Below are positions 1 through 64,000 of a stretch of 64,000 bases of DNA, piece by piece; the stretch's first letter is position 1; every line of letters starts with the position of its first letter. The stretch is taken from the UHGV virus genome UHGV-0371537; one strand, given 5' to 3'. Source of the DNA: a virus. Under the pieces are notes generated by a model. That model ran no database searches, was not told where the DNA came from, and saw only the letters and a list, made by a program, of their open reading frames with translations. The translations under genes and the position numbers were made by a program.

Positions 1-21
1 GCCCCCGTCGACACCGACAAA

Positions 22-1626
22 ATGGTCACGAACCAGGAAGAAAAGTTGCTTTCAAAAGCGACTGTTGTTGCGCTGGACGATGCTCAGGATGGTTCCATCA
101 TCCTCCAGGGCGGCGCAAATACATTCAATTTCGTAGGCGTTGAAAGCGAACTCCTCAACGTCAAACAGCTGGTCGAAGAGTACCAGAGCATGGCACAACA
201 GCCTGAGATCCGTAAGGCTGTGGATATCATTGTTAACGACGTCGTCACCTGTGAAGAGGACGAAACTCCCGTATCTATCAACCTGGAAAAGGTAGAGGGC
301 ATCACAGACGACGTCAAAGAGAAGATCACCGAAGCGTTCAAAGAGATCATGCATCTCTTGGACTTCGACAACACTGCCTACCAAAAGATTCGCAAGTGGT
401 ATGTCGAAGGTCGTCAGGCTTATCATGTCGTAGTGGACCCGAAGAACAAGAAAGCGGGTATCGCCAAACTCATCATGATGGATTCTCGTTGTATCCGACC
501 TGTGTATATCGTCCAAAAAGCGATGCGCGACGGTATCGAAGTCATCAATGATGTCAAACTTCAATACTACTACAACCCCAATTACAACCGCAACCAGTTC
601 ACTGGCCAGTCCGGTACATCTCAGAACTTCCAGCCTTCACAGCAAGAACTGGTGTTTGATGACGAGAGCATCGTGTACCTGGACAGTGGTGAAGAGCCAT
701 TGGCGAATGGGGTTGTTCCAAGCCTGTTAAACCCGGCTATTCGTCCCCTGAACAACCTCGTCACAACCGAGGATGCAACGGTCATCTACGCCATCACGCG
801 TGCTCCCGAGAAGCGTGCATTCTATCTCGACGTGGGTACTTTGGGTAAGAAGTCTGCCGAAGAATACATGCAAGCTATGATGGGCAAGTTCAAGAACCGC
901 CTGGCATATGATCGCATCACAGGTAAAGTCGCAGGCAACACGCATCTGATGGGCATCGCAGAGGATTACTGGCTGCCACGTCGTGAAGGACAGAACGCAA
1001 CCGAGATCTCTAACGTCGGTGGTGGTGATCAGCTTGGCCAGATGGATCACGTGAACTATTTCCGTGAGAAGCTGTATGAAGCCCTGATGATCCCGAAAGG
1101 GCGTCTACAAGAGGAAGGGTCCATCAACATCGGTGGTTCCAACCTGGCTGAGATTACTCAGGAAGAACTGCGCTTCAACAAATTCTGCGCCAGTCTGCGT
1201 CGTCGTTATTCAGGTGGTATATTCCTGGAACTTCTGCGTCGTCAGTTGATTCTGAAGAACATCACAGATCAGGCCGATTGGAACGAGAAGATCAAGCCGT
1301 TCGTCAAGTTCGAATTCACGTCCGACAGTTTCATCCGCGAGCAGCAAGAGAACGAAATCTTGGCACAGCGTATGTCAGCTTTGGGACAGATCGAACCGTA
1401 TATTGGCACCATCTTCTCTATCGATTATGCTCAACGCAATCTGCTGCGTATGTCTGATGAAGACATCAAAGATCAGCAAGAGAAGATCGCAAAAGAGAAG
1501 AAAGAAGGCAAATATCCTGAAGTGCAGGCAGATGAATCCGGCGGCTTTGGCGGCGGGGAAGTCAGCCCACTGAAATTCAGACCTAATGTCATCCCAGCGC
1601 CGACCCCGCCTGGTGGTGAAGAATAA
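22..1626 (+). CDS. portal vertex protein (T4 gp20-like); frame is open back to position 1, so the true start may lie upstream of the window
   Basis: 534-aa ORF directly upstream of a T4-order head module (core proteins, gp21, gp22, gp23); size fits portal; assigned by synteny, not motif. Confidence 0.6.
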   Translation: MVTNQEEKLLSKATVVALDDAQDGSIILQGGANTFNFVGVESELLNVKQLVEEYQSMAQQPEIRKAVDIIVNDVVTCEEDETPVSINLEKVEGITDDVKEKITEAFKEIMHLLDFDNTAYQKIRKWYVEGRQAYHVVVDPKNKKAGIAKLIMMDSRCIRPVYIVQKAMRDGIEVINDVKLQYYYNPNYNRNQFTGQSGTSQNFQPSQQELVFDDESIVYLDSGEEPLANGVVPSLLNPAIRPLNNLVTTEDATVIYAITRAPEKRAFYLDVGTLGKKSAEEYMQAMMGKFKNRLAYDRITGKVAGNTHLMGIAEDYWLPRREGQNATEISNVGGGDQLGQMDHVNYFREKLYEALMIPKGRLQEEGSINIGGSNLAEITQEELRFNKFCASLRRRYSGGIFLELLRRQLILKNITDQADWNEKIKPFVKFEFTSDSFIREQQENEILAQRMSALGQIEPYIGTIFSIDYAQRNLLRMSDEDIKDQQEKIAKEKKEGKYPEVQADESGGFGGGEVSPLKFRPNVIPAPTPPGGEE

Positions 1627-1664
1627 TTCGACTAAGTATAGAAAACATTTTAGAGGATACGAAC

Positions 1665-1835
1665 ATGGCCGCTATCGATCTGGTAAAAGCAATCATCGCT
1701 GGTGACACCGATGCAGCTGTAGCTGAGTGTGAAACTGAACTGTCTGCTCGCGCCCAAGAACTGGTACAGCAGGGCACTGCATATGTCATGAACTCTCTGA
1801 GTCAAGACATGAATCCTGTTGACGACGATCAATAA
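1665..1835 (+). CDS. small acidic prohead core protein (gp67-like position)
   Basis: 56-aa ORF MAAIDLVKAI..., RBS GAGGAT 7 nt upstream, between portal and protease as in T4; not in ORF track (<60 aa). Confidence 0.4.
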   Translation: MAAIDLVKAIIAGDTDAAVAECETELSARAQELVQQGTAYVMNSLSQDMNPVDDDQ

Positions 1836-1847
1836 GAGGGTGGTATC

Positions 1848-2153
1848 ATGGAAATCGAAGAAATTGCAACGTTCGCTGATTTCCTGGCTTCCCGCATGGA
1901 CGAGCAGAAAGTCATTGACAAGGTGAACGCGAAAGGTAAACGCCGCCGTCGCCTGCAGTGTGCTCCTGGTTTCAAACTGTCTGCAGACGGTTCCCGTTGT
2001 GAGGTTATGGTCGCCAGTGAGCGCCGGACTCGCAAGCTGGGCAACCGCAAGGCAATTCGAGCCAAGAAACGCATGGGTATGGGCTACCAGCGCAAAATTG
2101 AACGTCGTAAGAAGAAAGCGATGAAGTTCCGTCGTATGATGGGGCTGAGTTAA
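1848..2153 (+). CDS. basic prohead core protein (gp68-like position)
   Basis: 101 aa, Arg/Lys-rich (KGKRRRRLQ, RRKKKAMKFRR), RBS GAGGGTGG; position between gp67-like and gp21-like. Confidence 0.45.
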   Translation: MEIEEIATFADFLASRMDEQKVIDKVNAKGKRRRRLQCAPGFKLSADGSRCEVMVASERRTRKLGNRKAIRAKKRMGMGYQRKIERRKKKAMKFRRMMGLS

Positions 2154-2160
2154 GGAGCGA

Positions 2161-2829
2161 ATGATGAAACTGTTGCGTGAGATCACTGCGATAGGGAAAG
2201 ACCTTCAGATTGGTGAAGCGGCCACGGCGACTGGCGGTAAAGCCATGTACATCGAAGGTCCATTCGTGATGTGTAACCAGGTGAACCGTAATCGTCGCAA
2301 CTACGATCTCCAGAAAGTGGGTATCCCTGCCGTGGAAGCATATGACAGGGAGTACATCCAGGATCGTCGCGCAATCGGTGAACTCAAACATCCGGATTAT
2401 CCTTTCCCTGATATTGAACATGCTGCACTCAAAACCGAATCTTTGCGCTGGGAAGGCACCAACGCTATCGGTCGAGCGCGGATCTTAAATACACCGAAAG
2501 GCCAGATCATTCGTGCTCTGGCTGAAGCAGACTTCAACCTGGCCGTGTCTACACGCGGTCTTGGTGAGACCAAGTCGGTAGACGGTTACGATGACGTCCA
2601 ACCTGGCTTTATGCTCACTGCTGTTGATGCAGTCGACCGTCCTTCTGGACAAGTTTGTTATGTAAAGGCTGTGAGCGAATCTGTTGAATGGCAGCTTGAT
2701 GAATCTTCAGGAATCTGGGTTCCTAAAGACATCAAAGGGCAAGTGGTCGATTCATTGGTGAAAACCAATATTCAGTTCGAAGACGACTTCCTGCGCCGCC
2801 TCGATATCGCATTGAGACATCTGGGCTGA
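2161..2829 (+). CDS. gp21: prohead core protease (T4 gp21-like)
   Basis: 222 aa, RBS AGGAGCGA; position and size match T4 gp21; conserved-looking core GELKHPDYPF; precedes scaffold and capsid. Confidence 0.75.
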   Translation: MMKLLREITAIGKDLQIGEAATATGGKAMYIEGPFVMCNQVNRNRRNYDLQKVGIPAVEAYDREYIQDRRAIGELKHPDYPFPDIEHAALKTESLRWEGTNAIGRARILNTPKGQIIRALAEADFNLAVSTRGLGETKSVDGYDDVQPGFMLTAVDAVDRPSGQVCYVKAVSESVEWQLDESSGIWVPKDIKGQVVDSLVKTNIQFEDDFLRRLDIALRHLG

Positions 2830-2840
2830 ATTCAGCCTCA

Positions 2841-2848
2841 CTAAATAC
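2841..2848 (+). promoter_or_regulatory. candidate late promoter element (CTAAATAC) ahead of the scaffold gene
   Basis: CTAAATAC about 27 nt upstream of ATG 2875; resembles T4-family late -10 (TATAAATA / CTAAATA variant). Confidence 0.35.
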
Positions 2849-2874
2849 TGAAAATCGTTCAGAAGGAAACAATC

Positions 2875-3747
2875 ATGAAACCTGAATTGCAAAAACTGTT
2901 TGAGGGCGTTAACGGCCTCAGCACCGACTTCCTGGATAAAGTGTCTGGCCTGCTGGAATCTAAAGTAGAAGCTGCTCGCCTGACTGCTATCCAAGAAACC
3001 GAAAACGCTGCCAACATTGAGCGTCTGCGTCTTGTTGAAGCTCACCAGTCTGAAATTGCTCAGCTGAAAGAGTCTCACATCCAAGAGCTGGCCATCAAAG
3101 TCGACGGCTTCCTGAACGCCGTTGTAGAAGAGTGGGCTAACAAGAACGCTCCTGCTATCGACGCTCAGATCAAACGTGAAGCGGCTGAAAATCTGCTGAC
3201 TGGTCTGACTGGCGTTCTGAAAGAAGCTGGTATCAACTTCGCTACCGACGAAAACGGCCAGATCGCTGCGCTGACTGCTCGCCTGACCGAAGCTGAACGC
3301 CGTGCGGCTGAAGCTGAAGCAGAAAACCGTCAGATCAAAGAAGCGGCCAATGCGACTCTGCGCGACTCTGTTGTTGCCCGTATCTGTGAAGGTATGGTAG
3401 ACACCAAGAAAGCCACCGTCGTCGGCCTGCTGGAAGCGGTTCAGTTCACCACCGAAAGCGAATTCGCTTCTCGTGTTCAGACCTTCCGTAATCTGGTAGA
3501 AGGTAAGTCTGCCAAGAAAGAAGGTGACGACAACGACGATGACGACTTCAAAGACAAAGTCGGCGGCAAAGACGGCGACGATGACAACAAAGAGTCGAAA
3601 GACAAAGTCGACGAGAGCAAGAAATCCAAGAAAGAAGGCGACGACGACAACGACGACGATGAAGATGATGAAGCTGGTAAAGAGCTGAAAGAATCTATCC
3701 GTCGTCAGCGCGAATTGTATCGTGCGAAGTACAACGTCAACGGCTAA
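2875..3747 (+). CDS. gp22: prohead scaffolding protein (gp22-like)
   Basis: 290 aa, helical/coiled-coil-like with strongly acidic C-terminal tract (DDNDDDDFKDK...DDDNDDDEDDE); immediately upstream of major capsid gene. Confidence 0.7.
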   Translation: MKPELQKLFEGVNGLSTDFLDKVSGLLESKVEAARLTAIQETENAANIERLRLVEAHQSEIAQLKESHIQELAIKVDGFLNAVVEEWANKNAPAIDAQIKREAAENLLTGLTGVLKEAGINFATDENGQIAALTARLTEAERRAAEAEAENRQIKEAANATLRDSVVARICEGMVDTKKATVVGLLEAVQFTTESEFASRVQTFRNLVEGKSAKKEGDDNDDDDFKDKVGGKDGDDDNKESKDKVDESKKSKKEGDDDNDDDEDDEAGKELKESIRRQRELYRAKYNVNG

Positions 3748-3759
3748 TTTTAGCAGCCA

Positions 3760-3785
3760 CAGCCCTCGAAAGGGGGCTTGATTTT
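3760..3785 (+). terminator. rho-independent terminator-like hairpin after scaffold gene
   Basis: AGCCCTC-GAAA-GGGGGCT stem-loop then TGATTTT. Confidence 0.45.
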
Positions 3786-3838
3786 GAACTACTAAGTAAT
3801 TTCAACTTAACTGAATATCAATGTAAGGAATGAGCATC

Positions 3839-5161
3839 ATGGCTAAGAAACTTGTAACCGAAGAAATGCGCAAAGAGTGGCTGCCTGTTCTTCAAAAAGA
3901 ATCTGAACAGATCCAGCCTCTGTCTGCCGAAAACGTCGCTGTCCGTCTCCTGGAAAACCAGGCTGAGTGGAACGCCAAAAACCTGGGTGAATCCGAAGCC
4001 CCTGGCTCTCTGAACAACACTGTCGGTAAATGGCAGCCAGTTCTGATTGACATGGCTAAACGTCTGGCTCCGATCAACATCGCGATGGACTTCTTCGGCG
4101 TTCAGCCGCTGTCTGGTCCTGACGGTCAGATCTTCGCACTGCGTGCTCGCCAGGGCGTTGCAGATAGTTCCAACACCGCGCAGTCTCGTAAAGAACTGTT
4201 CATGCAGGAAGCTGATTCCGGCTACTCTGGTGACGGTACTGTACAGGCTGGCGACCCATCTGGCTTTACCCAGGCTGAAATCGAAGGTTCCGGCGCTGGT
4301 ACAACCACCATCGGTAAAGGTATGCCAAGCACCGACGCTGAACTGCTGGGTACTACCACCAACCCATGGGCGCGTGTTGGTATCACCGTGCAGAAAGCTA
4401 CCGTGACTGCGAAGTCTCGCGGCCTGTACGCTGACTACAGCCATGAGCTGCGCCAGGACATGATGGCGATTCACGGCGAAGACGTGGACAGCATCCTGTC
4501 TGACGTGATGGTCACTGAAATTCAGGCGGAAATGAACCGTGAGTTTATCCGCACCATGAACTTCAGCGCAGTACGCTTCAAAAAATTCGGCGCAAACGGC
4601 ATCGTGGACATCTCCACCGATATCTCCGGTCGTTGGGCTCTGGAAAAATGGAAGTACATGACTTTCATGCTGGAAGTTGAAGCGAACGGTATCGCCGTTG
4701 ACACCCGTCGTGGTAAAGGGAACCGTGTTCTGTGTTCTCCGAACGTAGCATCTGCCCTGGCGATGTCCGGCATGCTGGATTACGCTCCGGCGCTGCAGGA
4801 AAACACCAAGCTGGCGATCGACCCAACTGGCCAGACCTTCGCTGGTGTTCTGTCTAACGGCATGCGCGTTTACATCGACCCGTATGCAGTAGCAGAGTAC
4901 ATCACCCTGGCATACAAAGGCGCGACCGCGCTGGATGCTGGTATCTTCTTCGCGCCGTATGTGCCGCTGGAAATGTACCGCACCCAGGGTGAAACCACCT
5001 TCAGCCCACGTATGGCGTTCAAGACCCGCTACGGGATTTGTGCTAACCCATTCGTTCAGATCCCAGCGAACCAGGATCCACAGGTCTATGTGACTGCGGA
5101 TGGTATCGCCCAGGACAGCAACCCTTACTTCCGTAAAGGGTTAATAAAAGGCCTGTTTTAA
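3839..5161 (+). CDS. gp23: major capsid protein (T4 gp23-like)
   Basis: Aligns to recalled T4 gp23 (FFGVQPLSGPDGQIFALRA, FAGVLSNGMRVYIDPYA, GIFFAPYVPL, FKTRYGI); start moved to ATG 3839 (AAGGA 9 nt upstream). Confidence 0.9.
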   Translation: MAKKLVTEEMRKEWLPVLQKESEQIQPLSAENVAVRLLENQAEWNAKNLGESEAPGSLNNTVGKWQPVLIDMAKRLAPINIAMDFFGVQPLSGPDGQIFALRARQGVADSSNTAQSRKELFMQEADSGYSGDGTVQAGDPSGFTQAEIEGSGAGTTTIGKGMPSTDAELLGTTTNPWARVGITVQKATVTAKSRGLYADYSHELRQDMMAIHGEDVDSILSDVMVTEIQAEMNREFIRTMNFSAVRFKKFGANGIVDISTDISGRWALEKWKYMTFMLEVEANGIAVDTRRGKGNRVLCSPNVASALAMSGMLDYAPALQENTKLAIDPTGQTFAGVLSNGMRVYIDPYAVAEYITLAYKGATALDAGIFFAPYVPLEMYRTQGETTFSPRMAFKTRYGICANPFVQIPANQDPQVYVTADGIAQDSNPYFRKGLIKGLF

Positions 5162-5190
5162 TAATTAAAACAATGGCTTACGTCCTAACA

Positions 5191-5217
5191 AACCCCGCTT
5201 CGGCGGGGTTTTTGTTT
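5191..5217 (+). terminator. rho-independent terminator after major capsid gene
   Basis: AACCCCGC-TTCG-GCGGGGTT then TTTTTGTTTG. Confidence 0.75.
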
Positions 5218-5268
5218 GTTCATAATACCAAACAGGTTATACTAGATACCATACGAAGGAGAACAATT

Positions 5269-6741
5269 ATGTATCAGGTAATCTGTAGTGTCTGTCATGA
5301 ACAGTTCAAAGCATCCAGGAAAGATAAGAAATTTTGTTCAGATGGTTGTAAAACGTTTTCTAGCAACACATTGAAAAATCTATCACCGGAATTTGTTGCT
5401 GATGCGACGTGCCTTTCGGATGAAGAATCTTATCGTCAATTTTTCCATAAACACATGTTCACTAAGAACAATAAATTGGATATTCAGAAATGCAAATCTA
5501 ATTTGTTAATGAAGCACATCAGATTGGACCTGTTGATATTTGCCAACGCCCATAACACCCTACAAGATCTGGCCTGTAAAGTCACAGCATGGTTACACAA
5601 TAGAACCGTGAAAATGTGCCCTGTGTGTTCCAAAGAAACCAACTTTTACATCAATGACAAAGATTACAGAACATATTGTTCCGAAGAATGTTATCAGATT
5701 TCTATGTGTAAAGGCGGGGTTGGTCGGAAAGCTATAGAGGCTTCAAATATATCCAAATATGGGAGCTGCTCTACACTACAACTACCTGGTGTGAGGAAGA
5801 AGGCGTTGATAACATTACAAGAACGTTATGGTGTTGACAATCCCATGAAAAACTCGATCATATTGAAACGTGCATTGTTTAACAATGGTTCTGTCAGGAA
5901 TAAGAAATCTTCTTATGAAAAAGAAATATCCGAGTTCCTCACCTCAATAGGAGTTGTGAACAAGGTTTCTAATTACAGTATATTGTCAGGCAAACAATTG
6001 GATATCTACTGCCCGGAACACAAACTTGCAATAGAATTCAATGGGTTGTACTGGCATTCAGAAGTTTTTAAAGAAAAACGGTATCATCTAGAAAAGACTG
6101 AAATGTGTGAATCTCAGGGTATCCAGTTGATCCATATTTGGGAAGACGAATGGGCTGAGAAACAGGATGTGGTCAAATCTCTTCTGAAGGCAAAACTCGG
6201 CATTAAAACGCCTGTCTCATACGCTCGCCAACATAAAGTTGTTTGGGGTAATATAAACGGTGTGAGGGAGTTTCTAGACGCCCATCATATACAAGGTTCC
6301 GTGTCGTCCACCCACCACTTATCGCTAATTGATAAGGCTGGTGTGATACAGGCCGTGATGTTGTTTACCAAAAGGAAAGATGGCCTGGAATTAGTCAGAT
6401 TTGCCTCTAATGATTGCCACGGGGCGTTCAGTAAACTTCTATCGCACTTCAGAAGGAAATTTGTTGGTGTCCCAATCTATTCTTTTGGCGACAGGTGTGT
6501 CGTAAGCAGGCTGTCGAACATTTACCTATCCCACAGGTTCATAGAAGAGGAAGTACAGAAGCCGGATTACAAATATCACAAGCCTGGTACATTTATGCGT
6601 GAGCACAAGTTCGGTTTCAGAAAAGATTCATTTGCTCGGATGGGTTATGACATAGAAGGCAAAACAGAAAGCCAGTTAGCAACCGAAGCCGGGCTGGTCA
6701 GGATTTGGAATTGTGGTCTGATCAAATATACCTTGAACTAA
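5269..6741 (+). CDS. free-standing homing-endonuclease-like protein: N-terminal CxxC zinc fingers plus PD-(D/E)XK (DUF559/Vsr-like) nuclease core
   Basis: CSVCHEQF, CPVCSKE...CSEECY zinc-finger pairs; LDIYCPEHKLAIEFNGLYWHSE nuclease motif; AAGGAG RBS; sits right after capsid gene where T4 carries segD. Confidence 0.6.
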   Translation: MYQVICSVCHEQFKASRKDKKFCSDGCKTFSSNTLKNLSPEFVADATCLSDEESYRQFFHKHMFTKNNKLDIQKCKSNLLMKHIRLDLLIFANAHNTLQDLACKVTAWLHNRTVKMCPVCSKETNFYINDKDYRTYCSEECYQISMCKGGVGRKAIEASNISKYGSCSTLQLPGVRKKALITLQERYGVDNPMKNSIILKRALFNNGSVRNKKSSYEKEISEFLTSIGVVNKVSNYSILSGKQLDIYCPEHKLAIEFNGLYWHSEVFKEKRYHLEKTEMCESQGIQLIHIWEDEWAEKQDVVKSLLKAKLGIKTPVSYARQHKVVWGNINGVREFLDAHHIQGSVSSTHHLSLIDKAGVIQAVMLFTKRKDGLELVRFASNDCHGAFSKLLSHFRRKFVGVPIYSFGDRCVVSRLSNIYLSHRFIEEEVQKPDYKYHKPGTFMREHKFGFRKDSFARMGYDIEGKTESQLATEAGLVRIWNCGLIKYTLN

Positions 6742-6804
6742 AAGATCATTTCAATAACGGGGTGAGAGGTATTATTGCCCCGTCTACTATCCGAGGGCTG
6801 TGAC

Positions 6805-7032
6805 ATGTACCTGAAAAAGATTGTGAAGAAGCCGAAAGGCGAAGTGATCGAAGTATGCCTTATTGAGGCTTATGTTGACTCCTGGAACAACGAGCAGCGT
6901 TACTTCATGGTCAACACATTGGTGTATGTCCCAGCCTCTCACCTTAACCGTGATTTCATCACACCCGAGAACATCGTCCGTTGGGAGATTGCAACGCAGT
7001 CCGACACCGACGAACACCCTATTTTGAACTGA
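6805..7032 (+). CDS. hypothetical protein
   Basis: 75-aa ORF, GAGGG RBS before ATG 6805; no recognisable motif. Confidence 0.4.
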   Translation: MYLKKIVKKPKGEVIEVCLIEAYVDSWNNEQRYFMVNTLVYVPASHLNRDFITPENIVRWEIATQSDTDEHPILN

Positions 7033-7044
7033 AGGATCTATATC

Positions 7045-7488
7045 ATGTCAAAAGAGAAATACATCTTCATCAGCCCAGCCACGAAGGAGTTCTTTATCTC
7101 CGAAGTGAAAGATCGCGTTGAGAAGTTCCGCTACATGCGCAGCTATGGCCTGGCATCTGGTGAAATCGATTACCAGTCACTGGACAATGATCGCCAAGAT
7201 CTGATTGATGATGGCTGGCGTTTAGTCCCTTCCCCTCAGTATATCCACATCAAGCTGTACTACATGAAGGACAGCGGGAAGTATTACTCTGAAGGCGAAC
7301 TCATCCTCAATCGTGGCGAGGCTGAAGCTGAACCTGCTAAGTCCTGGATGGTCACTATGGATAAAATCCGCTATCTGCTCGACTCAGGCAATTTGCCCGG
7401 TTTGGTTAAAGGTGCCAGGTACGAGGTCTTCGTGACCGGAGAAGGGCATCCAGGTGGTTATCCACATCTGTTCCGCATTAACAACTGA
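7045..7488 (+). CDS. hypothetical protein
   Basis: 147-aa ORF, tightly packed after previous gene; no recognisable motif. Confidence 0.5.
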   Translation: MSKEKYIFISPATKEFFISEVKDRVEKFRYMRSYGLASGEIDYQSLDNDRQDLIDDGWRLVPSPQYIHIKLYYMKDSGKYYSEGELILNRGEAEAEPAKSWMVTMDKIRYLLDSGNLPGLVKGARYEVFVTGEGHPGGYPHLFRINN

Positions 7489-7495
7489 GGTCATC

Positions 7496-7732
7496 ATGAG
7501 AATCAAAAAGATCGGCGCAAGTCCGCTCACTGGGACAATCTTCCAGGGCACCTTGAACACCAAAACCAGCATGTGGGTTGGTGAGAAGACCGACGTGACA
7601 GAGGACTGCGTGGCTGCCACGGCTGAACACATGCGACACATCAATAAAGACTACTGCTTCCCAACGACGGATGGTAAGTTCTTGGTGCTGAGCGCCGAGG
7701 TTCACGAGACCCTTCCTGATCGCTTCAAATAA
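7496..7732 (+). CDS. hypothetical protein
   Basis: 78-aa ORF from ATG 7496 (GAGG RBS); followed by hairpin and promoter. Confidence 0.45.
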   Translation: MRIKKIGASPLTGTIFQGTLNTKTSMWVGEKTDVTEDCVAATAEHMRHINKDYCFPTTDGKFLVLSAEVHETLPDRFK

Positions 7733-7758
7733 ATTTTAAATTTATTCAATAAACGGGG

Positions 7759-7786
7759 TTTACTTCTTCAATAAACCCCGTATACT
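7759..7786 (+). promoter_or_regulatory. early-type sigma70-like promoter (TTTACT-N16-TATACT)
   Basis: -35 TTTACT 7759-7764, -10 TATACT 7781-7786; embedded in a 10-bp inverted repeat (7753-7781); ahead of gene 7836. Confidence 0.5.
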
Positions 7787-7835
7787 TCATTCCATAAGCA
7801 GCACAACACTGACTCTGAAATGAAGGAACTACACC

Positions 7836-8132
7836 ATGAACAATATGCCAACCACCAAAACTGCTCTGGAAATCGATTCTCGCTTTATCGTTGAAGCATG
7901 GGCAAATAGCCAAAATGCGTATGTGTACTCCCTTTATATCGGCGACACCTATATTTCTTGTCTCGGTATCGACGGTTCTGTGAACGAGCACGGCGTGAAC
8001 GAGCGCTATACCAAGAAGCAGGCTATCGCGGATGCTACCAAATTCGCAACCGACATTCTGGATCGCATCAAAGCAGGCAAGCCGTACAAACGCGGTGAAA
8101 AGGGCTATGCCACCCAATTGCTCGGCGCTTGA
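7836..8132 (+). CDS. hypothetical protein (first gene behind an early-type promoter)
   Basis: 98 aa; preceded by TTTACT-N16-TATACT promoter and GAAGGAACTACACC-ATG initiation context. Confidence 0.5.
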   Translation: MNNMPTTKTALEIDSRFIVEAWANSQNAYVYSLYIGDTYISCLGIDGSVNEHGVNERYTKKQAIADATKFATDILDRIKAGKPYKRGEKGYATQLLGA

Positions 8133-8201
8133 TTTGTTCTAAATCTTTGAACGGGGTATGTTAACTGCATACCCTTATCCCTACAAATAGAGGACTTTAC
8201 C

Positions 8202-8546
8202 GTGGCAAACGAAACCAAGGCAACGAAATCTGTGGAGATTCCCCACATCGTCAAGTTCGAAAAGCCGAGCGAGCGTAAACCGCGCAAAACTCGCCGCTTG
8301 GTCACCAAGTTGGACCTCCTGAAACAGAAGTTTGGCAACCACAGTGTGTTCACCCGCATTCGTAATGCATTAAAGGAAGGGCGAACCGAGCTGGAGCTAT
8401 ACCGTCCGAACGGTTCGACACGTGCGTATCAGACCACCGACGGCTTGCTGGAACTGATCCGCCTGAGCGGGATGACGATCGAACCTCGTTCGTCAGGCAC
8501 TCCCCTGTGCTCCCTCTATGTCATCGGCAATCTTGGGGCGCTGTAA
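8202..8546 (+). CDS. hypothetical basic protein
   Basis: 114 aa, GTG start with AGAGGA RBS 8 nt upstream; Lys/Arg-rich N-terminus. Confidence 0.45.
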   Translation: MANETKATKSVEIPHIVKFEKPSERKPRKTRRLVTKLDLLKQKFGNHSVFTRIRNALKEGRTELELYRPNGSTRAYQTTDGLLELIRLSGMTIEPRSSGTPLCSLYVIGNLGAL

Positions 8547-8551
8547 GTTCT

Positions 8552-8974
8552 ATGAAGAAGTATATCGTTGTCATCACTGGTTCCCGCTCAATTACCGAGC
8601 GGGATAAGGTCTTCGCCAAGCTGGATGAACTCCTCGATCCTCATGAAGTCTACACATTGATCGAGGGTGAGGCCAATGGTGTGGACAAGATTTGTCGCGA
8701 TTGGGCTGAAATCAATTATGTTGATGTCACTCCTATGCCGATCCCATCGGGCTATTATGAAAAATATGGCAAAGGGATGGGCAACAAACGCAATCAGGAC
8801 ATGTTAGACAAGGCATTGGATCTCGCTAGGCAGACTAAGCTGGAGGTGTATCCGATTGCGATGTGGGATGGTTCGTCCACTGGCACCCTGGACATGATAA
8901 ACAGGCTGAAGAAGGCAGGTCTCCCTGTGGATATCACTCTGATGGGTAAACCCAAAACCAAGCGCCTTTTGTAA
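8552..8974 (+). CDS. small Rossmann-like protein, possibly SLOG/DprA/LOG superfamily (DUF2493-like)
   Basis: 141 aa; VVITGSRSI, EGEANGVDK, WDGSSTGTLDMI motifs resemble the nucleotide-binding loops of DprA/LOG/SLOG proteins; assignment from memory. Confidence 0.45.
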   Translation: MKKYIVVITGSRSITERDKVFAKLDELLDPHEVYTLIEGEANGVDKICRDWAEINYVDVTPMPIPSGYYEKYGKGMGNKRNQDMLDKALDLARQTKLEVYPIAMWDGSSTGTLDMINRLKKAGLPVDITLMGKPKTKRLL

Positions 8975-9015
8975 CCTGTCATAAATAATCTGAGTTCACA
9001 CAGCGGAGATACATC

Positions 9016-9183
9016 ATGTTTGTCGTCAATCTGTTCTGCTATATCTTCACGGCTTACTTCCTTGCAGCAGTAGCGCATGAGACGTATACTGATCTGAAGG
9101 AGGGCGAATACGCCGACTGGAAGGTCTATGCCAAGAAGTTCGCTCGCAAGTTCTGGTCCAACTTCGTTTACAAACTACCCTGA
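9016..9183 (+). CDS. small hydrophobic (membrane) protein
   Basis: 55 aa MFVVNLFCYIFTAYFLAAVAH..., one predicted TM helix then basic tail; GGAG RBS; not in ORF track (<60 aa). Confidence 0.4.
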   Translation: MFVVNLFCYIFTAYFLAAVAHETYTDLKEGEYADWKVYAKKFARKFWSNFVYKLP

Positions 9184-9186
9184 TCC

Positions 9187-9195
9187 CTAAATACC
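9187..9195 (+). promoter_or_regulatory. candidate late promoter element (CTAAATACC)
   Basis: CTAAATACC about 27 nt upstream of ATG 9222; followed by GGTATTTTCTT-ATG context shared with the endolysin gene. Confidence 0.35.
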
Positions 9196-9221
9196 CCCAT
9201 CATCCATGGGGGTATTTTCTT
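9192..9221 (+). terminator. hairpin with T-run immediately ahead of gene 9222
   Basis: TACCCCCA / TGGGGGTA 8-bp stem then TTTTCTT; overlaps candidate late element and RBS region. Confidence 0.45.
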
Positions 9222-9950
9222 ATGAACGCACAGATCTATGACGCCCTTGAGCAGGGTAACGCATTTAACAATCCTCTCCCGTCCCTCAGCAGCACGTCAC
9301 AGGGTTTAATCACCAGTGGTAAGGCGACTACAGCTTCACTGGCTAACACAGGCGATACGCAAATCCAGGGCGCTCTGACGGCAGGTGGGCTTACCACAGC
9401 CAAACTGAACGAAGCAACCACTATGTTCAACTCTGCAGGTACGAGCCTCACCACCCTGAACAACTATGGTGACCAGACTGTCAGTGAAGCATATTCTCGG
9501 ATCGGGACTTCTGTTTCTTACAAATCTGGCCTGAAATCCATAGAGCGCGAGCCAACGAATTGTGATCTGATCAACAATGCATTCGGTGTCATTCAGACCC
9601 TTGGACGCCAGTGGATCGGTGCCATGGAGACCGCTCTCAGCACTGTCACGGCAAAAATGACCGAACTAGCCGAATTAGTAGCGCAGGGTGTGAGCGCAGG
9701 CCTGGCAAAGATCCAGGCGCTGGCTGCTGAGGTCACCGGGTACGTCAACACTGCCATAACTCAGGTCTCCCAGATAGCCCAGGATATTACGAGCGGTATC
9801 GCGGCAGAGCTAGCCCACATACAAGACATGGTTAGCAAGTGTCTGAACTTCTCATTTGCTAACGTCCTGTCTGAGTGGGCTAAAGATCTATGTGCTGGTG
9901 GTGTTATCAACAACATCGGTTCAGATAATCTCAAGAGTGCGCTGAAGTAA
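9222..9950 (+). CDS. hypothetical protein, Thr/Ala/Ser-rich (possibly structural)
   Basis: 242 aa; behind CTAAATACC element and GGTATTTTCTT-ATG context shared with the endolysin gene. Confidence 0.5.
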   Translation: MNAQIYDALEQGNAFNNPLPSLSSTSQGLITSGKATTASLANTGDTQIQGALTAGGLTTAKLNEATTMFNSAGTSLTTLNNYGDQTVSEAYSRIGTSVSYKSGLKSIEREPTNCDLINNAFGVIQTLGRQWIGAMETALSTVTAKMTELAELVAQGVSAGLAKIQALAAEVTGYVNTAITQVSQIAQDITSGIAAELAHIQDMVSKCLNFSFANVLSEWAKDLCAGGVINNIGSDNLKSALK

Positions 9951-10592
9951 TCAACGCTCCCTCGCCGGAAGAACTCCCACTGGCTCGATACCATCCAACA
10001 GTAGGGAGTTCACACCCACATTACTCAGTCTAATCCAGATCGTTCCCCCTGGGTTAACTTCAAAGATATTCATCTCATTCCCAACTGCGTCGTTGTTGAC
10101 AAACACACCCTGGGTTGCGATTCGTACTGGTTTATCTGAGTCATTCATGATTTTGAACGTCACGATTATATCCGATGTTGTACCCAGTCGCCCAACCATG
10201 TGTTGCTTCAGCTTGGCGTAGAATGATGGATTAAAAGTGATGATAATGCTGTTGTTCTGAGAGTAATAAATACTTGCTGATAGGTATGGAATCTTCCCTT
10301 CGTCGCCACGCCGCAGGAGGGGAATCGTGGTCTTCCAGTAAGGCTTGAGGGTGCTCGTGTTCTCCTCGAAGCAACCTAAAGGTACGAGCTTCTGGAAGGT
10401 CTGGAACTCTTGCACGATGATGTCCAGAATACCCTTGTTACAAGTGGGAACACTGGCCGACAACGTCACAGGTACGGTGCGTACTTCTGGGTTCCAGAGT
10501 TCGGAAACAGAAATTATTGGCGTGACAAAGATGCGACAGCTCGTGAGTAAGAGCATCGCGCATGCCAACAACAATCTACTGATCCCGCGCAT
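9951..10592 (-). CDS. predicted lipoprotein (possible envelope or superinfection-exclusion factor)
   Basis: Minus-strand ORF; ATG at 10592 gives MRGISRLLLACAMLLLTSC with lipobox L-T-S-C; convergent with the upstream + gene. Confidence 0.55.
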   Translation of the reverse strand: MRGISRLLLACAMLLLTSCRIFVTPIISVSELWNPEVRTVPVTLSASVPTCNKGILDIIVQEFQTFQKLVPLGCFEENTSTLKPYWKTTIPLLRRGDEGKIPYLSASIYYSQNNSIIITFNPSFYAKLKQHMVGRLGTTSDIIVTFKIMNDSDKPVRIATQGVFVNNDAVGNEMNIFEVNPGGTIWIRLSNVGVNSLLLDGIEPVGVLPARER

Positions 10593-10630
10593 CAGGGTCA
10601 CAAAATATCTCCACAGCAAAAGGTGCTATT

Positions 10631-11131
10631 ATGTCCGACGTACAATTCAAGAACGAAAACCCTAATTTTGCGGCGTCCGATAAGTGGCGTTTATCTATCG
10701 GAGACCTTGTACTCGTGTCCCGCAACATCCATGACTTCAGCATCCCTGGCTTGTATTCCGAGGGTATCGATGGTCCATCACCCGGTGACGTTCTCGTTTC
10801 CATATCTTCAGAACGTATCACATATGACCCCGTCGTATTTACTTTCGTAATCGATGAGGACTGGAAAACTTGGTTGGCGTTACACAACTGGATCCGCTCA
10901 AACGTCAAGCTGGACCAGCCTGTGAGCAAAGACATCACAATTGACTTGCTGGACAACCTCAATCGCCCCATCGGGCTGACTTTGGTGTTACAAGAATCAC
11001 GCCCAACTGCTCTTGACAACGTGTTGGTAGACGTGGATGCTGCTGTGCCTCAGCTGGTGTCGACTGTGACGTTCAAATTCCAGGAGATGGTGCCGACTCT
11101 TGTGAGCCGTGAGATAGATTCTAATCCGTGA
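10631..11131 (+). CDS. hypothetical protein
   Basis: 166 aa, AAGGTG RBS; no recognisable motif. Confidence 0.5.
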   Translation: MSDVQFKNENPNFAASDKWRLSIGDLVLVSRNIHDFSIPGLYSEGIDGPSPGDVLVSISSERITYDPVVFTFVIDEDWKTWLALHNWIRSNVKLDQPVSKDITIDLLDNLNRPIGLTLVLQESRPTALDNVLVDVDAAVPQLVSTVTFKFQEMVPTLVSREIDSNP

Positions 11132-11173
11132 TGCGCGGTATAATTTTATGACATTGACAAGCTGGGATATTTT

Positions 11174-11626
11174 ATGAAAGAACAACTACAGACAATGGCA
11201 ACCGAGGATATCATGGACGAACTGGAGCCGCTGATAACAGTGGACCCAGAAGACATGAACCTTGACCAGATATCATTGAAGATTGGGCGCTCATGGATGG
11301 CCGTGCAGCGCCATTATCTGCGTGAAGGGCGTTATCTGGAATTCCTCAATGGACGCTTCCGGCAGATTGATCTTTACCTGCGCCGCTACTATGCAGGGGA
11401 GTTGCCACCGAATATCTATGCAGAACGCCCCCTGAAGGTTCGCCCCCTGAAGTCCGACCTGGACACATGGGTGAAAGCCGACGAAGACTATGTAGAATTG
11501 TCCGTTCTGCTACAAGAGCAGAAGGCAAAGGTCAAGTTTATTGAGACTTGTTTGGATCGTTTGAACAAGCTCGGCTACGAAGTGAAGAACGCCATAGATT
11601 GGCGTAAATACATGGATGGTTCATGA
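11174..11626 (+). CDS. uvsY: UvsY-like recombination mediator
   Basis: 150 aa; pattern similarity to recalled T4 UvsY (LYLRRYYAG vs LKARLDYYSG; C-terminal amphipathic helix); adjacent to uvsW as in T4. Confidence 0.5.
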   Translation: MKEQLQTMATEDIMDELEPLITVDPEDMNLDQISLKIGRSWMAVQRHYLREGRYLEFLNGRFRQIDLYLRRYYAGELPPNIYAERPLKVRPLKSDLDTWVKADEDYVELSVLLQEQKAKVKFIETCLDRLNKLGYEVKNAIDWRKYMDGS

Positions 11627-12372
11627 TGGCATCTCTCCAGGCTCTCAGAAAGCTGAACGACTTCGAAAATCGTCACTACACATTCCAGCAGTATGAACTC
11701 CCATACAAAGAACTGGAGTGTGTGACGACGGAGAATGGTCGACATTATGTGTCTCCGACTGGCGTCAAACTCACGTCTGTCACAACGATGCTGGGTCGAA
11801 CCGGAGACCATGAATGGCTCGAAGCCTGGAGGGAGAAGTTGGGCGCAGAGGCCGCCGATCTTGAGACCATGCGTTGTGCGGAACGTGGGGAGAAGCTGCA
11901 TCTTGCGTGTGAATTGTATTTGAAGAACCGCCCAATGAAAGAAGTGCTCGAGGCGGCTGGTGAATACATGTTCATGTTCAAGCAACTCTTCCCATACCTG
12001 AACAAGATGACCAAGATCTATGCTCAGGAGATTCCATTATATAGCGAAGTCCTTGGCCTCGCTGGGCGCGTAGACCTCATCGGGGTGTATGAGGGCAAAC
12101 CAGCCATAATCGACTTCAAGACCTCCAATGTAATGAAGACTCGGGGTATGATTGAGGACTACAGCATCCAGCTGTGTCTATACTCAGTCATGTTCCAACA
12201 GATGTTCGGCGTGAAGATCACCCGGTTGATAAACGTCATCGCCAACGAATCCTCTTTGAACCCAACTATCATCGAGTTCCATCGTGATGACATCCTGAGC
12301 AAGATGTTTGAGCGTGTCCGCCTGTACCATCGCATGGATAAAGAACAGAACGGAGTCTGGGCGAACCACTAA
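11623..12372 (+). CDS. PD-(D/E)XK family nuclease (RecB/Cas4-like fold)
   Basis: 249 aa; GRVDLIGVYEGKPAIIDFKTS matches D...(E/D)xK nuclease core; ATGA start/stop overlap with uvsY-like gene. Confidence 0.5.
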   Translation: MMASLQALRKLNDFENRHYTFQQYELPYKELECVTTENGRHYVSPTGVKLTSVTTMLGRTGDHEWLEAWREKLGAEAADLETMRCAERGEKLHLACELYLKNRPMKEVLEAAGEYMFMFKQLFPYLNKMTKIYAQEIPLYSEVLGLAGRVDLIGVYEGKPAIIDFKTSNVMKTRGMIEDYSIQLCLYSVMFQQMFGVKITRLINVIANESSLNPTIIEFHRDDILSKMFERVRLYHRMDKEQNGVWANH

Positions 12373-12377
12373 ATACC
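12369..12377 (+). promoter_or_regulatory. candidate late promoter element (CTAAATACC) ahead of uvsW
   Basis: CTAAATACC about 24 nt upstream of ATG 12401. Confidence 0.35.
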
Positions 12378-12400
12378 CCATATATCTTGGGAGATTTTGT

Positions 12401-13909
12401 ATGGCAGACGTTCAGATTGTTAAGGTTAACGAAGTCCGCATGCGTTGCATCGCAGATCTTTCTATCAGGGAAGAGCTGAACGATTACTTCAAATTCGAAG
12501 ACCCCAATTACACACCAAATCCATTCTCGAAATGGGATGGAATCGTTCGCCTTTTCACCAAGTCGTCCGGCCTCATCGATATCGGTCTCCTGTTCGAGGT
12601 TTTTAAATTCTGTAAGCATCACGGATACACAGTTGAATTGGACCCGGCGCTGAAGTACATACAGGACATCCCTGATGAAGAGATCTATGAATTCATCAAC
12701 AGCCTACACGCCAAAGTACGTACAGAAAATCATGAGTACATCGATGCGATCACCCGTGATTACCAGTTCGACACGATAGCCAAGGCGATGCGTCAAACCA
12801 GATGCGTCTGCGAACTGGCTACGAGTGCCGGGAAGTCCTTTGTTCTGTATGTCATGGCGCGGTACTACAGGCAACGCAGAGAAGCCCTAGAAAGCAATCT
12901 GAGGACGCTTATCGTGGTGCCGTCAATCCACCTGGTTACACAGCTGTACGACAACTTCGAAGAATACTCCCACGGCACTGACTGGAAGCCAGTTGTCCAC
13001 ACTCAGCTGATCTTTGAGGGGGCAACCAAGAACATCACCAAGCCGATTGTCATCAGTACCTGGCAGGGCATACAAGACCAACCGAAGGAGTGGTTCCACC
13101 AGTTTGGCGACATCGTTGTGGATGAAGTACATACATCCAAGTCCGAGAAGCTGTCCTACATCCTCAACAATTGTATCTACGCCGACCAGCGTCTGGGCGT
13201 GACGGGTACGCTGGCAAACACCAAAGTCGCTGGGCTTCAGGTGGTGGCTCACTTCGGCACTTATCACAAGATCATCACGGCTCGCGACCTTATCAATCTT
13301 GGGTACGCCACTGACATCAAGGTCAAGATGATCGAGCTGAAGCACACCATCGCTGACGCAATGACTCTTGACGGGGAGTACAGCAAGGAAATTGAATATC
13401 TTATCACCCATCAGTCGCGAAACGAAGTGATTGCGAAGATGGCGCTGAACCTCAAGGGGAATGTTGCTGTTATGTTCGAGCGTATTGACGCCCACATGAT
13501 GGTAGTGTATGAGATGCTGAGCGCAGTAAAGCCAAACGTGTTTGTCATCAACGGTGAAGTGAAGATCGAAGATCGTCGACGCATTCAGAAAGCGATGGAA
13601 GATGGCGAGGATATCACGTTGCTGGCTTCTTACGGGACAATGCAGCAGGGTGTTTCAATCAAGAAGTTGCATCACCTGGTACTGGCCCACCCGAGCAAGT
13701 CATATATCCGTGTCATACAGACATTGGGTCGTCTGATGCGTCAGCACTCCTCTAAGGATGTGGCATGGATCTGGGACTTAGTCGACAATGCGTCGTATAA
13801 AGGATCCCAGAACCACGCTGTGAGGCATTCGCAAGAGCGATACAAGTTCTATCTGTCTGAGCGCCACCCAGTAGAATTCATGAAAGTGGCGCTCGGTAAT
13901 CACGATTGA
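12401..13909 (+). CDS. uvsW: UvsW-like SF2 DNA helicase
   Basis: Aligns to recalled T4 UvsW: ELATSAGKSFVLYVMARYY, WQGIQDQPKEWFHQFGDIVVDEVH, HHLVLAHPSKSYIRVIQTLGRLMR; start at ATG 12401 (GGGAGA RBS). Confidence 0.85.
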   Translation: MADVQIVKVNEVRMRCIADLSIREELNDYFKFEDPNYTPNPFSKWDGIVRLFTKSSGLIDIGLLFEVFKFCKHHGYTVELDPALKYIQDIPDEEIYEFINSLHAKVRTENHEYIDAITRDYQFDTIAKAMRQTRCVCELATSAGKSFVLYVMARYYRQRREALESNLRTLIVVPSIHLVTQLYDNFEEYSHGTDWKPVVHTQLIFEGATKNITKPIVISTWQGIQDQPKEWFHQFGDIVVDEVHTSKSEKLSYILNNCIYADQRLGVTGTLANTKVAGLQVVAHFGTYHKIITARDLINLGYATDIKVKMIELKHTIADAMTLDGEYSKEIEYLITHQSRNEVIAKMALNLKGNVAVMFERIDAHMMVVYEMLSAVKPNVFVINGEVKIEDRRRIQKAMEDGEDITLLASYGTMQQGVSIKKLHHLVLAHPSKSYIRVIQTLGRLMRQHSSKDVAWIWDLVDNASYKGSQNHAVRHSQERYKFYLSERHPVEFMKVALGNHD

Positions 13910-14277
13910 TCTTGGTTCACATAGGCGGGGGTTGCCTCGCCTTCTTCACCCGCTGCGCCGAACAATTTGTCCAAAGAAGCCAGGCACTGAGAATTCAGAT
14001 GTTCACTAATCGTGTCTTTCAACGTTCGTTCGCTGTCTAATTTGAACGGCAACACCTTCGCTTCAATGCCGTTTTCAAAGGTGACAACGCCGATGTACAG
14101 ACCAACTTTCATGCCTGTCATCAAGCCAAGAGGCACAAAGCGCGGCTCCGATGGTAAGTTCTTGTCTGACGCCAGCTGTGCCAGATAAACTGGAGTTCCG
14201 GTAACAAACTCTCCTGCGGTGAGGATGGCATCTGGCTTGCTGCATCCCACTGCGTACAATCCTACAAACTGTTTCAT
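13900..14277 (-). CDS. hypothetical protein (minus strand)
   Basis: 125-aa ORF with ATG at 14277, non-repetitive composition; only long ORF in a region with no + strand coding; weak RBS. Confidence 0.4.
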   Translation of the reverse strand: MKQFVGLYAVGCSKPDAILTAGEFVTGTPVYLAQLASDKNLPSEPRFVPLGLMTGMKVGLYIGVVTFENGIEAKVLPFKLDSERTLKDTISEHLNSQCLASLDKLFGAAGEEGEATPAYVNQDQS

Positions 14278-14490
14278 ATATTACTCTCGTGTGTTGGTTA
14301 ACCTGACATACATATTATTTCGCGCCCATGTTTAGACCAAATTAAATTATTTTGCTGTTGAATAAAAACTGCTTTCTTGTTGAACAACTGGCGTGGTATT
14401 ATACGAGTTGTGAGTGTTAACGAGCAACGAGTATTTGTTTTATGAGCGAAGCGAATAGGATTAATAAAGGTTGTTATCTTTAATAAATTC

Positions 14491-14514
14491 CATAAATGCC
14501 GAAGGCATTTATTA
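14491..14514. terminator. palindromic hairpin flanked by A/T runs (bidirectional terminator-like)
   Basis: ATAAATGCC-GAA-GGCATTTATT in the 343-bp noncoding region before gp45. Confidence 0.4.
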
Positions 14515-14620
14515 ATAACGCGTAGCGGCAAATCACCACTTGTTCTATAAGCACAACACAGCGATACTAGATTGCGTCAAACATGACTTGAACCCCACTA
14601 TATTTTGAGGATACATACAA

Positions 14621-15289
14621 ATGCAAGAGATCACTCTCTCCGAACGTACACTTCAGTTGCTGGCCAACTTTGAGACCATCAACCCTTCTATCGTTCTGAC
14701 ACCGGGTAAAATGCTGCGCAGCATCAACGATTCTTCTACTGTGATTGCCGTGGCGCAGATCGAAGAAGACTTCCCGTTTGAGTTCCCTATCCTGGACCTG
14801 ACAAAGCTCCTGGCCATCCAGCGCCTGCCTTCCTTCAAAGGCGGTAAAGCCGAATTCCATCAGGACTACATCCTGCTGAAAGGTGAAAGCTCTCAGTTGC
14901 AGTTCTGGCGCTCTGCGAAGGAACTCACTGTTGTCCCGGCTGACACCATCGAACTGCCGTCTGTCGACTTCGAAGCGATCATCACTCCAGAAAAGATGAA
15001 AGAACTGACCCGCGCCTGTTCTACCCTCGGCCACAAGACCGTGCGCCTGGTTGCTCAGGGTGGCAAAACTCGCTTGGTTGCAACTACCACTACCCTGGAC
15101 AACTCTAACAACTACACCGTTGAGCTGGGTGAAACTGCTCTGCCGGACTTCGTCATGCCGCTGGACGTTGCCAACCTGAAGATGATCGAAGGCAACTATA
15201 CTCTGCGCGCCTGTGCAGAACTGCAGATGGTCAACTTCCAGTCCTCCGACGCGACGATCAATTACTTCGTCGGCGCACAGATTGAGTAA
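14621..15289 (+). CDS. gp45: sliding clamp (T4 gp45-like)
   Basis: 222 aa; N-terminus TLQLLANFETINPSIVLTPGK parallels T4 gp45 (TALLKNFATINSGIMLKSGQ); followed by gp44/gp62/regA in T4 order. Confidence 0.8.
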   Translation: MQEITLSERTLQLLANFETINPSIVLTPGKMLRSINDSSTVIAVAQIEEDFPFEFPILDLTKLLAIQRLPSFKGGKAEFHQDYILLKGESSQLQFWRSAKELTVVPADTIELPSVDFEAIITPEKMKELTRACSTLGHKTVRLVAQGGKTRLVATTTTLDNSNNYTVELGETALPDFVMPLDVANLKMIEGNYTLRACAELQMVNFQSSDATINYFVGAQIE

Positions 15290-15305
15290 TCAATCTCCAG
15301 CCTGA

Positions 15306-15314
15306 TGCTATAAT
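15306..15314 (+). promoter_or_regulatory. extended -10 promoter-like element (TGCTATAAT) ahead of the GIY-YIG endonuclease
   Basis: TGnTATAAT at 15306-15314, followed by a GC hairpin (15319-15340) and the endonuclease RBS. Confidence 0.35.
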
Positions 15315-15318
15315 GTGT

Positions 15319-15340
15319 GGGCGGGGGTTTCCCGCCCATT
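15319..15340 (+). terminator. GC-rich hairpin after gp45
   Basis: GGCGGG-GGTTT-CCCGCC then CATTTG (weak T-run). Confidence 0.4.
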
Positions 15341-15368
15341 TGAAATGATTCTTCTACAAGAGGCTGAA

Positions 15369-16025
15369 ATGAGGAATCAACCGTTTGTATATCATTTGTT
15401 AGGAAAGGATGGTTCTTTCTATTTTGGTTCTAGAACGAAATTGGGTGCGCATCCTTTACAATTGTTCACTTCGTATTTCACTTCTTCACAAACGGTCAAG
15501 GAAATCATATCTAAGAAAGGTTCTGATTTCTTTGATGTGATATTTGTAGAATTGTTCGACTCTCCAGAAGATGCATATTGGAGAGAGCAGCAGTTGATTA
15601 GTGAGAACATTGATCACCCAAAATGTTTAAACAAATCATTTCAACCACTGGGTTGTGGTATCGCCAACGGTAGGTCAGCGGGACCCAAACATCACCGAGT
15701 TGGTGTCTCGAGTTGGTTGAAGGGTAAGTCTGGGAATCTTCATCCCATGCACGGAAGAACTGGTAAAAGCCACCCCGCCGCAGGAATAAAACCCTGGGAC
15801 ACCGGGGCTGCGCTGCTACACAACACCAGACCGATGTGGTTAAAGGCTGGGGTAGTGTATGATCACTGGGTTTCTACTGGTGATGGGTGCCATAGAATTG
15901 CCCGTTTGTTCTCTATCAAAGAGAACACCGCAACGAGTATGTTAAACAAATTCAAAGAGGGCTGGAACCCGTATGATGACGACGCTTGGGTTCTGTTCTG
16001 TAAACTATATCATGGAAATACATAA
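15369..16025 (+). CDS. GIY-YIG family homing endonuclease with NUMOD3-like repeats (seg-like)
   Basis: FVYHLLGKDGSFYFGSR (GIY-YIG-like), GKSGNLHPMHGRTGKSHPAAG (NUMOD3-like); inserted between gp45 and gp44; AAGAGG RBS. Confidence 0.65.
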   Translation: MRNQPFVYHLLGKDGSFYFGSRTKLGAHPLQLFTSYFTSSQTVKEIISKKGSDFFDVIFVELFDSPEDAYWREQQLISENIDHPKCLNKSFQPLGCGIANGRSAGPKHHRVGVSSWLKGKSGNLHPMHGRTGKSHPAAGIKPWDTGAALLHNTRPMWLKAGVVYDHWVSTGDGCHRIARLFSIKENTATSMLNKFKEGWNPYDDDAWVLFCKLYHGNT

Positions 16026-17014
16026 TGTCTAATATCACGATTGTAAAAGACCAGTACGCTTGGGAGAACCGTTTCCGCCCTGACAACCTTGATGAGATTA
16101 TCATCCCTCAAGACGTCCGTGCTAAAATCCATGGCTACATTACCAGTGGCAACGGTAACATTCCTTCCATGCTGTTTTACTCCCCTCAGCCTGGTACTGG
16201 TAAAACCACCTCTGCCCTGGCTGTGTGCAACGAGATCGGTTGTAAACAACCCCTGATGATCAACGCATCCCTGGACAACAGCATTGATGTTATCCGTGAT
16301 CGCGTGATTCAATACTCTACTGGCGTGAGTGTATTCGGCGGTCGCAAAGTCGTTATCCTCGACGAAGTGGAGCGCCTGTCTATGGCGGCGCAAGAATCCC
16401 TGAAGGGTATTGTAGAGAAGGTCTCCAAGAACTGCTCGTTCATCCTGACCACCAACGCCAAGCAACGCGTGAACGAACCTTTGCGATCTCGTTGCCGTGA
16501 AATCGACTTCATCTGGAACGAGCAGGAAGCACTGGAAGTTCAGAACAAGTTCTGTTTGCGTTGCGTTGAAATCCTCCGCGCCGAAGGTGTTGAGTTCGTT
16601 CCCCAGGTTCTGGCTGCTATCGTTAAGCGCCATTTCCCCGATAATCGCCGCATTATGGGCACCCTGCAGGATAACGTCACCACCTATGGCAAGATTGACG
16701 AACGCGCCCTGGCTGTCTTGAAAGCGGCTGACCTTGGTACTCTGGTCGGCATGCTGAAAGCCAATGACTGGGCTGGTATGAAGCAGTGGGTGACTGACAA
16801 CCAGAACTACATCACAGAAGACTTCTATTCTCGCTTCTTCCAGTTCTGTGTACCGCAAGACAAAGAGAAGCCGATGATGGTTCAGAACGAGTCCATCCCA
16901 GACCTGGTCTGCGTCTGCGGCCAGTCACAAATCGAACATCGTCAGGTGGGTGATGTGTGGCTTCACGCCGTTTATTTCCTGACCAACGTCATGCTCAACA
17001 TTAAGTGGAAGTGA
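16025..17014 (+). CDS. gp44: clamp loader large subunit (T4 gp44-like AAA+ ATPase)
   Basis: Walker A SPQPGTGKTT, VVILDEVERL (DExx), SRCREI sensor; aligns to recalled T4 gp44. Confidence 0.85.
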   Translation: MSNITIVKDQYAWENRFRPDNLDEIIIPQDVRAKIHGYITSGNGNIPSMLFYSPQPGTGKTTSALAVCNEIGCKQPLMINASLDNSIDVIRDRVIQYSTGVSVFGGRKVVILDEVERLSMAAQESLKGIVEKVSKNCSFILTTNAKQRVNEPLRSRCREIDFIWNEQEALEVQNKFCLRCVEILRAEGVEFVPQVLAAIVKRHFPDNRRIMGTLQDNVTTYGKIDERALAVLKAADLGTLVGMLKANDWAGMKQWVTDNQNYITEDFYSRFFQFCVPQDKEKPMMVQNESIPDLVCVCGQSQIEHRQVGDVWLHAVYFLTNVMLNIKWK

Positions 17015-17018
17015 TACT

Positions 17019-17441
17019 ATGGCCGCCCCTGGATTGTTCGATTATCTGTCTGCTCTGAACAGCAGCAAAGAGAACCTTCTGCAAACCGATGATCCGGAAG
17101 TGCAGAAGGGCTTCGACCCGTTCATGACGCGGCGTGGTCTCGCCCAGAGCAAAGACACTCTGGTGTTTGCGCAGCAGATGAATAAGCTGCATGCCACCAC
17201 TCCATGGATGCAATGGTCATACGCCTTTCATTCCATTCCAGCGCGTAAGCGTTATGACAAATGGTCTAAGAAAGGCGCTGTCGACCCTGATGTGAAGATG
17301 CTATCCGAGTATTTCTACATCAGCATGGAGAAGGCATCCGAGTACGTCCGTTTCTTGCCGCAGGAAGTCCTGGCTGAGATACGCGAAAAGATGGGACGTA
17401 CTGAGCTAAACGCCAAAGCGAAACCGCGCAAGGCTAAGTAG
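17019..17441 (+). CDS. gp62: clamp loader small subunit (T4 gp62-like)
   Basis: 140 aa; IPARKRYDKWSKK resembles T4 gp62 VPRGKRYGKWAKL; between gp44 and regA as in T4. Confidence 0.6.
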   Translation: MAAPGLFDYLSALNSSKENLLQTDDPEVQKGFDPFMTRRGLAQSKDTLVFAQQMNKLHATTPWMQWSYAFHSIPARKRYDKWSKKGAVDPDVKMLSEYFYISMEKASEYVRFLPQEVLAEIREKMGRTELNAKAKPRKAK

Positions 17442-17471
17442 TTCAAACTATTGCAAAAGGGGAAATAAGTC

Positions 17472-17936
17472 ATGGCGCGTAATACGCTGGACATATTGAA
17501 CATCTCAGCCGTCAACGATGAGGCCAGCATCGTTGATTGTATGGTTGAGGTTCAATTGAACCAAGATCGGCCAGGGATCTTCCTGGGGATCAAGGAAACA
17601 CTGAGCCGAATTGGGGTAAACACGCGCCAAGAGCCGAATACTCTGTACCAGACTTGTCATATCCTTCACAAGTATGGCAAGTATTATATCGTTCACTTCA
17701 AGCATCTGTTTATGCTGGATGGCCATTACAACGGCTTCAACCGTGAGGACATCCTGCGAATGAACCGCATCATCAAACTGCTTGAGCAGTGGAACATGGT
17801 GAAGGTCATTCACCCGGAACAGATCACCGAGGCCGCCGATATGTCACGCATCAAAGTGGTCAAACACGATCAGGTTCCCGAATGGAAACTGGTCCCAAAA
17901 TACATTATCCGGCCTACAAAGGCCAAAAGCGAATAA
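17472..17936 (+). CDS. regA: RegA translational repressor
   Basis: LYQTCHILHKYGKYYIVHFKHLFMLDG and EWKLVPKYIIRP match recalled T4 RegA (LYQSCHILQKKGLYYIVHFKEML...EWKLVPKYTIG). Confidence 0.8.
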   Translation: MARNTLDILNISAVNDEASIVDCMVEVQLNQDRPGIFLGIKETLSRIGVNTRQEPNTLYQTCHILHKYGKYYIVHFKHLFMLDGHYNGFNREDILRMNRIIKLLEQWNMVKVIHPEQITEAADMSRIKVVKHDQVPEWKLVPKYIIRPTKAKSE

Positions 17937-17952
17937 CTGGAGTCGCTAAATC

Positions 17953-18825
17953 ATGACAACTACATTTTCTAAGAACGTGAATCTGAATCTGGCTTTCGGT
18001 AATGCAAAGGGTGATGTGACGTCGCCCAATTTTGACAAGATCCGCAATCAGGCGAAACTGGTGCTGGAAGAAACCCGTGAACTGCTGGAAGCGGCGTATT
18101 TCGACCACGAGGTGAAAATTGAGTTCACTGCATCTCCGCGAGTCCTGAAAGAACCTGCTGTTGCCGACATCAAAGGCATTATGCGCCAGATTCTGGACGC
18201 TCAGGGCGACATCACAACAGTCAATGACGGCGTGGCTCACATTGCTGGTTTCGACGGCGATGAGTGCCTACAGCGCGTTTATGCTTCCAACATGAGCAAG
18301 TTCGTCCGCAATGCAGCTGAAGTTGTTCCGGCGCTGGAGTATTACTACAACAAAGGCTTCCCGCGTGAAAGCCTGCGCATCGAAGGTGAATTTCCACAGG
18401 CGTGCATCAAAGTGGTGGATACCATCACAATCGACGGCAAAGAGTATCCAGCAGGTAAGTTCCTGAAGAACATGGCGACATTCAAAGAGCCTGACTTCTC
18501 TGATATGCTGACTGCTGAGCCTAAGCGCCAGATCACAGAAATCATCTTGACGGGCACAGCCACTCCAGGCCAGCTTGGCTCAAATGAACATGCTGGTGTC
18601 GCTTTCGCTCCATTCGACTTCGTGGACGAGATCGTAGAATATTCCAAGATGGGCTTCCAGGCGTATTCAGGCGAAGCGATTGAGAGCTACATTCCTGTGT
18701 TTGTTTTTAATGAAGACAACTTCCCAACCCTGCCGATGATCTGGGGTGAATGGAAAGCCAACGTGCGCATTTACGTGGCTAGCCCAGTGCAGTCTTCAAT
18801 CACCCAGCTGACCCGTATCGATTAA
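17953..18825 (+). CDS. hypothetical protein; N-terminus weakly MazG/all-alpha NTP-pyrophosphatase-like (EExxELLEA)
   Basis: 290 aa; LVLEETRELLEA motif only; occupies the slot where T4 carries gene 43. Confidence 0.45.
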   Translation: MTTTFSKNVNLNLAFGNAKGDVTSPNFDKIRNQAKLVLEETRELLEAAYFDHEVKIEFTASPRVLKEPAVADIKGIMRQILDAQGDITTVNDGVAHIAGFDGDECLQRVYASNMSKFVRNAAEVVPALEYYYNKGFPRESLRIEGEFPQACIKVVDTITIDGKEYPAGKFLKNMATFKEPDFSDMLTAEPKRQITEIILTGTATPGQLGSNEHAGVAFAPFDFVDEIVEYSKMGFQAYSGEAIESYIPVFVFNEDNFPTLPMIWGEWKANVRIYVASPVQSSITQLTRID

Positions 18826-18849
18826 GATATCCGGTTATTCACTAAACAA

Positions 18850-18876
18850 CAGAGGCTATAATGGCCTCTGTTTTCG
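18850..18876 (+). terminator. rho-independent terminator after gene 17953
   Basis: CAGAGGC-TATAATG-GCCTCTG then TTTTCG. Confidence 0.65.
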
Positions 18877-18893
18877 TATTCTAAGAGGATACC

Positions 18894-20093
18894 ATGAAAG
18901 ATAAAGCCCTGGACGTCCCGTACTGCGGTGTCCGCGAAGAAAAGATAAAGTCGGCCAAACCGGTTCTCAGTCCGACCCATACCCGCCTGTCTTATGACTG
19001 GATGAGCGAGCGCTATAAGATCCACGTTCGAAAGGACGTCCAGCGTCTTCCTGCTCCTTGGACGAATAATCCTATACTACGGCAGGTCAAGTTCTGTAAC
19101 GTCCGGAGAGAGCACGACAGGCAGTCTCTTAACCTGATCAACAACATCGTCAACAACGATGCTCTGGGTATGGCAGACAAGATGTTTAACTGCGTGCTGT
19201 TCCGCATGTTCAACCTCTGGGATCCGATCCAGGCTATCGGCGGCGCGATGACGATCAAAGAATTCGCCAAGATTAATCTTGACGCAACCCGTGAACGACT
19301 TCAGAAGTTCGAGGCTGACGGTGGTAAGGTATTCACCAATGCCTTCAACACAGGCGGCCTGAAGCAATGCCTGGCTTTCCCTGAGATGGTTGTCAACCAC
19401 AAGGAGCAGCTCTTCGGTGGGATGATGGTGAAAGTGTATCGCGTTGGCCAGGGTATTGTGGACGAGATGGACTACAAGGTCGCCAAGAAGCTGGTCGAAG
19501 AGAATCCTGGTGAATATACCATCGAGGGATGGGAACCGTACATGCCAATGCGTGTCATCCGTTCCCTGAAGGCATTCGTCAACAAGTATCCAAATTACTT
19601 CCATGACCTGCTGCGCCTTGGTACTCCTCTGGAAGTATACCAGCGCATGTACGACGACATCGAAGGGCTTGGTCCATTCCTGGCTTATCAGATCTGGGTG
19701 GACTTCACGTACATTCCTGAGTATCCGTTTAGTGAGAACCACTTCACGGTTGCTGGACCAGGCTGTCGTGCAGGCATCGACCTGATGTTCCTGAACAAAG
19801 ACGGTATGACCCACGAAGAATGCATCTTCTGGTTACGGGACAACCAGGACGCAGTGTATTCCCAATATGGATATGTTCGTGAGCAATTCTGGTCTGCGGA
19901 AGAGCCTTGGGATCAGTGTATGAATGTTCAACAATTAGAAAACCACTTTTGTGAATTGTCGAAATATACCCGTTGTGTAGAGGCTTTACAGCAAGGTAAA
20001 AAACCGCGCGGGAAGGTTGGATACGATGGGGAAGGACAACCTAAAGCGGCGACATCTGGTTCTAAAAACCTACTAAATTTATTTAAAAAGTAA
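18894..20093 (+). CDS. hypothetical protein (conserved-looking, function unknown)
   Basis: 399 aa, AAGAGGA RBS, preceded by terminator hairpin; no motif I can assign. Confidence 0.5.
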   Translation: MKDKALDVPYCGVREEKIKSAKPVLSPTHTRLSYDWMSERYKIHVRKDVQRLPAPWTNNPILRQVKFCNVRREHDRQSLNLINNIVNNDALGMADKMFNCVLFRMFNLWDPIQAIGGAMTIKEFAKINLDATRERLQKFEADGGKVFTNAFNTGGLKQCLAFPEMVVNHKEQLFGGMMVKVYRVGQGIVDEMDYKVAKKLVEENPGEYTIEGWEPYMPMRVIRSLKAFVNKYPNYFHDLLRLGTPLEVYQRMYDDIEGLGPFLAYQIWVDFTYIPEYPFSENHFTVAGPGCRAGIDLMFLNKDGMTHEECIFWLRDNQDAVYSQYGYVREQFWSAEEPWDQCMNVQQLENHFCELSKYTRCVEALQQGKKPRGKVGYDGEGQPKAATSGSKNLLNLFKK

Positions 20094-20123
20094 CTTACTT
20101 TGTGAGTTAAGAAAGTATATTAT

Positions 20124-20152
20124 AACAGGAACTTTCATTTGGAGTTCCTGTT
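20124..20152 (+). promoter_or_regulatory. RBS-sequestering hairpin ahead of the HNH homing endonuclease
   Basis: Perfect 10-bp inverted repeat AACAGGAACT / AGTTCCTGTT (loop 9 nt) encloses the GGAG Shine-Dalgarno and ends at ATG 20153. Confidence 0.5.
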
Positions 20153-21082
20153 ATGTTTTACGAATTATTGATTTCTAAAGGCGGTAAACCGCATTTTATC
20201 AAGAAGTATTTGAGGATGGTTCAATCTTTCAAATATTCTGATAGTGACTACACTGAATTACACCACATCCTTCCCAAGAGCATGTTCCCTGAATATTCTA
20301 AAGATAAGATAAATTTGGTTCGATTAACAGGCAGACAACATTATCTTGTCCATGTATGCTTGGCCTTGGCTTTCCCAAACACGAGAATGGTGTATGCTGT
20401 TGTAGCTATGAGAAAGGGAGGAAGAAGAAATAAATCAGGTATTCGGTTTAATTCTCATTTGTATGAAAGTTTCAGAATTAAATTCAGCGAACAACTATCT
20501 TTACAATGGAAAGGGGTTTCTCGGTTTGTGGGTAAAGACAACCCAATGTATGGGAGAAGAGGAAAGAATAATCCCCAATATGGGTATAAGAGAACTCCAG
20601 AGCAAGTCAAGAAAATTACCAAAGGATTGATGAAAATCCATGAAAGGATGGCTTCTGATCCGGAATATAAAAGAGAAGTTTTAGAGCAGCGTCGTACCAA
20701 TACGGATTTAAAGCAATTTTCTGAGCGTTCCCGCCAAGCAAAACTCGGTGAACTCAATCCTAATTATGGGAAGGACTTAACCAACTCTTTCACACCGGAA
20801 CAACGCGCCAAACAGAAAGAAAACGCTCAGAAAGGCATGTTGGCTAAGATGCCTTGGGAGAAGGGTAAATGGAACCCCGACAATGACGTATATTGGGAGA
20901 AAGCTGATCAATTCCTTGAAGCCCTGAATACGATGAAACGTTCAGAAGCCCTCTTGTTCGTGTATGGAACAAAAGATCTGAAGGCGTTTAATGCCACCAG
21001 TGGGATAATCGAACGTTTCAATAAAGGCTGGGAACCATTAAAATGCGTAAAATGGTTAAAAAGATATAAGGGTGAAAAATGA
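20153..21082 (+). CDS. HNH family homing endonuclease with NUMOD repeats (mob-like)
   Basis: ELHHILPKS...NLVRLTGRQHY (HNH), GKDNPMYGRRGKNNPQYG and NPNYGK NUMOD-like repeats; RBS inside a 10-bp hairpin. Confidence 0.75.
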   Translation: MFYELLISKGGKPHFIKKYLRMVQSFKYSDSDYTELHHILPKSMFPEYSKDKINLVRLTGRQHYLVHVCLALAFPNTRMVYAVVAMRKGGRRNKSGIRFNSHLYESFRIKFSEQLSLQWKGVSRFVGKDNPMYGRRGKNNPQYGYKRTPEQVKKITKGLMKIHERMASDPEYKREVLEQRRTNTDLKQFSERSRQAKLGELNPNYGKDLTNSFTPEQRAKQKENAQKGMLAKMPWEKGKWNPDNDVYWEKADQFLEALNTMKRSEALLFVYGTKDLKAFNATSGIIERFNKGWEPLKCVKWLKRYKGEK

Positions 21083-21303
21083 GCTGGAAATTGTTCAAAC
21101 TGTGTAAAGCGACTGATGAGTTTCTTCTGAAAGCCCGTATGGAAGGACGTCTCGTGTACACTCCTTACCCAGGCACTATTCGGTTTTGTAGTACGTTGAG
21201 GAAACAGAAATCAGTTTCTGGGCCAAGACGTTTGTTGATGCAGGGGATGCTGGCATACAACTCCGGTGATACTCGGCCTTGTGACGGTGGTAAGATCGTC
21301 TGA
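21079..21303 (+). CDS. hypothetical small protein, 4-nt overlap with the HNH gene
   Basis: 74-aa ORF starting in ATGA overlap with the homing endonuclease stop; may travel with the endonuclease. Confidence 0.35.
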   Translation: MSWKLFKLCKATDEFLLKARMEGRLVYTPYPGTIRFCSTLRKQKSVSGPRRLLMQGMLAYNSGDTRPCDGGKIV

Positions 21304-21422
21304 ATAAAGATTCCCTTTACTTCATTCTTCAATAACTTTTTTCAACGTATTATTGACCTCACTTAAACGAAGCGCCCTGGCAAACGGGGCGCACATTTGA
21401 ACTGAAACAGGAAGACTACATC

Positions 21423-23441
21423 ATGTCAGAATTTAAGCCCTTCGCAGTAGCTGTTAACAACAACGTGCTGGCCATGTCAGCAACTGGTCTGTTCATGACC
21501 AACATCGATAAAGATGCTCTGTGGGATCTGTATCTGTCTTCTTTCCCTGCTGGCACCAACCCGCTCTACCGTGAGCGTACCGAGCACGACTGCACCTGCT
21601 GCAAACAATTCATCCGTAATATCGGTGGTGTGGTTACCATCGACACTGACCTGAACGTGATCTCTATCTGGGATAACATTCAGCTGGGCAACGAATACGA
21701 CGTTGTCGCTGCGGCGCTGTCTGCGTATGTCAAGCAACACGCAATCGTCGACGTGTACTTCAACGATACCAAGAAAGTCGGTGTTGAGTCGAATCACGAA
21801 ATGAAAGACGGTAATGTCCGCACCTACAACCACTTCCACACCGACCTGCTGCCCAGCTATGTTCTGCGGGCTGATGCCATCGCTTCTAAGAAGGGTGAAA
21901 TCCGTCAGGCGATTGAAGTGTTTGAGCGCGGCCTGCGTGAACTGTCTCTGGAATCGGCTGAAATCGTTCTGGAATTGATCGACCAGAATTCTCTGTATCG
22001 CGGTGAAGAGCACAAGGCGGCAGTGCAGGCGTTCGTGGTGAACAAGACCCTGTACGAACAGACTGCAGAAGAGAAACGCGCTCTGTGGGCTTGGCGCACT
22101 GGCTATCATGCGAACGGTCATACCCCTCACGGCATTCGTAATACCGTGATTGGCTCTCTGTTGGTAGACCTCAACGAAGGCCGCGACCTGGAAACCGCCG
22201 TCAAGTCTTTCGAAGCCAAAGTAGCTCCGACGAACTACAAGCGCCCAACCGCGCTGGTAACTAAGTCGATGATCGAAAATGCGCAGAAAGAAGTTGAAGC
22301 GCTGGGTCTGACCGATTCACTGGGTCGCCGTTATGCCGTGTATGACGATCTGACCATCAACAACGTTCTGTTTGCCGACCTGGCAGCACAGAAGAAGATG
22401 GACCCGTTTGCTCAGCTGGCGTCTGAAGTGAAGACTCCGACCAAGTCCCTGGACAAGGTTGAAGAGATCACCATCGACGACTTCCTGGCGAACGTGCTGC
22501 CGAAAGCGCACTCAATGGAAGTGCTGGTTGAGAACTCTCACACTGGCAACCTGATGTCCCTGATCGCTCCGGCTACGGCAGGTGCTCCTAACCTGTTCAA
22601 GTGGAACAACGGCTTCAGCTGGTCATACAACGGTGAAGTGGCCGACTCCATCAAAGAGCGCGTGAAGACAGCAGGTGGCAACGTTGACGGTTTCCTCCGT
22701 GTGTCGCTGGCGTGGCATAACAACGACGACCTGGATCTGAGCCTGAACGATCCTTTACACAATCATGTGTATTACCACAACCGTCGCTCAGCAACTGGCG
22801 CAACCCTGGATATCGACATGAACGGTATGGACGGCATTGACCCGAATCGCCGCCCGGTGGAGAACATCTTCTTCAGCGATGAGCGCAAGCTGCGTAATGG
22901 TCTGTACGAGTTCTATGTCACTAACTTCAGCCAGCGTGAAACCTGTGATATGGGCTTCGAAATCGAAGTCGAATACAAAGGCCAGACCAAGCGTTTTTCG
23001 CATCCTGGCCTGAAGCACAAAGATCGCACTCTGGCTGTTGTGATTGATGTCCGCGCCGGACAGGTGGTAGACATCCGCTCTACTCTGAAAGACGATGCTC
23101 GTTCTCAGGAAATCTGGGGCATCAAGACCTCGGTCTTCCAGAAGGTACAGCTGGTTCTGAACTCACCAAACCATTGGGACGGCGAGCAGACGGGCAACAA
23201 GCACGTGTTCTTCATCCTGGAAGGTTGTGCTAACCCTGTCGGCACTCGTGGCTTCTATAACGAATATCTGAAGCCGGAACTGGATAAACACCGTAAGGTT
23301 TTTGAAATGTTAGGTAGTAAGATGAAAGTACAGCCAAGCACTGAGCAGCTGTCCGGTCTGGGCTTCTCTACCACCCAACGCAACCACGTGTTCGTGAAGG
23401 TGAGCGGCTCGTTCAACCGCACTGTAAAAGTTGTGTTCTAA
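21423..23441 (+). CDS. large hypothetical protein (672 aa), unassigned
   Basis: AGGA RBS; no Walker, vWA or nucleotidyltransferase motif seen; first gene of a + strand block running to the NAD cassette. Confidence 0.6.
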   Translation: MSEFKPFAVAVNNNVLAMSATGLFMTNIDKDALWDLYLSSFPAGTNPLYRERTEHDCTCCKQFIRNIGGVVTIDTDLNVISIWDNIQLGNEYDVVAAALSAYVKQHAIVDVYFNDTKKVGVESNHEMKDGNVRTYNHFHTDLLPSYVLRADAIASKKGEIRQAIEVFERGLRELSLESAEIVLELIDQNSLYRGEEHKAAVQAFVVNKTLYEQTAEEKRALWAWRTGYHANGHTPHGIRNTVIGSLLVDLNEGRDLETAVKSFEAKVAPTNYKRPTALVTKSMIENAQKEVEALGLTDSLGRRYAVYDDLTINNVLFADLAAQKKMDPFAQLASEVKTPTKSLDKVEEITIDDFLANVLPKAHSMEVLVENSHTGNLMSLIAPATAGAPNLFKWNNGFSWSYNGEVADSIKERVKTAGGNVDGFLRVSLAWHNNDDLDLSLNDPLHNHVYYHNRRSATGATLDIDMNGMDGIDPNRRPVENIFFSDERKLRNGLYEFYVTNFSQRETCDMGFEIEVEYKGQTKRFSHPGLKHKDRTLAVVIDVRAGQVVDIRSTLKDDARSQEIWGIKTSVFQKVQLVLNSPNHWDGEQTGNKHVFFILEGCANPVGTRGFYNEYLKPELDKHRKVFEMLGSKMKVQPSTEQLSGLGFSTTQRNHVFVKVSGSFNRTVKVVF

Positions 23442-23484
23442 ACCCTTTTGAAACTGTAACCCATTTATCATTGAGGAAAGTAAA

Positions 23485-23856
23485 ATGTTCGATAAAGCAA
23501 CCCGTCTGAAACTGCGCTTCGAGTCCAACAAAGGTCTGCTGTCTGTTGAGCAGGTTTGGGACCTGAGCCTGACCGCCCTGAACGAAATGGCCAAAGGTCT
23601 GAGCCGTCAGGTGAAGGCAGCGGAAACCGATGAAGAAGATTTCATCGGCACCAAAAGCGCCGTTGACTCCGAACTGCAGCTGCGCTTCGACGTTGTCAAG
23701 CACATTATCGGCGTTAAGCTGAAAGAGCGTGACGACAGCAAAGACGCGGCACAGCGTAAGGCGGACAACCAGGTTATTATGGAGCTGATCCAGCGTAAGA
23801 AACAGCAGGAGCTGGAAGGCAAATCTGTTGAAGAACTGGAAGCGCTGCTGAAATAA
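23485..23856 (+). CDS. hypothetical protein, charged/helical
   Basis: 123 aa, GAGGAAAG RBS, followed by a strong rho-independent terminator. Confidence 0.5.
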   Translation: MFDKATRLKLRFESNKGLLSVEQVWDLSLTALNEMAKGLSRQVKAAETDEEDFIGTKSAVDSELQLRFDVVKHIIGVKLKERDDSKDAAQRKADNQVIMELIQRKKQQELEGKSVEELEALLK

Positions 23857-23878
23857 CCCTGTTGGCTCCGGCCTGAGC

Positions 23879-23907
23879 AACCCCGCCTTGTGCGGGGTTT
23901 CTTTTAT
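23879..23907 (+). terminator. rho-independent terminator after gene 23485
   Basis: AACCCCGC-CTTGT-GCGGGGTT then TCTTTTAT. Confidence 0.7.
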
Positions 23908-23921
23908 CTGAGGAAACCGTT

Positions 23922-24716
23922 ATGACAACCATCAATCGTAATGAACCCAAAGGTGTTGAGCTGAAGGGTAAATCTGTTCGCGAAGGTCTGAAGCTGTCTC
24001 CAGACCTCCTGAAGTCCCACATTGCTGAAGTCATCTATGAAGACCGTGAAGTCGGCGGTCATCGTGTCATCACCTGCCACTTCAAGATGGATAATGGATT
24101 TATCGTCTGGGGCAAGAATAGCTCTACTTCCATCGACCCTGCCAACTTTGATGAAGAGTTGGGTAAGAAGCTGGCCTATGACAAGACCTTCTCTCAGTTG
24201 TGGGAACTGGAAGCCTACCGCGCCGTTGTGGAGAAGCAGATGTTGGAGGTGGCTACCGCCGATGCGAAGATAGACATCTTCCAGTACATCTCCGAAAGGG
24301 GGAAGATAAATCAGATGGCTGGTATGGAATTCTTGCAAGGCCACGGTCAGTCTTTCGTGTTCCGACATCCACGAGACCCAAGCCGGGGTTTCTGTGCTGA
24401 ATTTATTCAGACTGACAACGAACGCCACAACGAACAATTCAATGGTAAATCCCGAGAGAAGGTTGAAACCTATCTGCGTTCGTTCATGCACCCGGATGAA
24501 TTGTATTCTGAACTCGTTGTCCGTCTGGCAAAGACATGCATGGCGGCTTACAAGGGTGGGATCTACTTCAATGCCACCACTTGGGATAAGATGAGCGCCG
24601 AAGAACAGAAAGACTGCTGTGAAGGCATCAGGCGGCTCTTGCTGGCTCCGGCGGATTATATCCCAACTGATCAGAAGGACGCGCTGTTCAAGGCCATCGT
24701 CGATTCCTACAAATAA
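23922..24716 (+). CDS. hypothetical protein
   Basis: 264 aa, GAGGAAA RBS; antisense 274-aa ORF rejected; no motif assigned. Confidence 0.55.
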   Translation: MTTINRNEPKGVELKGKSVREGLKLSPDLLKSHIAEVIYEDREVGGHRVITCHFKMDNGFIVWGKNSSTSIDPANFDEELGKKLAYDKTFSQLWELEAYRAVVEKQMLEVATADAKIDIFQYISERGKINQMAGMEFLQGHGQSFVFRHPRDPSRGFCAEFIQTDNERHNEQFNGKSREKVETYLRSFMHPDELYSELVVRLAKTCMAAYKGGIYFNATTWDKMSAEEQKDCCEGIRRLLLAPADYIPTDQKDALFKAIVDSYK

Positions 24717-24746
24717 CTGAATCAGCAAACTCCTTCAATAACAATG

Positions 24747-24778
24747 ACGCCCAGTATATTTGCTGGGCGTTTCAATTT
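24747..24778 (+). terminator. terminator-like hairpin after gene 23922
   Basis: ACGCCCAG-TATATTTG-CTGGGCGT then TTCAATTTG. Confidence 0.5.
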
Positions 24779-24789
24779 GTGCATCACAG

Positions 24790-24795
24790 TATAAT
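24790..24795 (+). promoter_or_regulatory. -10-like TATAAT box ahead of the Prs-like/NAMPT-like gene pair
   Basis: TATAAT at 24790-24795 after hairpin 24747-24770; no convincing -35. Confidence 0.3.
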
Positions 24796-24826
24796 ACGAC
24801 TGTACAATACACCATGAGGCTACATT

Positions 24827-25681
24827 ATGTTTCGTTTGAAATTGAACGACCAAGATGTGTTCTATAAGCACTTCACCTTCCCAGGTGGTGAGGAACATAT
24901 CAAGATCCAAAAGGCTGGAATCCCTATCGGCCACGTCCAGAACGTGGTGATTGATGCTCACATCAAATCCTCTGCTGACTTCGTTGAGCTGGCACTGCTG
25001 GTTAACGCTGTTCGTGGCCTGGGTAACGTGGACCGTCTGACGGCATTCCATGCATATATCCCGTACTTCCCATATGCGCGTCAGGATCGTCATTGTGACT
25101 TTGGTGAGCCTCTGTCCGTGAAGTGGGCGGCTGAGTTCATCAACAGCATGAACTTTGACCGCGTGGCGATCAAAGACCCTCATAGCCATGTCGTGTCTTC
25201 TCTGATCAACAACGTCCATGTGGTCCCGCAAGATTACATCGTGCGTCAATATCTGGGCTGGTTCATTCGCGGCAACAATGCTGTGCTGGTAGCCCCTGAC
25301 GGCGGCGCGGCGAAGAAGACCGAAGCCCTCAGCCTGTCATTGGACGGCGTTCCTGTTGTCTACGGACACAAGAACCGTGACACCAAGACTGGTGAGATCA
25401 TTGGGGTGAGTATTACAAACCCTGAACTGATCAAAGACCGCTATCTGGTTGTGGTTGATGATATCTGCGACGGTGGGCGCACGTTTGTTGAGCTGGGCAA
25501 AGAGCTTCAGAAGCACGAGCCTAAGCACATGACGCTCTTCGTCACCCATGGCATCTTCAGCAAAGGTCTCTCTGTTTTCGACGGGATCTATGATGCTGTG
25601 TATGCCGACACTGTCTGGTGGGAGAACATCACCGCCGACGGTCTTCCTTTCAAAACTGAAAATACAGGACGTGTAAAATGA
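24827..25681 (+). CDS. ribose-phosphate pyrophosphokinase (Prs) homolog; candidate ADP-ribose pyrophosphate synthetase (Adps) of an NAD+ reconstitution pathway
   Basis: IPYFPYARQDR and VVVDDICDGGRTF match Prs motifs (E. coli IPYFGYARQDRR, VLVDDMIDTGGTL); 4-nt overlap with downstream NAMPT-like gene. Confidence 0.8.
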   Translation: MFRLKLNDQDVFYKHFTFPGGEEHIKIQKAGIPIGHVQNVVIDAHIKSSADFVELALLVNAVRGLGNVDRLTAFHAYIPYFPYARQDRHCDFGEPLSVKWAAEFINSMNFDRVAIKDPHSHVVSSLINNVHVVPQDYIVRQYLGWFIRGNNAVLVAPDGGAAKKTEALSLSLDGVPVVYGHKNRDTKTGEIIGVSITNPELIKDRYLVVVDDICDGGRTFVELGKELQKHEPKHMTLFVTHGIFSKGLSVFDGIYDAVYADTVWWENITADGLPFKTENTGRVK

Positions 25682-27342
25682 GCATGCGCCACTTAGATCC
25701 GATCCATGCAATCGACTTCTACAAATCAGGGCACATCTATCAGTTCCCTGAAGGCAGCGAGCTGGTGTTCTCCAACGGAACTCCGCGCTCCAACAAACTG
25801 TTCAACTCTCACCTGCCGAAGAACGGCGTGGTGGTCTGGGGCATCCAGGGCTTCATGACTTGGTTCCATGAACTGTTTGACGAAGCATTCTTCCAGCGCC
25901 CGAAGGCCAAGGTGTTGAAGAAGTATGCCCGTCGCATGAACAAAGTCCTGGGTCCAGGTCGTGTTGGTACAGAGCATATTGAAGCCCTGCATGACCTCGG
26001 CTACCTGCCTATCGAAGTCCGTGCGCTGCCCGAAGGCACCATGTGTCCGTATGGCGTTCCGGTGTATGTGATGTTCAACACCTTGCCGGAGTTCTACTGG
26101 CTGACCAACTATCTGGAGACTGTGTTCAGCTCTGAGATCTGGAAGCCGATGACGAACGCCACCATCGCCCTGCATTACAAGGCACTGATGGTGAAAGCCG
26201 CTATCGCTACAGGTGTGTCGCCGGACCATTGGTTCATCGACTACCAAGGCCACGACTTCTCCTTCCGTGGCATGAGCGGGTGGCATGACGCGGCGTCTTC
26301 CGGTTCCGGCCATTTGGTATTCTTCAAAGGCACCGATACCAACCCTGCCCTGGACTTCGTAGAAGAGTATTATGGCGCAGACATCGACGAAGACTATGTC
26401 GTTGCTGGTTCTGTTGCGGCTACCGAACACGCCGTGATGTGTATGGGCACGAAGGATGGTGAATTCGAAACCTTCCGCCGCCTGGTGCAGGACGTGTATC
26501 CTGATGGCATCGTCAGTATCGTATCTGATGCATGGGATTACTGGCAGGTCATCGACGACTATCTCCCTCGCCTGAAAGACATTATCATGGCGCGTAACGG
26601 TAAAGTCGTGATCCGCCCCGACTCGGGCGACCCAGTACACATCGTTGGCGGCTACCGCATCGAGGGGTTCAAAGACCGCGCCACGCTGAACATCAGCGGC
26701 GTGTCTAGCAGCACCGAAGTCATTCACATCGAAGAGACGAACACCTATCACCTGATCACAGGCGAAGGCACGATCAATTCTCTGATGGCAGACGACCGTA
26801 ATATCATCAGCCGTTCTGAAGCAGTCGGCTCTATCCAGCGCCTGTGGGAGATCTTTGGCGGTACTCAAACTGAGACTGGTCACTTCCTTTTGGATGATCA
26901 CATCGGTCTGATCTACGGCGACTCCATCACCCTGGCACGTGAAGACCAGATCTTTAGCCGTCTGGCTGGCCGGAACTTCGCTTCCATCAACGTGGTGTTC
27001 GGTATCGGTTCCTACACCTACCAGATGAACACCCGTGACAGTACTGGCACGGCAGTGAAAGCCACGGCTGGTAAAGTGAACGGCGAATTCCGTGAGATCT
27101 TCAAAGAGCCGAAGACCGACAAAGGCGGGACTAAAAAGTCTGCACGTGGTTTCCTTAAAGTCATTAAAGACTCTCAGGGTAAACTAGTGTTGGTTGACGG
27201 TATCACCTTTGATCAGGTACAAGACGCCGACAACCAGCACCAACTGGTGTATCGTGATGGTAAGTTCTTCAACACTCAGACTCTGGAAGATGCGCGTGTT
27301 CGTGCTGCTCCTCTGGTGGCGGAACTGGCCTCACAAATCTGA
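25678..27342 (+). CDS. nicotinamide phosphoribosyltransferase (NAMPT) homolog; candidate nicotinamide ADP-ribose transferase (Namat)
   Basis: 554 aa; N-terminal AIDFYKSGHIYQF resembles the NAMPT DSYK region; family call from memory; no NMNAT (HxGH) gene seen nearby. Confidence 0.75.
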   Translation: MSMRHLDPIHAIDFYKSGHIYQFPEGSELVFSNGTPRSNKLFNSHLPKNGVVVWGIQGFMTWFHELFDEAFFQRPKAKVLKKYARRMNKVLGPGRVGTEHIEALHDLGYLPIEVRALPEGTMCPYGVPVYVMFNTLPEFYWLTNYLETVFSSEIWKPMTNATIALHYKALMVKAAIATGVSPDHWFIDYQGHDFSFRGMSGWHDAASSGSGHLVFFKGTDTNPALDFVEEYYGADIDEDYVVAGSVAATEHAVMCMGTKDGEFETFRRLVQDVYPDGIVSIVSDAWDYWQVIDDYLPRLKDIIMARNGKVVIRPDSGDPVHIVGGYRIEGFKDRATLNISGVSSSTEVIHIEETNTYHLITGEGTINSLMADDRNIISRSEAVGSIQRLWEIFGGTQTETGHFLLDDHIGLIYGDSITLAREDQIFSRLAGRNFASINVVFGIGSYTYQMNTRDSTGTAVKATAGKVNGEFREIFKEPKTDKGGTKKSARGFLKVIKDSQGKLVLVDGITFDQVQDADNQHQLVYRDGKFFNTQTLEDARVRAAPLVAELASQI

Positions 27343-27350
27343 TAACCGAA

Positions 27351-27373
27351 GGGGAGGCAACTCCCCTGTTTCG
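27351..27373 (+). terminator. hairpin after NAMPT-like gene (weak T-run)
   Basis: GGGGAG-GCAA-CTCCCC then TGTTTCG. Confidence 0.4.
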
Positions 27374-27383
27374 AGGTCGAGGA

Positions 27384-27554
27384 ATGTCCAAACCATTCAA
27401 AAATGCGGGTGTCGACAACCTCGACCGCCGCTTTAGCCCATCGGAAACGCTGATGAGTCAGATTGAACTCAATCGCGATTTCCTGGAACATATGCTGGTC
27501 AAGCCGGAAGGTGAGGCCGAAGACAACCCTGAAGAAGGCAATAACGATGATTGA
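27384..27554 (+). CDS. small acidic protein overlapping the vWA gene start
   Basis: 56-aa ORF MSKPFKNAGV...EEGNNDD; GAGG RBS; stop overlaps vWA start (ATGATTGA); not in ORF track. Confidence 0.35.
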   Translation: MSKPFKNAGVDNLDRRFSPSETLMSQIELNRDFLEHMLVKPEGEAEDNPEEGNNDD

Positions 27555-29808
27555 ATCCCTGGAGTTTAAGAATGCGGTTTCGACTGTTGCTCCGTCCAAC
27601 CATGTAATCGTTGTGGACATCTCTTATTCGATGTACCGTGCGCTCCCTGAAGTCCGTAAGCACCTGAAGGAGAACCTGCCTTCCCTGGTGAAACCGGAAG
27701 ACACTGTGAGCCTCCTATACTTCTCATCCCGTGGCGACTTTGGTACTGTGTTCTCTGGTCGCCAGATCAGTGTTGCGTCTGATCTGAGCGAGCTGAACAA
27801 ACTGATTGATCGCTTCCTGCAACCATCCGGCTGTACTGGTTTTGTTGAACCTCTGGGTCTGGCGGTAGATACTGCGCGCAGTCTGAAGAAACCCGGCTAT
27901 GTCAACAACCTGGCATTCATGACCGATGGTTATGACAACTGCTGGCGCTCCAATGAGATCCTGGCCGTTGCCGAAACCTTGCCATTCGTCTTTGATAACA
28001 TCACTTTCATCGAATACGGCTGGTACTGTAACCGCGAACTGCTGGCTCAGATGTCTGAGCGTTCCGGCGCGACTCACGTGTTCGCCGAAGGCCAGACTGA
28101 ATATCAGACTGAGCTGGAAAACGTGTTGAAGTCCTCGGTGCCGAAGGTTCGTGTTGACGTTCCTCTGGTGTACACTCACGCCATTTATGTCGAAAACGGC
28201 GTAGCAACCGTGCTGGCGGTGCAAGCCGAAGCAAGAATGGATTTCCAGATTGGCGATGAGTCCGTAAAACGGAAAGTGATTGAAGTAGGCCACGTGAGCA
28301 TCCCTGAGAGCGTCACGAAGCTGTGGGTTGTCAATCCTAACATGATCGACCAGCTTGATGCGCTGGCGGACATCCAGGCGGCATACGTGCTGGCGTTCTA
28401 CGGCGTACACATCATGGACGCAGACCTGGTGTGGGCTGCACTGAAGAAAACGGGCGACGTTCGCTTCATCAAACAGTACAGCAACTGCTTCACCAAGCAG
28501 GACTACTCCAACATCAAAGTTGATCTGACCCAGGCCATCGTTGATGACCAGCTGCGCGGCGTTGATGGTATCGATTACAATATGGTCCCGGCTGAAGATG
28601 CCACGACCGTGGTTGATGTGCTGACGTACCTGGCCGAAGCTGGCGTGTCTGTTGCCACCAAGCACCCGATGTTCTCCTACAAGAGTATCGGTCGCGGTAC
28701 TGTACAGAAAGCCGACGACACCGAAGACAAACTGGCCGAAGAAATCGCGAACGCCCAGTCCAAAGAAGAGCGCAAAGCCCTGGCTCTCAAGCTGGCCGAG
28801 CACGAAGAGTGGACGCCGTCGTTTGAACCTGCCAATGATCTGGGTGTGGTTCCAATCAGCGACCTGGTCTATAACTCCGAGCGCCCGAACATCAGTGTGC
28901 GGACAGTGCAGCATGGTACTGTTGCAGTTCCTGAGTTCGCGCAGAAGAAGTACGGCCTGCCTGAAGAACTTGACACCTTCCAGTGGCGCAATTACACCAT
29001 CGTCAAAGATGGTATCATCAACGTGAAGACTCTACCGTTTAGACATACCGAATCACCAGTCCGGGGTGCTGAGGTTGTGCAAAAGCTGATCGAGATGGGC
29101 GTTCACGTGTTTGGTGGTCCAGAAGTGTTCATCTTGAACCTGGAAAGCGTACCGCTGGTCAACCGTGCGATGGTCAAGAACATCAGTGCTGCTCAGTTCT
29201 TTGCGGACAATGTCCGCCTGGAAGCCCTGAAAGGCAAGCAGAAGGTGCTGAAGTTCTATCGCGACGCTCTGGTTGGTAAAGGCAATGCCAAAGGTCTGGC
29301 TATTCAGTACGGCGCTGAGGCCGCAGAATACCTGTCTGGTGTTGGCATTCGCGATTACGGCTTCTCGCCGAAGACTGAGACCAAGGAGTCTACCGACTTC
29401 TACATGAGCCGTGAGCTGAACGTTAAGATCGCTGGCGCTTCTTCCCTGCCGAGCATCGCAGCGGTACAGAAGAAGATTGCCGACAAAAAGACTCTCAATG
29501 CGGGTGATATGTTCATCGCCAATGCCCTGAAAGAGTACGATGCATTCGTGAAGTCCCCGGCGATCACTGCCGTGCCTGAAGCCGTACAGAAACAGCTGAT
29601 CGAAAACTGGATCGACGCTGCTGCCAAGGCGGCCATCACTGAAGTCCGCGCTCTGAACAAGACGCTGTCTAAAGTGGTTTATGGTATCGTTGCTGGCCAC
29701 GGCTGGTTCACCGACCTCGACCTGGAAGAGTCCACCATGGAAGTTGAAGTGGATGGCGTGAAGTACAAGGTCACTGCCGAACTGGCAGAGAAAGAGATCA
29801 AAATCTAA
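27547..29808 (+). CDS. von Willebrand factor A (vWA) domain protein, 753 aa
   Basis: MIDAS-like HVIVVDISYSMY (DxSxS) with downstream T and MTDGYDN; start moved to ATG 27547 (GAAGAAGG RBS); rest unassigned. Confidence 0.65.
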   Translation: MIESLEFKNAVSTVAPSNHVIVVDISYSMYRALPEVRKHLKENLPSLVKPEDTVSLLYFSSRGDFGTVFSGRQISVASDLSELNKLIDRFLQPSGCTGFVEPLGLAVDTARSLKKPGYVNNLAFMTDGYDNCWRSNEILAVAETLPFVFDNITFIEYGWYCNRELLAQMSERSGATHVFAEGQTEYQTELENVLKSSVPKVRVDVPLVYTHAIYVENGVATVLAVQAEARMDFQIGDESVKRKVIEVGHVSIPESVTKLWVVNPNMIDQLDALADIQAAYVLAFYGVHIMDADLVWAALKKTGDVRFIKQYSNCFTKQDYSNIKVDLTQAIVDDQLRGVDGIDYNMVPAEDATTVVDVLTYLAEAGVSVATKHPMFSYKSIGRGTVQKADDTEDKLAEEIANAQSKEERKALALKLAEHEEWTPSFEPANDLGVVPISDLVYNSERPNISVRTVQHGTVAVPEFAQKKYGLPEELDTFQWRNYTIVKDGIINVKTLPFRHTESPVRGAEVVQKLIEMGVHVFGGPEVFILNLESVPLVNRAMVKNISAAQFFADNVRLEALKGKQKVLKFYRDALVGKGNAKGLAIQYGAEAAEYLSGVGIRDYGFSPKTETKESTDFYMSRELNVKIAGASSLPSIAAVQKKIADKKTLNAGDMFIANALKEYDAFVKSPAITAVPEAVQKQLIENWIDAAAKAAITEVRALNKTLSKVVYGIVAGHGWFTDLDLEESTMEVEVDGVKYKVTAELAEKEIKI

Positions 29809-29815
29809 TCCAACA

Positions 29816-29839
29816 GGCGGGGCAACCCCGCCTTTCTTT
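29816..29839 (+). terminator. rho-independent terminator after vWA gene
   Basis: GGCGGGG-CAA-CCCCGCC then TTTCTTT. Confidence 0.7.
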
Positions 29840-29851
29840 GGGAGAAGTAAC

Positions 29852-30175
29852 ATGAGCGGTAAACCAACATATGTTGAGGTAATGCGCCACCTGGCCCGGT
29901 ACGCCACCGATAATCTGAATATGGATCTGTGGCGTGACGATGACAAGCGCAAACTGCTGGATGATGTGGCGGCTCAAAACGAGGATGCCCTGGACAAGCT
30001 GGCTGGCCTCCGCACCAAGAAAGACCTCGGCGGCGACGAACTCGATGCCATAGAAATCGTAATGGATCTCGAAGAAGAGTTTCAGGTCGAAATCGACGAC
30101 GGTTGGCTGGGTAGTAAAGGCGATGACCCGACCATGGGTGAACTCGCTGAACTCGTGGTCGCCCTGCGCAAATAA
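29852..30175 (+). CDS. acyl carrier protein-like protein with acceptor Ser replaced by Glu
   Basis: DLGGDELDAIEIVMDLEEEFQVEI vs E. coli AcpP [24 protein letters not shown]; the phosphopantetheine-accepting S of DSL is E here. Confidence 0.7.
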   Translation: MSGKPTYVEVMRHLARYATDNLNMDLWRDDDKRKLLDDVAAQNEDALDKLAGLRTKKDLGGDELDAIEIVMDLEEEFQVEIDDGWLGSKGDDPTMGELAELVVALRK

Positions 30176-30181
30176 CAGAAG

Positions 30182-30207
30182 TCCCCAACAAACGTTGGGG
30201 ATTTTTA
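30182..30207 (+). terminator. rho-independent terminator after ACP-like gene
   Basis: TCCCCAAC-AAAC-GTTGGGGA then TTTTT. Confidence 0.7.
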
Positions 30208-30217
30208 CTTTTAGGGG

Positions 30218-30246
30218 TTTACTTCCTCTAAGGAATGTCCTATTAT
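30218..30246 (+). promoter_or_regulatory. early-type sigma70-like promoter (TTTACT-N17-TATTAT)
   Basis: -35 TTTACT 30218-30223, -10 TATTAT 30241-30246; directly after terminator 30182-30207. Confidence 0.5.
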
Positions 30247-30297
30247 TCAATAACTGGCGAACGATGGGTTCATCAGGTTGAAAGGTAAGATTATATC

Positions 30298-30537
30298 ATG
30301 AAGAACAAAATGGTCGAAACTTCAGTAGAGATTGATCGCAATTGGGGCTTGCTGCGCGCAAAGGGGTTCCGTCGTGTGTATGCGACCAAAGAAGTCTACG
30401 CACAGCGCCGTGACGTTATTATCAGTAAGAAGGGTAAAGAGTGGGTTGCTGAAGAAGTCGATGTTGAGACTGGCGTCGTCGGCAAGATAAAGGCCAAATC
30501 TGCAATTCTCTTCGCTCTTCTGAAGCATATCAGTTAA
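30298..30537 (+). CDS. hypothetical small basic protein
   Basis: 79 aa behind TTTACT-N17-TATTAT promoter and GATTATATC-ATG context. Confidence 0.45.
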   Translation: MKNKMVETSVEIDRNWGLLRAKGFRRVYATKEVYAQRRDVIISKKGKEWVAEEVDVETGVVGKIKAKSAILFALLKHIS

Positions 30538-30597
30538 TTCTATAAACCCACGGCGGGGTATGTTTACTCCGCCTATTTGACATCAAGAGACTATATC

Positions 30598-30975
30598 ATG
30601 AAAAAGTTAATCCTCGCTGTTGCTATGCTGGGCGCTTCCTTTGCTGCTGTTTCCGCTCCTACTGTCATCACCGGAGTGTCTACCAACGGCGTTTATGCTT
30701 TCAAGGCGTATGGACAAGACCTCGTCCTGTATAAGAACGGGAAGATGATTGAGCGCTGTGTAGCGGACGGTGTAAACCGTGGGATCGACAATCAGGGCAG
30801 TCCGTTCATTCTGGACTTCTATGCCTGCTCCAACGGGACGAAGACCTTTGGTGTCAAGACCTTCGGCAACGTCGCCGACGGCGGTTGGGGGTTTATGGTT
30901 GAAACCCGCAATCGCCGCCCGGTCACGACTATTGAAGAAGAGTTCTTGATCTCTGTCGGGGGTGGTTCGTTATGA
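30598..30975 (+). CDS. secreted (periplasmic) protein with Sec signal peptide
   Basis: MKKLILAVAMLGASFAAVSA signal peptide; GAGACTATATC-ATG initiation context. Confidence 0.55.
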   Translation: MKKLILAVAMLGASFAAVSAPTVITGVSTNGVYAFKAYGQDLVLYKNGKMIERCVADGVNRGIDNQGSPFILDFYACSNGTKTFGVKTFGNVADGGWGFMVETRNRRPVTTIEEEFLISVGGGSL

Positions 30976-31259
30976 AAAAGGACGAAGAACTCGCTCTATT
31001 CTCTATGGTGCGCAGTGAAGTCGAAACAGGTTTCAGGGAGACAGACGCGATTATTGACTTAATGAAAGTCAAAAACGATATCGACAATGAACGGTACAAA
31101 ACAGCGCTCTACGGCCTTCTCGAGTTCATTCTGCGCAAGGCCGATCTTGGTCCTGTCGACACCCTTGATGATCTGACCAAGCTGTTGAACACGGGCGGGG
31201 AAACTTTCGACACCGCTCGTATCCTGATTGACGGTGGACCTGAAGAAGACGAGGTGTGA
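30972..31259 (+). CDS. hypothetical acidic protein
   Basis: 95 aa, ATGA overlap with upstream gene. Confidence 0.45.
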   Translation: MKKDEELALFSMVRSEVETGFRETDAIIDLMKVKNDIDNERYKTALYGLLEFILRKADLGPVDTLDDLTKLLNTGGETFDTARILIDGGPEEDEV

Positions 31260-31260
31260 T

Positions 31261-31347
31261 ATGGACTGGGGAATTATTCTTCAATGTGTTGCTACTTTCG
31301 TCTTGGTGTTCCTGATTGTGTTCTGTTTTGGTTTCAGGATGCGCTAA
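31261..31347 (+). CDS. very small hydrophobic peptide
   Basis: 28 aa MDWGIILQCVATFVLVFLIVFCFGFRMR, single TM-like segment; start 1 nt after upstream stop; speculative. Confidence 0.3.
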   Translation: MDWGIILQCVATFVLVFLIVFCFGFRMR

Positions 31348-31380
31348 CTAAGGGATAATCCATATCCCGAGGTGAATCTC

Positions 31381-31830
31381 ATGTTCATGTCTTCCTTCAT
31401 AGACTGGTTGAACATTATCAACGGCCTGAGGATTCCTGTTGGAAATCTCGGGCTTTCTCGTTCTTCTATGCCACAGATTGACGATGACAAGCAGCAGGCG
31501 TTCCATGACTACCTGGAGGAACTCGGCATCACTATCGATGCTGGCCAGGTTCCTATCAAATCGCTCCGTCTCACCCAGAACGAAATCAACAAGATGAAGG
31601 TCTGGAAGATCATGAAGAACATTCGAAACAAGAAGCCGATGGGTCGGGTTTGGGTGTCTTCTGACAATTATGTGGTCGACGGCTCCCACCGCTATGTTGC
31701 TGCCCTGAACATGGATGATCGCCAGCGCATCAAGGTCTACAAAGTGGACATGCCAGCGATGGAGTTCGTCAAGGTTGCCAAGCAGTTCAAGGGTGTGAAG
31801 TTCAGAACTGTATCTGATGCCCGATACTAA
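31381..31830 (+). CDS. ParB/sulfiredoxin-like N-terminal domain protein (ParB-like nuclease domain)
   Basis: YVVDGSHRYVAA resembles the ParB-family DGxHR motif; GAGGTG RBS before ATG 31381. Confidence 0.5.
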   Translation: MFMSSFIDWLNIINGLRIPVGNLGLSRSSMPQIDDDKQQAFHDYLEELGITIDAGQVPIKSLRLTQNEINKMKVWKIMKNIRNKKPMGRVWVSSDNYVVDGSHRYVAALNMDDRQRIKVYKVDMPAMEFVKVAKQFKGVKFRTVSDARY

Positions 31831-31914
31831 TCTGAATACGATAGTTTATTGAAACCCTTTACTCAACATGGTGAGCCGCCTATCATTTCATCCAATGAAA
31901 TAAGGAGAATCACC

Positions 31915-32601
31915 ATGAAACGTTTAATCCTCGGGGTCGTGCTGGCTGGTCTGGCATTACCCGCCGCCGCCAAGCTGAACTCCACAGGTGACAAACTGTG
32001 GTCTGATCTTTCCTACTGTGCTGGGTTCTCCCAGGCAGTCGCCATCGACAAGTCTGGTTCCATAGAGAACTTTGCTGAACTCTGGAACACGGGCAACGTC
32101 TCCACTGCTGTGGTCAATGCTGGGATTGAGTTCAACCGTTACAAACAGGGAGCCTATAACCTCAAGGGCTACCTCAATGACGATGAATTTAATCGAGGCG
32201 GAATGGAGGCTGGCGATTTGATCATGACTGGCCGAATGGGCACCCAAGGCCGAATGACAGTCAGACAGTGCCGTTCGCTTCCTTCTCCGGCATTACAGAA
32301 GGGTGTGCAGATAGGCCGCCGTCACCTGAACCTCATCAACGATGGCAACCAGTGCATCAAAGTATTCGAATACAGCGCTACACAGACCTCTGATCGCGTC
32401 CTGAAGAAGGAATGGCGTACTCGCGCTCTTGGTCTCAGAGCCTGGCTGGTTGAGAACGATCATTATTTTGAGGATCGTGTTCAGAACGGTCTGAAAGACC
32501 TGGCCACGAATCTGAGCGTGAACCTTGATGATCCTCGCATGTCGCGCGAACTTCAGCAGACTCGTGTTGACTGCGACAATATGATGAAGGAGAACGAGTG
32601 A
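31915..32601 (+). CDS. secreted protein with Sec signal peptide
   Basis: MKRLILGVVLAGLALPAAA signal peptide; AAGGAG RBS. Confidence 0.55.
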   Translation: MKRLILGVVLAGLALPAAAKLNSTGDKLWSDLSYCAGFSQAVAIDKSGSIENFAELWNTGNVSTAVVNAGIEFNRYKQGAYNLKGYLNDDEFNRGGMEAGDLIMTGRMGTQGRMTVRQCRSLPSPALQKGVQIGRRHLNLINDGNQCIKVFEYSATQTSDRVLKKEWRTRALGLRAWLVENDHYFEDRVQNGLKDLATNLSVNLDDPRMSRELQQTRVDCDNMMKENE

Positions 32602-32915
32602 TGAAAGGTAAAATCCTACTCCTGCTGTTACTGATGACCGGGTGTGTAAACGCTACACCACCGTCTAAACTGAATACCTGCGCCGCCTGGATGGAGACGT
32701 ATCAGCAGTTCCACCCAGATGACAAAGATACATCTATCCTCCTGTCTGACTTCGAGGGGGAGCTGAAGCGCCTTGATCTGTTCAGTGTTGATCAGATAGA
32801 GAATGCGCTGGATCTTCCCATGATGCTGACTGCGGCTGATAACAGCCCACAGACGAAGAAAGATCTGATGTATTGCCGGGGGATTGCCCAAGACTTTGTT
32901 GGCGTTTCAAAATAG
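32598..32915 (+). CDS. predicted lipoprotein
   Basis: MMKGKILLLLLLMTGC with lipobox L-M-T-G-C; ATGA overlap with upstream secreted-protein gene. Confidence 0.55.
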   Translation: MMKGKILLLLLLMTGCVNATPPSKLNTCAAWMETYQQFHPDDKDTSILLSDFEGELKRLDLFSVDQIENALDLPMMLTAADNSPQTKKDLMYCRGIAQDFVGVSK

Positions 32916-32965
32916 ATTTCAGGGTAAAATTTAACCCTCCATTGAAATTGAAGGAATACATTGTG

Positions 32966-33913
32966 ATGCTCCTGACGAAAACAATCGCTGCGGCGATCAT
33001 CGAAAAGAATAAATCATTCGCTCCAAACTCAGCGCGGGTGATGCTCGTACATGATGACGCCCGTGTCATCTTCGCCGAGAAGTTCGAGCAAGGCTCTACA
33101 TTCTGGTTCGCTGACACCATGCGTGAAAGCAAACTGCAGGGCATCATCCACAAACTGACTTTGGTTGCCAAGCGCAATGATCAGGGCGACTGGGTGGGTG
33201 TTTCCGACTTCAGTACGAAGATCACACCAAAGGCTCCGCTTTCTCGTCAAGAGCGCATTCTGGAAGCCCAGGAAAAGCTGCGTGCGGCTCGGAGCACACC
33301 GAAGGCGAAACCAGATGCAAGTCCGGTCATAACTCCTGCCACCAAACTGCCTCCCGTGAGCGAAAAGTCTGTTGAGCAATATGCGGAGAAGCGCAAGGGT
33401 GTGGTTGTGGAATCACAACGTCTGGTGAAAACAGAGAATGGTCACGCAGTTGTCAAGACCGAAAAGACTGTAGAACCCTTTAAGGATTCTTCAAAATCAG
33501 CTGTTGAAGTCGTGTCCGCAGTAACTGAAGTTGTCAGTAAAGTTCGCGAAGACATGATCGCCTTGGGTGCCTTGAGCGAACCCTCTGAATTCATTTCCCT
33601 GCGCGAACTTGAACCGCCTGCCCGCCGCCGGGTTGCCAATGAGATGTTTGTATCATTCAGGCCGGATGGAAAGATCATTCTGTGTAAAGCCCTGCGCGAT
33701 GCACTCCCTTGGACAACTCTGAACATGATGGTGACCCGCGACTTCAAACGTTTCGGTGTCTGTGCTGGAAAGGACTACAACGTCAACCAGAGCGGGACTT
33801 ATGTCAACCGCGCCATGTGCTCCAAGCTGACCTTCCCAGAAGATTCCGGAACTATCCGTGTCGTCGTAGAGTGGGATGACAAGCTGAACATGTATGTTGG
33901 CGATTTCCAATAA
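32966..33913 (+). CDS. hypothetical protein
   Basis: 315 aa from ATG 32966 (AAGGAA RBS); Lys/Pro-rich central linker; no motif assigned. Confidence 0.5.
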   Translation: MLLTKTIAAAIIEKNKSFAPNSARVMLVHDDARVIFAEKFEQGSTFWFADTMRESKLQGIIHKLTLVAKRNDQGDWVGVSDFSTKITPKAPLSRQERILEAQEKLRAARSTPKAKPDASPVITPATKLPPVSEKSVEQYAEKRKGVVVESQRLVKTENGHAVVKTEKTVEPFKDSSKSAVEVVSAVTEVVSKVREDMIALGALSEPSEFISLRELEPPARRRVANEMFVSFRPDGKIILCKALRDALPWTTLNMMVTRDFKRFGVCAGKDYNVNQSGTYVNRAMCSKLTFPEDSGTIRVVVEWDDKLNMYVGDFQ

Positions 33914-33969
33914 TCAATAACCTCGGGCGGCTTATCATAAAGTCGCCCTTTCATTTGAGAGACTATATC

Positions 33970-34632
33970 ATGGAAAAACTTTATTCTATTATCGTCGGTC
34001 CTGATCCCGACGGATTATTCTTCGCCCCGTTGTCCTATGTCGCCCACGCCCGTATCGGCAGTCATTACGCGTATTGCACACATGGTCACGACGGTTCCAA
34101 TGTGCTCCATTATAGTCGCCTGAACGATTTCCTGGCACTTCAACCAGAAGACGTTGTGCTGGCGCGTCGCGTGTTCATTGATTTCAACGCGATGCACAAC
34201 AACGAAATCGACGCTCGCTACCATGCCATGCGTTCTATGGAAGGGCGAGACTGCATTTATCGTATCGACCATTTTGGTGAGTTTACCCAATCGATCGATT
34301 GGTTCGTTTCGGACAAGACATTGGGCGAAAGAATTGTCACGACTCCGTGGGTGCATGCGGAACAACTTCGTGTGTCTACCGATGCGTACAAAGAAGTCGA
34401 CAATCTGTGCAACAAGTTCCGCATCTCGGTGACCTGTAATCAAGACCTGGGAGAAGAGATCCAATGGACAGCTGAGTCTCCTCATTTCAGTGACCTGGTG
34501 ATGACAGCAGAAACCCGTTCCCGCGCTGTCGTTCAGTTGGTTCTATGGGCGTTCTACCAGCGCACCCCGTTCTCCTACATGGGGCAGAAAGCGATTGACG
34601 AACTCCTGAAGTCTCACGCGGTGGAGGTATAA
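33970..34632 (+). CDS. hypothetical protein
   Basis: 220 aa; GAGACTATATC-ATG initiation context identical to gene at 30598. Confidence 0.5.
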   Translation: MEKLYSIIVGPDPDGLFFAPLSYVAHARIGSHYAYCTHGHDGSNVLHYSRLNDFLALQPEDVVLARRVFIDFNAMHNNEIDARYHAMRSMEGRDCIYRIDHFGEFTQSIDWFVSDKTLGERIVTTPWVHAEQLRVSTDAYKEVDNLCNKFRISVTCNQDLGEEIQWTAESPHFSDLVMTAETRSRAVVQLVLWAFYQRTPFSYMGQKAIDELLKSHAVEV

Positions 34633-34633
34633 C

Positions 34634-34921
34634 ATGGCTGGCGTATGGTGTGATGTCTTGCTGGTTCGATACAGCGTAAATGGGTGCGCCCAAGTGCGTT
34701 CCACCTTCTATCCGGTTCCATTCTCTTCCGGCGGCCTGACAATTCAAAGAGTTCTCGACATAGAGTCAGAACTGAACAAACGATCTTGGGGTGTGCGTGG
34801 TGTACAAGTCCTGGGGTACGATCTTCTGAATGAAATGATGGTTGAAGAAGACAAAGTTGAGACTGTCATTGGTCGCCCGGAGATGGAATTGTTAATCTCC
34901 AAATCGGAGGTCAAATCATGA
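34634..34921 (+). CDS. hypothetical protein
   Basis: 95 aa, GGAGGT RBS. Confidence 0.4.
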   Translation: MAGVWCDVLLVRYSVNGCAQVRSTFYPVPFSSGGLTIQRVLDIESELNKRSWGVRGVQVLGYDLLNEMMVEEDKVETVIGRPEMELLISKSEVKS

Positions 34922-35166
34922 GTCCCAACATGGCAATAATCTGGGTTGGTGAATCGTCAATACGTTGTCTTCACAAGACGATCACCTTCTTGGATGATGA
35001 GCGCCTGGCCGAACAACGGGTTGAAGTCCGCGAAATGCAGGTTTCTTCAAAGGCGGTGAACGTTCCTGTGTCTAATGTTCAGACTTTTAAGCCTTGCGTC
35101 AGAGTGATTTGTGAACGCTGTGGATGTTATGGCACGATGACGACTGAAGACGTGGCGAAAGGCTAA
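34918..35166 (+). CDS. hypothetical protein with C-terminal CxxC pair
   Basis: 82 aa, GGAGG RBS, ATGA overlap; CERCGC motif. Confidence 0.4.
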   Translation: MSPNMAIIWVGESSIRCLHKTITFLDDERLAEQRVEVREMQVSSKAVNVPVSNVQTFKPCVRVICERCGCYGTMTTEDVAKG

Positions 35167-35259
35167 TAATTTCGCTTTATTCAATATGTTTTGTTAGGTA
35201 AGCTGTAGTCCTCTTGTAGTGAACATGAAAGTAAACATTAACCCAACGGAGAAATCCAG

Positions 35260-35538
35260 ATGAATCGTACTGAATTTGTTGCCCACATTGCTTCGACCCA
35301 GAACATCACCAAAGGCGAAGCGGAGAAAGTAGTGGCATCCTTTATCGACGGCGTTAAAACTGCAGTTGCTGCAGGTGCGTCTGTACAGCTGGTCGGCTTC
35401 GGCGCGTTCGAAGTTAAAGCGCAAGAAGCGCGTGAAGGTCGCAACCCTCTGAACGGCCAGACCATTCAGATCGCGGCGAAAAACGTTGTGAAATTCAAAG
35501 TGGGCGAAGGTCTGAAGAACGCTGCCAACGGCAAGTAA
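35260..35538 (+). CDS. HU/IHF-like histone-like DNA-binding protein
   Basis: GFGAFEVKAQEAREGRNPLNGQTIQIAAKNVVKFKVGEGLK matches the HU family arm; GGAG RBS; terminator follows. Confidence 0.8.
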   Translation: MNRTEFVAHIASTQNITKGEAEKVVASFIDGVKTAVAAGASVQLVGFGAFEVKAQEAREGRNPLNGQTIQIAAKNVVKFKVGEGLKNAANGK

Positions 35539-35590
35539 TTCTATCTGACGCGCGGCCTGGCTCTGCGACGCAGGGTATGGCAAAAGAGAA

Positions 35591-35619
35591 AGCCGGGGCA
35601 AACGCTCCGGCTTTTTCGT
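35591..35619 (+). terminator. rho-independent terminator after HU-like gene
   Basis: AGCCGG-(10-nt loop)-CCGGCT then TTTTCGTT. Confidence 0.6.
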
Positions 35620-35666
35620 TCCTGGGAATCGGTTAAACTAAAGGCGAATCCCATAGGAGGAAGCAA

Positions 35667-37385
35667 GTGACAGCATTCAATCAATATACCAAGGCGCTTG
35701 ATGGCGTCGGACCAGTTAGCATAGACCGCATCAAGTCTCTTGCCACTGAGTTCTTCCCATACGACACCGCCAACCCCGGCCAGATGGAGTGCATCGTTGA
35801 AGCCGTTGATGCCCTTGTGAATAAGAAATTCAAACACGTGATCATCGAGGCTCCAACTGGTGTGGGCAAATCCCTCATTGGCACGACCATCCATAACGTG
35901 CTTCGCCATCTGGTTCTTGAGCGCAACCCATATGGTCAGTTCCGCACGTCTATCACGACGCCGACCAAAGGGCTACAGGATCAGTATGCGGCGGAGAAAG
36001 CCGTGGCGATAGACATCCTGAAGGGTAAGAAAAACTATCGTTGCCATATCAGTCCCGACCTGTACTACAACGCCATTCAGTGTCGTATGGCATGCCGTGA
36101 CGGCCACTGTAGTAAGAATCGTTGCCCATATGTTCAGGCTCGTCGTCTTTGGACGGATATCTCCTCCCTGCGCTGCACCAACGCCGCCATGATGGTGGAG
36201 ATGTGCACGACGATCTGTATGAAGCCCGAAAACCGCGCCGATATGCTGATCCTTGACGAGTGCCATAAGATGCCCTCTACGCTCCTAGAGCACACGATCA
36301 TGGAATACAGTATAAATGCTGTAAGAGGGTTGCTTACAATCCCCGAGGGAGTGCCTATCGTGGAGACCATCACGGATATCATCAGGCGCACAGAAAACTA
36401 TGAGCTGGGCAAGCTGTACTCACTAACAGGTGAGATGCATGCGATCTTTGACGACCTGCATGACAAGGTTGAAGCCCTCTTAGAAACCCTTGAGGAACTG
36501 GTAGAAGACGAGCGCCTGACGGAAGCTCAGGTGATGAAGCTGTCTGACATCATTGACACCCTTCACAACCTCAGCGACTACTGTGGCATCATGGGTCAGA
36601 CCAACGCCAGCACCTTCATCGTTCAGGAAAAAGACAAGGGTATGATCCAGTTCAAGCCTGTCATCGCATCTGATGTGTCTCAGTTCGGCCTGTTCCGCAA
36701 GGGCGATTACCATGTTCACATGTCAGCGACCATCTGCGGGATTGAGTCCTATGCTCGTTCTCTGGGTATCCGTGAGGGCGAATATCACAAGATTCAAATC
36801 GGCAACCCCATCCCGATTGAGAATCGTAAGGTCAACTACATGCCCGTCATGAAGATGTCGGCCAACATGGGCGACTACGAGATGAAGAAGCTGGCCGAGT
36901 ACGTGGATGAGATCATTGCATTCCATCCAGGACAGTCTGGCATCATTCACACAGTCAGTTATGACCGCGCTCTGGCTCTACAGAAGTTCAGCAAGTACCG
37001 GAATATGATTCACGTTCCTCGTACTCGTAAGGCTCTGATGGATATCATGGAGCAGGCGTTCAGGACGAAGACGCCTTGTGTCATCGCCAGTCCGGCTATG
37101 GAAGAGGGGTATGACTTCAAAGGCGATTACAGCCGCTTCCAGATCCTGATCAAGGTTCCATACGATTACCTTGGTGACCCGCTTGTGGCTCATGTAAACA
37201 GTGTAGACCCTTCGGCATACTTCAGGATGGCGGTACTGCGTATCGTGCAGATGTGCGGGCGCTCGGTCAGGGGTGTGAATGACTGGGCTGCGACATACAT
37301 CCTTGATTCTTCATTTGAATCATTAATGATGCGCAACCCAGAGTTCTTCCCCGCATGGTTCACCGATGCTGTGTTCGAGGTTTAG
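35667..37385 (+). CDS. DinG/XPD-like SF2 DNA helicase with Fe-S cluster domain
   Basis: Walker A EAPTGVGKS, DEAH-type LILDECHK, four-Cys cluster CHISPD...CRMACRDGHCSKNRCPY; GTG start with AGGAGG RBS. Confidence 0.7.
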   Translation: MTAFNQYTKALDGVGPVSIDRIKSLATEFFPYDTANPGQMECIVEAVDALVNKKFKHVIIEAPTGVGKSLIGTTIHNVLRHLVLERNPYGQFRTSITTPTKGLQDQYAAEKAVAIDILKGKKNYRCHISPDLYYNAIQCRMACRDGHCSKNRCPYVQARRLWTDISSLRCTNAAMMVEMCTTICMKPENRADMLILDECHKMPSTLLEHTIMEYSINAVRGLLTIPEGVPIVETITDIIRRTENYELGKLYSLTGEMHAIFDDLHDKVEALLETLEELVEDERLTEAQVMKLSDIIDTLHNLSDYCGIMGQTNASTFIVQEKDKGMIQFKPVIASDVSQFGLFRKGDYHVHMSATICGIESYARSLGIREGEYHKIQIGNPIPIENRKVNYMPVMKMSANMGDYEMKKLAEYVDEIIAFHPGQSGIIHTVSYDRALALQKFSKYRNMIHVPRTRKALMDIMEQAFRTKTPCVIASPAMEEGYDFKGDYSRFQILIKVPYDYLGDPLVAHVNSVDPSAYFRMAVLRIVQMCGRSVRGVNDWAATYILDSSFESLMMRNPEFFPAWFTDAVFEV

Positions 37386-38149
37386 TAACCCGCCACGAAG
37401 GACAGATGGCATTTGACATTAGGTTCCAATGATGTCACTGAAATTGTCATGCTGTCCGAATCTTGGCTGAAACTAATGTTGGCGAGAGGTTTGGTCTGTA
37501 TGTGATTGTAGATGCTGTAGAACAGATCCTCGCCACGATACCCGACCTTGCCATCGGTGTCCTGCCAATGCCCCAGGGTTTCATCGTATACATGCACACG
37601 AAACTCGATCATGTGGAAGAGTGCCTTGGGGATGTCTTTGAGTATACTGGTGCCAACCACCGGAATCTCAATAGCTGAATCATTAGAATTCCCTTCATAG
37701 ACCGAAGCCCATGCGAAGGTAGGATCACCGCCTGCAACAGGTGTACGCTTCCAGTATTGGAACTCAGGGTTGCCTGAAGTGTTCTTCTGAAGTAGAATGA
37801 CTTCGCCACCTGTGAAGTTCGTGGTGTCAATGTCATCTCTCTCAAGTACATCGGCCGGAGACCCAATAAATTTCCAGCCTTCGCGATCCAGAAGAGACTT
37901 ATAATAGTCGGTGAACACGTTGCTATCGCCAGCGGAGTTGATGGCGTCTTTGAGGCCTTGGCCTGTCACCATCTCATTCAGGCGAAGCCACATGTCCTTG
38001 ACGGCAGACGCAGCTGCGACCTGCCCGACAGTCCCACCTGCAGTGTAATCATAGATGATATCTTCGAACTTGATAGCATCATTGATGGACAAGAGCAGTT
38101 GCTCAATCTGCGGTGCGGTGAGACTGAAACGATATGCGCGGGGTGCCAT
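37382..38149 (-). CDS. hypothetical protein (minus-strand gene between + strand helicase and RNase H)
   Basis: 256 aa from ATG 38149 with AAGAGGA RBS; longer than any + strand ORF here; function unknown. Confidence 0.5.
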   Translation of the reverse strand: MAPRAYRFSLTAPQIEQLLLSINDAIKFEDIIYDYTAGGTVGQVAAASAVKDMWLRLNEMVTGQGLKDAINSAGDSNVFTDYYKSLLDREGWKFIGSPADVLERDDIDTTNFTGGEVILLQKNTSGNPEFQYWKRTPVAGGDPTFAWASVYEGNSNDSAIEIPVVGTSILKDIPKALFHMIEFRVHVYDETLGHWQDTDGKVGYRGEDLFYSIYNHIQTKPLANISFSQDSDSMTISVTSLEPNVKCHLSFVAGY

Positions 38150-38194
38150 AGTTTCATTCCTCTTTCTATAAAACCAGTTTGGGATATTTATATC

Positions 38195-38722
38195 ATGATA
38201 GAAATTTATTCTGACGGGGGTTCTAACCCGAAGACCAACCAGGCCGCAGGCTGGGCATTTGCCATTAAGCCGATGTCGGGTATGCAATGGAAAGTGTTCT
38301 TTGGGCACCTTCCGCCGCCATCGACGAATAATATCGCCGAGTTGTTGGGAGTCACGAACGCATTGAAATTACTGTGGGCATTCTCTAGAAAGGGTGAGCG
38401 CAGCATACCGGACGTCCGCATCTGGTCCGACAGCCAATACACCATCAATAGCGTACTGGAGTGGCGAGCGAAGTGGGAGTATCAGGGGTTCCCGGAAAAG
38501 AACGTTGAACTCATAAAAGATCTGTTCAGGATCTATGATCTCGTTAGTTCAATTTGTGAAGTTGAACTAAAATGGGTCAAAGGTCATGCGGGTGTTGAAG
38601 GTAACGAACTCGCAGACACGTGGGCTACTGCAGCCAAGAATGACAGCAACTTCCTGATTGAGAACGACAAGATCTCTGTGAAGAAAGTTGTTGGATCTTT
38701 TGATGAATTTATCGGTATCTGA
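38195..38722 (+). CDS. rnhA: ribonuclease HI
   Basis: MIEIYSDGGSNP...NNIAEL...IWSDSQY...WVKGHAGVEGNELAD covers the RNase HI catalytic signature; ORF-track start 37958 rejected. Confidence 0.8.
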   Translation: MIEIYSDGGSNPKTNQAAGWAFAIKPMSGMQWKVFFGHLPPPSTNNIAELLGVTNALKLLWAFSRKGERSIPDVRIWSDSQYTINSVLEWRAKWEYQGFPEKNVELIKDLFRIYDLVSSICEVELKWVKGHAGVEGNELADTWATAAKNDSNFLIENDKISVKKVVGSFDEFIGI

Positions 38723-38733
38723 GGGTTCCCACA

Positions 38734-39462
38734 ATGGGTATGAATTATGTTGATCGTGGCGAGAATGTCGTCAAATATTTTACGGACGAAGATAACGAGC
38801 GTGTCATCAGTATCCTTCGTGACTGGATCCCCGCCCGTAAGAAAGCACTGGCCGAAGGAACAAGACTTCCAAAGATCCCCAACTATGTTGCTGTCCAAGT
38901 CCAGCGCATCATCACCAAGATGAGCACCCGCTACAATTATCGTGACTATCCCTTCCGTGAGGACATGGTCTCTGAAGCCGTCGTGAACATCCTTCGTTAC
39001 CTCCACACGTTTGACGTCGGCCATGTGGGCAAGAAAGGCAAAATCAATTTCTTTTCCTGGGTGACCATGTGTGCTGATCGTTCCTTCGCTCGCAAACTGA
39101 ACATTGAAGAAGAACACACTTACATCAAGTTGCGCTCCTTTGAAGAGGCAGGCGGTTTCGCAGGGCTGGCTGATGACCCAGATTTCCAACAAGAGGTCTT
39201 CGTTGATGCTACTGGGATTGGTATGGACTTCCGCGAGCGCATCGGTAACTTCGAAAACAAGAAGGACGCCCAAAGACAGCGGGAACGCGAAAAGGTAGAG
39301 ACCGCCCGAGCCGCTGAATCGAACAAAAAGATAGCGAAAGGCATACTTCAATACATGTCTCAGGGTAAGAATACCCCAACAGCGCAGGCCGAAGACGATT
39401 CAGATCAGGACTTCGGTAATACCCAATTCGATCTGGAAGAAAACGAAGGAGAAACAGAATAA
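38734..39462 (+). CDS. gp55: late-transcription sigma factor (T4 gp55-like)
   Basis: Pattern similarity to recalled T4 gp55 (RYNYRDYPFREDMVSEAVVNILRYLHTFD vs [31 protein letters not shown]); upstream of gp47/gp46 as in T4. Confidence 0.6.
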   Translation: MGMNYVDRGENVVKYFTDEDNERVISILRDWIPARKKALAEGTRLPKIPNYVAVQVQRIITKMSTRYNYRDYPFREDMVSEAVVNILRYLHTFDVGHVGKKGKINFFSWVTMCADRSFARKLNIEEEHTYIKLRSFEEAGGFAGLADDPDFQQEVFVDATGIGMDFRERIGNFENKKDAQRQREREKVETARAAESNKKIAKGILQYMSQGKNTPTAQAEDDSDQDFGNTQFDLEENEGETE

Positions 39463-40577
39463 TGGCGATTGCTAAAATCGGCGATCTGCATATCGGGAGC
39501 CGTAATGGTTCCCGTTACGTTCGCGACTTCATTAAGAACTATCTCATCAATTATTTCATCCCCGAGCTGGTCGCCTCCGACATCTATGAGGTGTGGCAGT
39601 TCGGTGATACGTTTGATGTCCGTAAATTCATGTACGGGCGTGACAAAGACTGGATGAAGGATGAACTCACCCCTGCGTTGAAAGCGGCTGGTATCAAGTG
39701 GAATGGTATCGTGGGCAACCATGACATCACCCTGGAAGAGTCCAACCGCATCAACTGGCCATCCTACCTGAACGAACTCGACCCTGACGTCTACCACTAC
39801 TACAGTGAACCGACCGAAGTGATGATTGAGGGTGTTAAGACCCTGCTACTGCCGTGGATCAACAAGGAGAACTATGATGCGTCTATTAAGGCGATACAAA
39901 ATACAGACGCCAAGTACTGTTTTGCGCATTTGGAGTTGGCAGGGTTCAAAATGTACCAGTCCTCTACTTGTGATCACGGTCAGATCGACGTTACTCTCCT
40001 TTCCAAGTTTGACCGGGTCGATACGGGGCATTTCCATACCCGTTCGATGGAAGGTAACATTCAGTATATTGGGACTCCGTATCACCTGAACTGGGAAGAC
40101 TACAAAGACGGCACCAACCGTGGCTTCTATGTAGACGACATGCGTGGCGGTGAAGTCTTCATCCCTAATGCCGAGCACCAGACGCTGTTCCGCTACGTGG
40201 AATATGACTACACCAAATTGTCCTCCGATGACGAAGGCAATTGGATCGACCCGGAATGGCTGAACACAGGCTTGGGTATTGAAGGACAGATCGTTAAGGT
40301 AATCGTACAGAACCGCGACAACGCCAAGCATTATGAGAAGTTCTGTGATGCGATGAAGCGTTGCAAGTGTATTGACTACAACTTCATCGACCGGACGATT
40401 ACCGTGGCGGCCGAGAAGGTTGAGGTCACCGAAGAGATGGTGGCAACCGATGCGGTGGAAGTCCTGAAGAAGGATATCCGCGCCGGGAACAACATCCAGC
40501 GCCCAGAAAATGTCTGCAAGCTGGCTGAGTACTTCTACAACGCTGCCCAACAACGCCTGAACAAACTGGACGCATAA
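39462..40577 (+). CDS. gp47: recombination nuclease subunit (T4 gp47 / SbcD-Mre11-like)
   Basis: Calcineurin-like phosphoesterase motifs IGDLHIG, QFGDTFDVR, GIVGNHD, GHFH; paired with Rad50-like gene. Confidence 0.8.
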   Translation: MAIAKIGDLHIGSRNGSRYVRDFIKNYLINYFIPELVASDIYEVWQFGDTFDVRKFMYGRDKDWMKDELTPALKAAGIKWNGIVGNHDITLEESNRINWPSYLNELDPDVYHYYSEPTEVMIEGVKTLLLPWINKENYDASIKAIQNTDAKYCFAHLELAGFKMYQSSTCDHGQIDVTLLSKFDRVDTGHFHTRSMEGNIQYIGTPYHLNWEDYKDGTNRGFYVDDMRGGEVFIPNAEHQTLFRYVEYDYTKLSSDDEGNWIDPEWLNTGLGIEGQIVKVIVQNRDNAKHYEKFCDAMKRCKCIDYNFIDRTITVAAEKVEVTEEMVATDAVEVLKKDIRAGNNIQRPENVCKLAEYFYNAAQQRLNKLDA

Positions 40578-40578
40578 C

Positions 40579-42915
40579 ATGACCCAAAGTACAGATATCC
40601 TGGCCAAATTTGGCAATCTTCTGAAGGAAGCTGACACCCCGGTAGAGGTGGAAGTCCCATTCGAAGTGCGTGATAACATTACGCACAAACTGACCTTCCG
40701 CAAAGGCCGCGCCAAGAACTTCCGCTCCATCGGCAATCAGTTCATGGAGATTGATTACCAGCGCAACCCGGCTACCCTCGTCACGTCCGATGACAACGGC
40801 GCGGGTAAATCCACGATGCTGGTGTGGCTGTTGTTCTTCGTATTGTACAACGACACGTACAGCAAGAAGGAGAAGAAGGCAGGTCTGGTGAACTCACAGA
40901 GCCGCAAGGAATGTGTGGGCGAGGTGGAGTTTGCCTGTCGCGGCAGCGAATGGAAGGTTCGCCGTGGCATTAAACCTGACTTTGTTGAAGTCTACCAGAT
41001 GGCGGACGGCAAATGGATGCAGATCGATAATGAAGCAGCCAAGGCCGACATGAACAAGTACATCGTGAACCTCATCGGCGTGGACCAGAAGATGTTTGAG
41101 AACTCTCTGGTTCTGGGTAAAGAGAAGTTCATTCCGTTTACGGAGATGTACACTGCCGACCGCCGCGCCATGGTGGAGACGATTTGGGACTTGGGCTTCT
41201 TCAGCCTGATGAACGAAGATGTCAAGGCCGCCATCAAGAAAGCAAACGAAAAGCTGGACACAATCGCAAATGAATGTGCTTTGAAGGTTGTTGACCACAC
41301 CAACAAGAAGACGCAGCTGCAGCAGATAGAGCAGTCCAATGCCCTTATCCAACAGCAGTCGGCTGATATTCTTGTGCAGCAACAGGAAGCACTGACTTCC
41401 CTGGACGCTGACATCGCCACCCAGAATGAAGAGCGCACCCGCCTCACAGCTGTGGAGTTTGAAGCCACCCAGGAAATGAAGACGGTGGAAAGCCGCCTGC
41501 ATGATGAATCCATGGTTGAGATCGAGGCTGTGAAGAAAGACTTTGAAGCCAAGATCCAAACCGTGAAGAATGCTGCTCAGGACAAGGCTGACGATTATGA
41601 ACGCATCGAAGTGTCTACCGCCGAGCATGATCTTCAGGTCTTGCGTGACCGCGCCTTTACAGTGGCCGAAAGCAAGAACACTCTACTCACCGAGCGCAAT
41701 GCAAACCTGGATGCCCTGAACGCTGCTATCCAACGCCGCCAGCAGGGTGAGAACTTCCGCATCAAGTTCCAGACCGAAATGGACGGACATCAGTCGGCCA
41801 TCAAGCGCTTCCACGACATGGGGACTTGCCCTACCTGTACCCAACTGGTCTCCGATGACACCAAGGCGCGGATTGAGAGTGAGTACAATCCTCAGATCCA
41901 GGAACTGCAGTCGAAGTTAGATCAACTGGACAAAGTTACCGCCGATATCAATGTCCTGATCGATGACCACAAGGCTCAGGACGATAAGTTGGTTGCCGAT
42001 ATTGCTGTGTTGGACGCTGAACTGGATGCAATGCGCAAGCAGGCCGACGAAATCGTTGACAACATCAAACAGCTGCGCCGTGACATTCAGGGGTTCCATG
42101 ACGCCGCCACGATCGAGTGTAACTCTCTGAACCGTGAATGTCAGCAGAAGATCCTTGACATCCGTAAGGCGTTGAACGTTCGTTTTGAAGACATCACTGC
42201 ATCGCTGCAACAGACGCGGGAGAACGCCGTTAGCGGGATTAAAGCCGTCGATGATAAGATCGCCGAGCTGAAAGCCCGTCGTGCTCCTCTCGTGGCGTCG
42301 ATTGCCGATCTGGAGCGTAAACTGTCTATACAGCCGACACCCACAGCCGACCTGGAGAATGCCATCTCCTCGATTGAGGGTGAACTGGAAGATCTATACC
42401 AGCGCCGCGAGGATGCTGACCAGGAACTTCAAGACTTACAGCACCTGTTGTTCTTCCTGAAGGATGACCAGACCAAGGCGCGCATCATCGCCCTGTACCT
42501 GCCATTCCTCAATAGCAAGATCAACGAGTATCTTGAAGCCCTTAACATGTTCCTGGACATCGTTGTTGACGATACCTTTGAGATCACCATGAGTGCAGCA
42601 GGTCGCAAGGGGCAGAGCATCTTTTCCTTGTCTACTGGCCAACGCAGTCGTCTGAACCTGGCTGTGACATTAGCCCTGCGTGATGTGGCTAACCTCAAGG
42701 CATCAGTGCAGTGCAACCTGTTCGTGCTGGATGAAATCCTTGAGAACATGAGCGAGCGCGGGGTGCAGGAATCGGTTGAGATGCTGAAGCATAAGTTCGG
42801 CGGGAACAACCTGTTTGTCATCAGTCAGCGTGAGCAGGAGTTCCAGGAATACTTCCAACACAACATCCGTTATGGCCTGCGAAACGGCCTGACCGAAGTT
42901 ATCAAGAAGGATTGA
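40579..42915 (+). CDS. gp46: recombination ATPase subunit (T4 gp46 / SbcC-Rad50-like)
   Basis: Walker A SDDNGAGKST, long central coiled coil, C-terminal LSTGQRSRL (signature) and FVLDEIL (Walker B). Confidence 0.8.
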   Translation: MTQSTDILAKFGNLLKEADTPVEVEVPFEVRDNITHKLTFRKGRAKNFRSIGNQFMEIDYQRNPATLVTSDDNGAGKSTMLVWLLFFVLYNDTYSKKEKKAGLVNSQSRKECVGEVEFACRGSEWKVRRGIKPDFVEVYQMADGKWMQIDNEAAKADMNKYIVNLIGVDQKMFENSLVLGKEKFIPFTEMYTADRRAMVETIWDLGFFSLMNEDVKAAIKKANEKLDTIANECALKVVDHTNKKTQLQQIEQSNALIQQQSADILVQQQEALTSLDADIATQNEERTRLTAVEFEATQEMKTVESRLHDESMVEIEAVKKDFEAKIQTVKNAAQDKADDYERIEVSTAEHDLQVLRDRAFTVAESKNTLLTERNANLDALNAAIQRRQQGENFRIKFQTEMDGHQSAIKRFHDMGTCPTCTQLVSDDTKARIESEYNPQIQELQSKLDQLDKVTADINVLIDDHKAQDDKLVADIAVLDAELDAMRKQADEIVDNIKQLRRDIQGFHDAATIECNSLNRECQQKILDIRKALNVRFEDITASLQQTRENAVSGIKAVDDKIAELKARRAPLVASIADLERKLSIQPTPTADLENAISSIEGELEDLYQRREDADQELQDLQHLLFFLKDDQTKARIIALYLPFLNSKINEYLEALNMFLDIVVDDTFEITMSAAGRKGQSIFSLSTGQRSRLNLAVTLALRDVANLKASVQCNLFVLDEILENMSERGVQESVEMLKHKFGGNNLFVISQREQEFQEYFQHNIRYGLRNGLTEVIKKD

Positions 42916-42917
42916 TT

Positions 42918-43082
42918 ATGAACTACGAACAAATTAAACTGGCTATTCTGATCTTTGCATGCATCATTGACATCATTGCATTTTCTCGTGAAACCGAAAG
43001 GAAAAACTACCTGAAAGCACTGGGGTATCTCGGGTTCTCTGCCTGGTTCTGTTATCTACTTGCAGGTCAAATCCTGAAATGA
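42918..43082 (+). CDS. small hydrophobic membrane protein
   Basis: 54 aa MNYEQIKLAILIFACIIDIIAF..., AAGAAGG RBS; overlaps next gene by ATGA; not in ORF track. Confidence 0.35.
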   Translation: MNYEQIKLAILIFACIIDIIAFSRETERKNYLKALGYLGFSAWFCYLLAGQILK

Positions 43083-43408
43083 AAGTCGTCCACTTCAAGA
43101 AGGAGCCATATGACGTCTACATCGGGCGTCCCGGGAAATGGGGAAACCCGTTCGAGGTCAAAGACCACGGGCGGGGGAACTGCATCGAGTTGTTTGAAGA
43201 CTACTTGTATGTGCGCCTGATTGAAGGGGATATCACCGAGGATGAACTCCTTGAGCTTGATGGGAAGATCTTGGGGTGTTGGTGTAAGCCGCGCCCCTGT
43301 CACGGAGATGTTTACGTCAAAGTCATTGGTCGTATTAAACTATTCCGCAAGCTGGGTAAATCCTTTACTGAACACCTGAGACAAACATATGTCAGAATCA
43401 AAAGATGA
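43079..43408 (+). CDS. conserved small protein with YIGRPxKWGNPF motif (DUF4326-like)
   Basis: 109 aa; EPYDVYIGRPGKWGNPFEV; domain name recalled from memory, not verified. Confidence 0.45.
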   Translation: MKVVHFKKEPYDVYIGRPGKWGNPFEVKDHGRGNCIELFEDYLYVRLIEGDITEDELLELDGKILGCWCKPRPCHGDVYVKVIGRIKLFRKLGKSFTEHLRQTYVRIKR

Positions 43409-43673
43409 AATCCAAGACTCCTGTGACATTGCGGTTGAAATCTGGAACCGTCGGAACCCGCATTACCAGGTGACCGTCACGCCAAATCGCTACCTTGAGC
43501 AGGGTGGTTTGATTGTTGTTGATGCTGTGGTTGCGTTCAACAAGTACGCCGACATGCAAATCCTGGACGGCAACTTCACTGTCGCGACCAAGACGGCTTG
43601 GGATGACCCGATGGAGTTTGTCTACGGCTGGCTGGAGTGTATCGAAGAATCCTACCACCTCATCTACGAATGA
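43389..43673 (+). CDS. hypothetical protein
   Basis: 94 aa, overlaps upstream gene end. Confidence 0.4.
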   Translation: MSESKDEIQDSCDIAVEIWNRRNPHYQVTVTPNRYLEQGGLIVVDAVVAFNKYADMQILDGNFTVATKTAWDDPMEFVYGWLECIEESYHLIYE

Positions 43674-43772
43674 GGCTGAAGGGCACTAAATATCACGTGC
43701 CCTTTATCTTTTAACCCCTGTCAGGAGGCTCAATCGAGCTGCAAGTCGACAAACCACATAAGGAACGCCATC

Positions 43773-44387
43773 ATGACGATGACAACGTTGAAGGCCATGG
43801 CCTTGTCCGTGACCTTTACCATTGCCAGCGGGAATGTGCACGCTTCCCAAAATACAAGTCAATGTGTTTATGATTTCTCTGAGCAACAACTTAATACGCT
43901 GGCAACTGCCTATCACATAGGCAAGACACAAGATCTTGGTTACACTCTGGCCGCCATATCTTGGCGAGAGAGCCGCGCTGGTGAAGATGTAGTGTCAATG
44001 CGCTATGGACTCAAGGCGGCCAACATGGGAGCCTTTCAGAACAAGGTGAAGACAGTTGGTGATCGCGAAGGTTGTAAGAATCGCAAGTGCTATGCCAATG
44101 TCGCCATAAAGTTGCTGACCGACCAAGAATATGCCGCGCAAGCCGCCCTCGAAGAGATGCAGTTCTGGCTGACCTATCACAAGCAGAATGTACGCAAATC
44201 CCTCTCCTCTTACAATGCTGGCTTCGCCCGTAATCCCGCATCGAACGCTTATGCCGCTGACGTCGTGAAGAAAGCTAAATATCTTCAGAAATGTGTGTCC
44301 TTCAAAGGCCGGACCATCTCCGAGGTAGATCCTCAGGTGATCGCCATGAACAAGCGCACGATAGAGAAACTGAAGAGGACAAGATAA
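43773..44387 (+). CDS. secreted protein, possible lytic transglycosylase (SLT-like)
   Basis: Signal peptide MTMTTLKAMALSVTFTIASGNVHA; AISWRESRAG...MGAFQ resembles the SLT catalytic E-S...G.MQ region; AAGGA RBS. Confidence 0.45.
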   Translation: MTMTTLKAMALSVTFTIASGNVHASQNTSQCVYDFSEQQLNTLATAYHIGKTQDLGYTLAAISWRESRAGEDVVSMRYGLKAANMGAFQNKVKTVGDREGCKNRKCYANVAIKLLTDQEYAAQAALEEMQFWLTYHKQNVRKSLSSYNAGFARNPASNAYAADVVKKAKYLQKCVSFKGRTISEVDPQVIAMNKRTIEKLKRTR

Positions 44388-45025
44388 TGAACATCACTCC
44401 ATCTCAGACCGGATATGAACATATCTTGGTCTTCATCGCTCTACAGGGCGCGAAGGAAGGCATCATCGTATCCGAGTACTCGGGGACTGTGCGCCTTGCC
44501 GATTACGTCGCACCCGAGGCGTTCATTAAGAAGTGTATTGATGCGTGGTGCCTCTATGCCCTCGGCACGTATCCTGCCCCTCCTGAGGGCGAGCTGTTGT
44601 TTACTGTACCGACTCCGGCTGCTGGCGATACGGACGCGATCTTTGCCGATATGCTGGCCAAGGGGTATCTGGTGTATGATATCACTCACGATGTCTACTC
44701 CTTCACCTCGCTGAACACCGTGTTTGGGTTCACCATCACGTCTGAAGCCAACATCCCTGACTGGGGCATCTTGGCGTGGGGCGTTGACGGCCTGGGCGCA
44801 ACCTATGCATCGTCCGATGTCGGTCCTGTGTTGATTGATGAGGGTGTAACCATGGAGCAGTACCTTGCTCAGTTCCCTCAGCACAATATCACAGGCAGCG
44901 ACATCATTTTAGTTCAGCCTGGTGCTATCGCTCTCCCCCGTTTGGTGGATGGATGGAAGCCTCAGCTGAAGGATATCATCGCCGGGATCAGATTCCATAT
45001 TCCTGTGGTGAACCCAACGCCGTAA
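44387..45025 (+). CDS. hypothetical protein
   Basis: 212 aa from ATG 44387 (TAATG overlap with upstream stop). Confidence 0.45.
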   Translation: MNITPSQTGYEHILVFIALQGAKEGIIVSEYSGTVRLADYVAPEAFIKKCIDAWCLYALGTYPAPPEGELLFTVPTPAAGDTDAIFADMLAKGYLVYDITHDVYSFTSLNTVFGFTITSEANIPDWGILAWGVDGLGATYASSDVGPVLIDEGVTMEQYLAQFPQHNITGSDIILVQPGAIALPRLVDGWKPQLKDIIAGIRFHIPVVNPTP

Positions 45026-45040
45026 AAATAATTCAATAAA

Positions 45041-45065
45041 AGGGGCTTTCGCCCCTTTACTTCTT
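45041..45065 (+). terminator. rho-independent terminator after gene 44387, abutting an early promoter
   Basis: AGGGGC-TTTC-GCCCCT then TTACTTCTT. Confidence 0.6.
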
Positions 45066-45084
45066 CAATATCCTTCCCTATACT
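45056..45084 (+). promoter_or_regulatory. early-type sigma70-like promoter (TTTACT-N17-TATACT)
   Basis: -35 TTTACT 45056-45061, -10 TATACT 45079-45084; downstream TTCATTCCATAAGCAG block also found at 7787-7802. Confidence 0.55.
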
Positions 45085-45132
45085 TCATTCCATAAGCAGT
45101 ACGACACCAACTTGAAACGAAGGAACTATATT

Positions 45133-45492
45133 ATGGCTATCACCACAAAAACTGAATTGAACGCGATCCTGAAAGAAGCTGGCTTCGGTAGTATCAAACG
45201 CCAGGGCAAGGTTTTACGCGATGGCGGTAAAATCGTAAAGGGCATCATGTTGGGAAGTACTGGCCCGTTGAGCATCAGCTCCCCTCAGTATGACAATCTT
45301 CGTAAACTGGCGCGTGAACTTCTCCAAGAAGACCTCCATATCACGACGCAAGAAACCAATTATGTGGTTTTGGAATGCAACAAATTCATCGTCAGCCTTT
45401 ACATCTGCAGCACCCGCTCATATCCGGTGTCTGAAGGTTATGACCCAATGTATCTGACCCATTATGCTCAGGTTACTGTCAAAGCAAAATAA
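45133..45492 (+). CDS. hypothetical protein behind an early-type promoter
   Basis: 119 aa; N-terminus MAITTKTELNAILKEAGFG resembles gene at 51446; promoter TTTACT-N17-TATACT upstream. Confidence 0.5.
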   Translation: MAITTKTELNAILKEAGFGSIKRQGKVLRDGGKIVKGIMLGSTGPLSISSPQYDNLRKLARELLQEDLHITTQETNYVVLECNKFIVSLYICSTRSYPVSEGYDPMYLTHYAQVTVKAK

Positions 45493-45504
45493 TCAAATTC
45501 AACG

Positions 45505-45530
45505 GGGAGCTTCGGCTCCTCTTTTGTTTT
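45505..45530 (+). terminator. rho-independent terminator after gene 45133
   Basis: GGAGC-TTCG-GCTCC then TCTTTTGTTTTCG. Confidence 0.65.
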
Positions 45531-45576
45531 CGCTAATTAAGGAAAACCGCACCGATTTATTATCAGGAGAATTACA

Positions 45577-47565
45577 ATGGCCACCCCATCTTTCTTAAAT
45601 TTCCTTGAAGAGTCTAAACAATTAGACGAAGCGTTCAACTCCGCTCCGTATGAGCTGACCATGGGTAAGAAGAACGCAGGCGATGTGTTCTTCACCTTCA
45701 TCGACGAAGATGAAAAGGAATACCGTATTCAGTTCTATACCCCACAGGGGCTGGGCAAGAACGTTCGTCAGGTCTTCATCGGCCAGAAGCGCGGCTCCGT
45801 CTACCCTGATGCCATCGCTCGCTTCAAAAACCCAATGCGCGTCATCGCCTCCATGATCGAAGCGACCAAGCAGTTCCTGGCGACCCCTCTGGGCAAGACC
45901 ATCGATGGTTATGCTGTCAACTTCTCTAAGAAAGCGCTGGAACGCGGGATGACCCTGATTCCTAAGATCATCCGCCAGTCCGGCCTGAAGCAGAAACTGA
46001 ACGTCATGGACCTGACTTACGCGCCTGTCCCTGACCGTGGTTATGTGTGGTTGGTCCGCAAGGGCAAAGATCCGGCTCAGGTATTCGACGGTCCGAAGAT
46101 GCAGGGCATCACCTGGGATGATCCAGACAAGGTCGGTGACGTTCCGGTTCAGAACAATACCCCAGATGTGGGGACTTCATCTTCTGTTGATGATTCCAAC
46201 GGATGGAAATTAACTTCAAACGGGGATCAGCCTATGTTGATCTGGGTTGGCAAAGAGAGAGGCCGCATGAACACGGCAAATATCGCTCCCCACTACAATG
46301 AGCCAGGCGTGTATGTTGGCGCATACATGAATGAGAAATCTGTGCGTGGGCAAAGTGCTGATTTCATTGCTCGTCAGTTGAAATTACCGCAAGTCCCTAT
46401 CAGTATCCTGAATGATTTCACCACGGCGTCCACAAAATTTTGGAAAGGTTCTCAGCAGAAGTCTGCGCCAGCTGACTCCAACACCACTATTGGTGCTCGG
46501 GGTGTGGGAACTGGGTCTGGTTCTTCTGAAATCGAAATCAACCGCGACTGGTACAACAGCTCAGACACTGGTCTGGTGTTGAAGAGCGGGCGCGACCCGA
46601 TTCGCGGAAACTACACCCGCTTGATGAGCGGTTCGAGAGAAGTAGCCACATTCTATGGCTATGATTTTGACAAATACCCAGACGGAACTGAAGTATCTTG
46701 GAATATGAAGCGCGGCTTCACCAACCAAGACTTGGTCGGTGCGTCCATGACCAAACAGAAGAAAGGCATGTACGATCAGTACACTTTCAAGAAAGGTGCT
46801 CAGTTAATTCTGGTGGTGGACGTTGATACCAGCAACAATACCAACACCCTCAGTTCTAACGACCTAAAAATCCCGCGCAACGCCGAAGTATTCGGTGAAA
46901 CTGGTAGTGGTTTCTCCGTTCGGTGGGCTGTCAATTTCCCCGAAACGGGAAAATATGCCGGTACTTCTATGATAACCAACGTAACCTATTATCATGACAA
47001 AGGCAAAGTTGCATTCACCCCAATTGTCTCTCAGAAAGGGCGTACCCTGAACAATCCGAAGACATATGAACTTCCTTTGAACAAAGATTTGGTCCAGAGT
47101 GTGATTGATGAGATTTCATCAAAAATGGTATATCTTTCCAGAAACCTCCAACAGTTGAAAAGTCAGACATACAACCCAAACCAGGTTTTCTTGAATGATA
47201 TAACCATCACGGATAAAGGTGAAGTGATTTGGAACGATTACAACTTGTCTGACGGCAAAGTTACACAAATTATGCTGTCCATGATAAGCGCAGAAAATAA
47301 ACGCTTGGAGAAAGTGACAAACAGGCCGGATATCACATTACCAAAGAAACAAGCCGAAGTAGTAGAATTTATAAACCGGATGATTGATATTGATCTCGGA
47401 CCTTATTTGAGAGAACCCAAAAAACGTGATGTGGTATTATTCGACTCTTCTGAATTGTCGATAAACCAACTCAACAACATAGAACGCCTGGGAAGAGAAA
47501 CAGGAAAATGGTCTCTTCAGTCAAACGGCGGTATGGGTCATGCACTATTTCTGAATGTTTGGTGA
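45577..47565 (+). CDS. large hypothetical protein with possible capsid-targeting N-terminus (Alt-like position)
   Basis: 662 aa; N-terminus MATPSFLNFLEES resembles T4 internal-protein targeting leaders; no ADP-ribosyltransferase motif confirmed. Confidence 0.5.
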   Translation: MATPSFLNFLEESKQLDEAFNSAPYELTMGKKNAGDVFFTFIDEDEKEYRIQFYTPQGLGKNVRQVFIGQKRGSVYPDAIARFKNPMRVIASMIEATKQFLATPLGKTIDGYAVNFSKKALERGMTLIPKIIRQSGLKQKLNVMDLTYAPVPDRGYVWLVRKGKDPAQVFDGPKMQGITWDDPDKVGDVPVQNNTPDVGTSSSVDDSNGWKLTSNGDQPMLIWVGKERGRMNTANIAPHYNEPGVYVGAYMNEKSVRGQSADFIARQLKLPQVPISILNDFTTASTKFWKGSQQKSAPADSNTTIGARGVGTGSGSSEIEINRDWYNSSDTGLVLKSGRDPIRGNYTRLMSGSREVATFYGYDFDKYPDGTEVSWNMKRGFTNQDLVGASMTKQKKGMYDQYTFKKGAQLILVVDVDTSNNTNTLSSNDLKIPRNAEVFGETGSGFSVRWAVNFPETGKYAGTSMITNVTYYHDKGKVAFTPIVSQKGRTLNNPKTYELPLNKDLVQSVIDEISSKMVYLSRNLQQLKSQTYNPNQVFLNDITITDKGEVIWNDYNLSDGKVTQIMLSMISAENKRLEKVTNRPDITLPKKQAEVVEFINRMIDIDLGPYLREPKKRDVVLFDSSELSINQLNNIERLGRETGKWSLQSNGGMGHALFLNVW

Positions 47566-47637
47566 AACAAGCTGAACTTGAACAGAATAAAGCCCCTCCG
47601 GGGGCTAATTACATCTAAATCCCCGAGGAGAGATCCA

Positions 47638-48210
47638 ATGAAACCTTTTATCGAATATTTTAAAGAGCAAGCTGCACAGCCTCAGACCCATGCTGGTGTC
47701 CAGGGTAAGACCGTATCCATCACCAAGCAAGCTGACGGCACCCAGTGGTGTTCCGGCGCTACCGTGACCCAGATCACTCCTGACAATCAGGCGGATGTCT
47801 ACAACCTGGAGTTAACCAACGGCAACACCATCAAGGTGAAGCTGACCCCAGACCAGACTCACGGTATCTCCCAAGGTCAGGAAGTTGTTGCTGTCCACGA
47901 TGGCTTCGAATTCTTCTTCTTCGGCAAGTCCGCCGACAAAGGCCAGGTGACTGAAGCCTATGCCCAGGAACTGGCGAACATGGACAAGATGATCGGTAAA
48001 GCACTGGGTGTTGGCAAGTCCCGCAAGAGTGGTCGCACTGAGTTCGAATACTCTGGCATCCCTGGCATCGGCAAGGCGATCACCGTGAACTTCGGCGGCG
48101 AAGATGACCCATATGTGATCGTCACCTGCAACGGCAAAGAGCAGGACATCAGCAAGGGTAAAAACCTGGCTGCTGACATTGCCAAGTTCCTCGGTGTTAA
48201 GCCTGTGTAG
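47638..48210 (+). CDS. internal-protein-like head protein candidate
   Basis: 190 aa; N-terminus MKPFIEYFKEQAA resembles T4 IP leader MKTYQEFIAEA; GAGGAGAG RBS. Confidence 0.5.
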   Translation: MKPFIEYFKEQAAQPQTHAGVQGKTVSITKQADGTQWCSGATVTQITPDNQADVYNLELTNGNTIKVKLTPDQTHGISQGQEVVAVHDGFEFFFFGKSADKGQVTEAYAQELANMDKMIGKALGVGKSRKSGRTEFEYSGIPGIGKAITVNFGGEDDPYVIVTCNGKEQDISKGKNLAADIAKFLGVKPV

Positions 48211-48240
48211 AAGGGTGAACTTTGCAACCGGGTGAGTCGT

Positions 48241-48276
48241 AAAATAAACCCCGCTTTTCGCGGGGTTTTGTTATTT
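48241..48276. terminator. bidirectional rho-independent terminator between convergent genes
   Basis: AAAATAAACCCCGC-TTTTC-GCGGGGTTTTGTTATTT; A-run on one side, T-run on the other. Confidence 0.75.
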
Positions 48277-48876
48277 CACATACATACTGACTTGTACTTT
48301 CTTACCTTTTTCGTTTTTGACGTCCATCAGCTTGGATGCACCATTCAGTTTCATGACGGTTCCGCGTTCTTTGCCGCCATTCGGTAACTCGTATTCAATA
48401 TCTTCCCCAGGAGATGGCATACCCGCATGAGGTCCCATAACCATGGCGATCTTATAACGAGCCAAGCCGGGGCGACCGCCTTTATACGCATACCAACCAC
48501 CTTCAGTCATTTCTTTCCATTGCTTGTTACCGTCAATGGAGATAAAGGAATTGCCCATACCTGATTTGACATCCAACAAGTCAATATATTTGCCTGATTT
48601 GTTGTACTTGACAGCGGTGTCAGTATCAACCTTGTCAATCATCTGGGCGCTGGCAAACTGTCCATCTTTCAATCCAGATGCTGAGATGATGTCTTTGGCA
48701 TTGGCCAGGATTATCTTGCGACCGTCAGGGGTTTCAAAGGTGGCTTTGTCGCCACTAACACTAACTCGCAAGAAAGTGCCGATATTGTCTTCGGTGGACT
48801 TGCCGATCTTGTCTGACTTGATATGAACAGACATCGGTGGCGCGGCTTCGGTCAAAAAGTCTTGAAAAGTTTTCAT
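48271..48876 (-). CDS. internal-protein-like head protein candidate (minus strand)
   Basis: 201 aa; N-terminus MKTFQDFLTEAA closely matches T4 IP leader MKTYQEFIAEA; GGAG RBS; convergent with 47638 gene. Confidence 0.55.
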   Translation of the reverse strand: MKTFQDFLTEAAPPMSVHIKSDKIGKSTEDNIGTFLRVSVSGDKATFETPDGRKIILANAKDIISASGLKDGQFASAQMIDKVDTDTAVKYNKSGKYIDLLDVKSGMGNSFISIDGNKQWKEMTEGGWYAYKGGRPGLARYKIAMVMGPHAGMPSPGEDIEYELPNGGKERGTVMKLNGASKLMDVKNEKGKKVQVSMYVK

Positions 48877-48965
48877 TTTCGTTCTCCAGTTATATTATTC
48901 TATATAGTACCTCATGGACCCATTAACACTAAATACTAGATGGTTCACAATACAGGAAACAAATC

Positions 48966-49319
48966 ATGGTTAACGCGAGTATTTTCATCAACCGTGGACT
49001 GCTTGCTATAGCCCACTCTCATGCCCTGCACTTCGTTACAACGTCCTATGCCAAGCACAAAGCTCTCGGGGAGTTCTACGGGGAACTGGAGGACTTGCTG
49101 GACACGTTTACCGAAGCATACATCGGTGCGGGTGGCCAGTACGTTCCGTCGTTTGAGAACATCAAGCTCTATAACCCAGACCCTATCTCCTATGTCAACA
49201 GCGTGGTGATAGACGTCGATGGCATCTACAGGCAGTGCGACTCCCACCTTCAGAACACGCTTGATGAAATCAAGACGCTGTGCTATCAGACGATCTACAA
49301 ACTGAAGCAGCTGTCGTAA
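48966..49319 (+). CDS. hypothetical protein
   Basis: 117 aa, AGGAAACA RBS. Confidence 0.45.
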   Translation: MVNASIFINRGLLAIAHSHALHFVTTSYAKHKALGEFYGELEDLLDTFTEAYIGAGGQYVPSFENIKLYNPDPISYVNSVVIDVDGIYRQCDSHLQNTLDEIKTLCYQTIYKLKQLS

Positions 49320-49376
49320 GTCAATACGAAATAAAGGCATATAATTTTGCTCATTATTCACCGAAAGGAAAGGACA

Positions 49377-49988
49377 ATGAGCAAAATCTTTACCCCGACA
49401 CATCGTGAAGGATGTGAGATCGCGGCCAACTACCTGCGCGGTCGCATGAACTGCGGCGCAGTCTTCATCGAACCAAACTCCTTCGACAACAAAGAATCGC
49501 CAGATGCCATCGGGTTTCGTTCAGGCGGGTGCTCTGTCCTGATGGAAGTGAAGGTGTCCCGCGCCGACTTCCTCACCGACAAGAAGAAGCCCCATCGGAT
49601 GGACCCCACAACAGGGATGGGCGCATACCGCTTTTATGTCTGCCCTCAGGATGTGATCAGGGTTGAAGACCTGCCACCAAAGTGGGGGTTGTTCTACTTC
49701 ACACCTCGCAAGTCCCTGATGCCCGTTCATGTGCCGGACATGCAATACTCCTCGTTGTCATCACCAGAGCATTATCAGAAGTATCTTGATGAACAGATCA
49801 AGAGAGGAAGAACCGTCACCCGGCATATGCGCAGCTACATGGAACTTCTCGACGGCTTCGCCCACTTTGAGCGCAACACGGCTGGAGAACAGAATATCCT
49901 GTATGGGGCTTGGCGGCAACTGTGTATAGCTCAAAGTCGTGGTGTAGACTATACTGTGACCGAAGTGTTCCAGAGGCCGAAGATCTAA
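49377..49988 (+). CDS. hypothetical protein, possible PD-(D/E)XK nuclease fold
   Basis: 203 aa; PDAIGF...CSVLMEVKVSRADF fits a D...E-V-K nuclease core; weak call. Confidence 0.4.
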   Translation: MSKIFTPTHREGCEIAANYLRGRMNCGAVFIEPNSFDNKESPDAIGFRSGGCSVLMEVKVSRADFLTDKKKPHRMDPTTGMGAYRFYVCPQDVIRVEDLPPKWGLFYFTPRKSLMPVHVPDMQYSSLSSPEHYQKYLDEQIKRGRTVTRHMRSYMELLDGFAHFERNTAGEQNILYGAWRQLCIAQSRGVDYTVTEVFQRPKI

Positions 49989-51046
49989 TGAAATTTCTTG
50001 ACGAGCAATTTATCAACAACGTGTCGCCCCGCCTTGACAAGTTCAAGTGGGAGCGCGTTGGTACTGTCGCAAACTTCCGTTGTCCCCTGTGTGGTGACTC
50101 CACGAAGTCTGCCAACAAGCGCCGTGGATACTTCTTCTATGATCGGGATCATGACTGCTTCCGGTTCAAGTGCCACAACTGCAACCAGATGAATGGCTGG
50201 TCATTTGAGTTCTGGCTGAAGAAGTTCGATGAGCGCCTCTCAACCGAATACAACATGGAGAAGTTCCGTCTGCTGGGCGATACATCAGGCAGACCGCTTC
50301 CTTCCCTGAAGCCGTTACCAAAGCTGACACAGACCGCCCGTATTGGATCAGTGGCGGCGAAACGCGACGAGAGCCTCCTCGGCAATATGCTGCGCCTTGA
50401 TCTGCTACCGCCTGACCATAAGGCTCGACAGTACGTACAGTGGCGAGGACTACCGGAGAGCACGTGGTCTTTGCTGTATTACACGCAGCACTTCCGACAG
50501 GATCTAAAACAGTTCGAAACAGATCCTGAAAAGCAGCTGAAGATCCCTGATGATGAACGGCTGGTGATTCCATTCTGGACGCAAGACGGGCGCATGAAGA
50601 TCGTCCAGGGGCGCGCATTCGACGAAACAGCCACATTGCGTTATGCAACAGTCAAACCCAAGGACGAAGACACGAAGGTGTACGGTGAAGACCGGGTTAA
50701 CTTTCACAAGACCAAGCTGGTCGTGGAAGGTCCGATTGACAGCCTCTTCCTACCCAATTGCATGGCATCAGCTGATGCGGATTTGCTGAGTGTGAAGGGT
50801 GACATCTATATCCCTGATAACCAGTACCGGAACCCGCAGGTGTGTGACGGCATTCAGAAGATGATAGATAAAGGTGTCAAGGTCGTGTTGTTCCCGCCGA
50901 GTATGCCATGGAAAGATATCAACGACATGGTCATGCCATCGAAGGGTAACATGGCCATACGAGACCTCCTGAAGCTGATTGCCCAGAACGTCTACCAGGG
51001 GATGGCCGCATCACTGCAATTTGCCGAACTGAGGAAAGTGAAATGA
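49988..51046 (+). CDS. gp61: DNA primase (T4 gp61-like)
   Basis: FRCPLCGDS zinc ribbon, VVEGPIDSLFL TOPRIM, WKDINDM; aligns to recalled T4 gp61 (FRCPVCGDS, LEGPIDSLF, WKSKDVNDM). Confidence 0.85.
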   Translation: MKFLDEQFINNVSPRLDKFKWERVGTVANFRCPLCGDSTKSANKRRGYFFYDRDHDCFRFKCHNCNQMNGWSFEFWLKKFDERLSTEYNMEKFRLLGDTSGRPLPSLKPLPKLTQTARIGSVAAKRDESLLGNMLRLDLLPPDHKARQYVQWRGLPESTWSLLYYTQHFRQDLKQFETDPEKQLKIPDDERLVIPFWTQDGRMKIVQGRAFDETATLRYATVKPKDEDTKVYGEDRVNFHKTKLVVEGPIDSLFLPNCMASADADLLSVKGDIYIPDNQYRNPQVCDGIQKMIDKGVKVVLFPPSMPWKDINDMVMPSKGNMAIRDLLKLIAQNVYQGMAASLQFAELRKVK

Positions 51047-51249
51047 CGTTAGAAGAACTGAACAAGCTGGACGACGGGGAGATCGTGCGGGGGTACTTGA
51101 AATCCCGTGAGGGTTATGTCCTATCTGGGGAAGAGTCTCCGAGTTTCATCCACGGCTGGAAGAATGGTCAGGTGGACTTCCATGGTGTTCCCATCAGTCC
51201 TGAGCAGGCCGAATTGGCTCGCGAGTTTGTAAGATTTCGCCCGAGCTAA
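51043..51249 (+). CDS. hypothetical protein
   Basis: 68 aa, ATGA overlap with primase stop. Confidence 0.4.
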   Translation: MTLEELNKLDDGEIVRGYLKSREGYVLSGEESPSFIHGWKNGQVDFHGVPISPEQAELAREFVRFRPS

Positions 51250-51343
51250 AACTTTTTACTTCACATCACCCTCCCTCCAGGCCTCGTCGAATGAGGCCTT
51301 TTAAAATACTTCAAAAATATTTTAAAAATTTATTGAAAAAGAC

Positions 51344-51372
51344 TTTACTCTTCAATAATGATGCACTATTAT
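51344..51372 (+). promoter_or_regulatory. early-type sigma70-like promoter (TTTACT-N17-TATTAT)
   Basis: -35 TTTACT 51344-51349, -10 TATTAT 51367-51372; in an AT-rich spacer ahead of gene 51446. Confidence 0.5.
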
Positions 51373-51445
51373 AGTTCACATAGGGCGGTAACACACCGCC
51401 GAATGAAAAGTGAAACGAACCAACTACATTATGAGGAATTACATC

Positions 51446-51934
51446 ATGGCTACTACCAAAACTCTGATCACCAACGGCACCATCTCTTTCGAACTGAACA
51501 CCGAAGTTGCTAAAGTTGAAATGTTCCGCATCGCTCAGGCAGCTGGCTTCACTGGTGGCAAAACTTCCTTCATGAACCTGCTGAACGGCAAAGTGGAAGC
51601 GACTAACGGCTTCACCCTGGTAGAGCAGACTGTGGTTGACAAAGCCGTGGTTGCTAAGGCTGCTGACAAAGTTGGCATGCTGAAAGACCTGGGTCACGAC
51701 ATCCACGTTGTCGAAGCGAATACCGAAACTTACGGCACCATCGTAGTCGGTAAAGGTCGCATCCAGCTGAACCCACTGAACAACGGTTCCTTCTCTGTGA
51801 TGGTCTTCCCTAAGAAGGGCTATGACAACACAGACATCGTGAAAGCTGCTGGCGGCGAAGCGAAAGCTCAGTATGTCAAAATGGGTAAACTGAGCGCCAA
51901 AGACGTTCAGACCCTGGTGAGCAAACTGGCTTAA
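51446..51934 (+). CDS. hypothetical protein behind an early-type promoter
   Basis: 162 aa from ATG 51446 (GAGGA RBS); N-terminus MATTKT...AAGFTG resembles gene at 45133. Confidence 0.5.
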   Translation: MATTKTLITNGTISFELNTEVAKVEMFRIAQAAGFTGGKTSFMNLLNGKVEATNGFTLVEQTVVDKAVVAKAADKVGMLKDLGHDIHVVEANTETYGTIVVGKGRIQLNPLNNGSFSVMVFPKKGYDNTDIVKAAGGEAKAQYVKMGKLSAKDVQTLVSKLA

Positions 51935-51939
51935 TCGAA

Positions 51940-51965
51940 AGGGGGAGGAAACTCCCCTCCTTATT
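51940..51965 (+). terminator. terminator-like hairpin after gene 51446
   Basis: GGGGAG-GAAA-CTCCCC with T-run (GATTTTT) about 12 nt downstream. Confidence 0.45.
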
Positions 51966-51988
51966 CAGATTTTTGGTAGGAGACCATC

Positions 51989-52177
51989 ATGTCCCGCGCT
52001 GTCATTCAAGCCTCTCCAGGCGCTCTCTGGGTTGTCAACCGCATTCCGAACAAAGTCTTTCCTCAGTTTCAAGAGGAACTCGAGCAGGCGATGTTAGCAG
52101 TCCTGGAAAAATACGGGTACGACACTGAAGTTCGTACGTCCTTCAACGAAGTCATGCCAGTGGTGGTAGCAAGATGA
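51989..52177 (+). CDS. hypothetical protein
   Basis: 62 aa, TAGGAGA RBS. Confidence 0.4.
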   Translation: MSRAVIQASPGALWVVNRIPNKVFPQFQEELEQAMLAVLEKYGYDTEVRTSFNEVMPVVVAR

Positions 52178-52473
52178 AACTGAGCAGCTCAGAAGCGACC
52201 AAGATTGCGGAAGAATCAGCACAACTGCTGGCTTCACATACTTCAAAACCCTGGGTAATAGACACATGTTCTTTCTCCCAAGTTATCCTTTCTTGCGGGG
52301 ATGTTTACGTTCAGCATCTACTAACCACGGGATCTTGGTTTGCTGGTTTTAAAGAATATGATGATAGTATTACCAGTCGTTATGTTGGTTCTGCAATAAT
52401 GGCATATGAAGGTTTAAAGTCCGCTGTCGAAGATTACATTACCCAGTTGAAAGAAATCCACGATAATATGTGA
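52174..52473 (+). CDS. hypothetical protein
   Basis: 99 aa, ATGA overlap with upstream gene. Confidence 0.4.
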   Translation: MKLSSSEATKIAEESAQLLASHTSKPWVIDTCSFSQVILSCGDVYVQHLLTTGSWFAGFKEYDDSITSRYVGSAIMAYEGLKSAVEDYITQLKEIHDNM

Positions 52474-52504
52474 CACGGCAGTTCCTCAAGTAGTTCACTT
52501 TCAC

Positions 52505-52514
52505 TTTAAATACC
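52505..52514 (+). promoter_or_regulatory. candidate late promoter element (TTTAAATACC) ahead of the endolysin gene
   Basis: TTAAATACC about 29 nt upstream of ATG 52543; GGAGGTATTTTCTT-ATG context. Confidence 0.35.
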
Positions 52515-52542
52515 TTCGCATTCATTGCGGAGGTATTTTCTT

Positions 52543-53337
52543 ATGGCCATTCTAAAACTTGGCAACCGTGGCACTGAAGTGAAGGCACTTCAGGATAGCC
52601 TCAACAAAATCGGCTTCACCCTCGTCGCCGACGGCATCTTTGGTAAGGCAACAGAGAACGCTGTCAAGACTGTTCAGGCGGGTGCGGGGCTTGTCATCGA
52701 CGGTATCGTGGGTCCAAAGACCTCCTATGCTATTCGCAACGCTGGAGACGCCCATCAAGATCACCTGACCGAGGCTGACCTTATCGATGCGGCTAATCAG
52801 CTTGGAGTTGATCTCGCCTCTGTAAAGGCGGTCAACCAGGTGGAATCCCGTGGCACTGGCTTCACCAAGTCAGGTAAGATCAAGACATTGTTCGAACGCC
52901 ACATCATGTACAAGAAGCTCATGGCGAAGTTCGGCCAGGCTCGGGCGAATGCTATAGGGCAGATGTACCCGACGTTGGTCAGTCCTTCTGCAGGTGGGTA
53001 CACGGGCGGCGATGCAGAACTGGATCGACTTCATGCGGCCATCAACATCGACGAGGATTGTGCGTACGAGAGTGCCTCATACGGTCTCTTCCAGATCATG
53101 GGCTTCAACTGCCAGGTCTGTGGGTATGCCAATGCCAAGGAGATGTTCAATGACTTCCTGACAGGCGAACGTGCTCATCTGATGGCATTCGTGAAGTTCA
53201 TCAAGGCCGATGCCAAGCTCTGGCAGGCTCTGAAGGACAAGAACTGGGCTGAGTTTGCGCGGCGCTATAATGGTCCGGCGTATGCCAAGAACCAGTACGA
53301 CACGAAGCTCGCTGCTGCATACAAGAGTTTCAGTTAA
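52543..53337 (+). CDS. modular endolysin: N-terminal peptidoglycan-binding domain plus C-terminal muramidase-like domain
   Basis: N-terminus LKLGNRGTEVKALQ...DGIFG...DGIVGP (PG-binding repeat); C-terminus ESASYGLFQIMGFN; GGAGG RBS. Confidence 0.75.
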   Translation: MAILKLGNRGTEVKALQDSLNKIGFTLVADGIFGKATENAVKTVQAGAGLVIDGIVGPKTSYAIRNAGDAHQDHLTEADLIDAANQLGVDLASVKAVNQVESRGTGFTKSGKIKTLFERHIMYKKLMAKFGQARANAIGQMYPTLVSPSAGGYTGGDAELDRLHAAINIDEDCAYESASYGLFQIMGFNCQVCGYANAKEMFNDFLTGERAHLMAFVKFIKADAKLWQALKDKNWAEFARRYNGPAYAKNQYDTKLAAAYKSFS

Positions 53338-53340
53338 CTC

Positions 53341-53367
53341 AAAGGCCGGAAACGGCCTTTTTCTTTA
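53341..53367 (+). terminator. rho-independent terminator after endolysin gene
   Basis: AGGCCG-GAAA-CGGCCT then TTTTCTTTAT. Confidence 0.75.
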
Positions 53368-53441
53368 TCCGCCCCTCGGGTATGCTGGGTGTGTCGCCTT
53401 AATTAAGGTTGATGACACCCCTGAGATATAGGAAGGTTCCC

Positions 53442-54284
53442 ATGCAATCTGCCACCAAAGTTGTAAGTATGAAGCCAGCGGGCAAGACCAAGTCAGCACG
53501 TAAGAAGGAGACTGTTCAGAAAGAAGATGACTGGATGAAGTTCTCCAAAGGCGACTTTAGAATCGCTCCGTTCAATGGCCTCTCAGAGAATCAGAACCTC
53601 GCATATCAATCTGCTCTTGAAGAAAACCTCACCATCGCGATTGGTCCGGCAGGCACGGGTAAATCGTACTGCGGTGCCTCAGCCGCCGCCAAGCTCCTGA
53701 TCGATAAAGTTGTCAGTAAGATCGTCATCACACGCTCTCCGCTGCCAACAGGCCAGACAGCAGGCTTCCGTCCTGGCGACACTTACGAAAAGCTCATGCC
53801 ATACCTGATGCCCCTGATTCAGACGCTGAAAAAGGTGCTGAAGACCGATACTGGCAGCGACGGGTTCTTCAACTATCTGTGGGAGAAACGGATCATCGAG
53901 ATCCAGGATCTGGAGACCATCAAGGGGATGACCTTTGACGACACCTTCCTGATTATCGAAGAAGCGCAGGAATGCGATATGGAGCAGCTGAAGAACCTGC
54001 TGACCCGCGCATCCGACTCGACTTACATCTTTGTCAACGGTGACATCAAGCAATCCAACAAGCGCCTGCGCGACAGCGCTCTGGAAAAGTACGTCGGTTC
54101 CTTCCGCGACTTCAACGCCAAGCTGGAGGCCGGAACTCTGAAGATCGATGGTGTTGGAGTCGGTGATGAATACCCTGAATGGGTACAACCGTTCAGTATC
54201 ATCGAATTCAACAAGACCGACCGCAACGGGCGCGGCGACTTCACTCGCCTGATGCTGGAAGTCAACGATCTGTACGACATTTAA
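53442..54284 (+). CDS. phoH: PhoH-like ATPase
   Basis: Walker A AIGPAGTGKSY, Walker B-like FLIIEEAQ; start at ATG 53442 (AGGAAGG RBS). Confidence 0.8.
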   Translation: MQSATKVVSMKPAGKTKSARKKETVQKEDDWMKFSKGDFRIAPFNGLSENQNLAYQSALEENLTIAIGPAGTGKSYCGASAAAKLLIDKVVSKIVITRSPLPTGQTAGFRPGDTYEKLMPYLMPLIQTLKKVLKTDTGSDGFFNYLWEKRIIEIQDLETIKGMTFDDTFLIIEEAQECDMEQLKNLLTRASDSTYIFVNGDIKQSNKRLRDSALEKYVGSFRDFNAKLEAGTLKIDGVGVGDEYPEWVQPFSIIEFNKTDRNGRGDFTRLMLEVNDLYDI

Positions 54285-54330
54285 GTAACTCACCAACACT
54301 CCCCGCCGCCTTCAATCTACGAGGGCGGCG

Positions 54331-54336
54331 TATAAT
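54331..54336 (+). promoter_or_regulatory. -10-like TATAAT box ahead of the HNH endonuclease
   Basis: TATAAT directly after a 7-bp GC hairpin (54304-54330) and 18 nt before ATG 54354. Confidence 0.3.
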
Positions 54337-54353
54337 ATGTTCCGAGACTAATC

Positions 54354-55013
54354 ATGAATTATCAAAATATCTATGACTCTCTGATACAAAGAGCCAAGAC
54401 CCGTTCATTGGTTGGTTATTCTGAAACCCACCATATTATCCCTAGATGTATGGGAGGGAAAGATGACAAACATAATCTGGTGGAGTTGACACCAGAAGAA
54501 CATTATTTAGCACATCAATTGTTAGTCAAAATATATCCCAAAAATTTCAAATTAGCATTTGCAGCTAATGCTATGTGCGTAAACAATGAATTCTCCGGTA
54601 GATCTTGTAACAAATTATTCGGTTGGTTGCGGAGAAAACTTTCTCATTCCAATAAACAGATGTACAAAGACAACCCTAATTTGAGGAAAATTCGTTCCGA
54701 TCAAATGAAACAGACACATGTAAAGTATTCTCATTTGCGGGAAATACAGTCTAAACGTTTGAAGGAAAACAATATATGCGTGATAAAACAACCTTGGGAA
54801 AGTAACCATGCCACCAAAGAGTCTTTGGATATATGGAAACGCGCCGACGAATATTATGATTGGTGGTTGTGCAACCAAAAAGGTTGCACGTTCATGGCGA
54901 AAGCGTTTGGGTTCAAAAACAAGACGACTCCGCATTTCACAATGATTAATAAATTTAAATCTGGGTGGAATCCCAAAGCCGACCCAGAGTGGTTAGAGTT
55001 TGTAAGTCAATAA
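54354..55013 (+). CDS. HNH family homing endonuclease (mob-like)
   Basis: YSETHHIIPRCMGGKDDKHNLVELTPEEHYLAH (HNH); inserted between phoH and nrdA; C-terminal NKFKSGWNP motif shared with two other endonucleases. Confidence 0.75.
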   Translation: MNYQNIYDSLIQRAKTRSLVGYSETHHIIPRCMGGKDDKHNLVELTPEEHYLAHQLLVKIYPKNFKLAFAANAMCVNNEFSGRSCNKLFGWLRRKLSHSNKQMYKDNPNLRKIRSDQMKQTHVKYSHLREIQSKRLKENNICVIKQPWESNHATKESLDIWKRADEYYDWWLCNQKGCTFMAKAFGFKNKTTPHFTMINKFKSGWNPKADPEWLEFVSQ

Positions 55014-55072
55014 GCCCCGAAGAGTTTATTATTGGGGTGGAGTTCATTCACCAATAAATCCAGGAAATATAA

Positions 55073-57361
55073 ATGAGCGAAATTAACGTCATTAAGCGGG
55101 ACGGATCTTCTGTCCCCTTTGATATTGAGAAACTACACGCAGTCGTAGACCGCGCATGTGACGGCCTGCCTGGTGTATCAATGTCAGAGGTGATCGCTGC
55201 ATCGAAGATTCAGTTCACCGACAACATGAGAACAGATCGCATTCAGGATATCCTCATCCAGGCTGCGGCTTCGCTGATCTCTGTAGACAAACCCAATTAC
55301 CAGTATGTGGCTGCTCGCCTGAAGTCATATGATCTGCGCAAGGCTGTCTATGGCCAGTACAAGCCGCCTCACCTGCTGGATATCTTCGTCAAGAACATCA
55401 AACAGCGTGTGTATGATCGTGAGTTCCTTGATCTCTACACGACCGAAGAGTTCAACGAGCTGAACGATGTTATCAACCACAAACGTGACAAGAACTTCAC
55501 CTGGGCGGCCATGGGTCAGCTGACAGAGAAGTATCTGCTGCGTGACCGTTCCAAGAAGGACAGCAAGATCTTCTATGAAACCCCACAGGTCATGTACATG
55601 GGCATCGCCATGGCGTTGTTCTCCAACTGGGACAAAGACAGCCGCCTGGATATGGTGAAGAAGTTCTATGAATATGCCAGCACAGGCAAGTTCAGTCTTC
55701 CAACCCCGATTATGGCAGGCGTTCGTACTCCTACCCGTCAGTTCAGTTCCTGCGTGTTGATCAAAACTGGTGACACCCTGGACTCTATCAACGCAACAGC
55801 CAAGACCATCGTTGACTATGTGTCCAAACGTGCGGGTATCGGCTTCGACATCGGGGCGATACGTGGGATTGGTAGTCCTATTCGCGGCGGAGAGATGGTT
55901 CACACAGGCCTGATCCCATTCATCAAGTATCTCACTGGGGCGCTCAAGTCTTGCTCCCAGGGCGGCATTCGTGGTGGTGCAGCAACAGCTTATATCCCTC
56001 TGTGGCATTACCAGTTCGATGACGTCGTTGTACTGAAGAATAACCGTGGCACTGAAGAAAACCGCGAACGCCGTATCGACTACGGTATTCAGATCAACCG
56101 CGTGATGTTTGAGCGCCTGGTTGCCAAGCAGCCTCTGTATCTGTTCGACCCGAAAGACAACCGCGAAATGTACGAAGCATACTTCTCCGACGTCGACAAG
56201 TTCCGTACTCTGTATGAGAACATGATCAAGGCCGCCGATGCTGGTCTGGTACGTTCTAAGAAGCTGCAGGCTGAAGAAGTGTTCCAGATGCTGTTAGACC
56301 AGCGTTCAGACACAGGCCGCATCTACATCGCATTTGTCGATCACATGAATGAATACAGCCCATTCAACCTCGACACGATCTACAGCTCCAACCTGTGTCT
56401 TGAAATCGCCCTGCCGACCCGTGAGTTTGAGCAGTACAACGATGAAAACGGGCGCGTGGCTCTGTGCACCCTGGCTTCCTTTAACCTGACGGCGTTCGAA
56501 GACCCGACTGAGATGGAAGACGTGGCGTTTGTGTTGGTGTCTGCGCTGGACATGCTGTTGGAATATCAGGACTATCCGGCAATCCAGGCTCGTAAGGCTG
56601 TTGAGGATTATCGCCCTCTGGGTGTTGGTATCGTGAACGTGGCTCACTTCTTGGCCAAGAACTTCACAGGCTATGGTTCTCCGGCTGGTCTTGAGATGTT
56701 GGATGCGTGGATGGCACACCTGCACTACTATCTGGTCAAGGCATCCAACCGTCTGGCGATGAAGTTCGGTGCATGCAAACGTGGAACCATCCACAATAAT
56801 GGGCAGGTCACTGCCGATCTTCAGCCGCTTCCACTTGATATCCTGCCGAATGGTAAGAAACCGGAAGGCATGGCATACGGCCTGGATTGGGAAGAACTGA
56901 AGGATGATCTGAAGACCTATGGTATCCGCAATGCCACCCTGCTGGCAGTAGCCCCTACCGAAAGCTCCTCACAAGTCCTCAACGCAACGAACGGCATTGA
57001 GCCACCGAAGGGCTTGGTAAGCATTAAGGGCAGCAAGGACGGCACGTACAAGCAGGTCGTTCCGGATGTAGAGACCCTTGGACCGCTGTATGACCTGAAG
57101 TGGGACCTGGAATGCATCGAGTACCTGAAGACCGCTGCTGTCATCCAGCGCTGGGTTGACCAGTCCATCAGTACCAACACATGGTATGACCCAGAGAAGT
57201 ACCCTGACGGCAAGATCCCTCGTGCTAAGATGATGCAGGATATCCTGTCGTTCTATATGTGGGGTGGTAAGACTCTGTATTACAACACGAACAAGGACGC
57301 CAAGGAAGACGAAGAGCTGAAACAGGCTGATGCCGTGGAATGTGAAAGTTGTATCGTGTAG
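55073..57361 (+). CDS. nrdA: ribonucleotide reductase large subunit (class Ia NrdA)
   Basis: 762 aa; N-terminal ATP-cone (VIKRDGSSVPFDIEKL), catalytic region SSNLCLEI..., C-terminal CESCIV tail. Confidence 0.9.
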   Translation: MSEINVIKRDGSSVPFDIEKLHAVVDRACDGLPGVSMSEVIAASKIQFTDNMRTDRIQDILIQAAASLISVDKPNYQYVAARLKSYDLRKAVYGQYKPPHLLDIFVKNIKQRVYDREFLDLYTTEEFNELNDVINHKRDKNFTWAAMGQLTEKYLLRDRSKKDSKIFYETPQVMYMGIAMALFSNWDKDSRLDMVKKFYEYASTGKFSLPTPIMAGVRTPTRQFSSCVLIKTGDTLDSINATAKTIVDYVSKRAGIGFDIGAIRGIGSPIRGGEMVHTGLIPFIKYLTGALKSCSQGGIRGGAATAYIPLWHYQFDDVVVLKNNRGTEENRERRIDYGIQINRVMFERLVAKQPLYLFDPKDNREMYEAYFSDVDKFRTLYENMIKAADAGLVRSKKLQAEEVFQMLLDQRSDTGRIYIAFVDHMNEYSPFNLDTIYSSNLCLEIALPTREFEQYNDENGRVALCTLASFNLTAFEDPTEMEDVAFVLVSALDMLLEYQDYPAIQARKAVEDYRPLGVGIVNVAHFLAKNFTGYGSPAGLEMLDAWMAHLHYYLVKASNRLAMKFGACKRGTIHNNGQVTADLQPLPLDILPNGKKPEGMAYGLDWEELKDDLKTYGIRNATLLAVAPTESSSQVLNATNGIEPPKGLVSIKGSKDGTYKQVVPDVETLGPLYDLKWDLECIEYLKTAAVIQRWVDQSISTNTWYDPEKYPDGKIPRAKMMQDILSFYMWGGKTLYYNTNKDAKEDEELKQADAVECESCIV

Positions 57362-57393
57362 GTTAGGTCTAAACCTGCTACCGTTATATCATC

Positions 57394-57416
57394 AGGGGTG
57401 AGAGATCACCCCTTAT
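57394..57416 (+). terminator. hairpin between nrdA and nrdB (possible attenuator)
   Basis: AGGGGTGA-GAGA-TCACCCCT then TATTCAT (weak T-run). Confidence 0.4.
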
Positions 57417-57432
57417 TCATCAGGAAAGAAAC

Positions 57433-58536
57433 ATGAGCGAACAGAAACAATTTTCCGTATTCGACCCAAGCTCGGACAACACTGGCCTGCCGTTCTTCGG
57501 CGACCCAGTGAGCATCCAGCGCTATGACATCGTGGCTTGGCCATTCGTACAGAAGTGGTATGAGAAAGGCCTCAGCCAGTTCTGGCGTCCGGAAGAAGTA
57601 GACATCACCAAGGACAAGGCCGACTATGCCACCCTCACACCTGCTGAAAAGCGCATCTATGAGAGCAACCTGAAGCGCCAGACCATGCTGGATTCTATCC
57701 AGGGCGCGGCTCCGTTCGAGGCGTTTGGTCCATGGGCGTCTACCCCTGAAATGCAGTTCGCCGTCCTTGAGTGGACGCGCCAGGAAGCCATTCACTCCCT
57801 GTCGTACACCCACATCCTGCGAAACACTGTGAACGATCCTGGTATCGTGTTTGACCACGTGTTGGACGTTGCAGAGATCGTGGATTGTGCTCATCAGATT
57901 AGTACTCACTATGACGATATGGTTCGTTACAGTGGCATGCGTATGGCTGGTCGCGCCTTTACCCGTGAAGACATGATGAATGCCAAACGTGCATTCTGGC
58001 GTGCTCTGTTTGCTGCCAACACACTGGAAGGCATCCGCTTCTACGTGTCCTTTGCATGCTCTTGGGCGTTCACGCAGTTCCAGAAGAAGATGGAAGGTAA
58101 TGCTAAAATCATTCGCCAGATCGCCCGTGATGAGCAAGATCACCTGATCCTGACTCAGACGCTGCTGAACCGTCTGCCTGGCATGGACCCTGACTTCGAA
58201 ATCATCCGTGAGGAACTGCGTGGTGAGATGACCCAGATGTTCTTGGACGTGGGTAATCAGGAGAAGCAATGGGCTGACTATCTGTTCCAGGACGGCTCCA
58301 TGCTTGGCCTGAACGCGAAGATCCTACACCATATGGTAGACTGGTTGCTCACCCACCGCATGGGCGCTATCGGACACCCATATCCTGGGGAACCACGTAA
58401 GGAATGCCCAGTGCCATGGATCAACGAGTGGCTAAATAATAAGACAATGCAGTACGCGTTGCAGGAAGCTGAAGCTCCTGATTATCTTATGGGTGTACTG
58501 ACTGGTTCAGTATCCGACGGCCTCAAATTCGCTTAA
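57433..58536 (+). CDS. nrdB: ribonucleotide reductase small subunit (NrdB)
   Basis: 367 aa; di-iron ligand pattern (EAIHSLSYTHIL, EGIRFYVSFA); directly downstream of nrdA. Confidence 0.9.
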   Translation: MSEQKQFSVFDPSSDNTGLPFFGDPVSIQRYDIVAWPFVQKWYEKGLSQFWRPEEVDITKDKADYATLTPAEKRIYESNLKRQTMLDSIQGAAPFEAFGPWASTPEMQFAVLEWTRQEAIHSLSYTHILRNTVNDPGIVFDHVLDVAEIVDCAHQISTHYDDMVRYSGMRMAGRAFTREDMMNAKRAFWRALFAANTLEGIRFYVSFACSWAFTQFQKKMEGNAKIIRQIARDEQDHLILTQTLLNRLPGMDPDFEIIREELRGEMTQMFLDVGNQEKQWADYLFQDGSMLGLNAKILHHMVDWLLTHRMGAIGHPYPGEPRKECPVPWINEWLNNKTMQYALQEAEAPDYLMGVLTGSVSDGLKFA

Positions 58537-58545
58537 AGGTGAGAA

Positions 58546-58770
58546 ATGATTACGATCTATTCCAAACAAGGTTGCGCTCAGTGTGTTACAGCTGAAAATC
58601 TGTGTAAGATGAAAGGGCTGGAACACAAGATCCTCAAGCTGGACAAAGACTACCAGCTGGAAGAACTTCAGAAGTTGACGGGTAAGCAGCGCATGTCTAT
58701 GCCTGTAATCGTCCTCGCTGACCAGACCGTGACCGACGTTACTGGACTCGCCGCCAGCCTCAAGCGCTGA
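58546..58770 (+). CDS. glutaredoxin-like protein (NrdH/NrdC-type)
   Basis: 74 aa, N-terminal YSKQGCAQC (CxxC) typical of glutaredoxin/NrdH; downstream of nrdAB. Confidence 0.7.
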   Translation: MITIYSKQGCAQCVTAENLCKMKGLEHKILKLDKDYQLEELQKLTGKQRMSMPVIVLADQTVTDVTGLAASLKR

Positions 58771-58777
58771 TCTGTCA

Positions 58778-58805
58778 AAGCCCCTCAATGAGGGGCTTTA
58801 CTTTT
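58778..58805 (+). terminator. rho-independent terminator after glutaredoxin gene, abutting an early promoter
   Basis: AAGCCCCTC-AAT-GAGGGGCTT then TACTTTT. Confidence 0.6.
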
Positions 58806-58825
58806 GAAACACCCTCCCCTATACT
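58797..58825 (+). promoter_or_regulatory. early-type sigma70-like promoter (TTTACT-N17-TATACT)
   Basis: -35 TTTACT 58797-58802, -10 TATACT 58820-58825; directly after terminator hairpin 58778-58798. Confidence 0.55.
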
Positions 58826-58875
58826 TCCCAATAATTCATTGGCATTCGCCACAAATTGAAAGCGGGAACTATATC

Positions 58876-59337
58876 ATGACAAACAAAGTGCTCACCAACC
58901 CACTGCACAACTTCGGTTACATTCAGCTTCCTCTGGTGATTGATACCCTATACGCTGATGACAAAGAGGAGATCTGTTGGTCTCCAACCGCTCTGATTGA
59001 ACGCGAAATCTTCAAGTCTGTTGTTGATGTTATGTTCCGTATCGGTCGCAATGCACCTCTGGTCTACCTCGGCAAAGCAACTGAACTGAAGACAAGCCAC
59101 AACGAACGCTTCCTGCGCATTGATACTACCGGGTGCTCCCAGCAAGACTTCAACACACTGCGCAATTATGTTCTGGTCAACCGCCCGGTATCCCAGCATC
59201 GTCCTTACCTGACGTCAATGCACATAGACAGTTTCATCACTGACGTACACCTGCAGGCTGAAACCCTCCATGAAGAGGAAACAGGCCGAGCTATCGACAC
59301 TGTCTTAAATATGGTTGTGATCACCCTCGCGGAGTAG
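58876..59337 (+). CDS. hypothetical protein behind an early-type promoter
   Basis: 153 aa from ATG 58876 (GGAACTATATC-ATG); promoter TTTACT-N17-TATACT upstream. Confidence 0.45.
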   Translation: MTNKVLTNPLHNFGYIQLPLVIDTLYADDKEEICWSPTALIEREIFKSVVDVMFRIGRNAPLVYLGKATELKTSHNERFLRIDTTGCSQQDFNTLRNYVLVNRPVSQHRPYLTSMHIDSFITDVHLQAETLHEEETGRAIDTVLNMVVITLAE

Positions 59338-59342
59338 CCATC

Positions 59343-59732
59343 ATGAACTATCCTCTTGACGCGAAATTTATTCTTCCAAGGAAGGAACTAGACACCTTCC
59401 GGGTTCTGCATCAACTTTTGGCCGCCGGGGAAACAATCCCGCTATACGAAGGTGGAAAGAAGGTAGGAAAAGGAATTTCGTGTGCGATCGATGACAGTGA
59501 ATACTGGGCATTTGATTTCAATCGCACCGAGAATTTCAAGCCAAGGGATTCATCAATGATGATGAGGTTCATGATTGACAAACCAATTGACCTACAGAAG
59601 TATGATCTGTTCTTGGACGCGATCCCATACGAATTCAGGGAGGAGGGTCTGAAGTACAGATTTGCGTTGTTGGTGTGCTTCAAAATGACTATCGTCCTGA
59701 AGCCTATGTTCACACCGCCCAACGCAAGTTAA
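59343..59732 (+). CDS. hypothetical protein
   Basis: 129 aa, GGAG RBS. Confidence 0.45.
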   Translation: MNYPLDAKFILPRKELDTFRVLHQLLAAGETIPLYEGGKKVGKGISCAIDDSEYWAFDFNRTENFKPRDSSMMMRFMIDKPIDLQKYDLFLDAIPYEFREEGLKYRFALLVCFKMTIVLKPMFTPPNAS

Positions 59733-60113
59733 TCAGTTCGTCCTTTTCAACCACACGGTGTCTGTTATTGGATCTGGGTTGTTGACCACATAGAAAGTGA
59801 TGGTCACGCCCAGAGAGTGGTAATCTTCCGACAGACTGACCGTGACTTCCTCCACCTCGGCTCGTGGTTCATACAGAGCAATAGCATCTTCAACTTTGTT
59901 CTTCACATCTACCTGAATCGTCGGGTTCGTGTTCTCCCCGAGTAGATTGTAAAGCCCCGCTCCGATCCCAGGGTATGTCGGCCAATCTCCAACCGACGAC
60001 ATGACGATATTCCTCACAGATTGTAGGACAGCGTAAATCCCAGATTTCATGGTGACATCTTTGGTCACAGGGTGCATGCCGAACTTCAGATCGACATCTT
60101 TGTATTCTTTCAT
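59733..60113 (-). CDS. gp25: baseplate wedge protein (T4 gp25 / GPW-like)
   Basis: Aligns to recalled T4 gp25 (SVRNIVMSSVGDWPTYPGIGAGL vs SIKNSLLGIITTRKGSRPFDPEFGCDL; YEPRAEVEEV vs YEPRIDKLAV; VNNPDP vs IDNPDD); GAGGAG RBS. Confidence 0.7.
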   Translation of the reverse strand: MKEYKDVDLKFGMHPVTKDVTMKSGIYAVLQSVRNIVMSSVGDWPTYPGIGAGLYNLLGENTNPTIQVDVKNKVEDAIALYEPRAEVEEVTVSLSEDYHSLGVTITFYVVNNPDPITDTVWLKRTN

Positions 60114-60187
60114 TACAACACTCCTCTCAGGGTGCCTAGAAGGAGCAGAGAGGAGCGTTGCCCCTCTGCCACTAAACTTATACCAAC

Positions 60188-61798
60188 TTACTCTTCGGTG
60201 CCGAAATTACCACCATTGTCTTTTAATTCTGCCTTGATATCAATCTCACCTGGACCCGTAGGGGATGCAGGGGTTGCACCTGACAGAGAAGAGGCGCGAC
60301 CAGCACCTTCCGCATATTTGATGTTGCCATTAATCGTCTGGGCCACAGTCAGTTTGTCGGCGATGATCTCTGTTGCCAGAATCTTAGGAACCTTCAACGT
60401 CCCGCCGACCTCCAGAGTCTCACAGATAATACGCAAAATATTCTGCGCCTGCAACTCAGCCAGGTTGCTGAATTTCATCAACGCTGTGCCAGCAACAACA
60501 TTAGAATAGTTGTTGGAATGCAAATGATAGACTTCACCAGTCTTGCGCTGCACTTCCGTTCCTTTGATCGTCAGGTTGTGATCGCCGCCAACATAATAAC
60601 GTTTGTTGAACATCGTCAGATCATAATGATCTTTCACAGACTTGTTCACAACGTCACCGTCTGGCAGCATTTGTTTGTACGACCCGGACATGTGCATCCA
60701 GTGAAGACGTTCGCCCCCCGGTGTGTCATCCACTTCCATGATGTGGCCAGCCCGAGAAGCCATGACGTTGTTGTACGGATACTTGGACCCACCCGCAGCC
60801 GGAACCATAGTTTCGCCAGTGTTGTCAATGTCCTGAACACGGCCTGTTGGTGCTGGCGTTGCCTGCTCTTTCGGAGTCCGATCTGGAATTGGTTCTGACC
60901 ATTTACCGTTCTGTTGGGCGGGGGCAGCCGCAGCTGTGTTTGCAGGTCCAGGCCAGCGATAGCCCAAGACCGAAGAACGGCTGAAACGACTGACCTTCAC
61001 TGAATCGGATTGGTTGCCCCCGATACACCAGACATAGTTGGCATCGAACTTCTGCACGAACGCCACATGGCCGAATGTCGGGTTGTTACCGCGCCGGAAG
61101 ACCACGATAGCGCCATACTGAGGTGCCGACAATGGACTACCCCACGTCAGGTAAGATCGGGCAAGAGCGGAGCGTGTGGAAGTGTATCCGGCCTTTAACA
61201 TAACCCAACCAACAAACGCAGCGCACCAGGATACTTCATCTTCAGATGCACCAAGCGAGGTTGTCTTGTGATACTCAACGATGCGGGGGTTGTTGTTGAA
61301 CTTGCCAGCATATTCTTTGACGCCAAGTTCACCACGGGCGATAGTCATCCATTTTTCAGGATCATACCCACCCACAGGAGGCTGAGGGTCTGGCTGAGGT
61401 TCGTCTTCTTGCTTTACAGGTACATCAGTGACAGCATTGTACGCCTGACGTTCAACAGACATGACGACCTGCCCCAGAGCCAGGGGGTTTGTGTCCGCCC
61501 CATCAGTCGGGGTCGCACCCGGCCAGGTCCATGCGATTCTGAGATTCTGGTATGCGTCATCCAGCGCGAACCCCATGACTTCCGTGCCGACAATGATACC
61601 CGTAGGGGACCAACCTAAACCTGCCGAGGAGGCATTCGACGCAGGCATCATCACTTTTGCCCATGGGAGTTTATCCGTAGGCAAGAGGACGGGATCATCT
61701 GTATGTATGCCGTGTATGCGAACGGCCACGCGCCCGTTTTCATCAGGATCATTGACGTCTTCAACGGTGCCATAAAACCATCTCATTTTGTCTAACAT
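60188..61798 (-). CDS. baseplate hub/central spike protein (gp5-like) with CHAP peptidoglycan-hydrolase domain
   Basis: N-terminus FYGTVEDVNDPDENGRVAVRIHGIHTD...LPWAKVMMP (gp5 OB-fold signature); central SWCAAFVGWV...GHVAFV (Cys/His CHAP-like). Confidence 0.7.
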   Translation of the reverse strand: MLDKMRWFYGTVEDVNDPDENGRVAVRIHGIHTDDPVLLPTDKLPWAKVMMPASNASSAGLGWSPTGIIVGTEVMGFALDDAYQNLRIAWTWPGATPTDGADTNPLALGQVVMSVERQAYNAVTDVPVKQEDEPQPDPQPPVGGYDPEKWMTIARGELGVKEYAGKFNNNPRIVEYHKTTSLGASEDEVSWCAAFVGWVMLKAGYTSTRSALARSYLTWGSPLSAPQYGAIVVFRRGNNPTFGHVAFVQKFDANYVWCIGGNQSDSVKVSRFSRSSVLGYRWPGPANTAAAAPAQQNGKWSEPIPDRTPKEQATPAPTGRVQDIDNTGETMVPAAGGSKYPYNNVMASRAGHIMEVDDTPGGERLHWMHMSGSYKQMLPDGDVVNKSVKDHYDLTMFNKRYYVGGDHNLTIKGTEVQRKTGEVYHLHSNNYSNVVAGTALMKFSNLAELQAQNILRIICETLEVGGTLKVPKILATEIIADKLTVAQTINGNIKYAEGAGRASSLSGATPASPTGPGEIDIKAELKDNGGNFGTEE

Positions 61799-61830
61799 AT
61801 TGAGTTCCGGTTGTCAAACAAGGATTTGAA

Positions 61831-61840
61831 GGTATTTATG
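61831..61840 (-). promoter_or_regulatory. candidate late promoter element (CATAAATACC on minus strand) ahead of the gp5-like gene
   Basis: Reverse complement of 61831-61840 is CATAAATACC, about 33 nt upstream of minus-strand ATG 61798. Confidence 0.4.
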
Positions 61841-62130
61841 CGCAGCGGATTTTGCCTTATATACTATAGGAAGCTCTGCTTCCGTTCAGTTATTGTCTTA
61901 TTCGATCTTATTCGCTTCGCTCATCACACCGCCTTATGCAGGCAGCACCATTCCAATGCCATGGAGGCATAAGGGCGAGGCAATAACTGTACACCTCAGA
62001 ACATCCCTTGAAAAATGGTTTTTAATTGACAATCTGATTCAAAATAGACGATCCCCAACAATGACTCAGGAACAAGCCCATTATAACAATTTCAGGTAAA
62101 GAGAGCGCGTGTTAACCTGTTTTGCAGTTA

Positions 62131-62160
62131 AGCCAATAAAAATCCCGCCGAAGCGGGATT
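62131..62160 (-). terminator. rho-independent terminator for minus-strand gene 62308-63114
   Basis: AATCCCGC-CGAA-GCGGGATT hairpin; on the minus strand it is followed by TTTTATTGG. Confidence 0.65.
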
Positions 62161-62307
62161 ATGGTTTCTTAGACAACCTGACCTTGAGGGCTTCAGTTAA
62201 CAAGTCAAGGTGCCATGGCATCGATTCATTGATTTCAAATATGTTATAGCCGTGTAACTTCAATTCATCACACATCACGAAATAGGATAATAAATCAGTT
62301 TCAAACA

Positions 62308-63114
62308 TTAAATGAAAATTTCATTAATGCTATTGAACTCAATAGGATGCTCTTTACCACATTTAGGGCATTTGATTTTGTTCTTGTAGTGGATGCGAGG
62401 AATTTTATGGAAGAAGTTCTTCGTAATATCCTCGATAACATCCGATTCAAGATTGTCTTTTACCCATTCAATGAAAGCGTCTTTGACACGACGACGCTCA
62501 ATAGATTCTTCGGGCGTGATGCCCGGTTCATCCGGGTTCTCTACACGCCATACTTGTCCATCGTCATCATACAGACAATCAATGAAAGTCGCCAGCATTT
62601 CTTCAATGCTAGATGATTCAGACAGAGCCGTGGCATCGGCAAAGGAGGGCTGGCGCATCTTCAGATGATAACCACCCGGCAGGTCAAAGATTTCTTTAAA
62701 CCCTTCCTTCGCTACACACTTGACATTCAGTAGAGGGATAGGCAGCACCAGTTCCTGCTTACAAGGAACCATGGTTTTCTTCTCGATTCCTTCCCCGACG
62801 TCTGTCGTTTCTTCGATTTGGTTGTTGCATTCATAGCGGATTTTCATCAATTCGCCAATAGCGATGCTACGCATGCGGATGAACACTTCTTCAACAACAC
62901 CGATCGGCAGTTTGTTAAACGGTGCCCCGGCTTCAACACAATCTGCAAACAGGCTTTCCATAATCGCAGCACGCTCTTCAACCGGAGTCTGAGGATCCGC
63001 GACCTGTAGCATGAGAGTTTGTTGCCCGGCAGTGAAAGCGCGATATCTGATGACACTCGGCCAAAAATCGCTTTTGAATGTCTTTTCTGTTCTGGGCAAT
63101 GAAGGTAATTTCAT
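62308..63114 (-). CDS. hypothetical protein, possibly baseplate/tail-associated, with C-terminal zinc ribbon
   Basis: 268 aa from ATG 63114 (GGAG RBS 8 nt upstream); C-terminal CPKCGKEH; upstream of gp5-like gene on same strand. Confidence 0.5.
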   Translation of the reverse strand: MKLPSLPRTEKTFKSDFWPSVIRYRAFTAGQQTLMLQVADPQTPVEERAAIMESLFADCVEAGAPFNKLPIGVVEEVFIRMRSIAIGELMKIRYECNNQIEETTDVGEGIEKKTMVPCKQELVLPIPLLNVKCVAKEGFKEIFDLPGGYHLKMRQPSFADATALSESSSIEEMLATFIDCLYDDDGQVWRVENPDEPGITPEESIERRRVKDAFIEWVKDNLESDVIEDITKNFFHKIPRIHYKNKIKCPKCGKEHPIEFNSINEIFI

Positions 63115-63163
63115 AATGTATCTCCATGGTATATTGTAAGGATATTTATAACGAGGAATGAAA

Positions 63164-63688
63164 ATGCGCGGATTCTGTTTTAGCGAAATTGGCAAAGAAC
63201 TGTCGATACAATATCCAGACCCCAATACAGACTTCTTTATTTTCTTGTCTGACTATGCCCAGAAAGAGAATATTAGTCACATTGCGATGAAGTACGAAGA
63301 TTATAAATTTTGTCGATTGGGTGTTAAGGATCTCTTGCGCTTCGGACTGTGTGTCATTATCGTAGATCAAACCTATAGCCCCATTGATGATGAAGAAGTC
63401 CTTCCTGTTTTCGTACATCGCAATATCAACACTCTGGATACACATTTTCCTGGGTGTGTGGTCGTTGGTGAGCTGGTTCCTTATTTCCACCGTTTGCGGA
63501 AGTTGGAACAAATTAAAAGTTATTTTCAAGATGGCGTGGGTCAATATAAGATGAACGTCCTCGGTAGTGGATGGAAAGTGTTGTCAACAGCTGGTGGCAC
63601 CGACTATATCAAAATGCGGGTCTATGGTTATGACGTGGACCGCGATTATGAACTGGAGAAAAGTAATGCAAAAAGAAAACGCCGTTGA
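63164..63688 (+). CDS. hypothetical protein
   Basis: 174 aa, divergent from the minus-strand gene at 63114; GAGGA RBS. Confidence 0.45.
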   Translation: MRGFCFSEIGKELSIQYPDPNTDFFIFLSDYAQKENISHIAMKYEDYKFCRLGVKDLLRFGLCVIIVDQTYSPIDDEEVLPVFVHRNINTLDTHFPGCVVVGELVPYFHRLRKLEQIKSYFQDGVGQYKMNVLGSGWKVLSTAGGTDYIKMRVYGYDVDRDYELEKSNAKRKRR

Positions 63689-64000
63689 ACGTACTCCTAT
63701 TGAGGAAGTACAACAATATGTGTTGGATCTGTTGAAACACACCGTATCCGACGCCGACGGTAAAGTACCGGATGAGTTTGTCGGTGCATTCGAAGAAGTC
63801 GCTCACGATACCGAAGGTGTTCCTCTGATCCAGACGATTGGTGGCCTGTTAATGTTTGATGAAAAAGCACTGGCTGATGGCGCTGTGCTGTACTCTGCAA
63901 ACATTGGGGTTGATGGTGAGTCATTGTCTATCGAAGTGTGTAACCTCGCCAAGTACCTGCTGCAATGCGGCTATGATCTGCGTGTCGTTACAGCTCATTA
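63666..64000 (+). CDS. hypothetical protein, 3'-truncated by window end
   Basis: Open frame from ATG 63666 (GGAG RBS) to the last base, about 111 codons, no stop. Confidence 0.4.
   Translation, partial: MQKENAVERTPIEEVQQYVLDLLKHTVSDADGKVPDEFVGAFEEVAHDTEGVPLIQTIGGLLMFDEKALADGAVLYSANIGVDGESLSIEVCNLAKYLLQCGYDLRVVTAH

Follow-up and report, generated by a model that had tools for sequence, protein, structure and literature searches.

Gene and locus

The window, that is, the whole 64-kb stretch of viral DNA analyzed here, contains a gene for a small stand-alone protein of the SLOG superfamily, closely preceded by a short basic reading frame.

8202..8546, plus strand: upstream basic ORF of 114 aa, PHROG_4663 (function unknown), with its stop 5 nt before the SLOG start
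8552..8974, plus strand: SLOG coding sequence (stand-alone YAcAr protein, PF10686, formerly DUF2493), 140 aa, stop codon included in the coordinates

The SLOG reading frame extends from an ATG at 8552 to a TAA at 8972-8974 and comprises 423 nt, equivalent to 140 aa and the stop. The earlier note had described a 141-aa protein at this place; the reading frame is real, and the figure of 141 counts the stop codon. An alternative GTG start at 8507, present in a mechanical list of reading frames, would give a 155-aa form, which is annotated in two database entries. This start is unsupported, since the homologues, nearly all of which are 138-147 aa long and have the Met of 8552 as their first residue, match the downstream start in both length and position.

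The gene is real and well conserved, with matches at a level beyond chance. Relatives are found by tblastn across 498 phage records, and the exact protein sequence is already present in public assemblies. Compared with the orthologue of Yersinia phage CAU_YEP3, to which the protein is 97% identical, dN/dS amounts to 0.069, and the gene is under strong purifying selection. The protein is also kept in Kuttervirus (76% identity) and in Erwinia phage Bue1 (45%), where synonymous sites are saturated.

The window belongs to an Ackermannviridae phage, with a 5-kb region that shares 85-89% DNA identity with Agtrevirus/Limestonevirus-type phages. The gene order starts with the major capsid gene, a homing endonuclease (present here) and five small genes, reaches SLOG, a 55-aa ORF and a DUF7217 structural protein, and continues with DUF7424 (minus strand), a gp3-like tail completion protein, UvsY, a PD-(D/E)XK exonuclease and the UvsW helicase. 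The SLOG gene is located 2-3 kb upstream of the last three. An identical order in a Kuttervirus and in Erwinia phage Bue1 makes it syntenic in three lineages. Homologues of the SLOG protein occur in ∼263 phage records (at least 60% identity), compared with ∼278 for the capsid protein (at least 80%) and 271 for DUF7217 (at least 60%), these figures being counts and not matched lists. The gene thus appears to be nearly a core gene of the Ackermannviridae. DUF7217 also occurs in Felixounavirus-like phages of ∼86-90 kb, in which the tblastn counts give no sign of a SLOG homologue.

The 114-aa ORF and the SLOG gene are probably co-transcribed, given the 5-nt gap and the lack of any promoter- or terminator-like site between them in a scan for sigma-70 promoters and terminators. 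The two genes are arranged alike in Kuttervirus ST2; in Erwinia phage Bue1 they lie 163 nt apart. The T4-type late promoter TATAAATA has two matches in the 64 kb, neither of them near the SLOG gene, and CTAAATAC, although mildly enriched (4 occurrences versus 0.87 expected), has no copy immediately before the gene. No Ackermannviridae transcriptome was found in the literature.

Family assignment and fold

The protein is a member of the YAcAr/DUF2493 family within the SLOG superfamily. Its score with Pfam PF10686 (YAcAr, ‘YspA, cpYpsA-related SLOG family’, formerly DUF2493) is 44.3 bits (E 1.6e-11), above the gathering cut-off of 28.2, with aa 5-60 aligned on profile positions 2-57 of 66, and the homologues also carry precomputed PF10686 assignments. 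Among the other profiles that the earlier note had proposed for comparison, DprA (PF02481) comes second and below threshold, with 10.8 bits (E 0.28) where the cut-off is 29.6, and LOG (PF03641) gives no match. An NCBIfam search yields nothing significant, a single-sequence search against PDB sequences nothing meaningful, and PADLOC, which covers defence systems, only an insignificant PsyrA match (E 0.041). The family was reportedly defined computationally by Burroughs and colleagues in 2015.

Structure prediction leads to the same assignment. The AlphaFold2 model, computed from a 26-sequence alignment, is confident (pLDDT 93.2) and shows a SLOG-type Rossmannoid fold with the order b1-a1-b2-a2-b3-a3-b4-a4-b5. 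Its top structural matches are all SLOG folds, namely YpsA, DprA, ShosA, the SLOG domain of ThsA and LOG, and Foldseek places DprA first. The protein therefore belongs to the SLOG superfamily (Rossmannoid, TIR-DrHyd-SLOG clade). A nucleoside 2-deoxyribosyltransferase (PF05014, with its catalytic Glu), which the earlier note had named as the competing assignment, is not the best match. From the label ‘SLOG/DprA/LOG-type’ given to the protein at first reading, SLOG holds, through the PF10686 score and the SLOG-only structural matches, and so do the DprA-like motifs; the LOG motif is missing.

This classification is correct but already known, as Pfam, UniRef and NCBI all name the protein cluster DUF2493 or SLOG. 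In the 90% cluster of the protein, the 93 members are named ‘DUF2493 domain-containing protein’, ‘SLOG family protein’ or ‘GTP-binding domain’. The last of these labels, used in GenBank and PHROGs, is baseless because the motifs of P-loop GTPases are absent from the protein, which has neither a Walker A motif (G-x4-G-K-S/T) nor N/T-K-x-D. Its source is PHROG_289, which matches the SLOG protein at E 1.7e-38 and is a 500-column composite profile that also spans the unrelated DUF7217 neighbor. A fusion of SLOG with DUF7217, as this composite might suggest, is not found among 579 phage records.

A conserved pocket resembling that of DprA

Conservation was established on 120 family representatives with at most 50% mutual identity. 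The resulting family motifs are G-S-R, G-x-A-x-G-x-D, A-G-x-x-R-N-x-x-M and W-D-G-x-S-x-G-T, and they correspond to the following segments, given with the conservation of their residues in this set.

8567..8590, plus strand: motif 1, VVITGSRS (aa 6-13), strand 1 and the G10-S11-R12 loop; G10 100%, S11 90%, R12 99%
8663..8686, plus strand: motif 2, EGEANGVD (aa 38-45), the G39-x-A41-x-G43-x-D45 loop after strand 2; G39, G43 and D45 invariant, A41 93%
8756..8803, plus strand: motif 3, family consensus W-x6-A-G-x-x-R-N-x-x-M, with the R-N dyad in helix a3 of the model; R80 and N81 100%, M84 99%, A76 98% (Met here), G77 97%, W69 94% (Tyr here)
8864..8899, plus strand: motif 4, WDGSSTGTLDMI, loop after strand 4, of G-T phosphate type, including WDGSSTGT (aa 105-112, 8864-8887); S109 and G111 100%, W105 and T112 97%, G107 95%, D106 94%, I116 88%, M115 85%

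The three motifs quoted at first reading, VVITGSRS, EGEANGVD and WDGSSTGT, are all found at their places by direct check of the sequence. Eight positions (G10, G39, G43, D45, R80, N81, S109 and G111) are invariant in the 120 relatives and kept in the window protein. A further set, made up of S11, R12, A41, A52, W69, A76, G77, M84, A103, W105, D106, G107 and T112, is conserved to at least 90%, and the only deviations of the window protein at near-invariant positions are W69 to Tyr and A76 to Met. The four loops that carry these residues (GSR, GxAxGxD, Y/W..AGxxRN and WDGxSxGT), located at the C-terminal ends of the strands, would form one pocket able to receive a base and a ribose-phosphate. 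As judged from the model, this conserved pocket is the crevice for ligands by which the TIR-DrHyd-SLOG clade is defined, and it very likely binds a nucleotide-like unit composed of base and ribose-phosphate.

Among solved structures, the best Foldseek and profile matches are DprA (HpDprA 4LJR, SpDprA 3UQZ) and ShosA (8ZVA), an antitoxin of the Shosta system that binds ssDNA. A search of PDB sequences with the family profile finds only DprA (E 0.0025-0.005) and one MCP-like protein, and detects neither LOG nor ThsA. The motifs G-S/T-R, SGxAxGxD, R-N and DGxSxG are common to DprA, ShosA and the SLOG protein. In DprA, the ssDNA-binding signature consists of G-S/T/A-R and F/L/Y-x-x-R-N/D (or A-M-x-R-N/D), and in HpDprA Arg52 gates the pocket while Tyr108, Arg143, Asn144 and Gly164 hold a flipped thymine of ssDNA (Wang et al. 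2014, PMC3950713). HMMER aligns G10-S11-R12 with the GTR of HpDprA, in agreement with a correspondence to its Gly50-Arg52, and R80-N81 correspond to the Arg143-Asn144 base-pocket dyad. The aromatic residue at position 69 and the Gly after strand 4 plausibly match Tyr108 and Gly164. Motif 2 aligns with ‘SGGALGVD’ of HpDprA and ‘SGLAKGID’ of SpDprA, for which the general DprA form is SGGAxG(I/V)D, and motif 4 resembles ‘DGLSDG’ of SpDprA. The second part of the DprA signature is only partly present: R80-N81 are there, but the residue three positions before the Arg is Gly77, where DprA has an aromatic one, and the family pattern is A-G-x-x-R-N, with neither an aromatic residue nor Ala-Met.

These likenesses have their limits. 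DprA and ShosA have nine strands, while the SLOG protein has five and a core of ∼130 aa; the Rossmann domain of DprA, with its extended sheet, covers ∼200 aa, so that the SLOG protein is about half its size, and it lacks the SAM and C-terminal domains. The surfaces of DprA and ShosA are positively charged, whereas the core of the SLOG protein is acidic (pI 5.4, compared with 8.6 for the whole protein). The score below the Pfam threshold, the five strands instead of nine, the absence of accessory domains and the acidic core together place it outside the DprA family. Sequence comparison instead suggests a half-size DprA-like pocket, in effect a ‘mini-DprA’.

A true DprA-type recombination mediator, which would coat ssDNA and load the phage UvsX together with UvsY or as its backup, is accordingly a highly improbable description. 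The motifs in common with DprA speak for it, as do the proximity of UvsY, exonuclease and UvsW genes and the suggestion that DprA-like proteins act as extra ssDNA binders in jumbo phages (Iyer et al. 2021). It is opposed by the lack of the nine-stranded extended sheet and of the extra DprA domains, by the weak Pfam score and by the acidic core. Moreover, many phages that carry YAcAr have no recombinase nearby, and for the apparently related protein ORF83 of phage PhiDruSM1, discussed below, the residues for dimerization and RecA binding are reportedly missing and AF3 gives no RecA complex.

Motif 4 is the analogue of PGGxGTxxE, the motif with the catalytic Glu in LOG enzymes (PF03641). Neither this pattern nor GxGTxxE occurs in the SLOG protein, which reads W-D-G-S-S-T-G-T-L-D-M and has Met115 at the position of the Glu, as in 85% of the family. 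A LOG-like mononucleotide phosphoribohydrolase would cut the N-glycosidic bond of AMP or of (modified) NMP/dNMP and thereby reshape nucleotide pools, with a modified nucleotide as a possible substrate in this thymidine-hypermodifying phage. Such an activity is quite unlikely in view of the missing motif, the lack of a PF03641 match and the failure of the family profile to find the LOG sequences in PDB; a role in pool metabolism would also leave unexplained the fusions of YAcAr to helicase, NADAR and Macro domains described hereafter.

Genomic contexts of the YAcAr family

In a profile search that covered 1.84 billion representative proteins, YAcAr clusters number 31,183 at E<=1e-3 and 14,116 at the stricter limit of E<=1e-10. 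Stand-alone proteins of 113-150 aa, mostly from phages, make up the majority, and the window protein is no different in this respect. Two themes recur in their contexts, namely DNA machinery and ADP-ribose processing, as had already been observed (Iyer et al. 2021; Iyer et al. 2022, PMC9503650).

The first theme includes C-terminal fusions of YAcAr to SF1B helicases (ICP1 HelB and Pseudoalteromonas phage H101) and a fusion to an SF2 helicase (P0185). The latter was considered as a UvsW orthologue, an identification that was rejected because the similarity is weak and local (E 6e-4). In Vibrio T4-like jumbo phages, Dda lies directly downstream of the YAcAr gene, and in a Pseudomonas phage the YAcAr gene itself follows DnaC. 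Gordonia phage Forza has it flanked by Pol I and exonuclease/RecA, and in a cluster-A-type mycobacteriophage it is surrounded by genes for a DnaB-like helicase, a PRTase, a hydrolase, endonuclease VII and a primase. The domains that occur most often beside YAcAr in 77 diverse IMG/VR contigs are DNA methylase, RNR, topoisomerase, ThyX, 5′-3′ exonuclease and PRTase; no partner dominates, since any one domain is shared by at most 4 of 149 neighbors, and these neighborhood statistics are weak. The contigs of two metagenomic homologues show only short phage contexts.

The second theme is represented by the fusions NADAR(DarT1-type)-3xYAcAr-DUF4326, NADAR-YAcAr and YAcAr-Macro, and by an N4-like early locus in which YAcAr accompanies DUF4326 and an ADP-ribosylglycohydrolase. 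The recurrence of these fusions (NADAR twice, Macro and DUF4326), together with the N4-like locus, points to a ligand of ADP-ribose type over plain DNA and, at the level of the family, keeps the link with ADP-ribose alive.

NAD-related genes and immune signals

Two genes related to NAD salvage lie further along the window.

24827-25681: PRPP-synthetase-like gene
25678-27342: NAPRTase-family gene

The earlier note had seen in such NAD-related content a fit with a protein that binds or sequesters nucleotide-derived immune signals. The fit does not hold. The pair (24827-27342) is found in ∼86 phage records at 90% identity or more and is missing from the syntenic site of CAU_YEP3, in which the SLOG gene is present, while the SLOG gene is about as widespread as the capsid gene. 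These differing distributions show the two to be unlinked, and the NAD-salvage pair is accessory and independent of the SLOG gene.

An immune-signal antagonist would use its pocket to sequester a messenger derived from NAD+ or ADP-ribose (cADPR isomers, ADPR derivatives), or would cleave the 1′-ribosyl-adenine bond of such a messenger, and thus blunt Thoeris/TIR-type signaling. The idea is already a published prediction: Iyer et al. 2022 (PMC9503650) proposed that viral SLOG domains bind ADPr-derived signals or break them down. An experimental test of this prediction was not found in the literature, and a mention of SLOG was not found in that on signal sponges of the Tad1/2, Acb2/4 and TadIV-1 type. 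For the window protein this function is unlikely. The ThsA SLOG domain (7UXS, 3′cADPR-bound) is fused to a SIR2 effector, whereas no effector or signal-generating partner stands beside the window protein; a ThsA-type (STALD) cADPR-sensing SLOG combines recognition of 3′cADPR with an attached effector domain (SIR2, TIR or another), and the window protein does not match this type. In the ∼88% of the closest relative's record that the analysis covered, no Macro, NADAR, TIR or SIR2 partner is annotated, and none that would process ADPr. The sequence profile finds DprA and not ThsA-type SLOG domains, and a profile relationship is undetectable with both ThsA and YpsA (2NX2), the latter having a GxD/E signature. 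In addition, the PADLOC search gives no meaningful match, the gene is present independently of the NAD-salvage pair, and in the Ackermannviridae it is widely retained and syntenic in a structural/recombination region and does not belong to a variable island of early accessory genes.

A counter-defence phenotype in a Queuovirinae phage

The only functional data found that bear on the family come from PhiDruSM1, a Queuovirinae phage of 60 kb whose ORF83 is annotated as DprA/Smf-like; in a preprint screen, phages deleted for ORF83 are viable and show reduced plating on cells with AVAST type III, and deletion of ORF55 (DNA ligase), ORF72 or ORF84 has the same effect (Ojima et al. 2024 bioRxiv). 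In a second preprint (EVADES 2025 bioRxiv), AMP is modeled in an ORF83 site formed by R89, N90, T112 and D114, ORF83 is described as lacking the residues of DprA for dimerization and RecA binding, with no RecA complex predicted by AF3, and homologues fused to DUF4326 are reported in amoeba viruses. ORF83 appears to be a YAcAr protein. This equation is made through CSP1C_082, a Queuovirinae-type homologue found by tblastn, which matches PF10686 at E 1.5e-17, is 31% identical to the window protein (BLASTP E 4e-21) and has an identically numbered set R89/N90/T112/D114, aligned with R80/N81/T112/D114 of the window protein; its basis is the shared residue numbering together with taxonomy, and not a comparison with the ORF83 sequence itself. 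Binding or activity data were not found in the literature for any YAcAr protein.

AVAST III is not known to use a diffusible signal. The system is described as having a nuclease effector (EVADES preprint). As the phenotype is common to a DNA ligase and concerns defence by a nuclease effector, tolerance of DNA damage fits better than sequestration of a signal. The one known counter-defence phenotype therefore also counts against an immune-signal antagonist. The proposal that the SLOG protein binds or sequesters immune signals thus finds no support specific to its locus, the pocket being DprA-like and the phenotype directed at nuclease-type defence, and a sponge for cyclic immune signals is less likely than a function in DNA metabolism.

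Transfer from ORF83 to the window protein has to take several differences into account. ORF83 is dispensable and located in a block of small early/accessory genes, whereas the window gene is widely retained and stands between capsid and tail/recombination genes. As seen in CSP1C_082, ORF83 would carry GGR and FPGGAGT, which is more LOG-like, and no basic tail, as opposed to GSR and WDGSSTGT in the window protein.

Proposed role in phage DNA metabolism

We infer the identity of the ligand, any catalysis, the function of the tail and the role in vivo from the evidence assembled above. The SLOG protein would bind a nucleotide unit in a mode that would mirror the way DprA holds a flipped thymine. 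This unit would most probably be part of phage DNA that is single-stranded or damaged/adducted; a free mononucleotide may be bound instead. The protein would assist the replication, recombination or repair of phage DNA as an accessory factor and help the phage to tolerate attack by the host. For this phage, a unit on ssDNA or on damaged/adducted DNA, with an accessory function in replication, recombination or repair that also serves counter-defence, is a plausible but tentative reading.

Several observations argue for such a DNA binder: the conservation to 99-100% of R12 and R80-N81, which correspond to the ssDNA-binding motifs of DprA; the helicase fusions and the DNA-machinery neighbors; and the synteny near UvsY, exonuclease and UvsW with a spread similar to that of the capsid gene. 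Others count against it, namely the acidic core, which differs from the surfaces of DprA and ShosA, the half-DprA size taken together with the dimerization and RecA residues reportedly missing from ORF83 and its predicted binding of AMP, and the fusions and N4-like locus that point to a ligand of ADP-ribose type.

The two themes of the family could be reconciled if YAcAr proteins were readers or N-glycosidases for base-linked phosphoribosyl or ADP-ribosyl adducts, of DarT type or similar, on single-stranded phage DNA. This proposal is speculative and distinctly improbable. If true, it would unite the fusions to NADAR (DarT1-type), Macro, DUF4326 and helicases with the DprA-like pocket and the ligase-like counter-defence phenotype, and the tail of the Ackermannviridae proteins would dock a repair-type counter-defence factor on the replisome or on ssDNA.

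YAcAr proteins, which come mostly from phages, fall into ∼31,000 clusters at 50% identity and share eight invariant residues. Once the choice between ssDNA nucleotides, AMP and ADP-ribose derivatives is shown, a function would follow for very many phage genes called ‘hypothetical’, and the labels ‘GTP-binding domain’, ‘chromosome segregation protein’ and ‘DprA’ could be corrected. The Ackermannviridae member offers a good experimental entry, as these phages have been isolated widely and are under study as control agents; its gene is widely retained and single-copy, and its extra invariant tail should help to identify a partner.

The C-terminal tail and other features of the Ackermannviridae clade

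The Ackermannviridae proteins end in a basic extension that is missing from the rest of the YAcAr family.

8942..8971, plus strand: basic C-terminal tail MGKPKTKRLL, clade-specific and predicted to be disordered (from alignment and pLDDT)

The tail, as LMGKPKTKRLL, is near-invariant in 16 of 16 Ackermannviridae-type homologues, down to an overall identity of 44%. AlphaFold2 confidence falls to a mean pLDDT of 56 in the block of aa 131-140 and below 50 for aa 136-140. The motif does not occur at other C-termini encoded in the window or in CAU_YEP3. Conserved and predicted to be disordered, the tail is likely to act as a short linear motif for binding to a partner or to nucleic acid; it would tether the SLOG protein to DNA or to a partner in the replisome or in recombination.

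The clade differs from the rest of the family in other respects as well. Helix a3 has a 9-residue extension (aa 89-97) that other YAcAr proteins lack, and position 69 is Tyr in the clade, in place of the family Trp. At position 76, Ala in the family, the Met of the window protein is also found in the CAU_YEP3 orthologue.

The C-terminal tail and the naming of the SLOG protein

The SLOG protein, a member of the YAcAr family, ends in a decapeptide for which disorder is predicted.

8942-8971, + strand: tail MGKPKTKRLL of the SLOG protein, aa 131-140

The pattern L[ML]GKPK[TS]KRL[LI] is nearly invariant in all 16 of 16 Ackermannviridae-type homologues, down to 44% overall identity, and tails of this type were found neither in the remaining YAcAr family nor in any other ORF examined. 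The tail is probably a docking motif.

Several names attached to this protein or its homologues are annotation artefacts. The label 'GTP-binding domain' belongs to PHROG_289, a composite profile of 500 columns in which columns 20-146 are matched by the SLOG protein (8552-8974) and columns 259-500 by the unrelated DUF7217 structural protein (9222-9950). The same holds for 'chromosome segregation protein' and 'threonine-tRNA ligase', which are among the GenBank names of the homologues.

Neighbours of YAcAr homologues in other phages

The Queuovirinae homologue in the Escherichia phage CSP1C record (L004) is directly followed by a gene labelled 'DprA' in GenBank, the product of which has no match in Pfam.

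L004:3998-4390: YAcAr homologue
L004:4394-4864: CSP1C_083, directly 3' of the homologue

Deletion of the adjacent gene in PhiDruSM1, ORF84, gives the strongest phenotype towards the defence system AVAST III, with an EOP of 10^-4 (Ojima et al. 2024 preprint). The Queuovirinae homologue and the gene directly downstream may act jointly. In Mycobacterium phage SheldonCooper (gp60-63; L006), the YAcAr homologue adjoins a 'hydrolase' and lies two genes from a phosphoribosyltransferase (PRTase), and PRTase domains were seen twice among YAcAr neighbours on IMG/VR contigs. This proximity recalls the pairings of YpsA with a PRTase and of ShosT (PRTase) with the DprA-like antitoxin ShosA.

Genomic setting and phage type

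The SLOG gene is surrounded by genes assigned to newly created Pfam DUFs, of which DUF7217 is common to Felixounavirus-looking phages of ~86-90 kb, at 24-32% identity.

7454-7732: DUF7446 gene
9222-9950: DUF7217 gene
9951-10619, - strand: DUF7424 gene

By synteny, genes 18894-20093 and 17953-18825 correspond to the annotated aGPT-Pplase and NTP pyrophosphohydrolase, respectively, of Yersinia phage CAU_YEP3, which suggests a thymidine-hypermodifying phage.

Two adjacent, overlapping genes resemble the phage NAD+-reconstitution pair of ADPR-pyrophosphate synthetase and nicotinamide ADPR-transferase.

24827-25681: PRPP-synthetase-like gene (Pribosyltran)
25678-27342: NAPRTase-family gene

The pair is 99.6% identical to that of Shigella phage MK-13. 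Since only ~86 phage records carry it at ≥90% identity and it is missing from the syntenic site of CAU_YEP3, it constitutes an accessory island.

Candidate promoter motif and insertion site

The motif CTAAATAC occurs four times on the + strand of the window, against 0.87 expected, and is a candidate phage promoter motif.

2841, 9187, 12369 and 48929, + strand: CTAAATAC

At least the first two copies are intergenic, just 5' of the starts of the scaffold and DUF7217 genes. A variant, CATAAATA, lies at ~8979-8986, 5' of a 55-aa ORF. The window contains virtually no copies of the T4 late consensus TATAAATA.

The major capsid gene is directly followed by a homing-endonuclease ORF.

5173-6741: HNH/homing-endonuclease ORF, 522 aa (PHROG_3339, E 5e-157)

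The same site holds only small hypothetical genes in CAU_YEP3 and a shorter, different homing endonuclease in Kuttervirus ST2; it is a mobile insertion hotspot.

Follow-up and report, generated by a model that had tools for sequence, protein, structure and literature searches.

The gene studied here, which lies on the minus strand of a 64,000-nucleotide stretch of the virus genome UHGV-0371537 (hereafter the window), is very probably a functional core gene of the Ackermannviridae that is homologous to lipoproteins encoded on bacterial chromosomes. Over this region, the DNA shares 88-89% identity with Salmonella phage SKML-39 and Shigella phage Ag3 and 81-87% with other Aglimvirinae, which places the window in an Ackermannviridae phage (Ag3/SKML-39-like), a distinct mosaic relative. 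The encoded protein matched the Pfam family DUF7424 (PF24199) across profile positions 2-196 of 196, with 199.9 bits against a gathering threshold of 27 bits (E = 4.8e-59), and also matched phrog_3832, labeled "unknown function" (E = 1.4e-99). It shows 98% amino acid identity to the orthologues of Ag3 and SKML-39 and 63-65% to those of Kuttervirus, and it has the length, lipobox, cysteine pair, C-terminal motif, and head-to-head position with gp3 in common with its orthologues throughout the Ackermannviridae. The orthologues include Ag3 orf00172, Vi01_141, LIMEstone1 ORF128, Sajous1 gp167, and a "conserved hypothetical lipoprotein" of Maynard. The feature itself is already known, as several GenBank records carry it as "putative lipoprotein" or "conserved hypothetical lipoprotein", and searches of the literature on DUF7424, on Ackermannviridae/Kuttervirus transcriptomes, and on CBA120 gene essentiality returned nothing. 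What this study adds to an otherwise ordinary, already annotated conserved hypothetical gene are its bacterial homologues, a phage-specific C-terminal motif, and promoter-like boxes embedded in the gene and in gp3, together with the useful negatives that the gene is neither a moron nor a spanin gene and that its product is apparently not part of the virion.

A preliminary description of this DNA had pointed to a minus-strand gene among plus-strand genes as the only plausible one at this place, and the open-reading-frame listing bears this out with a frame at 9951-10619 on the minus strand, the sole minus-strand gene between approximately 7.8 and 13.9 kb. Read from the ATG at 10592, the protein is MRGISRLLLACAMLLLTSC, exactly as had been given. 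This ATG is codon 4 of a 216-amino acid form (MTLMRGISR...) and lies 9 nt downstream of a GTG at 10601. The GTG is probably the start, because it is preceded at 7 nt by a GGAG sequence, because the 216-amino acid form is annotated for the orthologues in Ag3, LIMEstone1, and ZQ1, and because the internal ATG is not conserved; the Kuttervirus orthologues have Ile as the fourth residue (MFLIRG...), so that only the upstream start is conserved. The gene and its ribosome-binding site are thus placed as follows.

9951-10601, minus strand: DUF7424 lipoprotein gene of 216 codons plus a TGA stop (9951-9953) with a GTG start at 10601, based on the reading frame and sequence, PF24199, phrog_3832, dN/dS, and annotated 216-amino acid orthologues.

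10609-10612, minus strand: Shine-Dalgarno sequence GGAG, 7 nt before the GTG at 10601, based on the sequence.

The TCTCCA at 10608-10613, which overlaps the Shine-Dalgarno sequence, is among the longest invariant runs in an alignment of seven taxa. Comparison with Ag3, CAU_YEP3, and JA15 gave dN/dS values of 0.04-0.09 with dS up to 1.0-1.2, and the reading frame is under strong purifying selection. With the Pfam score and the lipoprotein signal described below, these values place the gene beyond what chance would give.

The N-terminus has the features of a bacterial lipoprotein precursor, which we assessed with a rule of the PROSITE PS51257 type (a basic n-region, an uncharged hydrophobic core, and a lipobox [LVI][ASTVI][GAS]C with the Cys at positions 15-35). 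The sequence conforms to this rule with R5 and R9, an uncharged core LLLACAMLL of about ten residues, and the lipobox LTSC, which the preliminary description had also read and which corresponds to L19-T20-S21-C22 in the 216-residue numbering.

10539-10601, minus strand: signal peptide, residues 1-21 (MTLMRGISRLLLACAMLLLTS), predicted from the positive charge of its n-region and from its hydrophobic core.

10536-10547, minus strand: lipobox L19-T20-S21-C22, with Cys in every full-length sequence aligned and Arg as the next residue.

9954-10535, minus strand: predicted mature periplasmic domain, residues 23-216, based on an AlphaFold2 model.

10440-10442, minus strand: Cys54, which does not vary in any phage alignment and presumably pairs with Cys77 in a disulfide.

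10371-10373, minus strand: Cys77, invariant in phage and bacterial members.

9963-9992, minus strand: C-terminal motif G204-I-E-P-V-G-V-L-P-A213, based on alignments.

By this rule, the precursor would leave the cytoplasm through the Sec pathway, receive its lipid at Cys22, and be processed by signal peptidase II. The rule was passed by 64 of the 78 DUF7424 family sequences, and the 14 failures involved gene calls with a truncated start, an N or P residue at -2, or, in one sequence with a short n-region, an over-strict check for K/R. In the alignments, every sequence that includes the N-terminus has the lipobox Cys, whether from enterobacterial, Vibrio, or Aeromonas phages or from the bacterial relatives. 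The residue at position +2, next to the Cys, is R here; among the 64 sequences that conform to the rule, only R and K occur at this position, and none has D. According to the enterobacterial Lol +2 rule, the lack of Asp at this position predicts transfer to the outer membrane, and the R/K residues therefore lead to a prediction that Lol transfers the phage lipoprotein there. Retention in the inner membrane is possible in light of the structural model, which has no flexible tether; many outer-membrane lipoproteins use a disordered linker. Cys54 and Cys77 are kept in all phage members and in nearly all bacterial ones, and two invariant cysteines fit a disulfide formed in the periplasm, suggesting a Cys54-Cys77 bond. 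Within the C-terminal motif, G204, E206, and P212 are invariant across the phage clade, and the pattern G-I-E-P-V-G-x-x-P was not found in the bacterial relatives aligned.

The distribution of the gene was examined by tblastn, which found the lipoprotein in 294 phage records. Its counts equal those of gp3 for phages of Salmonella (164), Klebsiella (44), Escherichia (29), Dickeya (19), Serratia (10), Shigella (6), Erwinia (4), Enterobacter (3), and Aeromonas (3). Vibrio phages are the exception, with 72 records for gp3 against 9 for the lipoprotein, which is only approximately 25% identical there; in all three Vibrio phages inspected (K476, VAP7, and K352), a divergent antisense lipoprotein gene is found at the same place. 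In every genome inspected, the gene stands head-to-head with the series gp3-uvsY-exonuclease-uvsW, and this synteny is kept in Agtrevirus, Limestonevirus, Kuttervirus, Taipeivirus, Miltonvirus, Nezavisimistyvirus, and Vapseptimavirus as well as in Vibrio and Aeromonas phages. Delftia phage PhiW-14, a relative outside the Ackermannviridae with the same gp3/uvsY/uvsW cluster, has no lipoprotein gene beside gp3.

These data bear directly on the proposal, made in the preliminary description, that the gene is a moron-like acquisition such as the receptor blockers of the T5 Llp type. This virulent phage does indeed carry a real lipoprotein gene in antisense orientation, and a recent moron of the Llp/Cor type, masking a specific outer-membrane receptor, would agree with that orientation, with a presumed transcription unit of its own, and with the lipoprotein signal. 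By contrast, morons are patchy in presence and atypical in base composition, whereas this gene occurs in 294 records and in the three divergent Vibrio phages inspected, matches gp3 in its counts per genus except in Vibrio, holds a constant head-to-head position, and has a G+C content of 0.47-0.48 in a window of 0.495 with flanks of 0.46-0.53. The suggested comparison of related phages for presence or absence at the locus found a conserved reading frame in all genomes inspected within the Ackermannviridae. Membership in the Llp type fares no better: in searches of Pfam, PHROGs, and NCBIfam for Llp/Cor homology, only DUF7424 and phrog_3832 matched (in Pfam and PHROGs, respectively), a comparison with viral structure models showed no relation in fold, and the mature protein of 195 amino acids is three times the size of the approximately 60 residues of Llp and Cor. 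Nor is the gene linked to, or co-varying with, tailspike or receptor-binding genes; gp3, uvsY, exonuclease, and uvsW always adjoin it, and it is conserved across hosts with different receptors. The moron reading is thus largely refuted by the distribution, and we consider it highly improbable.

Bacterial relatives were collected by an exhaustive HMM search, which gave 381 bacterial-homologue cluster representatives at E ≤ 1e-3. Among the best 150 of these 381, most are approximately 200-250 amino acids long, and most of those fetched have a "GCK" lipobox. All ten representatives tested matched Pfam DUF7424 (E from 1e-17 to 4e-39), and an hhalign comparison of the phage and bacterial profiles covered the full length with a probability of 99.85% (E = 1.4e-30). 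The genes lie in ordinary chromosomal settings. In one case, leuA, dsbB, and motAB-type genes surround the homologue on a scaffold of 349 kb, and in another, the contig also carries topA, murB, and nuo genes. A genome scan with a three-sequence alignment located further DUF7424 loci in Halomonas sp. SpR1 and Methylophaga sp. UBA3192; the genome scan with a single protein as the query found no loci. One bacterial relative is fused to ankyrin repeats. Like the phage clade, the bacterial DUF7424 lipoproteins have a lipobox whose +2 residue is basic, both cysteines of the pair, and the motifs NDT and LSDV, but they are only 15-25% identical, lack the phage C-terminal motif, occur in unrelated chromosomal contexts, and in some cases have extra domains. 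The simplest history would be that an ancestor of the Ackermannviridae captured a bacterial envelope lipoprotein, which has been retained since, always head-to-head with gp3.

An alternative explanation is that the phage copy replaces, supplements, or antagonizes the function of bacterial DUF7424 proteins; it could, for example, preserve the integrity of the envelope through the latent period or dampen an envelope-based stress or defense response. The full-length homology to chromosomal lipoproteins with the common lipobox, Cys pair, and NDT and LSDV motifs speaks for this explanation, as does the conservation of the gene in phages whose hosts range from Enterobacterales to Vibrio and Aeromonas. 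On the other hand, no common gene neighbor of the bacterial genes was found across four contexts, the lipoprotein had no matches to the PADLOC models of defense systems, and the C-terminal motif of the phage clade suggests that its function has diverged. We therefore regard host mimicry as rather unlikely.

The AlphaFold2 model of the mature protein, built with a deeper alignment, had a pLDDT of 84.4 and a pTM of 0.81. In the model, the 195-amino acid domain is a compact fold of an alpha/beta part and a beta-sandwich with approximately 13 strands and 5 helices, and the first strand (mature residues 2-10) follows directly after the lipidated Cys, leaving no disordered tether. A Foldseek search of the modeled fold against viral models matched DUF7424 proteins only, and no hydrolase-like fold was found for the lipoprotein. 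The modeled fold gives no functional clue.

We then considered the lipoproteins that phages are known to make for lysis. O-spanins of the lambda Rz1 and T4 PseT.3 types are likewise phage lipoproteins predicted for the outer membrane, but they have a partner gene and a short, largely unstructured, proline-rich domain, whereas the DUF7424 protein has a 195-residue folded domain (pLDDT 84), and no gene for an i-spanin-like membrane-protein partner, adjacent or embedded, was found at its locus. A separate spanin pair is present elsewhere in the window, and the candidacy of the DUF7424 lipoprotein as the o-spanin was rejected.

31915-32601 and 32601-32915: spanin pair, based on phrog_3843 ("Rz-like spanin"); the i-spanin candidate (31915-32601) is a 228-amino acid membrane or periplasmic protein, and the o-spanin candidate (32601-32915) is a 104-amino acid lipoprotein with the lipobox LMTGC that matches phrog_3843.

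The gene is flanked on both sides by genes for virion structural proteins.

10631-11131, plus strand: gp3, tail completion/sheath stabilizer gene, based on phrog_45 (tail) and the annotations in relatives.

9222-9950, plus strand: DUF7217 virion structural protein gene, based on Pfam PF23854 (E = 5.9e-98).

This position between gp3 and DUF7217 would suit a virion or assembly protein with an uncleaved hydrophobic N-terminus. In LIMEstone1, ORF127 (gp3) and ORF129 (DUF7217) are "confirmed structural proteins", and ORF128 was not detected (PMC3296691); the annotation of ORF128 reads "putative signal peptide present". In CsCl-purified virions of Sajous1, gp166 (DUF7217) and gp168 were found with 8 spectra each, and gp167 is missing from a list deep enough to include contaminants represented by one spectrum (PMC10892097). 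The absence of the lipoprotein from two proteomes that detected both of its neighbors is negative evidence and suggests that it is not built into virions. An abundant Sajous1 virion protein, "gp215", named beside a "tail completion protein", was considered as a candidate for the lipoprotein, but BLASTP showed no relation; the lead also fails in that the numbering of the paper is that of GenBank, the homologue being gp167, which is outside the virion list. The invariance of the lipobox Cys and of the Cys pair, and the fact that the bacterial homologues are ordinary lipoproteins, likewise speak against a virion component, and we assign this explanation a very low probability.

The arrangement of the gene with its neighbors was next compared with the signals for its expression. 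In the enterobacterial members, the DUF7217 gene is the convergent neighbor, and here the two stop codons abut (TAA at 9948-9950 on the plus strand, TGA at 9951-9953 on the minus strand). The DUF7217 gene is not at the locus in the Vibrio and Aeromonas phages inspected, where capsid and homing-endonuclease genes (Vibrio) or hypothetical genes (Aeromonas) are found instead. On the other side, the spacer between the starts of the lipoprotein gene and gp3 is 23-63 bp across the relatives and 29 bp here, and in the enterobacterial phages it holds little beyond two back-to-back ribosome-binding sites. The opposite orientation implies that the lipoprotein gene has its own promoter, and the spacer is so short that both promoters must sit within the coding sequence of the partner. 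Only a candidate late-type box and a weak hairpin were seen as transcription signals of the lipoprotein gene itself; these and a candidate box for gp3 are listed here.

10835-10842, minus strand: GTAAATAC, candidate late-promoter-like -10 box within gp3, approximately 234 nt upstream of the lipoprotein start.

10267-10273, plus strand: TAAATAC, candidate gp3 promoter within the lipoprotein gene, approximately 358 nt upstream of gp3.

9932-9964, minus strand: hairpin across the abutting stop codons, a weak possible terminator of the minus transcript, based on folding.

The box GTAAATAC is kept at synonymous sites in eight of the nine genomes, from four genera, in which the site was found, and it ranks among the three longest stretches without variation in the seven-taxon alignment of the 1.2-kb region. 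Its core is identical to that of the late promoters in the LIMEstone1 annotation. In Aglimvirinae, Kuttervirus, and Taipeivirus, both GTAAATAC and the TAAATAC at 10267-10273 are conserved at synonymous sites. In the window, TAAATAC occurs ten times against 3.25 expected, a threefold excess that none of 100 shuffles reached, and half of the ten copies sit 18-36 nt before plus-strand starts. A candidate gp3 transcript starting from 10267-10273 would be antisense to the 5' half of the lipoprotein mRNA. If both embedded boxes are used, the lipoprotein gene would be expressed late, and the two mRNAs would carry a complementary leader of approximately 550 nt; being sequence patterns, the boxes are a lead rather than a demonstration. 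A promoter and terminator scan found neither a sigma-70-type promoter nor an intrinsic terminator at the lipoprotein gene. The T4 late consensus TATAAATA is also absent there, and it is not enriched in the window (two matches against 0.54 expected, a number reached by 8 of 100 shuffles). The hairpin at the junction is not significant (z = -0.95) and was not called in the terminator scan; the Ag3 annotation has a stem_loop at the same place. The sequence ACTATAT, which emerged from an analysis of k-mers enriched upstream of genes, was rejected as a promoter, as it lies directly before start codons and corresponds to the ribosome-binding spacer.

In virulent phages, the well-documented tasks of such exported envelope proteins are spanin function and exclusion. 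Llp and Cor block entry for T5-like and lambdoid phages, as Sp and Imm do for T4, and exclusion genes are typically variable and expressed early. We propose that the DUF7424 protein goes back to an envelope lipoprotein of a host that became fixed in the family ancestor; it would be made in the infected cell and act in the periplasm. The mature lipoprotein would stay in the envelope of the infected cell and may block a step of phage entry after adsorption. Such a block could protect the infected cell from superinfection by siblings, the released progeny from losing their DNA to envelope debris, or both. Its target would be a conserved one, either the tail-tip and injection proteins of the family itself or a conserved component of the envelope, rather than a variable surface receptor; a conserved target is favored because the gene is kept regardless of the host genus and the primary polysaccharide receptor and because a C-terminal motif is particular to the phage clade. 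We put forward this whole statement of identity, export, and entry block with limited confidence, somewhat below an even chance, and the mechanism of entry block, taken by itself as self-exclusion and/or progeny protection, is a tentative reading of the analysis.

Among the known systems, the receptor-masking lipoproteins Llp of T5 and Cor of phi80, N15, and HK022 are possible functional analogues. However, they vary with the receptor, whereas the DUF7424 gene is a conserved core gene and is not beside a receptor-binding gene. The functional model that we favor is that of T4 Sp (spackle) and Imm, envelope proteins retained in a lineage of virulent T4-like myoviruses that block the entry of siblings through the injection machinery of the phage itself and not through the receptor. 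These T4 proteins differ from the DUF7424 lipoprotein in that they are small, early, and not lipoproteins, and no homology between them was detected.

Against the entry block, the gene belongs to the conserved core, the only promoter-like signal upstream of it is of the late type, and no sigma-70-type promoter was seen. Taken together, the core status and the late-type signal fit a role at the time of lysis, or in the protection of progeny, better than classical early superinfection exclusion. As an accessory of lysis, the protein may aid or time the disruption of the envelope, through modulation of the spanins or endolysin or through a weaker tethering of the outer membrane. It is a lipoprotein as o-spanins are, the late-type GTAAATAC with its conservation at synonymous sites is the only promoter-like element upstream, and core status suits an essential step of the life cycle better than a gene in an arms race. 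Nevertheless, the window already has a complete spanin pair elsewhere, the gene is outside any lysis cassette and has no adjacent or embedded partner, and the folded domain of 195 residues is neither a short proline-rich o-spanin nor of a hydrolase-like fold, so that we judge an accessory function in lysis to be rather unlikely. Returning to the entry block that we favor, its most far-reaching form would be a new kind of envelope factor, derived from the host and with a fold unlike solved structures, that all Ackermannviridae retain because it neutralizes the injection apparatus of the family or a conserved envelope component from the periplasmic side and whose expression may be coupled to gp3 through mutually embedded promoters and complementary leaders of approximately 550 nt; this extended version is speculative, and we think it unlikely to hold in full.

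Given the core status of the gene and its bacterial homologues, comparisons of presence and absence are uninformative, and it would be useful to delete the gene, to express it by itself, and to look for its binding partner. Ackermannviridae of the Vi01, CBA120, LIMEstone, and Ag3 types find wide use in phage therapy and in biocontrol, and about half of the genes of the family are without known function. An exported core lipoprotein is a sensible candidate for a factor in superinfection control, in the compatibility of phages in cocktails (mutual exclusion), in lysis behavior, and in the survival of progeny.

The lipoprotein gene and gp3, the tail completion gene lying head-to-head with it, have different affinities. 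Compared with Shigella phage Ag3, the lipoprotein (98% amino acid identity) and UvsY (99%) of the window are Ag3-like, whereas gp3, located between them, is 84% identical to Ag3 and 95% identical to Yersinia phage CAU_YEP3; dS between the lipoprotein genes of the window and CAU_YEP3 is approximately 1. Because gp3 resembles CAU_YEP3 and its two flanking genes resemble Ag3, the sequence comparison suggests that 9951–11131 is a mosaic junction whose recombination joint falls within or close to the 29-bp spacer between the two divergent genes. At the other end of the lipoprotein gene, its stop codon (TGA, 9951–9953) abuts that of the convergent DUF7217 gene (TAA, 9948–9950), and a modest hairpin (9932–9964) encloses both. 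The fold of this hairpin was statistically no better than that of shuffled sequences (z = −0.95); a stem-loop is annotated at the equivalent place in the Ag3 record.

DUF7424 genes, the family of the lipoprotein gene, were located in two related phages and four bacterial sequences:

L005, 2447–3118: Erwinia phage phiEa2809, present but unannotated
L004, 2441–3106: Serratia phage KNP4, present
L014, 10001–10768: bacterial gene
L016, 6285–6932: bacterial gene
L018, 6001–6630: Halomonas sp. SpR1
L019, 6001–6567: Methylophaga sp. UBA3192

The phiEa2809 record has a gap between NW77_100 and NW77_101 where the gene sits, and its gp3 gene call appears too short; the KNP4 record is without any annotation. 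For phage Sajous1, gp214 was named "tail completion protein" in Table 6 of the study that proposed a "ferrojan horse operon" from gp214–217 (PMC10892097). GenBank MW021757 instead lists gp214 as a hypothetical protein of 795 aa and has gp168 as the tail completion protein of the gp3 type. Lipoproteins bearing a GCK lipobox and encoded on bacterial chromosomes also belong to the DUF7424 family, and one metagenomic member has ankyrin repeats at its C-terminal end. The four chromosomal loci had no gene neighbors in common. The Halomonas locus may be a prophage remnant, since XRE-type and S24-peptidase-like genes adjoin the DUF7424 gene.

Elsewhere in the window, two genes form a spanin pair, the stop codon of the first overlapping the start codon of the second at 32601:

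31915–32601, +: 228 aa, N-terminal hydrophobic segment, phrog_4260 (unannotated)
32601–32915, +: 104-aa lipoprotein, lipobox LMTGC, matching phrog_3843 "Rz-like spanin"

Two short motifs were overrepresented in the window, namely, ACTATAT (8 copies versus 3.1 expected) and TAAATAC (threefold enriched):

14597, 16004, 30590, 33962, 45125, 58868, +: ACTATAT
10267–10273, +: TAAATAC within the lipoprotein coding region, directed at gp3
10835–10842, −: TAAATAC-containing box within the gp3 coding region, directed at the lipoprotein gene
2842, 9188, 11605, 12370, 52507, +: other TAAATAC copies

In at least four ACTATAT copies (30590, 33962, 45125, and 58868), a start codon follows immediately and a GAGGAAA-type Shine–Dalgarno sequence precedes; ACTATAT looks like a preferred ribosome-binding spacer, not a promoter. 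TAAATAC is usually positioned 18 to 36 nt upstream of a gene start, a placement like that of the annotated late promoters of LIMEstone1. Both embedded TAAATAC copies are kept at synonymous sites in several genera. Should the two copies both be active, the leaders of the lipoprotein and gp3 mRNAs would be complementary to each other over approximately 550 nt.

Follow-up and report, generated by a model that had tools for sequence, protein, structure and literature searches.

Three predicted homing endonucleases share a C-terminal motif

Why do three endonucleases of one phage, built on different nuclease cores, end in nearly the same short motif, and what does the shared part do? Homing endonucleases are drivers of genetic exchange among phages, and monomeric members, I-TevI for instance, are in use as parts for genome editing. 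The DNA analysed here (the window) is a stretch of 64,000 nucleotides of virus genome UHGV-0371537, in which three such genes lie on the plus strand. Gene A (15369 to 16025) is predicted to encode a free-standing, Seg-like GIY-YIG homing endonuclease of 218 amino acids. Genes B (20153 to 21082; 309 amino acids) and C (54354 to 55013; 219 amino acids, between the phoH terminator and nrdA) are predicted to encode free-standing Mob-type HNH homing endonucleases. The preliminary description had placed all three in different catalytic families, but only two families are represented, GIY-YIG once and HNH twice. A regular-expression scan of the window for further HNH or GIY-YIG genes retrieved spurious matches only.

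The gene A protein matches phrog_314 ("homing endonuclease") over residues 1 to 208 (E = 8.6e-15), and its matches to the Pfam models GIY-YIG and SegE_GIY-YIG are weak (E of about 0.025, 15 bits) and under the cut-offs. Protein comparison reveals that its head is homologous to that of F-LimVI from phage LIMEstone1, and the cluster representative of A falls within the group caught by iterated GIY-YIG profiles. The assignment of this protein to the GIY-YIG family, weak in Pfam, is made probable by PHROGs and by the homology with F-LimVI. The proteins of genes B and C match phrog_655 (E = 2.3e-63 and 4.3e-66, respectively); gene C scores 18.1 bits against the Pfam HNH model, under its cut-off of 21.4. 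In an alignment with 20 homologues, the Mob-type HNH signature ExHHIxP...N...H...H is invariant at E24, H26, H27, P30, N41, H50, and H54, and AlphaFold2 (AF2) predicts the head of C as two strands and a helix (beta-beta-alpha) with a pLDDT of at least 91.

The C-terminal strings of A, B, and C were confirmed exactly as MLNKFKEGWNPYDDDAWVLF, IERFNKGWEPLKCVKWLKR, and MINKFKSGWNPKADPEWLEF. The motif reads NKFKEGWNP in A (15945 to 15971) and NKFKSGWNP in C (54948 to 54974), so that the form NKFKxGWNP first proposed for all three describes these two, whereas B has RFNKGWEP (21014 to 21037). A search of all six reading frames of the window (127,996 residues) with the more general pattern F[NK]xGW[NE]P gives three occurrences, all in A, B, and C, against 0.0014 expected from residue frequencies (Poisson P for three or more, ∼5e-10). 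The central observation, a common C-terminal motif in three open reading frames, is thereby borne out.

The motif belongs to a homologous C-terminal domain

The similarity extends well beyond the motif. In BLASTP comparisons the tails of A and C are 36% identical over 72 residues (E = 4e-15) and those of C and B 26% identical over 88 residues (E = 2e-5). A and B align directly with E = 2e-3, over the motif region alone. A profile built from 80 family members retrieves exactly these three proteins in the window (E = 7e-29, 7.5e-25, and 4.3e-18), the next best match having an E value of 0.08. The hmmsearch envelopes cover residues 134 to 216 of A (15768 to 16016; E of about 2e-27 to 4e-27), 226 to 309 of B (20828 to 21079; E = 1.3e-20), and 139 to 219 of C (54768 to 55010; E = 2.2e-31). 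The short span of the alignment between A and B, about 32 residues, is what could be expected if unrelated C termini had come to resemble each other by chance or convergence. Against this stand the three occurrences of a motif expected 0.0014 times, the alignment of A with C over 72 residues, and the match of all three proteins to one profile over about 75 to 81 residues (E from 1e-20 to 2e-31), and we regard chance or convergence as having next to no probability.

These alignments place the motif in a homologous domain of about 75 to 84 amino acids that ends all three proteins and is most conserved at the motif itself. Its signature, PW...W..AD..Y..W...G......F........(K/R)F(K/R)xGWxP..D..W, is matched by A, B, and C. 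The three tails of the window are mutually 25 to 36% identical and thus are old paralogues with no recent swaps among themselves.

The gene B protein also carries a NUMOD3 motif (PF07460; residues 136 to 155; 20558 to 20617) with E = 6.4e-5 and 23.2 bits, above the Pfam cut-off of 20.4; a Pfam scan found no NUMOD3 match in A or C. This element sits in the linker of B, outside the shared domain and about 70 residues upstream of it, which rules out that the motif is part of NUMOD3.

The three genes are sporadic cassettes beside conserved genes

The window corresponds to a replication and nucleotide-metabolism region of an Agtrevirus-like or Vi1-like phage of the Ackermannviridae. LIMEstone1, which carries 14 homing endonucleases, shows that this phage group is rich in such enzymes (PMC3296691). 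Comparison of the insertion sites in related phages, proposed with the original observation, revealed precise empty sites for all three genes.

For gene A, the empty site is found in ChubbyThor and LIMEstone1, with a junction that is exact to the codon. The ChubbyThor clamp-loader gene, which lacks the insertion, starts with ...GAGGCTGAAATG followed, across the junction, by TCTAAT. The 654-nucleotide endonuclease open reading frame is inserted exactly between the ribosome-binding site and ATG of the clamp-loader gene and its second codon, TCT, and the clamp-loader start is restored by a TAATG stop-start overlap at the end of A.

At the B locus, ChubbyThor lacks the cassette and has about 200 nucleotides in place of window positions 19908 to 21299. 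The cassette includes an open reading frame of 74 amino acids (phrog_19743; 21079 to 21303, plus strand) that overlaps the stop codon of B. It accompanies the HNH allele only, being absent from LIMEstone1, which has a GIY-YIG allele, and from ChubbyThor, which has the empty site. The start of gene B coincides with a perfect 15-bp RNA hairpin (20121 to 20155, plus strand) with a folding energy of −22.3 kcal/mol (z = −5.1; none of 200 shuffled sequences was as stable). It pairs both the GGAG Shine-Dalgarno sequence and the AUG of the gene, and likely exerts translational control over it, by analogy with the hairpins that sequester the ribosome-binding site and delay translation of the T4 intron endonucleases, a precedent reviewed in PMC2988022. 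The A/T-rich sequence TATATTATAA overlaps the 5′ arm of this hairpin.

For gene C, the empty site is present in Ag3, SKML-39, MK-13, and other phages. The insert replaces a 35-nucleotide spacer after the phoH terminator together with the first codons of nrdA, the product of which starts MSEINVIKR in the window and MINVIKR in Ag3, where C is missing. A strong terminator-like hairpin 3′ of phoH, followed by TATAAT, occupies positions 54300 to 54340 just upstream of C. The changes in this segment and at the nrdA start (55073 to 55090) could be target-site immunity changes.

Related phages carry the same tail at further sites. ChubbyThor has a fourth endonuclease, gp150 (OL615013, 107658 to 108488), with a B-type HNH head and the shared tail (E = 8e-17), and window positions ∼31802 to 31830 are the corresponding empty site. 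Some relatives have another HNH endonuclease with the shared tail immediately upstream of phoH, namely, Ag3 orf00096 (positions 1 to 180 of the Ag3 segment compared) and its equivalent in Klebsiella phage UPM 2146 (13336 to 14040). In UPM 2146, phoH is therefore flanked on both sides by a tail-bearing endonuclease.

ChubbyThor, a Shigella phage of the genus Agtrevirus, matches the C locus best, with 97% identity, and the best matches of the A and B loci are Salmonella phage pSal-SNUABM-02 and PMBT18/Escherichia phage AV101, respectively, each with about 92.6% identity. The closest database match accordingly changes with each endonuclease locus, a mosaic pattern that is consistent with independent horizontal movement, cassette by cassette. 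Judged by these genome comparisons, A, B, and C are mobile, free-standing homing endonuclease cassettes that lie beside conserved genes and occur sporadically in relatives.

The domain is widespread and joined to several kinds of head

No curated model for the domain was found in Pfam or NCBIfam, and none of the proteins matches an NCBIfam model. PHROGs 25551, 26163, and 7504, which are labelled only "homing endonuclease," match the tail region alone in A and C. An hmmsearch against 1.84 billion representatives places the size of the family at at least 317 clusters (E ≤ 1e-3). Pfam models recognize NUMOD3 in 40 of 146 proteins drawn from the best 150 representatives, GIY-YIG models in 19, 9, and 7, and HNH models in at least 13. 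Iterated head profiles divide the best 150 representatives into 66 with GIY-YIG heads, 33 with Mob-type HNH heads, and 51 others, the latter including an HNH_3 protein, a divergent HNH-like class, unrecognized heads, and short stand-alone copies of the domain. The proposal of a shared module on different nuclease cores is therefore upheld both by the homology of the tails and by the occurrence of the same domain on GIY-YIG, Mob-type HNH, HNH_3, and other heads. In 34 of 146 domain-carrying representatives, the domain is repeated in tandem, with two to four copies.

Eight representatives of about 200 to 260 amino acids (P0015, P0018, P0038, P0094, P0110, P0117, P0121, and P0124) have the tail on an N-terminal domain without a Pfam match. 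This domain, of the form …FTLTFEEYLYKAYEAGL…YQLARYKDxGDYxxDNCRFIT, weakly matches HNH and endonuclease PHROGs and may be a further class of nuclease head. P0092 and P0115 have yet another unrecognized head joined to the shared tail.

In cultured phages the domain occurs in 153 records, most of them from Ackermannviridae. It is also present in "SegG" of the T4-like phage SP18, in "MobE" of Vibrio phage phi-pp2, and in Rhizobium and Variovorax phages.

The nuclease head was exchanged on a conserved tail at the B locus

The clearest view of how heads and tails are combined comes from LIMEstone1, where F-LimVI directly follows the ORF115 homologue and thus takes the position of gene B. The first ∼90 residues of F-LimVI (cluster representative P0004) are of the same GIY-YIG subtype as A. 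The protein is 61% identical to B over 176 aligned residues, almost continuously across the last ∼110, and the identity in the shared domain alone is about 78%. In the DNA, the window and LIMEstone1 are 85% identical upstream of the locus and 83% identical downstream, and the 3′ part of B (20736 to 21066, plus strand), comprising a NUMOD3-like element and the shared domain, is 81% identical to that of F-LimVI by blastn. Across the two heads (window positions 20037 to 20735), the sequences are unrelated. In the genomes compared, the B locus is hence found in three states, empty, with an HNH head on the tail, and with a GIY-YIG head on the tail, so that the exchange of a nuclease head on a conserved tail is directly visible in relatives. 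The exchange of modules that had been proposed is therefore seen between relatives at this locus and not among the three tails of the window.

Tails cross the boundary between the families elsewhere as well. For 16 of 91 domains, the closest related copy is joined to a head of the opposite nuclease family, and other cross-family pairs of tails reach up to about 54% identity, the value found between the GIY-YIG protein P0023 and the HNH protein P0013. These two were considered as a second swap at one locus and rejected, since P0013 maps to a position upstream of phoH in the Klebsiella phage UPM 2146 and hence not to the C site. P0023 had no match in cultured phages.

The exchange at the B locus could be explained by in situ replacement of the 5′ half of the gene, and is thus no proof of targeting by the tail.

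The domain is predicted to be a tryptophan-rich five-helix bundle

The AF2 model of residues 139 to 219 of C, obtained with an 80-sequence alignment, has a pLDDT of 91.8 and contains five helices (domain positions 17 to 24, 26 to 36, 40 to 46, 54 to 64, and 73 to 80), with the motif at the C-terminal end of helix 4 and in the turn that follows. The model of full-length C presents a confident head (residues 1 to 73) and a confident tail (residues 147 to 219), connected by long linker helices of lower confidence with a hinge at residues 139 to 142. Its pTM of 0.55 points to independently placed domains, as in a beads-on-a-string protein.

Positions P9, W10, W23, A26, F63, G66, W67, P69, D72, and W75 of the tail are nearly invariant, and basic residues occupy positions 62 and 64 in 79% of the members. 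Variation between paralogues is high in helix 3 and the N-terminal half of helix 4, where the column entropy is at least about 3 bits, while the (K/R)F(K/R)xGWxP stretch is conserved. The domain is basic, with a median pI of 9.4 and a net positive charge in 91% of 171 domain copies.

Searches for a related fold gave little. The sole recurrent Pfam match is a weak one to the helix-turn-helix (HTH) of the Sleeping Beauty transposase (HTH_SB), in 6 of 80 domains, and the predicted "turn" between helices 3 and 4 has 7 residues, longer than in a canonical HTH. Sequence searches for a counterpart in the PDB retrieved noise (SH3YL1 at E = 0.9 with a single tail; RsgI3 at E = 0.62 with the 80-sequence profile), and structure searches with Foldseek found nothing below E = 2 in the PDB and, in BFVD, homologous phage endonucleases only, with no annotated different fold. 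On the model, the domain is a tryptophan-rich five-helix bundle outside any curated family.

One alternative is that the domain is a very divergent NUMOD1 or I-TevI-type helix-turn-helix and nothing new. The architecture is indeed the same, with a nuclease, a NUMOD3-type linker, and a C-terminal helical domain, and the helical prediction and the weak HTH-like matches would agree with it. Nevertheless, A, B, and C have no match to NUMOD1 (PF07453) at E ≤ 1, and the families listed for the 80 domain sequences do not include NUMOD1. The family profile compared with T4 I-TevI by hhalign has a probability of 0.2%, and the sequence profile search of the whole PDB was empty at E ≤ 0.6; the set searched presumably includes the solved I-TevI and I-HmuI structures. 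The domain spans 75 to 84 amino acids and five helices, compared with a NUMOD1 model that we take to be 37 positions long. This makes a divergent NUMOD1 very unlikely, and the caveat attached to the original proposal, that the motif might be a common feature of a known NUMOD or HTH module, does not apply to Pfam NUMOD1, NUMOD3, or NUMOD4 or to the I-TevI-type HTH. Nor are the tails too dissimilar for a significant alignment (E = 4e-15 for A with C, 2e-5 for C with B, and 2e-3 for A with B).

The tail is probably a DNA-binding module

The three proteins would each have a three-part layout, with an N-terminal nuclease head, a helical or extended linker, and the common C-terminal domain. Following the logic of I-TevI and I-HmuI, the tail is probably a module that binds target DNA beside the insertion site and so tethers the head near the cleavage site. 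The invariant PW, W, AD, Y, W, F, GWxP, D, and W residues would form the core of the domain, the conserved basic pair of (K/R)F(K/R) would probably touch the DNA backbone, and the variable helix 3 with the N-terminal half of helix 4 would provide sequence specificity. Independent folding of head and tail would allow recombination to place a different nuclease on the same tail, as happened at the B locus. This reading draws on the architecture, the tandem arrays (the arrangement to be expected of "beads on a string" that read DNA), the basic charge, the HTH-like resemblance, the variability of the putative reading surface, and the retention of the tail at one locus after the head was swapped.

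One feature speaks against DNA reading, in that conservation peaks on the putative recognition helix, which might be expected to vary if it read different sequences. A common partner could account equally well for the conserved residues. The tail might then be a protein-protein or dimerization module that contacts a common replication or recombination factor or pairs two nicking HNH enzymes, with target recognition left to the linker/NUMOD3 region and the nuclease head. The surface-proximal (K/R)F(K/R)xGWxP and several tryptophans are near-invariant across different loci, which fits a common ligand better than diverse DNA, and the domain has no significant similarity to any solved DNA-binding domain. 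A partner-binding role is, however, hard to reconcile with the presence of one to four tandem copies per protein, with the basic charge of 91% of the copies, with a position and architecture like those of the tails by which I-TevI and I-HmuI bind DNA (PMC2988022), and with weak fold and Pfam resemblances that are all to HTH DNA binders. The hosts of the phages are also very diverse (enterobacteria, Vibrio, Rhizobium, and Variovorax), which makes one conserved partner unlikely. Taken as a whole, we consider a protein-binding tail improbable.

The tail might instead contact DNA without selecting the site, either as a nonspecific anchor or as a reader of a feature such as modified bases, the specificity coming wholly from the linker and head. 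T4-like and Ackermannviridae phages carry modified bases, and the recurrence of the same conserved basic residues and aromatic motif at different loci would suit such a role. Three observations argue otherwise: helix 3 and the N-terminal half of helix 4 vary, and the tails within one genome are only 25 to 36% identical; the tail at one locus is 78% kept across genera despite the replaced head; and the family is found in Vibrio, Rhizobium, and Variovorax phages too. An anchor of this kind is thus also unlikely.

A stronger form of the target-binding reading can be put forward tentatively, and we hold it to be possible rather than probable. The tail would then be a structurally new, portable DNA-reading module, in effect a "fifth NUMOD," of which one to four copies would read sites of increasing length and with which any head could recombine without a change of target. 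If true, such a portable address would explain the recurrence of unrelated endonuclease families at shared sites in phages of the T4-like and Vi1-like groups, and engineered site-specific nucleases could gain a new, small scaffold from it. More generally, the DNA-reading part of the Seg and Mob enzymes has so far been "presumed," and a defined domain makes it accessible to studies of binding and structure. The swap of HNH and GIY-YIG heads on a conserved tail is a natural experiment that suggests how different nuclease families reach one site.

Comparison with known endonucleases and DNA-binding domains

DNA-binding modules shared by GIY-YIG and HNH enzymes and the swapping of domains between endonucleases are known already (PMC1564403, PMC2988022, and PMC10448857). 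Modular, shuffled DNA-binding tails being established, the present work adds to this principle and does not overturn it. What is new is a module family absent from Pfam, NCBIfam, and the PDB, compared here with NUMOD1, NUMOD3, and NUMOD4 through their Pfam models.

In phage T4, a profile search restricted to its proteins retrieves SegG (E = 3e-12) and gp60.1 (E = 1e-4). MobD and SegA give marginal, partial matches only, and MobE and I-TevI, I-TevII as well as I-TevIII no match. SegG, a GIY-YIG enzyme encoded by gene 32.1, contains ...KYFNSGWIPLEDPEY..., and gp60.1 contains ...EFKRGWIPDE. The latter protein, annotated as hypothetical, carries the tail domain (…FNEFKRGWIPDE). In the T4 segment compared, gene 60.1 (2974 to 3393) is just downstream of the disrupted reading frame of mobA (3654 to 3800), and MobA has been described as pseudogenized in laboratory T4 (bioRxiv 10.1101/2022.08.31.505936). 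This position and the reported pseudogenization suggest that gp60.1 is a remnant of the tail of MobA, an HNH enzyme. Activity of SegG on its target, gene 32, and of MobA on its target, gene 39, is documented (PMC2988022). The two enzymes resemble A, B, and C in having the same C-terminal domain, in being free-standing, and in lying beside genes of DNA metabolism; they differ in that the domains are about 30% identical to those of the window, the loci are gene 32 and gene 39/60, and the phage belongs to the Straboviridae. Two papers of the T4 literature call the C termini of the Mob proteins "distinct" and "presumably the DNA-binding domain" and give the shared domain no name (PMC2988022 and PMC2790892).

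The closest counterpart of gene B is F-LimVI, described as a GIY-YIG enzyme encoded by ORF114 of LIMEstone1 (PMC3296691). The two have the locus and the tail in common, whereas F-LimVI has a GIY-YIG head in place of the HNH head and is not accompanied by the 74-amino-acid open reading frame.

I-TevI (GIY-YIG) and I-HmuI (HNH) both consist of a head, a linker with the NUMOD3 minor-groove helix, and a small helical DNA-binding domain, and their modules cross both families (PMC2988022 and PMC1564403). These enzymes and the NUMODs follow the same head-linker-tail design principle as A, B, and C, but neither I-TevI nor I-HmuI has detectable sequence or profile similarity to the shared domain. NUMOD1 and NUMOD4 have no Pfam match in it, and the domain has roughly double the length, five helices, and a tryptophan-rich core. 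The scores against HTH domains of the Tc1/mariner type (Sleeping Beauty HTH_SB, Mos1, Tc3, and SETMAR) are all below significance, and the shared domain has extra N- and C-terminal helices. We know of no counterpart of the GWxP turn in the Tc1/mariner HTH.

The exchange of parts itself has a parallel in the T5orf172 endonucleases of Vibrio phages, which contain repeated DNA-binding modules and whose genes trade DNA-binding regions as well as nuclease domains by recombination (Barth et al. 2023; PMC10448857). Those enzymes belong to another nuclease family and use CapR-type zinc fingers, whereas the exchange described here crosses the boundary between GIY-YIG and HNH.
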